Part shown: positions 1-64,000 of the stretch, piece by piece
Position numbering within the stretch: position 1 is the stretch's first letter
How the letters are laid out: the number at the start of each line of letters is the position of its first letter
NCBI GenBank assembly: GCA_002269645.1
Contig: NIVC01001377.1
Span: 237,632 to 301,631 of the forward strand
Direction: 5' to 3'
Source: Macrostomum lignano
Taxonomy: Eukaryota
DNA: 64,000 bases
Notes under the pieces: generated by a model
What the model was told of the DNA's origin: nothing
Database searches by the model: none
The model's input: the letters and a program-made list of their open reading frames with translations, nothing else
Position numbers and translations under genes: made by a program

Positions 1-27041: not shown

Positions 27042-29998
27042 CTCTGAAATGACGCACTGTTTGCCTAATGCAATGTTTGCTTTTACCCTGGCGGCGGTAC
27101 TCGTCCCCCTCCTCTATTTTCTCTCTCCCCGTCCTTTCTCCCAGACAGCCAAAGAAGGCGCCTGAGTTCTGTTTTCACTAGACAGTGAGCTCACAAATCG
27201 TTCTCGCCCAGACTCAGCTCCGGCGCTCCGGGGCTGCTGCAGGGGTGGGCCTCAAACAGAGTCCGAGTCTCAGGGTTCGCCAGGTCGGCTTAGCGTTCTC
27301 AAGTGCCACGCTTTTTCAGCTGATCCATGATAGTCTCCGAGCTCAAAGCAGTCCCCTCTGCCCTTCCCAATGTACCTTTAATGTCCAAGGCTGAAGGCTC
27401 TTGACGTATTTAGCTTTCACACTCTTCTTAACCTCTCTTTGCATTTCTTGGTCAAGGCTTGCCACCCACTGAGAAAACGGAGCTGCCCATAGCTGCAGTT
27501 GAGTTTCAGAGATCGAACTGTCTTTTAGCGAATTACTTTTGCAAAATTGAAGTCTATTTATTATTCTTTCGTCATGGGAACACCTAAAAATATATGCGCT
27601 CGATTGTCGTCAGCTCAAATTCAGTTTTGATTCATAGCACTCATGACATTGCGAACAGTTACAAAAAGCTTTAATTAACAGACTATGATTCATACAGGAA
27701 CTTTTCCCAAACCATGTTTCGCATGTGGCTACTAATGCAAACAATTTTGGGGTTTCTATTTTTAGCAACAAAGAAATCTGCATGTACCTCACGAGTTCTT
27801 GACATTCATTGCCACAGAAAACTGGCCTAACAAGATATCTACCTGAGCACACTACTCTTTTACTTTGATAGTAGTATTGCGTGTTTACAATCTGTGTTGC
27901 GAAAACAAAACACTTTTTGTTTCGCTTTTTTTACTGTAACTTTTTAATGACCACCGCCCAGGTGTGCGGCAGCTTTGGAACCACCAGCAGCTGTGACTTT
28001 GACCCAGTTGAGGAGATTGGACCTGTCTGTGAGTAGAGCTAATAAAAATTGAATACATTTCAGATTTTTACGTGAGTAAGAAGCCATTTTAGCACAAGAA
28101 ATATATCAACAGAAGATTTTCTAATTGTTATGCAGAGAGACATATTCCTGTAGGTTAATTTTCGTAGAGAGCCTCATCTTATCGATTCCGCGCCATTAAT
28201 CAATTATTTACAGGCATGTCCGAGCGCATCTGGCTCCACATCGACGCTGCGTACGCCGGAGCTTTCCTATTCTGCCCAGAGTACCGACCGCTGATGCGTG
28301 GCATTGAATACGCCGATTCTTTCAACTTCAATCCGCACAAAATGATGCACGTCAACTTTGACTGCTCCGCACTGTTCCTGCGATGCGTGGAAGATTTGTT
28401 CGACGGTTTGAAGGTGAGAGTTTGGACCCTTTAGCTTAGACTTGTAGTTCAACAGGTTGGCGTTAGCCAGGGTTTTTAGTGGCCCAGGGGCTTTAGCACC
28501 AGGGGCTTTAGCACCCGGGTCTTTAGCACTAGGGACGTCAGCACAAGGGTCTTTAGCACCAGGGGCTTTAGCACCAGGGGCTTTAGCACCCGGGTCTTTA
28601 GCACTAGGGACGTCAGCACAAGGGTCTTTAGCACCAGGGGCTTTAGCACCAGGGGCTTTAGCACCAGGGGCTTTAGCACCCGGGTCTTTAGCACTAGGGA
28701 CGTCAGCACAAGGGTCTTTAGCACCATGGGCGCCAGCACCAGGGTCTTTAGCATCATGGGCGCCAGCACCAGTGTCTTTAGCACCACGGGCTTTAGCACA
28801 AAAAGCCCGTTACTTTTACTGGGGTGTGGGATTAGCCATTGCTTTTTCTGAGTATAATCTAGGGGCATTCTTATCAACATAACAGGAGGACCTGCTGTCG
28901 GGGCTAAAGCTGATGAAGATCTTCAAGGAGCAGGGCATCCCAGACTATCGGCACTGGGAAATTCCGCTGGGTCGTCGATTTCGCGCCCTGAAAATCTGGT
29001 TCGTCCTGCGCAGCATGGGCCTGCAGGGCCTTCGCAAGTCACTGCGACATCATGTCCAGATGGCCGACCACTTCGCAGAGAGAATGGGTGCCGACCCCGA
29101 GTTCGAGGTGCTGACCAAGAGTCTCGGCTTGGTGACTTTTCGGGTCAAGGTGAGGCTGAATCAATGCGCTCAGGAATTGAGCTTTGAAAGGTTTTAGCAA
29201 ACATTAGAACTACGCTCATAGAGCATAAATCATATACATTTATGCGCGTCGCAAATCTTCAAATTACTGTAGTCGTAGCAACTGCGAACACAAGTACCAA
29301 TATCTTCCATCCATCTACACGTAATTAGAGCTTTTTTTCAGCACTGAATAGTCACAGTGCCAGGACTACTAAGACTAGATTTACTACTCCTATTAACTAT
29401 AGTGGTCCTTGATCCAACCAACACAGATGAGCATTATAGCGAAAATTCACACGCACGCTTTCAGCTTCCCATCAGACCAGATGGCTCGTCCGCAGGCTCC
29501 GGAGTTTTAGTAAGTGGCGCGTCTAATGCTTACTGAAGAGTAAGTTTTGCTCTCAATTGCACCTCCGTTGGATTAGCATTGGTCTGTGCAATCAGTAAAC
29601 ATGAAAGAGCATGTTCATATCAAACTTGACCTTTTGAGGCTGATCTCAAACTATAGTTGCGATCTGGCTCGACCCAATCCCAGCAATTAAGACTCAACCA
29701 GCCTATTCCACTACTCCAGGACACGGACGCGGTGAACGCTCTGCTGTACAATCTGATCTGCGACGACGGACGAATCCACCTGAATGCGGCCGAGACGGGC
29801 AACCCGCCAACCTACTACCTGCGCTTCGTGTGCACCTCGCACGCCGAACAGAAAGACGTCGATTTCGCCTTCGACGTCATCAAGAGCCTGACAGCCCGTC
29901 TGCGTAGTCGGCGACTGTCGCTCAGCGAGGTGCAGGCCGAGCGTGAGAAGATGCTCAACAATCTGGCCCAGCAGCGCCGCATCACCAGCACCGGTTGA
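24931..29998 (+). CDS. Group II PLP-dependent aromatic L-amino acid decarboxylase (DDC/TDC/HDC family), 7 exons, 580 aa
   Basis: Exons 24931-25350, 25902-26267, 26369-26515, 27962-28028, 28214-28413, 28886-29149, 29720-29998; all GT-AG and phase matched (1743 nt). Motifs: QMVDYVADY, VQPGYL, ITHWNHPNFHAYYP, GFSW, HIDAAYAG, SFNFNPHK (PLP Lys), DYRHWEIPLGRRFRALK, LRF. Confidence 0.95.
25902..26267 (+). CDS. Decarboxylase exon 2
   Basis: CCGCAG|ITHWNHP..YSTDQ|GTAAAA. Confidence 0.95.
26369..26515 (+). CDS. Decarboxylase exon 3
   Basis: TCGCAG|THSMIVRNASFIG..DKAKGRIPFF|GTGAGT. Confidence 0.92.
26992..27038. repeat. (CT)n dinucleotide microsatellite in decarboxylase intron 3
   Basis: Direct inspection. 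Confidence 0.95.
27962..28028 (+). CDS. Decarboxylase exon 4
   Basis: GCCCAG|VCGSFGTTSSCDFDPVEEIGPV|GTGAGT. Confidence 0.92.
28214..28413 (+). CDS. Decarboxylase exon 5 (PLP lysine)
   Basis: TTACAG|..WLHIDAAYAG..NPHK..EDLFDGLK|GTGAGA. Confidence 0.93.
28470..28800. repeat. 15-bp minisatellite (GGGG/TCTTTAGCACCA) with about 75-bp higher-order unit, in decarboxylase intron 5
   Basis: Direct inspection. Confidence 0.92.
28886..29149 (+). CDS. Decarboxylase exon 6
   Basis: TAACAG|EDLLSGLK..DYRHWEIPLGRRFR..TFRVK|GTGAGG. Confidence 0.9.
29720..29998 (+). CDS. Decarboxylase exon 7
   Basis: CTCCAG|DTDAVN..IHL..YYLRFVCT..TSTG* (TGA 29996-29998). Confidence 0.92.
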   Translation, partial: DTDAVNALLYNLICDDGRIHLNAAETGNPPTYYLRFVCTSHAEQKDVDFAFDVIKSLTARLRSRRLSLSEVQAEREKMLNNLAQQRRITSTG

Positions 29999-31904
29999 AT
30001 TTACACGGCTATCGGATTAGATATTATTCATTACGTTGAAAGTGCAGGAAGATACGCCAAGGACAAAGAGCTGTTTTAAATATTGAAACTTCTCTGAAGG
30101 TTGCTTCGTGTTTTAATATCTGTTGATGGGCATGTTATATAATAGCATAGTAAGAAAGGCATAAAAGCACAAACAAGTCCTTCCTTTGAATTATTTCTAT
30201 CTGACTATTTTCATTTTATGCAGTGGTTTAAATGAAAATCGCTAGTCGCATGAGGCTTATAGCTCTAGAATAACAGAAGTTAAGGTGTGATTCAATTTAT
30301 TAATGAGCCTATTTTTTTAACCAAAACCATTCGTTCATCCATGGGGACGCTAATAAACTTTTTTCTCAACAAATTTTTTGCATCGCTGTTTATTTTTGAA
30401 ATTTTAAACGATCCTATTGTATTTGAAAAGCGCCAAAATCTTTAATTTCTACGACATATGAGTTTTTAAATTCAGTAAACTTTCCCGAATGAATTTTTTT
30501 TTTAAATGCACAGCCATAAATTTTAACTTTTACGAGTACAAAGATTTGAAATGTTTCTGTCTGTTGGTATTTTCCTTGTTTTTTATTGCATTAACGATGT
30601 TTTTTAAGAGCTAACTCATTGAACTTTTACATGTACACAGCTAGTACGTTATTTGCTCTCTCCTACGATTCTGCACTCTTTTTAAACTATTAAAAGTAGT
30701 AAATTCAAAATCTTTCTGTTCTAAAAACCCGATTTACTGGTCTGAACCTTGACCAGACAAAAACGTTACAGAGTACGATTTTTTATAAATTCCCGTTAAA
30801 AACAGTAAAAAAGCACTTAGTGCACCTTACTCCACTGTTTTATTTGAACAAAATTGACAATTATATAAACAAATCAACTACTTTTCGGATGAAAGTTGTA
30901 AAACAATCATTTTCTGTTACTATTTAGTGTCTGAGTCAAGCATTTTCGCATCCAAATTCAAGTCGAGGTTCAGTCATTCTACTGACCAATAGCCATGAAG
31001 TAGTATTGGTGGAAACTGACGACACGCTTGCATCTGACTATCGAAATGCCCTGTTTGAATAAAATCTGCTGACTGACCAATGAGGATCTTTCGAAATCCA
31101 GGACTCTCCAGTGAGGGCATTTGCCAATATAATAAACCATTTTTGATGTTACTTCGGCTATAGAAGCTGTTTATGGGACTCTCTGGAGCTACTGTAATTC
31201 TGAAACAAAGAAATCTTAGTCACGGCCAAGAAAGATTCGGCTCCGCCAATAAGTCAGGAGTCCTTCAAGACCAAAAAAACTTCTCTTCTTTGAACAGGAC
31301 GGAAGCGAGCACCTGAAAGTCAGTTGGAAGCTCCCTCCAGAGAGAGAAATACGTTGAGGCGGAATAGAAAATCAATTGAGAAAAGACAACAATAAGTCTC
31401 TCCCCCCTCCGCCTACATTTCCAACCCCTCAACTTCTGCTTTCCAATTTTTTATTGTGCACAACAGTGTTTTTGTCCTGTTTTCTTAAGAATTTTCCCGT
31501 GTATAGTCAGTCCCTTAGACAGCCCGATTCTTTTAAGTTCTGCATTCCCCCGACAGAAAGACCCAGGAAGTCACGCAGAGCAAAAAGAAGCAGCACGAGA
31601 GTAGAGTTGCAGAATTTGTCTTTGACTTTGAGAGAACAGGAGGAAGATCTGAGCTGACATGGTGACATCTGCAAAGCGGTGAAACTCGGCAGCTCCGGAG
31701 CTCTACAAGAAGACTGCGAATTCCTTTCTCTTGAGGAAGCAATTGCAGGCTTTGAATTGACAATTCCTGTTCGCGATCAAATTTGACAAAGTTGGCAAGC
31801 TGTCACCCGAGTTGTCATCAAAATTTAGTCCATCCTGACAACAATCTTTGTCGTAAGTTAAATATCGTTTCTACAAAAGGATCAGTTTGATTTCAAACGC
31901 GGTC

Positions 31905-32240
31905 ACAGTAATTTGCAGAGTGGTTAGAGCGTCGGATCGACTCACGACTTGAAGGTCGGGGTTTCTATTCCCGATCCGATCCCACTCGGAACAATTTGAG
32001 TCCTTGAGCAATACTTTTAACTCTGCTTCAGTTCACCCAGCTGTAAAATGGGTGCCAGCATTAGCTGGGCTAATTGGGGGTGTGTGTGACGACCTCCCAG
32101 TCCTTGGACTGAGCAGCCGTACGCAGCCTTCAGATGCGCCGCGCAATAGCTGCGGCTGAGCTGTCGTTGATTACAGATGTAATCAAATATTACATCTGAA
32201 GGCAGATGTAATCAGCTATTATTAATCATCATTATTGTTC
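31905..32240 (+). mobile_element. SINE family B (tRNA head + CORE-like central domain + ATT-rich tail)
   Basis: A-box-like gagtggttagagc and B-box-like gggtttctattccc, then gtccttgagcaa..ttaactct..ttcacccagctgtaaaatggg; homologous to the reverse complement of 33360-33606. Confidence 0.8.
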
Positions 32241-33157
32241 AAAAAATCAGTTTGACGTGCGATTTGTAGCGCCATACATGTACATCATTTTGCGTATATT
32301 TATGTGCCTGTCTATGTAAATTATACTTGTAGCAGCCAACACAAGTGCACCCGGTTTCAGAGAGGTGAAAATATTAACAACGATTCATGGAAGCGTTTGC
32401 AAGTAGAATCACCACTCGGCATAGTGCATAATGTTATAATGTCCACTACCGAACTAACTACAGTGTATATCTGCGTGTGAGTGTGTCCTCGGGGTCAGCA
32501 AAAAATGAGAGCCTACATTACTTACCGGCCTACATCTAATTTCTAAAAAATCGTACCGCTCTTAGTTACTTTGTGAGTAAGAATTGAATTGTCATCTAGC
32601 TCAAAATTCAATCATATGTATCTCAGGACTATGAATTTTGATGCCGGTATTTATTTCAAAGATTCGCCGAAAATAAGGCCATAGGCAACGTGCTGTTGCT
32701 GATCCTCATTTTTCTCATAGCTGGTCAATCCCCCGAGCAACTGCGCATTGCATGCACAAATTCCTTCTCTAACAGAAATGCAGCGCCGCCGCTCCCACGG
32801 AACCAAGGCGGGTGCAGGGATCTTGTCTAGCGATCGGGCCAGCACTTTTCAGGGAACTTAACCAGCCCGACATGCCAAACCGGATGAAAAATCCAATGAA
32901 CCCGCCGCGTGAAGAAAAAATTTGGGATAGGAGAGCGATGTGATGATGAAACCAGGATGAAGGGGAAAATTATCCTCTGACATGAATGCCGAAAGTGTTC
33001 TGCCACCGATGCAGAAGAACACTCTTAGTTGCTGTGCGGCTCATGGATAATGACCTTTCCTCAGCAGATCCTCCAATACCACCATTCCAAGCCATGCCAG
33101 CTCGTGAACTACATGTATTAGTCTGCATTTTCATCACTTTCTTCACGATAGTAAAAC

Positions 33158-33197
33158 CAGGGACTACTCAAACACTTGAGTGTTTGAGTAGTCCCTG
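33158..33197. mobile_element. 40-bp hAT-like miniature element (18-bp perfect TIRs, 4-nt spacer, 8-bp TSD)
   Basis: AGTAAAAC|CAGGGACTACTCAAACAC-TTGA-GTGTTTGAGTAGTCCCTG|AGTAAAAC. Confidence 0.85.
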
Positions 33198-33359
33198 AGT
33201 AAAACTCTTCTCGAGCTAGTTTTTATCGGTATTAAGTTAGGGTTCGAGAAGTTGAGAAGGCAAGTTTAGTTAGTTATTCGTCAGTGACCTTTTTAGATCC
33301 GAGACACCAGCGAACACGCAGCCAGTGACTAGACAAGCATGCATGTCTATCACAGTGAT

Positions 33360-33606
33360 ACTAATAATAATTGATTACACCTTCAGATGTGCAACCGACA
33401 GCTTAGCCGCAGCTGCTGTTCAGTCCAAGGACTGCGGGGGTCGCCACACATTTAGTGACAAATCCTGGCACCCATTTTGACAGCTGGGTGAACCTAAATC
33501 AATGCAAGAGTTAAGTGTCTTGCTCAAGGACACAAATTGTTGGATCGGGAATCGAACCCCCGATCATCAAGTCGTGACTCCGACGCTCTAACCCCTAGGC
33601 TACAGT
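33360..33606 (-). mobile_element. SINE family B, second copy
   Basis: Minus strand reads tagcctaggggttagagcg (A box), ggggttcgattccc (B box), tgtgtccttgagcaagacacttaactct, gttcacccagctgtcaaaatggg, then an ATT tail. Confidence 0.85.
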
Positions 33607-35264
33607 AAAAAGAAATATTTGCCTATTATACATGTAGTACTGGCCAGGTAAAGGTGCCTGAGCGGAAGATACGGGATAAAGGAGAAGAATTAGGAGGGTA
33701 AAACAAGGCTTCTCCCATCGTCTTTTTTCGATCGCCGCTGCTTAGGATAAACTCGAGCGCAGCTCTAGTGGCTTCCTGCCAGCCCGTATCGACAATATTG
33801 TTGAGCAGTTTCTATCCGTCTTTCACGCGGAGGGAGCTAATTCCCCAGCTTTGAGTTGTACTCGTACTAATCAGTGTGTGTGTGTGTCTCTCACCGCCCC
33901 TCGGGTTGAGACGGCTCTGGGCTCCGTGGGATCTGCAACAGCTCATTGACGGATTTGGCTTACTCGTGCAAATCAATATCAGCAAAACCGTATAGGGTAA
34001 GACTCGGACTCAAGAGGATAACAGATAGTTGTGGCTTAACATCTATCCGCAGCTGAGTTGGTATGAGGGCACATATCCTTAACAAAGCAACCAATGTTTA
34101 GTTGACAAACTCAACTTAAGGAAGGTTTTAATTAGTTAGGGTTTTAAGACTCTCAGCATAGGCAATATTATTATTAGAATCAATTAGCCAAGTACATTAC
34201 AGGCGCTCCGTGTGGGAGCATTCAGTCGGTTCTTGTTTAGCTAAGAAGGTGAGACTGGGCAAATATTGGCTGATGGGGTTACACTTGAAGCTGCACGAGG
34301 CACCGTGGGCCTTGGGTATCTGAAAACAATTTCATTAGAAAATCAATACCCAGAGACGAAATGAGACTGAGAAGAACAATATTTAGACTAAAACAGAGAC
34401 AGGCAAGCAGCAGGACCAAAAGCATACATAATGGCTTTAGTATGTAACAATCTGGACATACCAGTGTTGCATAACCCACTGAGCGGTGCAACTGCCAGGC
34501 GACAGACAAACTTTAGCGCAAATCCGCCACTTGCACCTTGAAAAATCGATACACATGGCCAGCTAATTTTCGCTGCTTTCGCTTTCCTCCCATTTAAGCC
34601 ACAGAGCCAGATCCGGAACGGACAGCAAGGATGCAGTTTCCACTAAACGGAGAAGCGAACGAACGCAGCGGCATCCCAGCTTTCTGCCGGGAAAAAAATT
34701 GACGGCAGTTTTCCTTTTCTCTTCCCCCGATAAACAGTTATCCCGCAGTTCAAGTGACTTCCCTGACTGCGCTGGGTAGCTGGGATCCTGAAAAAGGTGG
34801 CCCAGATCTGCACCAGCGGGAAAAAAACAGGGCGGAAAAAACTCCCCGCTCCCTGTGTCCAAAAAGCAGTCACGCTGGAAAGAAAATCCAAACTAACTTT
34901 TTCCCGGTGGCCTGGGTTGGATCCTCTTTTCGCAATGTTTTTCATCGACATGACTAATTAAAACTTTAGCAAATAGCTATTGAGAAACTTATTAGCTAAG
35001 AATAAAAATGATTTGAAGCTTAGATTCTAAGTAGAATTCACTTTTTGACGGAGGACTAATTTAACCAAGAGAGGTCGCTGGCTGGATGCTCTGCGCGGGA
35101 AATGCGATGCGATTCACCTCGACTTTCTAATTAGCCACTTGTTAGCTGCTGAAGCGGCTTGATCGATTTTAGTTGAGCCGCTTCAGCACTGGCCAATTGA
35201 CACTTCGCATGCAGCTGGAGCAAATTCATCTCGAGACTGAATTCAACTGCTGAGGGGCTAGAAA

Positions 35265-35975
<711 letters not shown>

Positions 35976-36213
35976 GGTAAGCAATCAGAGGCCATGTGTG
36001 AATTCAAACTTCCACCGAATAAATTCTGGGCCAACAGTGGGATGATCAATCAAACAAACTTTTTCTATTTAAATCTGATTTAGTTTGGAAAGTTTTCCGT
36101 CAGCTTCTCAATGTCTGGTTGGATCAATAAAACGGGATGAAGAAGTGTTGTTTTAAATTCAATCACTGCATGAGTTTAAAGTCCAACTGGATCCATTGAG
36201 TCAGGATTGAGTT

Positions 36214-36216
36214 TGC

Positions 36217-36250
<34 letters not shown>

Positions 36251-36310
36251 GCTGTCAGTCTGTCCGTCTGTCTGTCTGTGTCTGTCTGCCTGTCTGTCTG
36301 TCTGTCTGCC

Positions 36311-36367
<57 letters not shown>

Positions 36368-36460
36368 TTCTGTCTGTCTGTCTGTCTTTCTGTCTGTCTG
36401 TTTGTCTGTCTGTCTGTGTCTGTCTGCCTGCCTGTCTGTCTGTCTGTCTGTCTGTCTGTG

Positions 36461-36497
<37 letters not shown>

Positions 36498-36535
36498 GCC
36501 TGTCTGTATGTCTGTCTGTCTGTCTGTCTCTCTGT
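36214..36535. repeat. (TGTC)n microsatellite (inverted relative to 35265-35975)
   Basis: Direct inspection. Confidence 0.97.
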
Positions 36536-37775
36536 TTGATTGTCTTATAGTACTTGTCTCTAATTGGCGAATTTTTTATTCACTTCTACACACAACAGAT
36601 TCAGCTCTGCATATCTGTTCAATTATTTCTCTCGCTAGCTACCAGAGAACGAAGCGAGAGTACACAGCACTAACAGAATATTTATTTATAGCGTCTGCAG
36701 GCAGCTTAGCTAAGTGCCCACCTCCCATAGGCGATGGATTTCATAAGCCCGCCAAATCAAGCTGGTCTCGCCCAAGAGTTCCGAAGTCTCGGAAACAAAA
36801 AATGAGCAAACGAAGAGTCCGGTCATATGTCGGGGTAGTGAGTCGCACTTTGAGTCGCCCCTCACGCACCCTAGTGCTGAGAATCGGAGCAAGCAGGGTG
36901 CAGAGAGTGGCCCACCACCCACTCTTTGCCAGCAAGTGCCGCTTGTTGAAGACGCGAGAGGGAAGGAGGGAGGGTTGCGTGACGAAAGACATCTAGCTCG
37001 CGTGAGCAATGACTGCTCAGCTCTAATCTACTCAAGGCCTCCTTCTTGGGATCTGCTCAGACCCACTTGCCGCCTTTGCCATGTCTATTTTAAGCGTCTT
37101 TCTTTCAGCTCTTCAAACTCATCCCTTACCTACACCCACAGCCCTGAGTCCATCAGTCCAACAGAGACACAGAAGGGCGGGAGTGAGACAGCAGGCAGCT
37201 TGAGCTGTTTAACTTGCAATTCCTCAGACTTTTCTGCAACTGGTCAGCTGCCATTGCTGCTGCTAATACAACGGAACTAATTTCGCTTTTCCCATTGAAG
37301 TTTTGAAAAGCCACCCCCGCAAGTCAAACTCACCACTGGATGGCACTCAGCCTACCAGCTCACCAGCTCATTAATGATTAATTGTACCAGAGAGTGCTTG
37401 CGTAAAGTCTAACTCTGGACACCCGTCAGGCACTCCCTGACGTCCCTCTTATCATGATTATTGTTCAAAGTAATTTGCTGCTTTTAATGCCTAGAATCGC
37501 TGGATATTGAAGGGAAAGTTGAGTAAAGGGAGAGTTTTTGGGGGATGGAAAATTCTACGGGGGTCATTGAGAGATCTACAATATTAGCAATAGTAAAAAT
37601 CTGTCTGTGACAGACAGTCTGTGTATTTCATAGACGTTTTATATTTTTTTCTATATCTATATATCAATGTCCACAATGGTAGATTGTTTCTATGGTTTTA
37701 GAGACAGACAATCATTGAGTTTTCACGATGAGTAGCCAAGCCATGAGCATAGATTAAGAAGTATCATGGATTGCT

Positions 37776-38131
37776 GGGGGCCGTAGCCCAGCGGTAGCGC
37801 AGCTGCTCTGGTGTGCCGCGACCCAGGCTCGATTCCAAGTGCAGCCACATTAATTTGGGGCTGGATTGGAATCTTGGCTTGGCTCGCTTGTGCAATTAAC
37901 GGCCTTGAGAGCCAACCCCCCCAAGGCGCAGTGAAGTGTACATGCCTAACAATTGATAAAGTTAGGGCCGCTGTACATGTACACTCCTGTGTGAGTGTGT
38001 GCCTGCGTAACGTATCCGCGCGCTTGTATGCCTGCTCAGGGGAGTCGGCGGCCTCTCGCCGGTTGTGTGCCAATGACGCTTAAATTGCGCCAAGGTGCAC
38101 ACAACCCCCCTGCCTCTAAAAAAAAAAAAAA
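37776..38131 (+). mobile_element. SINE family A, full-length copy with poly(A) and 13-bp TSD
   Basis: GGGGGCCGTAGCCCAGCGGTAG (A box), GGCTCGATTCC (B box), poly(A) at 38118-38131, TSD ATCATGGATTGCT at 37763-37775 and 38132-38144. Confidence 0.93.
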
Positions 38132-41100
38132 ATCATGGATTGCTCATTTGCGAAATAGCTATGGCCCAACTGTTTGGAAAGTCCCGCTTCAATTACATTG
38201 ATTGGTTGAGTCTATAAATATTACTTTCGTCATGCTAAGTTATAGTTCAACGCGGACAGTTAAAATCCCATCGGATAAAGATAGGTTGGGCCACAGACAG
38301 TACGCCATGATCTAGGTTTGCCTTTCTCTGTCTTTGACAAAAGCAATACTTCTTCCTCCGTTCCAATTTCACTGGTTTTAGTTTGAACGCAATAGAAAAC
38401 TAGCTTACATATACTCGTAAATAATTCCGGAAAAAGTATAAAGACAGTCTCAATTAAATACGATTCGAAAGTTCCAATGGAGTACCTAAAAAGTAAAAAC
38501 TCGCAGTAAAAAATCAATTGGGTGATGAAATCAAAATTTGTTCAGAAATAGCTATATTATTATTTTTTATTCGATTCTAAGAAATCGATTCAGAGAAGCT
38601 TACACAAAGATCTACGATGGCTGAATTTATATTGGATCTATTAAAACAAATAAAAACATTTAAAATAAAGATTTTTTCTGTCAATTCATTTCTTTATAAA
38701 ACGATTAATATGATTATTGTAATAATTGCTTTTCAAATTAGGAATTTATTAATATTATACTCAGGAGGTTTATTCATACAATAAAAATGATTTTTGAAAT
38801 GCTTTAAAAGAGAGTTGGTGCTGAATTAGAATTACTGTAGCATTGCACAATATGATGAGGCAACGTTAAAAAGGTTAAATTATTTTGCACTCTTCCCAGC
38901 TTTTAGAGACCGATCTATTACAAAGAGTAGCTGCCGGCATAATATAGCTTCTAATCCGTCTTTGCGGATAATCTCCCAAAATCTTGATTTGTGAAATATT
39001 CCCTAGAGAGCAATTAAAAAATCAGGCAGTTTCAAGCATCACATGCATAAGTGCAGAAAACCATGCAATCCAAAGGATTGCGCTAGTAGGTCCGTTCTGT
39101 TTCAATTTTTTCCCACCGACTCACAGACATATCCGGCCGTCTTTCACGCCAGACTGAGCTTCCTAGGGCCAATCGGGGGTGTCATAAATCACTGCAGCTG
39201 CGGGCAGCAACTATCGAAGATTCTGGACCAAGAAGTTCTTTAACTAGGACCTGGAATAGCAACTCTCAAACTCTCAACTCTCAAATTCGAAAGATTTACC
39301 AATGAAACTTTTGCAAATAAAATAATTTAAGAAATATTGGAATTTTCAACAAAAAATTTCAATATGGTTAGATTTTTATTACTTTCTCTGGGTTTGTTTA
39401 AACTAGCCCTCAGATTTCAAATCAGACCTAGTTATCACACGAAGTAAATTATAATTTTAACAAAAAAATGAATTTGAAAATTCGGCTGTCTGCCGTGCAA
39501 AATTTAAAGACTGAGGTTAGAGCTCCTACTCCAGATCTGGTTCTAGACCTCCTTGACAGGGTTGATTCCGGTCGAAAGTTTCGAATGCAACGCTGCAATG
39601 GGAAGCTAAGGACTTTATTGGCACAATCGTTTTTCTCCCGTCACAGCTCCAAGCCATGCAGCTATCAGGGTCATCTCTACTGCCGATATCAGGGATCTGC
39701 GGTTTTCTCTGCCTACATGAAATTCTTGCCGAAAAAAGGCTACTGAAGTGCTCGGCTTCCCCGCTCCCTTTTGGCTCCTCAGTCACGCCATCTTTTTTCT
39801 CCCCTCATATCCCAAGTCACAAGTCCACCCCTGCCGACTCTGTGCAAGGACACCCAGAAGCAGATTCTGGAGGAGCAGATCTTCTCCAAATCTCTGTCTG
39901 TGAAAACTATGGGCTAAAGTTAGAAAACGGATATCAAAGCTTACATGCAAATCCAACAGAACCTAAAGACAGATTGGGTCAAATACAACACACAGAAACT
40001 TGACTGAGAGAAGATTTTCTTTACTCCAGGTTCTGGTTTCTGGGTCACCAATCGCGCAACCGCAAGTTCACTATTGGATACGATATTTCTAATCCTCGAG
40101 TTTTCAAACTAGCGCCAAAATGAGGCTTTGACCCGATGACTGTTGCCCGCTCCGGGGAAGGAAAATTTCTCAAACAGCTCAACGAACTTGCCGAGTTAGA
40201 TGGGATTAGGCGGAAAGGATATCTTGAAGCAATTTCTACCAAAATTTAAGAGGTCAATAACGAATTCCCAAAGGGTGATAAAAATTAGAATTTTTCCACA
40301 ACTGCGCTTCCATTAAGAGCGCGCACTTTCAAATATGGACTGCTATAATATTGTATAATATTCTTTAATAAACTATACAGTGCATGCATAGCTTGTAGTT
40401 GTATGCAAATTAGAATTTAACCTTAGCTTTTTTCCCGTAGGCCCTTCTTTTCCGTAGGATGTTCCGCTTACTACGGAAAACGTCTCAGTCTATGGTCAGA
40501 CTTCATATAACAAGGCCTCAAATCGAGTAACGTTAGAATATTCAATACGTCTCGCGTGTATTACAGCAAAAAATACCAATATACTTTCTGCGAATCGGTG
40601 ATTCAGACTTATGCTCAGAAGTGTAATCATTTGAGCATCTTACTCCGTTTTAAAGTCTTAAGGGTTTAACAACATACAATGCACCATAGGCCCAAAAAAG
40701 CACACAACAGTAAACCAATACAGAAATTACACTGTGCACTATTAGGCAGGCAACTAACTCGCAGTTCAACAGCTCGATCTAAAAGCAGAAAATAAACGGA
40801 GACCATTTGGCTGCGAGAGTAAGGCACAGGGAGACTAATATAGTGTGACTGAAACCTGAACAGAGTGGACTGGGTCGGCTTTCCTCTGAGCATTGCCGCC
40901 AGGGCCAATATGTTCGCTCCTATCTTTAGTCTTCTCTCCCATTCTCGATCGAGTTTGACCGGCAAATATTGCCGCGCTGTGTGCCCTCGGCTGGTCAACA
41001 ATCCTGTGCTCGAGCGTTGAAATCTGTACAGTCAAACAAAATTGCGGTCTCTTGCTTGGACGACTAGGAGGCCTACAAGTCTTTTTCCATTCTCTTTACT

Positions 41101-41233
41101 CTTTAAGATTGTTTGTTAAAAATATGACTACAGAATGCGAGATTAGACCACCCAGAAGAGAGGCAGCTGATTTCTTTATTTGACTTGTCCCTCTGGGGTC
41201 AAATTTAGACATGCTGGTCGTGTAGTTCCAATT

Positions 41234-41670
<437 letters not shown>

Positions 41671-41710
41671 CAAGCAAGCAAGCTTATCTCCATCCCTCAG
41701 CGACCTGTCA

Positions 41711-41829
41711 ATGAACGGCCGGAGCTGTCAATCAAGCGGCCCCTGCCAGACAATCAGGCTGTCAGTGGTTGGTATTTGCTGCATTCTGTTCTCCCGCGCC
41801 TCGGCAGAATGCGTAATGAATATAACAAG
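41711..41829 (+). CDS. Channel exon 1 (signal peptide)
   Basis: [39 protein letters not shown]; phase-2 donor GTAAGC matches the exon 2 acceptor. Confidence 0.7.
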
Positions 41830-44800
41830 GTAAGCTAAATCCATTCATTGCTTTGTGTTGTTTAATTTTGCCCATAATGATAATCTTGTGTAAAGTTTTG
41901 ATTAAAGTTTTGTGTAAAGGTTTATATATTGAATATGATAGAAGAACTATCGTGACATTCATTTATCTTAATCCATGCTTACATGACCATTCTCAAGTAA
42001 ACTCACAGACTATGGAAAAAACTGCATGGTTTCTATACTTACTGCACTAAATCGTTCTCATATTCATTGGATTCAAGCAGTTCGCTTTCAGTTTTAAGAT
42101 TTTTGGCAGTAAATAACGACCTACTTGGTAAAATAAGGCTTATAAAGCTACCTAAAAATCGTTTGAAAGGAAATGAGAAAATGCAGACGCGAACTGAGCT
42201 AACACGGAAATTGTTGCGGAATTGGAGTTTGACCAAACAAAGCCGTTCATTTTTTAGCTTTATTGCGGAAACCAAGTACGACAAGCGAAACTCACCGAAT
42301 AAAAGTCAGTTGCTAGCGTGATCTGCTGGATTCTTCTTTGCATGCTCGTTGTAAACTGTTCTCCTTATTTTTTTCTATATTGCGAGCTAGTAGAACTATC
42401 ATCACGCCACTGCTCACATCTTGATCAAGTGCCCTGTAACTGAGTAGAGACTCGCATCAGTGTGAATAAACTCTGGTCCTTTGAAACATCAAAATAGCAA
42501 TTCGGGCCGCTCAAGGTTTGGTTCTTCTCTGCTCCCTAGTCAAATCTCCTCTTAATTCTTGGTTCTCCCATCTCTATTCTCCTCTCCCTCTCTTATCCAG
42601 TTATCCCCCTCTTCTCTCCTCTCTACTTCTCTCCTGTCCTCTCTTTTTTTCTCTATTCTCCTCGCTCCTCTGCTTTCTCAACTCCCTTCTCTCCTCTCCT
42701 TCTCTCCTCTCCTTCTCTCCTCTCCTTCTCTCCTCTCCTTCTCTCCTCTCCTTCTCTCCTCTCCTTCTCTCCTCTCCTTCTCTCCTCTCCTTCTCTCCTC
42801 TCCTTCTCTCCTCTCCTTCTCTCCTCTCCTTCTCTCCTCTCTTTCTCTCCTCTCCCTTCTCTCCTCTCCCTTCTCTCCTCTCTTTCTCTCCTCTCCCTTC
42901 TCTCCTCTCTTTCTCTCCCCTCCCTTCTCTCCTCTTATTTTCCTCTCCCTTCTCTCCTCTTCTTTTCCTCTCCCTTCTCTCCTCTCCTTCTCTCCTCTCC
43001 TTCTCTCCTCTCCTTCTCTCCTCTCCTTCTCTCCTCTCTTTCTCTCCTCTCCCTTCTCTCCTCTTCTTTTCCTCTCCCTTCTCTCCTCTTCTTTTCCTCT
43101 CCCTTCTCTCCTCTCCTTCTCTCCTCTCCTTCTCTCCTCTCCTTCTCTCCTCTCCTTCTCTCCTCTCCTTCTCTCCTCTCCTTCTCTCCTCTCCTTCTCT
43201 CCTCTCCTTCTCTCCTCTCCTTCTCTCCTCTCCTTCTCTCCTCTCCTTCTCTCCTCTCCTTCTCTCCTCTCCTTCTCTCCTCTCCTTCTCTCCTCTCCTT
43301 CTCTCCTCTCCTTCTCTCCTCTCCTTCTCTCCTCTCCCTTCTCTCCTCTCTTTCTCTCCTCTCCCTTCTCTCCTCTTCTTTTCCTCTCCCTTCTCTCCTC
43401 TTATTTTCCTCTCCCTTCTCTTCTCTCCTTCTCTCTTCGCTCCTCTTATTTCCCTTCTCATTACCATTCTCTTCCCTCTCCTCTCTTCTCCTCTATTCCC
43501 TCGTCTCTCTTTCTCCTAACTATCTTATCCCCTCTCTATTCCCACTCCTCACTCTCCCCTCTTCTGGCTGCAGTCAAGCGCTGGGTTCTGTATCTGGACC
43601 TGAGGTAAAACAGTTTGCTGACCCCTGCCATAGACAAAAGTTTTAATGCATTTTTTCTCATTTTCTCAGTCAAAAGTCGACGGCATGCTCAGGCCATAAT
43701 TCAGCATCATAATTTCCTACTGCTCTGTCAGTATGACTGAGTTATTTGTTGCAAAAAAGAGAGCCACCTGCCCGAACGAAAATCTTGTCCTTCTCGTCTT
43801 GACTCGACATTTCTTCTACCAGCTTGCTTCCAATGCGAACTTTAAACCGTAAAGAAAAGGAAGTTGATTTTCGCACCTATTTATGTCTATGGTTCCAATT
43901 AACTGAGCAACTGTTCGGGTGAATGAGAATTTGCTCAAAGTTCCACATAGCTACATCTTTGTTCACACGCTCATACAAAAATCAGAGCAGAAGCATTGAC
44001 CTGTGAGCAATGGTACAACTTTGCTCATACGGCCTGTTTACCACAGTGTCACCTGCTCTTAACAGCAGAAAATTAATTAGTTTTTAGTTTTTATGTATAG
44101 CACTGCACTGTCTAATCGTTGTAAATTTACTTTGCACCCGTAATAACGACCGCACCGGCTTATCGCGTGTTTTATTAGAACTGTACATCTTCTGTCTAAT
44201 TTTGTCTAATAATTATTATTTCAGTTATGAACTCTACAAAAAACTGGTCGACTCAAGCGCTTATAACAAGAGAACGCATCCGAGTTTGAGTGAGACTAAT
44301 TTATTGCAGAGAGAGATAGAGAGAGAGTTCGCATGCCAGATGTTAAATTGAACGTGTTTGAGGTGTTGGATTGGAGATTTGAAGTTTGATATAGGTTCCT
44401 CTGGTCAGGTAGAAAAATTACTAGTTGCAAAAAGACCAAGTCCAGTGCAATCATATAGTCATTTCAAGTAGCAGACTCATTCTGTGTATTACGCTCGTAC
44501 TCTTTATGCCCAGCTGCTCTGTCCAAGTTATATCCATCGTTGTGATTGCGCAACAATGTGGGCTAATATTGGGAAGCGCTCTGATAGGCTAATTTCCACT
44601 TGACCTGGCAATTCTAAAATCTGTAATGATAATTAATTCAATGGCTCTGTTGGTTTTAGGTATTAAGTTTTTTAATGTAGCTTGTAGTATCGGTTCTGGA
44701 CATATGAGGACAAAATTAACGTTTTGATCCGGCTAAAACAAGGCCATATAATTAAATTGTACCATGACCTTTGTGCCCGCTGGGCACTTATTCTTGCCTT

Positions 44801-46401
44801 TTAATGCCATAGACTACATTTAAGCCCGTTTGCAGGACTTTAATGCTTAAAAAACTTACTTTAATGCAAATTAGCGGGCAGTTAAGTATAAGATATTCTA
44901 TGGGTTTGAGGTCGGTATCCGACCGAAAAACCCATAGAATATCTTATTTAAACTACTTTAATTTTGCGGGATGCATTCAGATAAATCCCGCAGCCATACT
45001 TGTATGTCTATGGTTGAATTTGGGGATGGGGGTGTGGGGGCGAAGCCCCACATTCTTACCATAGACAAAATTTCATTAAGAAATTTCTTGAGTCACGAAG
45101 TAAGAGAAGAGAGAAGCTCGCTTATTTGGATACATACAATAATCCTTGCAATATGTCCGGGAAAGTGATCGATTAAATCCCGCGAAATAAAATCTATGTC
45201 AATAACCTCCCTGAAAGTGAGCTTTAAAGTGGTTTTATGACATTTAACGCCCGATTATTCTGTCCCACTAATTGTCCAGGACACAAATGTCTATGGCGCT
45301 GTATGGCCTTGTCCGAGGATTTCGCATTAACGCCCACAAAGCATGGGTATTAATGTACTATTAATTTTCAAAATATACACACATTCGCATAGATATGGTT
45401 CTATGGCCGAAGTCATAACAGCCATTCTGAAGTGGAATTCATTAAATGCATGAAACCAACTTCCGAAATACTCATAAAAATGTCTATATGACTGGCCTGT
45501 ACTCTACTTGTGTAATGATTTTAGCCATAGACAGTGGTTAAGGAACGAATATTTTCCTTTTTGTGATTTGTTGTGTTAATTATCTTTTGGTTTAATTAAA
45601 ACTTCTGGTTTTCGATTTATTATGAGCATAAACTAATGTAAAAGGCTTATTTATGCTTTTATTTTCGTGTTTTCAGCTGGTCCGACCATTATTCTTCTTG
45701 GCATCTACATAAACGGATTCAATTATATTAGCGAGCAATCAATGGTGAGCAACCTCACGGATGTTTAGAATGCTATTTTGGGTAGCCTTGATGCCATTTT
45801 ATAATCTAATAATCATCACGTGCCGGGGTGAGATTGATGCTTCTTTGATTCTACAACTGCTCTCGGGGGTGCTGAAAATAACAGCGTCATATAGGTCCAT
45901 TGTCTGTCCCTAGATACGTAATTAAGTGGGTATATTATATCAGTTTATGAGTTTAGCAGCTCCCTAAATGTAGCTAGCCATTCTGAGTAGCACCACATGT
46001 AACTCTGTACTCATTTCTACGGCTATAGGCAAGCAATAGGACATAGCGACAAAGCGACTATGTATGACATGAAAAATATAATTTCAGAGACAAATATTCA
46101 CGTCTCGCAGTTTTTCTTGTAATGCTTCTGTAAGGCCAGTTTGATTAATAGAGAGAGGAAACATATGCAGAATAAACAGAACTGTAGTACAGACTCGAAT
46201 ATGGACACAGACAGACAGACAGACAGACACACAGACAGACAAGCAGACAGACACTAAGACAGACACTAGGACGGACAGACACACACTAAGACAGACAGAC
46301 AGACACTAAGACGGCAGACAGACAGACAGACACTCTGACGGACAGGCAGACAGACAGACACTAAGACGGCAGACAGACACTAAGACGGCAGACAGACACT
46401 A

Positions 46402-46466
<65 letters not shown>

Positions 46467-46477
46467 CTAAGACACTA

Positions 46478-46509
<32 letters not shown>

Positions 46510-49500
46510 GGACAGACACTAAGACGGATGGACAGGCTGACTTCCGCAATAAAATGATTGCGCCAACACCATCTACCACCCAGGACTACGAGATCAACCT
46601 GTACATGCGGGAGCAGTGGTGGGACCCCCGGTTGGCCTTCAATCGCAGTCACATGTGCGGCATGGAGTTCATGAAGCTGCCGGACCGAGCCTGGGATAAA
46701 ATCTGGGTTCCGGATGTGTTTTTCAGGTTAGTTTGGCATACACTTTTCCGACATGCTGCTACAGCTACTTTCATAATTGTGATTCTTTCTGTAGACATAG
46801 ACGCTCCAGCTCTATAAATGCTCGAGATCTATAGACGCTCCAAATGTATAGACGCCCTACATCTATAGACGCTCCAAATCTATAAACGCCCTACATCTAC
46901 TGTATAGACGCTCAATATCTATAGACGCTCCAGATTTATAGACGCTTTGAATCTATAGACGCTCTAGTTCTATAGACGCTCCAGTTCATGGACGCCGCAC
47001 ATCTATAGACGCTCCAGTTCTATAGACGCTCTAGTCTATAGACGCCCTACATCTATAGACGCTCCATATCTATAGACGCTCTAGTCTATAGGCGCCCTAC
47101 ATCTATAGACGCTCCAGATCTATAGACACTCTAGATCTATAGACGCCCTACATCTATAGACGCTCCAGATCTATAGACGCTTTAAATCTATAGACGCTCC
47201 AGTTCTATAGACGCTCCAGTTCTATAGACGCTCCAGTTCTATAGACGCTTCAGTTCTATAGACGCCGTACATCTATAGACGCTCCAGTTCTATAGACGCT
47301 CCAGTTCTATAGACGCCGTACATCTATAGACGCTCCAGATCTATAGACGCTCCAGATCTATAGACGCTCCATATCGATAGACGCTCCAGTTCTATAGACG
47401 CTCCACATCTATAGACACTCCACATCTATAGACGCTCCATATCGATAGACGCTCCAGTTCTATAGACGCCCCACATCTATAGACGCTCCATATCGATAGA
47501 CGCTCCATATCGATAGACGCTCCATTCCGATATACGCTCCAAATCTATAGACGCTCCACATCTATAGACGCTCCCAGGAGCGTCATATAAATCATATCAC
47601 ATCTATAGACGCTCCACATCTTAAGACAGTTAAGGAAACACCGATTCAAGTTGGCCATTTTACCCTTTTATCGTGTACATTTCAGAAACGAGAAGAAGGC
47701 GACATTTCACGAGGTTACCCTACCAAATCGGCTCATGCGGCTCTACCCGAACGGCACAGTTTACTACGCTGCCAAGTAAAAATTAAAGAGTTTATCTACG
47801 TGTACTTTAGTGCAAATTTGTTCATACAGCAGTGTTTATTCAAATCAACTGACTTCGAAATCTAAACTCTCATGGATTACCAATGACCCATGCAAAATCC
47901 ATTCAAAAGGCCAAGGGCTTCGTATTTTCAAACTGTAGCTTATGATACCATCCAGTTGAAGTCGATGGGTCCCAAATTTAGCTTAACAATCGTCCTTGGC
48001 CTGACCTTTTTTAATCACTGCCAATGCCACACGTGAATGAAATTGCGTGATCGGAGACCAAACTGAAGCCAGGGTCATTGTATTGGTATCTCTGGGGCCA
48101 TAAACCCGTGATTGCTGTAAACAAGCAGGCGCCTCCCTGACTAAGGCACCCAGTTGACGTGAGCGAGAGCGTAGAGCCACGTTTAATAAATACGACAGAT
48201 GCTGCTCACGTCCTTGCTTTGCATCCTTGTTTTTCTCACTTCATCACTCGCGGAAGTTTCGTATTCTTGAATTTCACGCCATCAACAGACTCATCCGCGC
48301 TCACTTTCTGTGCACCGGTTTTATGCACACGTTTAACGCAAAAAACCGAATGGATTGAACTAATTTCGATTGCAGAATCACGGCCACCCTCTCGTGCCAG
48401 ATGAAGCTGCACAAGTATCCCCTGGACACTCAGGTCTGCCCCATCCAGTTTGAGTCGTGTAAGCAGCTTGCGGTGTGTGTGTGACACTTGAGATATCGCG
48501 AGCATCGCGTTGGAGGGGGGGGCGGGGGTTCAGTGGCTGCAGACTCAGGCATATTTGAGTATCTTCTGGGAAAGTTCATTTTCTTATTTATAGCTGAATA
48601 TTTCTTCGGAAAAACAACAAAGTATTTGAGCATACTACTCACTATTAAAATTACTATCACAAGTAGTAAATGTGAAGGAATAGTTCTCAAAAATAATTAG
48701 GCAAATCCACAAGAAATGAACAACCATTAAGCAATGAATTCAATCCATAAAAATCTCGCGATTTGCTCTCCTGCAGTCGGTCACACCGTCAAAGCCAACG
48801 TCTACCAATGGCGGCCGGGTCCAGTTGAAAAGGATGAGCAACTGATTCTGCCGCAGTTTGAACTGCACGCAACTAATACGAAAAACTGTCAGCAAACCTA
48901 CGCTACTGGTAACTGCCTTGAAGTTCTCCTTTGATTTTAGCTTAGTTACAGCGTAGTAGGGCTCTGAACAAATGCAACTTTAGGTTTCTAAACACTAGCA
49001 TAAACTGTGACAATAGTTGTGACCTTAACTCTCCACAGGCGATTACCCATGTCTAGAGGTGGAGTTTGTACTCAGGCGCAACATTGGCTACTACCTCATT
49101 CAGCTGTACGTTCCATCCGTACTGATCGTGATCTTGTCCTGGGTGGCCTTCTGGATCTCCATCGATGCCATACCGGCCCGGGTGACCATCGGTTTGCTTA
49201 CTGTGCTCACCATGACTACTCAGAGCGCGACAGCAAGAGCCAGCCTGCCACGAGTATCTTATATTAAGGTTTGTCTGATGAGCAGCCTCGAACCAAGGCT
49301 ACTCATGTAGAATTTTACGAGGCAGGTATTACCAACAATAAGACATTACAGAGAGAGAAGGTTTTGATTCGGAAAAGCCTGTCTTTCCTAATCTTTTTCA
49401 AAAAAATTACGTATTCCTTCCCGTCTTACTACTTGAATAGTCCCATTGCCTCGAACAAGCATTCTATTGATATTTATAAATAAAGTTCACGGTAAAAAAC

Positions 49501-52031
49501 ACTTCACTTCTATTCCCATTTAATCGGATCGGCAGGCTATGGACGTGTGGATGAGCATCTGCTTGCTATTCGTGTTTGCCTCCCTGCTCGAATTCGCAGT
49601 TGTCAACGTGTTCAGCCGAAAAGAAATCAGAAAAAAGTCTCAGGGCTTAAGTATTCTGTCTGAGACTGCTAAAGACTTTGAGGATTTGATATGCGCTCAG
49701 GTGAGTCCAATGCGATTGTATTTAAGCAATATTTCTGTATTGATACCCGAAGTTATCATGAAAGTCGTAAATTAACGACATTCAAAGAATAACAAAACAA
49801 TCAATTCATGCAGTATGCCCGTGGTGCAGAATCTAAGCAGGTAATGCTGCACTGGTCACCTTTTTGCTTCGAAGTTTTTCTTCCATTTATTCGGAAAATA
49901 TTTTTTCAACTAACCTTTTTCTCCTGGATTTTTCCTGTTAATTTGGCTTTGCCTAAACTTGCTTAGGGTCCATTATTATCCTTATTGTTTCTTTTCAACT
50001 TTCTCAGTACTCGCATCACTTTGTTGAAAACTAAACCTCATATTTCGGCAAACGGACCGCATATATGCAGGCCCTGACATCCATGGCCATAAAACCTCGA
50101 ATTTCGAGAACAATAAAATCGTCTGGTTCCGCCAGAGTTCGGAAAGCACCGGTAACAACTGCATTGCTTTTTCAGCTCGATTAGAGAAAAAAATAATATT
50201 GCCAAATTAAAACAGCCGTGTGACCAGCTATATTGCGTATAACGTTTACACCGCCGAATTGTATTTTACGAGCTGTCTTACTAATGCTGCTTGCAGTCAA
50301 CATTGCGCGAATTTTTATTACTTATATCTGATTAGCACTGACTTGCCAAACAATATTCCAACGTTCCGGCCGGCCTGCCACACCCTGCCTCCGGCCTGCC
50401 ACACCCTGCCTCCGGCCTGCCACACCTGCCTCCGGCCTGCCCCACCCCGGCTCCGGCTTGCCCCACCCCGCCTCCGGCCTGCCCCACCCCGCCTCCGGCC
50501 TGCCCCACCCCGGCTCCGGCTTGCCCCACCCCGCCTCCGGCCTGCCACACCTTGCCTCCGGCCTGCTACACCCTGCCTCCGGCCTGCCCCACCCCGCCTC
50601 CGGCCTGCCCCACCCCGCCTCCGGCCTGCCACATCCTGCCTCCGGCCTGCCCCACCCCGCCTCCGGCCTGCCACACCCTGCCTCCGGCCTGCTACACCCG
50701 CCTCTAGCCTGCCACACCCTGCCTCCGGCCTGCCACACCCCGCCTCCGGCCTGCCCCACCCCGCCTCCGGCCTGCCACACCCCGCCTCCGGCCTGCCCCA
50801 CCCCGTCTCCGGCCTGCCCCACCCCGCCTCCGGCTTGCCCCACCCCGCCTCCGGCCTGCCCCACCCCGCCTCCGGCCTGCCACACCTTGCCTCCGGCCTG
50901 CTACACCCTGCCTCCGGCCTGCCACACCTTGCCTCCGGCCTGCCCCATCCCGCCTCCGGCCTGCCACACCCTGCCTCCGGCCTGCTACACCCCGCCTCTA
51001 GCCTGCGACACCCCGCCTCCGGCCTGCCACACCCCGCCTCCGGCCTGCCCCACCCCGTCTCCGGCCTGCCCCACCCGCCTCCGGCTTGCCCCACCCCGCC
51101 TCCGGCCTGCCCCACCCCGCCTCCGGCCTGCCACACCTTGCCTCCGGCCTGCTACACCCTGCCTCCGGCCTGCCACACCTTGCCTCCGGCCTGCCCCATC
51201 CCGCCTCCGGCCTGCCACACCCTGCCTCCGGCCTGCTACACCCCGCCTCTAGCCTGCGACACCCTGCCTCCGGCCTGCCACACCCCGCCTCCGGCCTGCC
51301 AAACCCCGCCTCCGGGGCCTCCCCATCGCTGATTGGCTCCCCTTCGCTAATTGACCAGCCAATCAGCGACGTGCGCCAGACTGTACCATTTTTTCTACTA
51401 CATGTAATGGTCGAGAATGCAATCACAGTGTATTGTCGTTAGGTGACATGGAGCATCAAATCTTCTAAAGAACAACACCCAAATTTTGACTAAATGAATG
51501 AATTTTGTTGAAAAAAATTTAATAGAATCTGTTTGTATAGTAAAAAAATAAAGTCCATATACTAAAAATGGTCTGTCGGTAGGTATATGGGTATGTGATC
51601 GATTTTAGCAAAAACGGCTCAACCGATTTTCTTCGAACTTGTTTGCTACTAAATTTCCATAAAAATTGCTTACATGTTAATGTAGATTATAAATAACTAG
51701 TAAAAAGAGACAGTGAACTACCTAAATAGTAAACCGGACACCAATCCATCCCTAAATATATCGTCGGCAGGAAAATTTCTGGGACGAAAATCCTCACGAT
51801 TCAATGTCAATGTCGATGCGACGACACGTCGTTGGAGGTGGCGGCGGCAACAGCGATGGCGAAGGCGTCAGAGGCGGTCCATTTAGCGCGTACAGCCGTC
51901 GACAAGCGCACATCCGACGCGAGGAGATGCGTCAACGAGCCAGAGTGATTGACAAGCTGGCCAGGAAGCTGTTCCCTCTGGCATTCGTTCTGTTCAATGT
52001 TGTGTACTGGATCGGCTACAATTTGTGGTGA
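41711..52031 (+). CDS. Cys-loop (pentameric) ligand-gated chloride channel subunit, GlyR/GluCl-like, 10 exons, 451 aa
   Basis: Exons 41711-41829, 44225-44289, 45677-45744, 46584-46726, 47686-47775, 48376-48458, 48777-48908, 49039-49268, 49536-49700, 51771-52031; phases match (1356 nt). Signal peptide, [13 protein letters not shown], Cys-loop [15 protein letters not shown], loop-C disulfide [13 protein letters not shown]1-M4 and anion-selective PAR motif are present. Confidence 0.95.
42580..43560. repeat. CT-rich array (TCTCCTCTCCTTC variants) in channel intron 1
   Basis: Direct inspection. Confidence 0.95.
44225..44289 (+). CDS. Channel exon 2
   Basis: TTTCAG|[21 protein letters not shown]|GTGAGA; aligns with the GlyR YDARIRP region. 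Confidence 0.82.
45677..45744 (+). CDS. Channel exon 3
   Basis: TTTCAG|[22 protein letters not shown]|GTGAGC, 68 nt. Confidence 0.9.
46205..46535. repeat. (GACA)n with GACACTAAGAC interruptions, channel intron 3
   Basis: Direct inspection. Confidence 0.93.
46584..46726 (+). CDS. Channel exon 4
   Basis: [25 protein letters not shown]. Confidence 0.95.
46790..47620. repeat. 17-bp minisatellite TAGACGCTCCAGTTCTA, channel intron 4
   Basis: About 48 copies; the unit junction forms the palindrome TCTATAGA. Confidence 0.95.
47686..47775 (+). CDS. Channel exon 5
   Basis: [29 protein letters not shown]. Confidence 0.93.
48376..48458 (+). CDS. Channel exon 6 (Cys-loop)
   Basis: [27 protein letters not shown]. 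Confidence 0.95.
48777..48908 (+). CDS. Channel exon 7
   Basis: [26 protein letters not shown]. Confidence 0.93.
49039..49268 (+). CDS. Channel exon 8 (M1-M2)
   Basis: [49 protein letters not shown]. Confidence 0.96.
49536..49700 (+). CDS. Channel exon 9 (M3)
   Basis: [24 protein letters not shown]..|GTGAGT. Confidence 0.95.
50365..51315. repeat. 21-bp GC-rich minisatellite CCGCCTCCGGCCTGCCCCACC, channel intron 9
   Basis: About 45 copies; the marker CCTCTAGCCTG recurs at roughly 250-300 bp spacing. Confidence 0.95.
51554..51700 (+). mobile_element. Possible non-autonomous Helitron-like (Lep1/DINE-type) remnant
   Basis: Starts TCCATATACTAAAAATGG, contains AAAAACGGCTCAACCGATTTTCTT (resembles, from memory, the core of such elements) and ends CTAG|T; no subterminal hairpin seen. 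Confidence 0.35.
51771..52031 (+). CDS. Channel exon 10 (M4)
   Basis: GGCAG|[35 protein letters not shown]. Confidence 0.9.
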   Translation, partial: ENFWDENPHDSMSMSMRRHVVGGGGGNSDGEGVRGGPFSAYSRRQAHIRREEMRQRARVIDKLARKLFPLAFVLFNVVYWIGYNLW

Positions 52032-53167
52032 CGAATTTGCTTTTCCTTTAGTTAATTCGTATTTATTTTCAAATTAATATAACAAAAAATCCACAGATTT
52101 TGAATTCGATCAAATCAAAGAACGTTCAGTAATGACATTTTTAAAAACCGTGATATTAAAGCGTTATAAAACGGAATATTGGTATCGGTTAACTTTTCAT
52201 ATTGTTTGATAGTTGACCTTCTAGCGAAGCTTGACCGGTTGATAAACAATCATGCATGTTAAAAAGCCTGGCAATACTCAGGAAATTTACCCAATGAGAA
52301 ATAAAGTCGTTACGTTGAACCACTTTTGCTTTTATAAGAATACTGGCTAACCCAGCTGAGGAAATGAAGCGGCTATCGTATTGAATGCCTCAAATTACTA
52401 ACTTGATTTGATTTAATGAAAACGCTTTTAACGTCTTGTTTTACTACCTGCAACTAACTTTCTATTTATCTGTTTTTGATGGTCATTATTCGCAGAAAAC
52501 ACAACAGTGCAATTTGGAATCCGAGTTTCACTACACCATGACTGTTTATTAATGCTTCAGCTATTCCTCACAGGCACTAATTGATTCGCTTGAAATGGCA
52601 TTATCTGTTGATCACAAATATACCGAAAATTCACAGATTTATACGCAACAGTAACGTATAATTGCATTCAACCGAGAATGGTTCAATAAAACAAAAAAAG
52701 TTTCAAAAAGTTTCCATTTGGTAATGATTTTATGTAAATACGCTCTTATAAATTCTTAGCACTAAGGGTTATTTGGAACTTATATTTGCACATACTATAA
52801 CTACGAGCTACCATTGTTACAATTAGACTCAAAATACAGGATGGTTGCAGTTTTACTATGTATCGCATGTCTTTCTTTTTGTAGCTTTATTGTCCTCCAG
52901 CAATGCTTCTCTTTCAAGAGGTGAAAAATCTGCTTATTTTCATTGTTCGTTAACTAACTAATTATCAAAAAACTTCTATGCATTTGATACACTTTTCTGT
53001 CACATTGAAACGATCAAGAACATACATGTGAAATTCACTTCGGATAAAACAATCTCAGAGCGAGACAGGCATCTACAGATTCTGTAAAATTTCTGATCTA
53101 TTAGTGCAATTATCAATTTCAATCTAAAAATCGATAGAGTTGTACCGAAATAGAGAGAATTGCTTCA

Positions 53168-53173
53168 TTTATT
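53168..53173 (-). terminator. Putative polyadenylation signal (AATAAA) for the phosphatase gene
   Basis: TTTATT on + strand, about 150 nt past the stop at 53321. Confidence 0.35.
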
Positions 53174-53320
53174 GGGATTATATGGAGTTTTTGTTGTCAT
53201 TCCAGCATTTAGAGTTGAATTCAGGCTTTCAAAAAGTTCTTGATTTTGAGATTAGTGTTGAATCGTTTTTTGATTATTGATGCAATTAACTAGTGCGGGT
53301 TCAATCACGGATCGATCAGA

Positions 53321-55352
53321 TCAGTTCCAGCCGAAGGGTCCGTGCCTCTTCTGCACAACGGTGAAGCTGTCAATCACTTGGCCCTGCTTATCGTCGCTCA
53401 CCTGCTCCAACAAGGCGTGGCTGGCATTGAAGAATGTCACCCTCGTATAGCCATAGTCGGTGCTGCGAAACACGGAAAACTTCGGAGCCTTGTCAACAAA
53501 GTAGGCGTGCTTCTCCTTGTTGCCAGCCGACCCAGTAATCACGTGAACTGTTGCCCGCGGATTCGTGTAGGTCTTTGTGTCGCTTGTCTTGCCAACAACA
53601 GATCCGTTGTGCACTGGCCATGTGCGCTCGTACGAGTGCTCGTGGCCCCAGAAGGCCAAGTCCACTCCGTACTTGTGAATCAGCGGCTCCAGACCCCAGC
53701 GGTGCCCGTTGAATCCCGAGCGCAGAGTTCGGGCACCCCAGTCGCAGTCTCGACTGTCATTGTTTGAGCAGTACAGCGGCCGGTGGCCGATGAGCACGAT
53801 CCAAGGAGCCGCCGTGCGGTTGAGGTTCGCCTCGCGCAGATCGGCGTCCAACCAGCGGTATTGGCGGCCGAGCTGGGCGGTGCCGTAGTTGGTGAAGAAG
53901 TAAAACTCGTTGCTGATGCTCACCTGTAGGATTTTGTTTACAGTTTGGATATTGTTTACAGTTTGGATATTGTTTACAGTTTGGATATTGTTTACAGTTT
54001 GGATATTGTTAACAGTTTGGATATTGTTTACAGTTTGGATATTGTTTACAGTTTGGATATTGTTTACAGGTTGGATATTGTTTACAGTTTGGATATTGTT
54101 TACAGTTTGGATATTGTTTACAGCTTTGAATATTGTTTACAGTTTGGATATTGTTTACAGGTTGGATATTGTTTACAGTTTGGATATTGTTTACAGTTTG
54201 GATATTGTTTACAGCTTTGAATATTGTTTACAGTTTGGATATTACACAGTTTGGATATTGTTTACAGTTTGGATATCACACAGTTTTGATATTGTTTACA
54301 GTTTGGATATTACACAGTTTGGATATTGTTTACAGTTTGGATATCACACCGTTTTGATATTGTTTACAGTTTGGATATTACACAGTTTGGATATTGTTTA
54401 CAGTTTGGATATCACACAGTTTTGATATTGTTTACAGTTTGGATTAGATTCAGTTGAAATAGCTTGTGTTGCTTGCATTTCGTTCTATTTGGATTATATA
54501 AATCTTGGATTACCTATACGAGTATAAGAAGTGGCTCACCAGATGCACGGGTCCTATGTTGACGGAGTAGAAGAAATTCTCGCTGCTCCCGGGCATGCTG
54601 AACCGGTTCCGGTAGTGGGAGAAATTGTACTTCTCCTCGTGGTTGCCAACGCAGGTCATGTACGGCACCCGGCTGGCTATGGGCTGCAGCATCTGCATGA
54701 ACCGGTCTCCAACAGCCCCGTTCTCGTCCGGCATGTCGTAGGCAAAGTCGCCGACGTGAACAATTGCGTCGTACATCCGCTGCCTGGTGACGTCATCGAG
54801 TAGTCGCGGCAGAGACTGCGCATTGGCCAGGCCGAAATCGCCAAACACGGCGAAACTGCGTTGAGCTTGGCTGACATTCGGCACTCGGAATTCCATCGCT
54901 GGATACCAGACTGAGCCGTCACTGCTCACGCTGTAGTTGTACCTCTCGCCTGACGACAGGTTCAGCAGCTTGGCTCGGTGAATCCATTGCGCCGATTTTA
55001 GAGGCCCGCCGTCGACGAACTTCGTAGATCGAGCAGTGGCCAGCTGCCACGGCTGATGAGGCGGAGCTGAACAGGCACGGAATCGCGCTAGGGGCAAGGA
55101 GACTTTCGACACCGTGCTCCAGGTGACCACAATGTCGCGCTCTGTGTCGCCAAATGACAGGTGAATGTTGCGAGGCTCGGATGGTTCTTTGACACTTGGC
55201 AACCTGGGCACCGGGTACAGGGGCAGCCATCGGCTGGTTGACTGGATGTAGGCCCGACCTCCGATGGTTAAATCTCGGCCCAGAGCACCGCTGATGCAGC
55301 ACAGCAGCAGTAGAGCCAGCCTAGACCTGTGCAACTCTGTTAGCAAAGCCAT
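53321..55352 (-). CDS. ACP7: Secreted purple acid phosphatase type 7 (exons 55352-54540, 53923-53321; 471 aa)
   Basis: Signal peptide, FN3-like N-domain and all five PAP metal motifs: GDFG, GDFAY, GNHE, LIGH, GHEH. Phase-0 GT-AG intron at 54539-53924. Confidence 0.95.
53930..54445. repeat. 18-bp minisatellite GTTTGGATATTGTTTACA filling the ACP7 intron
   Basis: About 28 copies. Confidence 0.95.
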
Positions 55353-56379
55353 AATTATTAAATAACTAACTGATTCCGCACAAGCCTGATTCTGCTCCAG
55401 GTGTAAAGAAAGTCTTGCTATATATCAATCAAAACACGAAAGATCAAAGTTGAAGATTGTAAGTTTGCCAAGTGTTCATATCTTGATCACCTACAGGTTA
55501 TATACTGTAACTTCATCTAGGTATGCTGTTGGACAATTTGTTACACGCGATGGATCCGTGTAACAAGTCTAAAAATCTCTAACTTAAATTCAATGTCTTC
55601 ATAGGGAAATTCAGACAGAGTCAGAAAGACAAAATTCTTTTAACTTTCTACTGAGATTTTCAGTCAAAAGTAGTGCTAATAGCCTTTTTCGTTACAAAAC
55701 ATTGCATTTTGAGATATCACTACTTGCAGACTAACCTATTATAGAAAGCACTGAATTAGCCAACTCAACTATAAACTCTATTTATAGCTTAAAAATGGGA
55801 CTAAAAGAGGGAAGATAGGGCTAAGAACACTAGACTTTATTACTAATGTGCATCGGTTACGCAGAGATAGTACAGAGTGGAGTTGTATGTGTACTTCCCG
55901 AGGACAACCAATTCGAAATTTGCTTTGCTGAGCAGTTCGTGCCGAATTCACTCAAGGAAAAAACGGCAGAGCAGAGAGTGGGAGAGCACAGTTGAGCAAG
56001 TTCAACTTACTCATTTTCTTCGCATCTTGCCGGAGGGAAATAATTGAAGCAAGAAACCGATGTCAGTGCTGTGTGCGCGGTCAAGACATAGGAAAGAGAG
56101 AAGGCAGCTCAGCTTCATGCTCTCTCATTAGTCAGAAGAAGCTTTCACTTTCCTAAAAGACACTCGGGTTTCCTGAGGGGCTTCGGATTCCCTAAGCCGA
56201 AACAGTGGAAAGCTTACTGGCTGGTGCAGAGAGCTTCGTCTGTCGAACTAAAAGGGCTAAAAGTCGTCCAGTAGATCTGTTAGTGGAAGTCTGAGGGTGG
56301 CGAAACGCTAAATCTGATCATGGTTTCAGATCCGCTGCCATTACTGTGTACAAGTAACGCTGAGGCTAGCAATGTCACT

Positions 56380-57955
56380 CTGTCTTAGTGTCAGTATGCC
56401 TTAGTGTCAGTCTAAGGCACACTGACAGTGCCTTAGACAGTGCCCTAGACAGATGCACACTGACAGTGCCTTAGTGTCAGTGTGCATCGTAGTGTCAGTG
56501 TGTCTTAGTGTCAGTTTGTTTAGTGTCAGTGTGTCTTAGTGTCAGTCTGTCTTAGTGTCAGTCCATCATAGTGTCAGTGTTCTTAGTGTCAGTTTGTTTA
56601 GTGTCAGTGTGTCTTAGTGTCAGTCTGTCTTAGTGTCAGTCCATCATAGTGTCAGTGTTCTTAGTGTCAGTTTGTTTAGTGTCAGTGTGTCTTAGTGTCA
56701 GTCTGTCTTAGTGTCAGTCCATCATAGTGTTAGTGTTCTTAGTGTCAGTTTGTTTAGTGTCAGTATGTGTTAGTGTCATGTCAGTGTGTCTTAATGCCAG
56801 TCCATCGTAGTGTCAGTGCTCTTCTTGTCAGTTTGTTTAGTGTCAGTTTGTCTTAGTGGCAGTCTGTCTTAGTGTCAGTCCATCATAGTGTTAGTTTGTC
56901 TTAGTGTCAGTTTGTTTAGTGCCAGTTTGTCTTAGTGTCATTGTGTCCTTATGCCAGTCCATCGTAGTGTCAGTGCTCTTAGTGTCAGTTTGTTTAGTGT
57001 CAGTGTGTCTTAGTGTCAGTCTGTCCTATTGTCAGTCTGTCTTATTGTCAGTCTGTTTTATTGTTAGTCTGTCTTAGTGTCAGTTTGTTTAGTGTCAGTA
57101 TGTCTTGTGTCAGTTTGTTTAGTGTCAGTGTGTCTTAGTGTCAGTCTGTTTTATTGTTAGTCTGTCTTAGTGCCAGTGTGTCATAGTGTCAGTGTGTCTT
57201 AGTGTCAGTGTGTCTTAGTGTCAGTGTGTCTTAGTGCCAGTGCGTCATAGTGTCAGTGTGTCTTAGTGTCTTAGTGTCAGCATGTCTTAGTGTCAGTGTG
57301 TCTTCGTGTCAGTGTGTCTTCGTGTCAGTGTGTCTTTTTTTATTAGAGGCAGGGGGTTGTGTGCACCCTGGCGCACTTTAAGCGACATAGGCACACAACC
57401 GTCGAGAGGCATTACTGCCCATTCCGCCGACTCCCCTGAGCAGGCATACAAGCGCGCGGATACGTACGCAGGCACACACACTCACACAGGAGTGTACAGC
57501 GGCCCTAACTTTATATTATCGTTAGGCATGTACACTTCACTGCGCCTTAGGGGGTTGGCTCTCAAGGCCGTTAATTGCACGAGCAGAGCCAAGCCGAGAT
57601 TCCAATTCAGCCCCAAATTAATGTAACTGCACTTGGAATCGAGCCTGGGTCGCTGGCACACCAGAGCAGCTGCGCTTCCGCTGGGCTACGGCCCCCTGTC
57701 AGTGTGTCTTAGTGACAGTGTGTCTTAGTGACAGTGTGTCTTAGTGGCAGAGTGCCTTAGTGTCAGTTCGTCTTAGTGGCAGTTTGTCTTAGTTTCAGTT
57801 CATCTTAGTGTATTTAGTGTCTTAGTGTCAGTTTGTCTTAGTGGCAGTCTGTCTTAGTGTCAGTCCATCGTAGTGTCAGTCCATCGTAGTGTCAGTGTGT
57901 CTTAGCGTCAGTCTGTCTTAGTTTCAGTCTGTTTTAGTGTCAGTCTTAGTGTATT
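56380..57955. repeat. 16-bp satellite GTCTTAGTGTCAGTGT, interrupted by a SINE
   Basis: Direct inspection; the array resumes after 57696. Confidence 0.95.
57335..57696 (-). mobile_element. SINE family A, full-length copy inserted in the satellite
   Basis: Collinear with 37776-38131; T-rich tail at left, GGGGGCCGTAGCC head at right; flanking TGTCAGTGTGTCTT duplicated. Confidence 0.93.
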
Positions 57956-59124
57956 TGAGATCCTAGATGATTTGCAGAAAAGTCATGATGGTTGCTTGTG
58001 AGTTTCAGGTTTCAGGGTTAAGTCAGCTCGATGCCAAAGCAAATGAGAACTCAAGGCTTCGATTTTCGAAGGCGAAATTCAAGACATTCCGTTGTTTCTC
58101 GTTTACAGTCGTTTGTCAGTAGTAGCTACCATGATAATAATTCACTTTTTCTCAATGTCTCGATAGATCAGGACAGGTGAAATGTTCTCTCGACCTGTGC
58201 TCGTTGGGTCACAGGTGAGCGCAAGTTGTTGAGAGGAAGGAGGGAGGGAGGAACGGAGAGAAGGGGAGAGTGGCTGGTCAGGCAAACCTATCGCAGGCCT
58301 CCGCCCAAATTCTTATCTCCTGTTTTAAGAGTATTTGGCTAGAAGGGCTCGGAGCTTCGGTCGTGTATCTTGCTCTCAAATGAGCACCCTTATAGCTAGT
58401 ATTTATAGTGACTCGAAAGCTTGGCAATATTTTTCTTTCAATTGAGCCAAACAGCAAGTGAAAAGAAACGCGAAGCTTCATTCACTGAAGCAATACAAGT
58501 CAACAGTCCGTTCGAACTCCGAGTGCAGTGGCAATGTTTAGCCGGTAAGTAATCGCTGCACTAATCAGCCTCATTGATGCTTTATTTTGAATGAGCTGTC
58601 ATGCCCGTTCCACTGAACCCTGAGAACTTTTAAAGGTTTTGACTTTTAAATCGCCAGGGATGTAAACTCCGTGTCTTGGGAGTTGGCCATTGTACGGGTT
58701 TTTGTGACTACGATTCTGGATGCCAAAATGAAACCAACTTATTTCTGTTAAATTTAAATTCCTTAGTTCTGTAGATCAACCAATCAGTAATGTCGGAGGC
58801 TCAGTAGAGTAGGGTAGGGTAGAAATGCTTTGAGCACAACAACGTGTAGTTATTTGGCAACGAAGTGCTTTTCAATGCAACTCTTACAGAATATTTTTAG
58901 GCATGAATACTCTGAAATAGCGAAGGTTTCTTTGAGCAACTACGGCAGCTGTCATTTCGATAAGGAATAATTACAGCATCAGAATGAGCCATCGCTTTGT
59001 GCTATGCATAAATCAGTCATGATCGGTCGGGAAATTAGCGTGTTAGCTGCTCACTTATTCTTCAGAGAGGGCCTCAATACTTGCTCTTGTGTTTCAGTGA
59101 GTGCTCTCTTTATACAGAGCGTGT

Positions 59125-60320
59125 TATTTCCTCAGTAAGTGTTTCTCCCTCATTGAGTGCGCAACTTCCTCAGTGAGTGTGCTACTTCCTCAGTGGGTGT
59201 TGCTACTACCTCAGTGAGTGTGCTACTTCCTCAGTGAGTGTGCTACTTCCTCAGTGAGTGTTGCTACTTCCTCAGTGAGTGTGCTACTTCCTCAGTGGGT
59301 GTGCTACTTCCTCAGTGAGTGTGCTACTTCCTCAGTGAGTGTGTTACTTATTCAGTGAGAGTGCTACTTTCTCAGTGAGTGTGCTACTACCTCAGTGAGT
59401 GTGCTACTTCCTCAGTGTGTGTGTGCTACTTCCTCAGTGAGTGTGCCACTTCCTCAGTGAGTGTGCTACTTCCTCAGTGAGTGTGCTACTTCCTCAGTGA
59501 GTGTGCTACTTCCTCAGTGGGTGTGCTACTTCCTCAGTGAGTGTGCTACTTCCTCAGTGAGTGTGTTACTTCTTCAGTGAGAGTGCTACTTTCTCAGTGA
59601 GTGTGCTACTACCTCAGTGAGTGTGCTACTTCCTCAGTGAGTGTGCTACTACCTCAGTGTGTGTGTGCTACTTCCTCAGTGAGTGTGCCACTATCTCAGT
59701 GTGTGTGCTACTTCCTCAGTGAGTGTGCCACTACCTCAGTGTGTGTGCTACTACCTCAGTGAGTGTGCTACTACCTCAGTGAGTGTGCCACTTCCTCAGT
59801 GAGTGTGCTACTTCCTCAGTGAGTGTGCTACTTCCTCAGTGAGTGTGCTACTTCCTCAGTGAGTGTGCTACTACCTCAGTGAGTGTGCTACTTCCTCAGT
59901 GAGTGTGCTACTTCCTCAGTGAGTGTGTTACTTCTTCAGTGAGAGTGCTACTTTCTCAGTGAGTGTGCTACTACCTCAGTGAGTGTGCTACTTCCTCAGT
60001 GAGTATGCTACTACCTCAGTGTGTGTGTGCTACTTCCTCAGTGAGTGTGCCACTATCTCAGTGTGTGTGCTACTTCCTCAGTGAGTGTGCCACTACCTCA
60101 GTGTGTGTGCTACTACCTCAGTGAGTGTGCTACTACCTCAGTGAGTGTGCTACTTCCTCAGTGAGTGTGCCACTTCCTCAGTGAGTGTGCTACTTCCTCA
60201 GTGAGTGTGCTACTTCCTCAGTGAGTGTGCTACTTCCTCAGTGAGTGTGCTACTACCTCAGTGAGTGTGCTACTTCCTCAGTGAGTGTGCCACTATCTCA
60301 GTGAGTGTGCTAATTCCTCG
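59125..60320. repeat. 20-bp satellite CCTCAGTGAGTGTGCTACTT
   Basis: About 58 copies. Confidence 0.97.
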
Positions 60321-60698
60321 GCATAAATTCATGCTTTACTGAAGCCTCTGCTAACATCATCTGCAGGTGTTACCCAGCCTCGCTATTCTCGTTCGCGTGC
60401 CAAACGAAAGACGCACTAAGCAAAAAAATATTAACTGTCCCGAATCCTGCCCAAAGCTCTCATTTATCTCACTTTCTCAAAACCATCAGGCATGAATTTA
60501 AGACTTTGAGTAGCAAAATAAGATAAAATATTACTAGCGAAAAACTGAGTTCCATCCTAGAAATTTTTCTCGTCCAGAATTTCGATCAGCTGATCCTAAC
60601 CCCGTTTTCAACCATTGCCTCAAATTTACTGAGGGTTACAGCTAGTTCTAAAACTCTATCGAGAGAAAGTATATAATGGACGATTAGTTAACATCTTA

Positions 60699-61174
60699 CA
60701 GACCAAAGATAGGTTGGGCCAGAGACAACACGCAAAATTCTGACATACGAATAGAAACAAAGTCGCATTCTTGAACTACTTGCATGCTAGCTCTCAGTCT
60801 TTAACAAAACCCTGTGACCAAAAAATGGCAAGTTTAACCTGTCCAACCATCAGCTGGTCTCTAGCAGGGGCGTCGCTACCGGGGGGGGGCACGCGACGCC
60901 TCTGGCGCTAAAATGAGTGCCAGTGGCGCTAAAATGATTGCCTGCGGCGGCGCTAAAATGAGTGCCGGCGGCGCTAAAATGAGTGCCGGCGGCGCTAAAA
61001 TGAGTGCCTGCGGCGCTAAAATGAGTGCTTGTGGCGCTAAAATAGCACCATTCTGAAACTAATGTACATGTAGGAATTTAGGCATGTACATTTACAATAT
61101 GCAGAATTCTTGGCTTTGTCCCCCATAAAATCGACGCCTCTGCTCTCTGGCCCAATCTACATGTCTTTGTTCTG
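60699..61174. mobile_element. Decayed Tc1/mariner-like MITE (TA|CAG...CTG|TA)
   Basis: Left TA|CAGACCAAAGATAGGTTGGGCCAGAG, right CTCTGGCCCAATCTACATGTCTTTGTTCTG|TA (imperfect inverted repeat); a related end-like sequence occurs at about 38274-38306. Confidence 0.6.
60903..61045. repeat. About 21-bp minisatellite GGCGCTAAAATGAGTGCCGGC, about 6 copies
   Basis: Direct inspection. Confidence 0.9.
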
Positions 61175-61884
61175 TAGGATTGCAGCTTGAATGTCCGTTT
61201 TCGTAACTTTGAATGTCAAAAGCCATGCTAATCAAATATAAATAAAGCAGTGGGACACAGGTACTACAATATCACCTGTGCTTCCTCGCAAGCAATCCAA
61301 ACAGGCTGGGAAACGCGGATTGAATTTCCAGCTTTGTGGAAGCATCAAACAGCAAAAAGAATATCTCAAATCCGTTCAAAACAGCCATGAAATAACACGT
61401 ATCAGGTGTCCGTAGAAATAAATGCACGAATAAAGTAAGTACCACTATAAGTAGTATCACAGGACGAATTGTCTTTATAAAAGGATTCGAAGTTCTAATT
61501 TTACAGCGCTTTGCGTGCTTCAGTCGTGTGATTTGAAGACTCATCTAGTTTGAACGAGCCCTTAGACTTCTGAGACATGCAGACGTAACAGAGGGTTTAA
61601 TCTGCATCATTTTGTAGTCGACTTGCTAACGAATGATTTCATCTACTGAATTTGACCTTAAATTAGAGACCAAACCTGCTGAATAATAATGTAGAAATTA
61701 GGATACTAGTTATGCCTTTCTCTTGATGACAGCTGGCAGGAATCTGCATTATTAGATTTTTAACCCTCATTAGGCCTCATTATCACACCTAGAAGCATCA
61801 TGTACATAAATTAATTGATGGTATCTGTTTGCTTTTGCAGTATAGAGTGTCGGAAGTTGCCGTGTGTCGGAAAACAGAGACACG

Positions 61885-62490
<606 letters not shown>

Positions 62491-63759
62491 TACAGCAGCA
62501 GATGAACGGGAAAACCAACCTAACTATGACTAAGAATCTAAAAATATAAAAATTAAAATTAAAACTATTTAAAATCGAAACTACTCATAATCTGCAGATC
62601 TACGTAGGACTCCCCAGTTGTACTTTGCAAATCATGAGTAATTGCCTTTAGTCTTTAAATTCAATAATGGAAGATTGTTTAGTTTTCGTACCACGTTAAT
62701 AAGAATTAGTTTCCAGTGAAAACAAATTCAGGAATAATGATTTAGGCTCCCTGTTAGTCACAAAGACACCCAATCTTGTTTACTTGATTAACTGTCAGAT
62801 ATAATCGATTGAAAAAACTCCAGTTCGATGGCTGAAGATAGTTTACAGTTCAACGGATTCTTTCATTAAGAGAAATAACTTTGAGCTCTGAGCAGGAGGT
62901 TAGGGTACGAACTGAGCAACGGAGGGAGGGTCAAAGGGAAAAAGTAATGAAAGTCTGTAGAGCAATCCTAAGTGCCTGTAGTCAAATTCTGACTCAGGAC
63001 GTTCGAATCTATCAATATTCATTTTGTCGAACTTACGGGCACGGAGAAGTTGCAGCCTTTTACCCAGCGATGTGGTTGACAGCTCTAAGTGGGTACAGTA
63101 TTAAGTCCCTATTTCCACGAAATTCGCTCTCGTGGGGAAAGCCTGCGACGATAGACGAAATCCCCAGAGTAGACGGCTGTCTCAACCGTTTATAAAACTA
63201 CTCAGGGATTGAAAGCTGGGAGTCTATCTCTGCCCTACGATAGAGTCTCGGCCACTCTGCAGTAGAAATATACAAGAGCACAAAAATCGAGTCTTTAAAG
63301 AAGGTCGTGGAGCTCCCGGATTTACGTGCAAGGGGAAGCCCTGAGAGGCGTTTTCACCCGCCAGTCTCATTCAACAGCTTAGCAAATGCCGGCTCACTGA
63401 GACTGCTTGTTTTCCCTATAGCCGGTTGAGCACAGCAAGGAAAATGCGCTGTGAGAGAGACAAACGAAAGAATTGATGGCTGAGGGATAGATAGAAATGA
63501 CAGAGACGGAGCTGAGAAGCCACGGAAGCAGAAAAGTTGAGCGGTCACGCGATCTGTCAATTTTAGCAGCCAATCGAGGCGAGGCAGGACTGCTCTCGCC
63601 CTTTAAATTCGCGATAGCAGGAAAGAAAAGTAGAGTTCTCAACCCATGTTCCTAAATCATCTCAAATTCGACTACCTGGCTGAAGCAGCTGCTGAAGCGC
63701 CTATAAAATGCTCGTAAACTGATACTTTGTGATTTGAAACAACACTTCACCTCGCTCAG

Positions 63760-64000
63760 GTTTCGCAAGTCCAAGTCGTCCAGCGACAAGGCGGGTGGCA
63801 GCAAAGGCGCCGGCGGCAAAAGAGACGAACGGAGGCGACCCGAGCAAGATGGGCTGCGGGCCGAGCTCCAGCGCCGATGACGACTCGGAGCAGCAACAGC
63901 AACCGCTGCAGAAGCAGCAAAAAAGACGACGGCAAGAAACATGGCAAGCAAAAACGATCGAAGTCGCCGCAGACTGGCGGCAAAGACGTCACCGATGCCT
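63760..64000 (+). CDS. Probable exon of a gene continuing beyond the window; candidate start MGCGPSSSADDD at 63849
   Basis: Acceptor CTCGCTCAG|63760, jump in GC content, two frames open to the window end, AAG-ATG-G context at 63849. Reading frame not resolved. Confidence 0.4.

What the first reader, a model, noticed from the sequence alone, without database searches (positions are those of the whole stretch)
28384..28945. Aromatic amino acid decarboxylase whose catalytic DPxYL loop is replaced by a duplicated Tyr-less motif
Seen: the spliced sequence between the PLP lysine (NPHK) and DYRHW reads LFLRCV-EDLFDGLK|EDLLSGLK-LMKIFKEQGIP and contains no tyrosine. Established: DDC/TDC/HDC carry DP(T/L)YL here, and this Tyr (Tyr332 in mammalian DDC) protonates the intermediate. 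Its substitution in DDC and in plant aromatic aldehyde synthases shifts the reaction to decarboxylation-dependent oxidative deamination. The His192 equivalent (THSM), Asp271, Asn300/His302/Lys303 and Arg447 equivalents are intact and the frame is unbroken. Inference: this could be an independently evolved animal aldehyde synthase (aldehyde + H2O2 + NH3) or a new-specificity enzyme, by a different route from the His-to-Asn change of insect DHPAA synthase.
Basis: partly seen in the sequence, partly recalled or inferred. Interest (0 to 1): 0.8.

Follow-up and report, generated by a model that had tools for sequence, protein, structure and literature searches.

The report
Flatworm DOPA-decarboxylase paralogue lacking catalytic tyrosine
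The flatworm Macrostomum lignano has an expressed, strongly conserved extra copy of the enzyme that makes dopamine and serotonin, in which the mobile loop carrying the tyrosine that completes the reaction has been rebuilt without it, so the enzyme probably makes something other than an amine, possibly an aldehyde; this has not been tested.

Summary
The window is Macrostomum lignano contig NIVC01001377.1. The gene is BOX15_Mlig023106g1: 8 coding exons on the + strand, 24411-29998, 576 aa. It is a DDC-type group II PLP decarboxylase (Pfam PF00282, 400 bits; pig DDC E=6e-142).

The 28413/28886 junction uses the best splice sites available and is the one in the RNA-seq-derived GenBank annotation. 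The segment between NPHK and DYRHW has no tyrosine. About 200 homologues were checked, and nearly all keep xPxY(L).

All other catalytic residues are intact. The residues just after His192 are also remodelled.

Three subgenome copies of the gene differ at 17 coding sites. All 17 are synonymous, against about 2.8% intron divergence, so the Tyr-less protein is under strong purifying selection.

No relative above 50% identity exists outside M. lignano among 1.84 billion representative proteins. The intron between the two octapeptide copies sits at a position absent from the canonical M. lignano, Capitella and Lingula DDC genes.

The aldehyde-synthase reading is plausible but untested. Two results caution against it: P330L cripples human AADC, and Y332F lowers activity in insect DHPAA synthase. 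More degenerate Tyr-less AADC-like paralogues also occur in other invertebrates.

Verdict: a new variant of a known kind, of moderate interest.

The parts
24411..24428 (+). First coding mini-exon (MYSKMK) of BOX15_Mlig023106g1
   Evidence: ATGTATTCCAAGATGAAG|gtaagt. It matches the N-terminus of P0405. The gene range 24411-29998 equals L004 1501-7088.
24961..25350 (+). Exon with a low-complexity N-terminal extension, followed by the start of the conserved decarboxylase (MDTATF at 25150) up to IMPG
   Evidence: The intron position IMPG|ITHW is shared with Capitella and Lingula.
25902..26267 (+). Exon encoding ITHW...YSTDQ: substrate-pocket residues W71, Y79, Y80, S82, V101, F103 and the phosphate-binding GTATES
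26369..26515 (+). Exon starting THSMIVRN: the His192 equivalent (codon 26372-26374) and the remodelled small loop (S194M, V195I, E196V, A198N)
27962..28028 (+). Exon encoding VCGSFGTTSSCDFDPVEEIGPV (Thr246 equivalent)
28214..28413 (+). Exon 5: Asp271 (HIDAAY), NFNPHK with the PLP lysine (28339-28341), the anchoring helix, and octapeptide copy 1, EDLFDGLK (28390-28413)
28414..28885 (+). Intron 5 (GTGAGA...ACAG), at a position not found in the canonical M. lignano, Capitella or Lingula DDC genes. It is 472 nt here and 279 nt in the other two copies.
28484..28799 (.). Minisatellite inside intron 5: 15-nt unit CCAGGGGCTTTAGCA, about 21 copies, with a 75-nt higher-order period. It occurs nowhere else in the window.
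28886..29149 (+). Exon 6: octapeptide copy 2, EDLLSGLK (28886-28909); LMKIFKEQGIP (28910-28942); DYRHW (28943-28957); then PLGRRF and onward to FRVK
29720..29998 (+). Last exon (DTDAVN...LRF with the Arg447 equivalent...ITSTG, stop TGA)

Best explanation
Shown:
- The locus is one of three subgenome copies of a Macrostomum lignano DDC-type aromatic amino acid decarboxylase paralogue.
- It is transcribed and has an intact reading frame.
- It keeps every PLP-binding and substrate-anchoring residue.
- Its mobile catalytic loop has been rebuilt. The conserved V-D-P-x-Y-L-K-H is replaced by a second, diverged copy of the preceding octapeptide (EDLLSGLK) plus LMKIFKEQ. The loop has no Tyr and no Pro hinge and is 4 residues longer than in invertebrate DDCs.
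- The protein is under strong purifying selection.

Inferred mechanism:
- The enzyme still binds PLP, forms the external aldimine with an aromatic L-amino acid and releases CO2.
- It lacks the acid that protonates C-alpha of the quinonoid, so it does not release amine efficiently.
- The most likely fate of the carbanion is attack on O2. That is decarboxylation-dependent oxidative deamination, giving an aromatic acetaldehyde and NH3, with or without H2O2, as in DDC Y332F and plant aldehyde synthases.

The stated confidence refers to this inferred chemistry. The anatomy itself is close to certain.
For: Family membership and intact catalytic residues:
- Pfam PF00282 scores 399.9 bits over the full profile.
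- Pig DDC E=5.9e-142, human AADC 4.4e-141, Drosophila DDC 9.8e-141.
- W71, Y79, F103, H192, S193, T246, D271, N300, H302, K303, D345, R347, L353, G354, R355 and R447 are all conserved.

Tyr-less loop. All alignments place a non-acid residue at Tyr332: Lys by HMMER and Leu by MAFFT.

Junction:
- Strong GTGAGA donor and CAG acceptor.
- The three GenBank models g1, g2 and g3 come from an annotation built only from RNA-seq and transcripts, and all carry the same loop.

Selection:
- 17 variable coding sites among the three copies are all synonymous, with 0 nonsynonymous changes (356 synonymous and 1165 nonsynonymous sites).
- Introns differ by 2.8% plus indels.
- Under neutrality the chance of 17/17 synonymous is about 0.234^17, roughly 2e-11.

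Remodelling around the loop: S194M, V195I, E196V and A198N fall at columns that are at least 92% conserved. Glu196 bonds loop residue 330 in DHPAA synthase.

Chemistry precedent:
- Y332F DDC makes DHPAA and NH3 and no amine (PMC7497351).
- In plant enzymes, Tyr-to-Phe impairs C-alpha protonation, so O2 attack gives aldehyde, NH3 and H2O2.
Against: - There are no activity data of any kind.
- The change is much larger than Tyr-to-Phe. The Pro330 hinge is lost, and P330L in human AADC leaves 0.15-0.5% of catalytic efficiency. Overall turnover, including decarboxylation, may therefore be very low.
- In Drosophila DHPAA synthase, Tyr332 helps hold O2, and Y332F reduces aldehyde and H2O2.
- The protein deviates at 32 of 168 highly conserved columns, twice the next most deviant homologue. 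These include the invariant Ser149 (now Thr) and Cys111 (now Ala).
- AlphaFold gives the new loop pLDDT below 50, so its position is unknown.
- Selection is shown for the whole protein, not for the loop. The loop has 33 codons and one synonymous change. Absence of nonsynonymous change there is not significant on its own (expected about 2).
- No orthologue from another species is available.
Confidence: 0.4

Rival explanations
1. It is a catalytically crippled paralogue kept for a non-catalytic or very slow role. Possibilities include a PLP or amino-acid binding protein, a regulatory or dominant-negative partner of the canonical DDC, or an enzyme that inactivates itself by abortive transamination to PMP.
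For: - Loss of both the Tyr and the Pro hinge. P330L alone leaves under 1% of efficiency.
- The largest number of deviations at conserved columns in the family sample: 32/168.
- The longest branch in the sample.
- Anaerobic Y332F DDC converts PLP to PMP at once.
- Other invertebrates carry Tyr-less AADC-like paralogues that have also lost further catalytic residues. C. elegans hdl-1 is uncharacterised.
Against: Unlike those degenerate paralogues, this one keeps every PLP-binding and carboxylate/aromatic-pocket residue. It shows 0 nonsynonymous changes in three copies. That level of constraint is more easily explained by a working active site.
Confidence: 0.25
2. It is still an amine-forming decarboxylase. 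The proton would come from another donor (His192, water, or a loop Lys), or the Tyr would be supplied in trans by the loop of the canonical DDC in a heterodimer. Substrate preference might have changed (T82S, A83L, I101V).
For: [quoted passage not shown] A heterodimer with the canonical paralogue (P0022/P0410, which has ADPIYLKH) would therefore give this protein's active site a Tyr.
- His192 and Ser193 are retained.
- Gly354 is of the DDC type.
Against: - Identity to the canonical paralogue is only 49%.
- pH studies argue that the small-loop His is not the direct acid.
- No group II decarboxylase in the roughly 200 sequences sampled dispenses with the Tyr apart from aldehyde-synthase-like Y-to-F forms and degenerate paralogues.
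Confidence: 0.25
3. It is a splicing or annotation artefact, and the real mRNA has a different loop: either a single octapeptide through an alternative donor or acceptor, or an unannotated exon.
For: - I could not inspect RNA-seq reads.
- Two alternative in-frame junctions exist (donor at 28390, acceptor at 28909).
- An older UniProt model, P0004, joins exon 5 to a different point.
Against: - The annotated sites are the only consensus-like ones.
- Three transcript-derived models and an independent model (P0002) agree.
- P0004 is frame-shifted through exon 6 relative to the window, which suggests indels in its source sequence (not verified).
- No Tyr-loop coding potential exists in any frame of the window, and the intron has stops in all frames.
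- Either alternative junction still gives a Tyr-less loop.
Confidence: 0.05

Closest known systems
Animal DOPA decarboxylase / AADC (EC 4.1.1.28; PDB 1JS3, 3RBF, 3K40)
   Same: - Same fold and family.
- 47-51% identity over the whole length.
- All PLP and substrate-anchoring residues are the same, and Gly354 is of the DDC type.
- Five of the six core intron positions are shared with lophotrochozoan DDC genes.
   Different: - The catalytic loop lacks Pro330 and Tyr332 and is 4 residues longer.
- The small loop after His192 is remodelled.
- Substitutions at invariant Cys111 and Ser149.
- A new intron lies inside the loop-coding region, and three neighbouring ancestral introns are absent.
Plant aromatic acetaldehyde synthases (PAAS, 4HPAAS, AtAAS; PDB 6EEI, 6EEQ)
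   Same: The loop Tyr is absent while the small-loop His and the rest of the site are kept. This is the configuration that diverts the quinonoid to O2.
   Different: - Plants have a point change, Tyr to Phe, in an otherwise conserved loop. Here the whole motif is replaced.
- Whether Phe340 (LMKIF; Phe409 in the 576-aa protein) sits at the Tyr position depends on the alignment.
- The match to the plant enzymes is weaker (E 1e-93 to 1e-114), and the lineage is separate.
Insect DHPAA synthase (alpha-methyldopa-resistant protein; PDB 6JRL)
   Same: An animal DDC paralogue that makes aldehyde instead of amine. It matches this protein at E=3e-134.
   Different: - The insect enzyme has Asn192 and keeps Tyr332, which it needs for activity, together with Arg330.
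- This protein has His192, no Tyr, and Leu at position 330.
- DHPAA synthase is reported as confined to insects.
Engineered or pathogenic AADC loop variants Y332F and P330L
   Same: They alter the same two loop positions that are lost here.
   Different: - They are single substitutions in a mammalian background.
- Y332F gives an oxidative deaminase.
- P330L gives a 194- to 674-fold loss of efficiency.
Divergent Tyr-less AADC-like paralogues of other invertebrates: a Caenorhabditis brenneri protein (possibly hdl-1-like), Lottia XP_009051405, Aplysia XP_012936593, Pollicipes XP_037094159, and M. lignano Mlig019317
   Same: Family members without a Tyr in the aligned loop. All are functionally uncharacterised.
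   Different: - They are only 30-41% identical to this protein and to one another, so they are not orthologues.
- They have also lost other catalytic or pocket residues: H302S; W71L and F103A; D271E, N300S and T246I. This protein has lost none of these.

Membership tests
Group II PLP-dependent decarboxylases (Pfam PF00282, fold type I) | Full-length match to the family profile above the curated cut-off | tested here: met
   399.9 bits against a cut-off of 27, profile positions 1-375 of 375. AlphaFold model has mean pLDDT 85.9 and pTM 0.81.
Group II PLP-dependent decarboxylases (Pfam PF00282, fold type I) | Schiff-base lysine in N-x-H-K, Asp that pairs with the pyridine N, and His stacking on PLP | tested here: met
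   NFNPHK (Lys303 equivalent), HIDAAY (Asp271) and DQTHS (His192), in columns invariant across 76 homologues (His/Asn for position 192).
Amine-forming aromatic L-amino acid decarboxylase (DDC/AADC, EC 4.1.1.28) | Catalytic Tyr (Tyr332) in the mobile loop, within xDPxYLKH | tested here: not met
   No Tyr between NPHK and DYRHW. The motif is present in every other full-length hit in which the loop anchors were found.
Amine-forming aromatic L-amino acid decarboxylase (DDC/AADC, EC 4.1.1.28) | Pro330 hinge that positions the loop | tested here: not met
   The aligned residue is Leu (EDL against VDP). The column is 93% Pro, with Arg in the remainder.
Amine-forming aromatic L-amino acid decarboxylase (DDC/AADC, EC 4.1.1.28) | Aromatic pocket and carboxylate anchors (W71, Y79, F103, T246, R447), and Gly354 rather than the Ser of HDC | tested here: met
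   All are present. T82S, A83L and I101V are conservative deviations.
Amine-forming aromatic L-amino acid decarboxylase (DDC/AADC, EC 4.1.1.28) | Produces aromatic amine and CO2 | not testable with these tools
   Needs an enzyme assay.
Plant-type aromatic acetaldehyde synthase | Phe (or another non-acid residue) at the loop Tyr position, with His retained | tested here: inconclusive
   The Tyr is absent and His is retained. However, the loop is replaced rather than point-mutated, and the residue aligned to Tyr is Lys, Leu or Phe depending on the alignment.
Plant-type aromatic acetaldehyde synthase | O2-dependent formation of aldehyde, NH3 and H2O2 from the amino acid | not testable with these tools
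   Needs an enzyme assay.
Insect DHPAA synthase | Asn at position 192, with Tyr332 and Arg330 retained | tested here: not met
   This protein has His at 192, no Tyr, and Leu at 330. The features are as described in PMC13651850.

The most novel reading that the evidence does not exclude
This would be the first non-insect animal aromatic aldehyde synthase. It would have arisen in a flatworm by replacement of the whole catalytic lid, rather than by a Tyr-to-Phe or His-to-Asn point change, and that replacement would be linked to the gain of a new intron at the repeat junction. It might supply a reactive catechol or phenol aldehyde, or H2O2, for cross-linking or signalling.
Probability: 0.3. Interest if true: 0.7.

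Novelty: new variant of a known kind. Interest (0 to 1): 0.5.

Why it matters
The loop tyrosine is the switch that decides whether this enzyme family makes neurotransmitter amines or reactive aldehydes. Natural switches are known in plants (Tyr to Phe) and insects (His to Asn).

This gene would be a third, structurally different route in an animal. The rest of the active site is untouched and there is clear evidence of selection, so it is a clean natural experiment on what the loop does.

M. lignano is a laboratory model with RNAi and transgenesis, so both the chemistry and the biology can be tested directly.

The locus also offers a case study of a paralogue-specific intron lying exactly between two copies of a duplicated coding motif.

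Tried and rejected
Searches for orthologues:
- The full-length word-indexed search, a search with exons 5-6 only to catch fragments, and exhaustive HMMER over 1.84 billion representatives found nothing above 50-56% identity outside M. lignano.
- Conservation of the loop across species therefore could not be tested.

Expression data:
- The gene identifier is absent from full texts.
- It is also absent from the supplements of two M. lignano transcriptome papers.

Origin of the paralogue:
- In a neighbour-joining tree this protein is simply the longest branch.
- Counts of rare residues shared with the canonical M. lignano DDC are no higher than with unrelated species.
- Whether the duplication is flatworm-specific is unresolved.

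Other points:
- Exact look-up of P0022 failed. Cluster member P0410 was used instead.
- Hidden exon: rejected.
- Pseudogene: rejected.
- I first read the 'g2' suffix as gene order within an operon. It is a copy number within a 95% identity cluster.
- The AlphaFold monomer cannot place the loop (pLDDT below 50). I therefore drew no structural conclusion about which residue reaches C-alpha.
Full report
**Identity of the locus.** A protein probe located seven conserved exons of an aromatic amino acid decarboxylase on the + strand between 25150 and 29998.
- All exons have GT-AG borders, and together they give an open frame of 507 codons.
- The translation is 100% identical to a GenBank protein of the flatworm Macrostomum lignano.
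- The window is identical to contig NIVC01001377.1 of assembly GCA_002269645.1. The gene is BOX15_Mlig023106g1 (P0405, 576 aa).
- Two further N-terminal coding pieces lie at 24411-24428 and 24961-25149.
- Pfam PF00282 matches over its whole length at 400 bits.
- The best solved relatives are pig and human DDC (E about 1e-141 to 1e-142), Drosophila DDC (about 1e-140) and insect DHPAA synthase (3e-134). Histidine decarboxylase and the plant enzymes score lower.

**The observation.** Exon 5 ends ...NPHKMMHVNFDCSALFLRCVEDLFDGLK at 28413, followed by gtgaga. Exon 6 starts at 28886 after acag and reads EDLLSGLKLMKIFKEQGIPDYRHW.
- There is no tyrosine between the PLP lysine and DYRHW.
- In the 120 best full-length homologues, every protein in which both anchors could be found, apart from this gene's own models, has (D/N/E/H)(P/R)xYL there.
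- The lysine-to-DYRHW spacing is 39 residues in most invertebrates and 41 in vertebrates, against 43 here.
- A second set of 120 fragments adds one Y-to-F protein and one other Tyr-less loop.
- The two adjacent octapeptides share 6 of 8 residues. This occurs in 0.04% of shuffles of the protein, and the corresponding octamers of homologues share 0-2 residues.
- At the DNA level the two copies share only 13 of 24 bases, and five of the six conserved codons differ at synonymous positions (my reading of the two sequences). If this was a duplication, it is old.
- Alignments disagree on what sits at the Tyr332 position. HMMER puts Lys there with a 3-residue insertion. MAFFT aligns EDLL to VDPL, treats SGLK as an insertion and aligns LMKI to YLKH. 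Anchoring from the C-terminal side puts Phe there. None of these gives a Tyr.

**Is the junction real?**
- The donor (AAG|GTGAGA) and acceptor (ACAG|G) resemble the other sites of the gene, all of whose acceptors are CAG.
- The two alternative in-frame junctions use GTGGAA or an AAG acceptor. They would only remove one octapeptide and would not restore a Tyr.
- The GenBank annotation of this assembly was built exclusively from RNA-seq and assembled transcripts, using StringTie, TACO, TBONE and TransDecoder (PMC5730564).
- Its models for all three copies of the gene carry the same loop. So does an independent model from the older assembly (P0002).
- P0004 joins exon 5 elsewhere, but its translation is frame-shifted through exon 6 relative to the window, which suggests indels in its source sequence.
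- Intron 5 has stops in all frames, and no DPxYL-like peptide is encoded anywhere in the 64 kb.
- I did not see the reads themselves.

**Selection.** The assembly holds three copies: g1 (this window), g2 (L001) and g3 (L005). This fits the three subgenomes described for this neopolyploid, in which paralogous loci differ by about 2.2% overall and 1.1% in coding sequence (PMC10733133).
- Introns of g1 and g2 differ by 2.8% in substitutions plus many indels.
- Across the 1521-nt core coding sequence the three copies differ at 17 sites, and all 17 are synonymous.
- With 356 synonymous and 1165 nonsynonymous sites, the chance of this under neutrality is about 2e-11.
- The protein, Tyr-less loop included, is therefore maintained by purifying selection. 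It is not a decaying duplicate.
- The loop alone (33 codons, one synonymous difference) is too short for a separate test.
- Copy g3 has a 1-nt deletion in a C run in exon 1. This is either an assembly error or a very recent lesion.

**What else has changed.** Every residue known to hold PLP or the substrate is present. Even so, the protein deviates at 32 of 168 columns that are at least 90% conserved. The next most deviant homologue has 17, and the canonical M. lignano DDC has 10. The changes include:
- the Pro hinge of the loop;
- four residues just after His192 (S194M, V195I, E196V, A198N);
- the invariant Ser149 (now Thr) and Cys111 (now Ala).

The loop and the His192 small loop work together across the dimer interface. 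Glu196 bonds loop residue 330 in DHPAA synthase. The pattern therefore looks like coordinated remodelling of the lid and its docking site. AlphaFold models the core confidently (pLDDT 85.9), but residues 399-408 of the new loop fall below 50. The model cannot say how the lid closes.

**Gene structure.**
- Five of the six introns in the conserved core lie where Capitella and/or Lingula DDC genes have introns.
- In those two genes the loop is encoded within a single uninterrupted exon, bounded downstream by DYR|HW. The canonical M. lignano DDC gene (Mlig011750g2) shows the same arrangement.
- The window gene lacks the flanking introns (GIE|YAD, DYR|HW, IRK|HV). It has instead a unique intron exactly between the two octapeptide copies.
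- That intron is mostly a 15-nt minisatellite. It is 472 nt here and 279 nt in the other two copies.
- The coincidence of a paralogue-specific intron with the repeat junction suggests that one event produced both. I cannot reconstruct that event.

**How it most likely works.** The established chemistry is as follows.
- After CO2 loss, the quinonoid is protonated at C-alpha by the loop Tyr, helped by the small-loop His.
- Y332F DDC makes DHPAA and NH3 and no amine, and anaerobically it converts PLP to PMP.
- Plant enzymes with Phe at this site are aldehyde synthases.

By inference, a homodimer of this protein should bind PLP and substrate and decarboxylate, but not release amine efficiently. 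Oxidative deamination to an aromatic aldehyde is the most likely outcome (confidence about 0.4).

Cautions:
- P330L alone leaves under 1% of human AADC efficiency.
- Y332F lowers output in Drosophila DHPAA synthase.
- The lid acts in trans, so a heterodimer with the canonical DDC could supply a Tyr.

Rivals are a crippled or regulatory paralogue (0.25), a still amine-forming enzyme (0.25) and an annotation artefact (0.05).

**Comparison with what is known.** This is a member of the group II decarboxylase family and of its DDC-like branch. It fails the defining loop features of an amine-forming AADC. It is not an insect-type DHPAA synthase, because it has His rather than Asn at position 192. 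It is at most analogous to plant aldehyde synthases.

No relative above 50% identity exists outside M. lignano in 1.84 billion representative proteins. Tyr-less AADC-like paralogues do occur in a second M. lignano gene, Lottia, Aplysia, a barnacle and Caenorhabditis. C. elegans hdl-1 remains uncharacterised. Those proteins are 30-41% identical to this one and have lost further catalytic residues. This protein is therefore the cleanest case rather than the only one.

**Verdict.**
- Novelty: a new variant of a known kind.
- Interest: about 0.5. The case is a sharp, cheaply testable hypothesis in a tractable model animal. It rests on one species and has no biochemistry behind it.

Noticed in passing
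window 24411-29998; L001 3001-8337; L005 3001-7602: The gene exists in three about 97%-identical genomic copies (Mlig023106 g1, g2, g3), matching the three subgenomes of this neopolyploid. Copy g3 has a 1-nt deletion in a C run in exon 1 (codon 31 counted from MDTATF), and its annotated protein therefore starts at MEDVESK.
   Followed up: yes
window 28414-28885: Intron 5 lies at a position absent from the canonical M. lignano, Capitella and Lingula DDC genes, exactly between the two octapeptide copies. It is mostly a 15-nt minisatellite and differs in length between copies (472 against 279 nt). Three ancestral introns nearby are missing from this paralogue. This may be a linked intron gain and duplication; the mechanism is unexplained.
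   Followed up: partly
window 26372-26395: The small loop after the His192 equivalent reads THSMIVRN instead of the near-invariant AHSSVERA. Ser194, Val195, Glu196 and Ala198 are all changed.
   Followed up: partly
not in window (P0268; BOX15_Mlig019317g1/g2): M. lignano has a second, unrelated Tyr-less AADC-like paralogue, 38% identical to this one and with His302 changed to Ser. Lottia, Aplysia, Pollicipes and Caenorhabditis brenneri also have Tyr-less family members.
   Followed up: partly
window 16731-17248 (+): A PLAC8-like (PF04749) coding sequence lies about 7 kb upstream. One UniProt model (P0005) fuses it to the N-terminus of the decarboxylase.
   Followed up: no
window 39816-47776 (+): Exons of a protein whose sequence looks like the N-terminal ligand-binding domain of a Cys-loop ligand-gated ion channel (my reading; no domain search was run) lie downstream. 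UniProt model A0A1I8IP91 (P0407) fuses them to the C-terminus of the decarboxylase.
   Followed up: no
window 5878-23293, 35266-62488: The window is packed with long micro- and minisatellite arrays. Examples are (TATC)n at 12546-14072, a 19-mer repeated 83 times at 9531-11137, (TAGA)n at 18541-19242 and a 28-mer repeated 28 times at 22500-23293. These arrays explain the extreme GC and AT skews in the composition profile.
   Followed up: no
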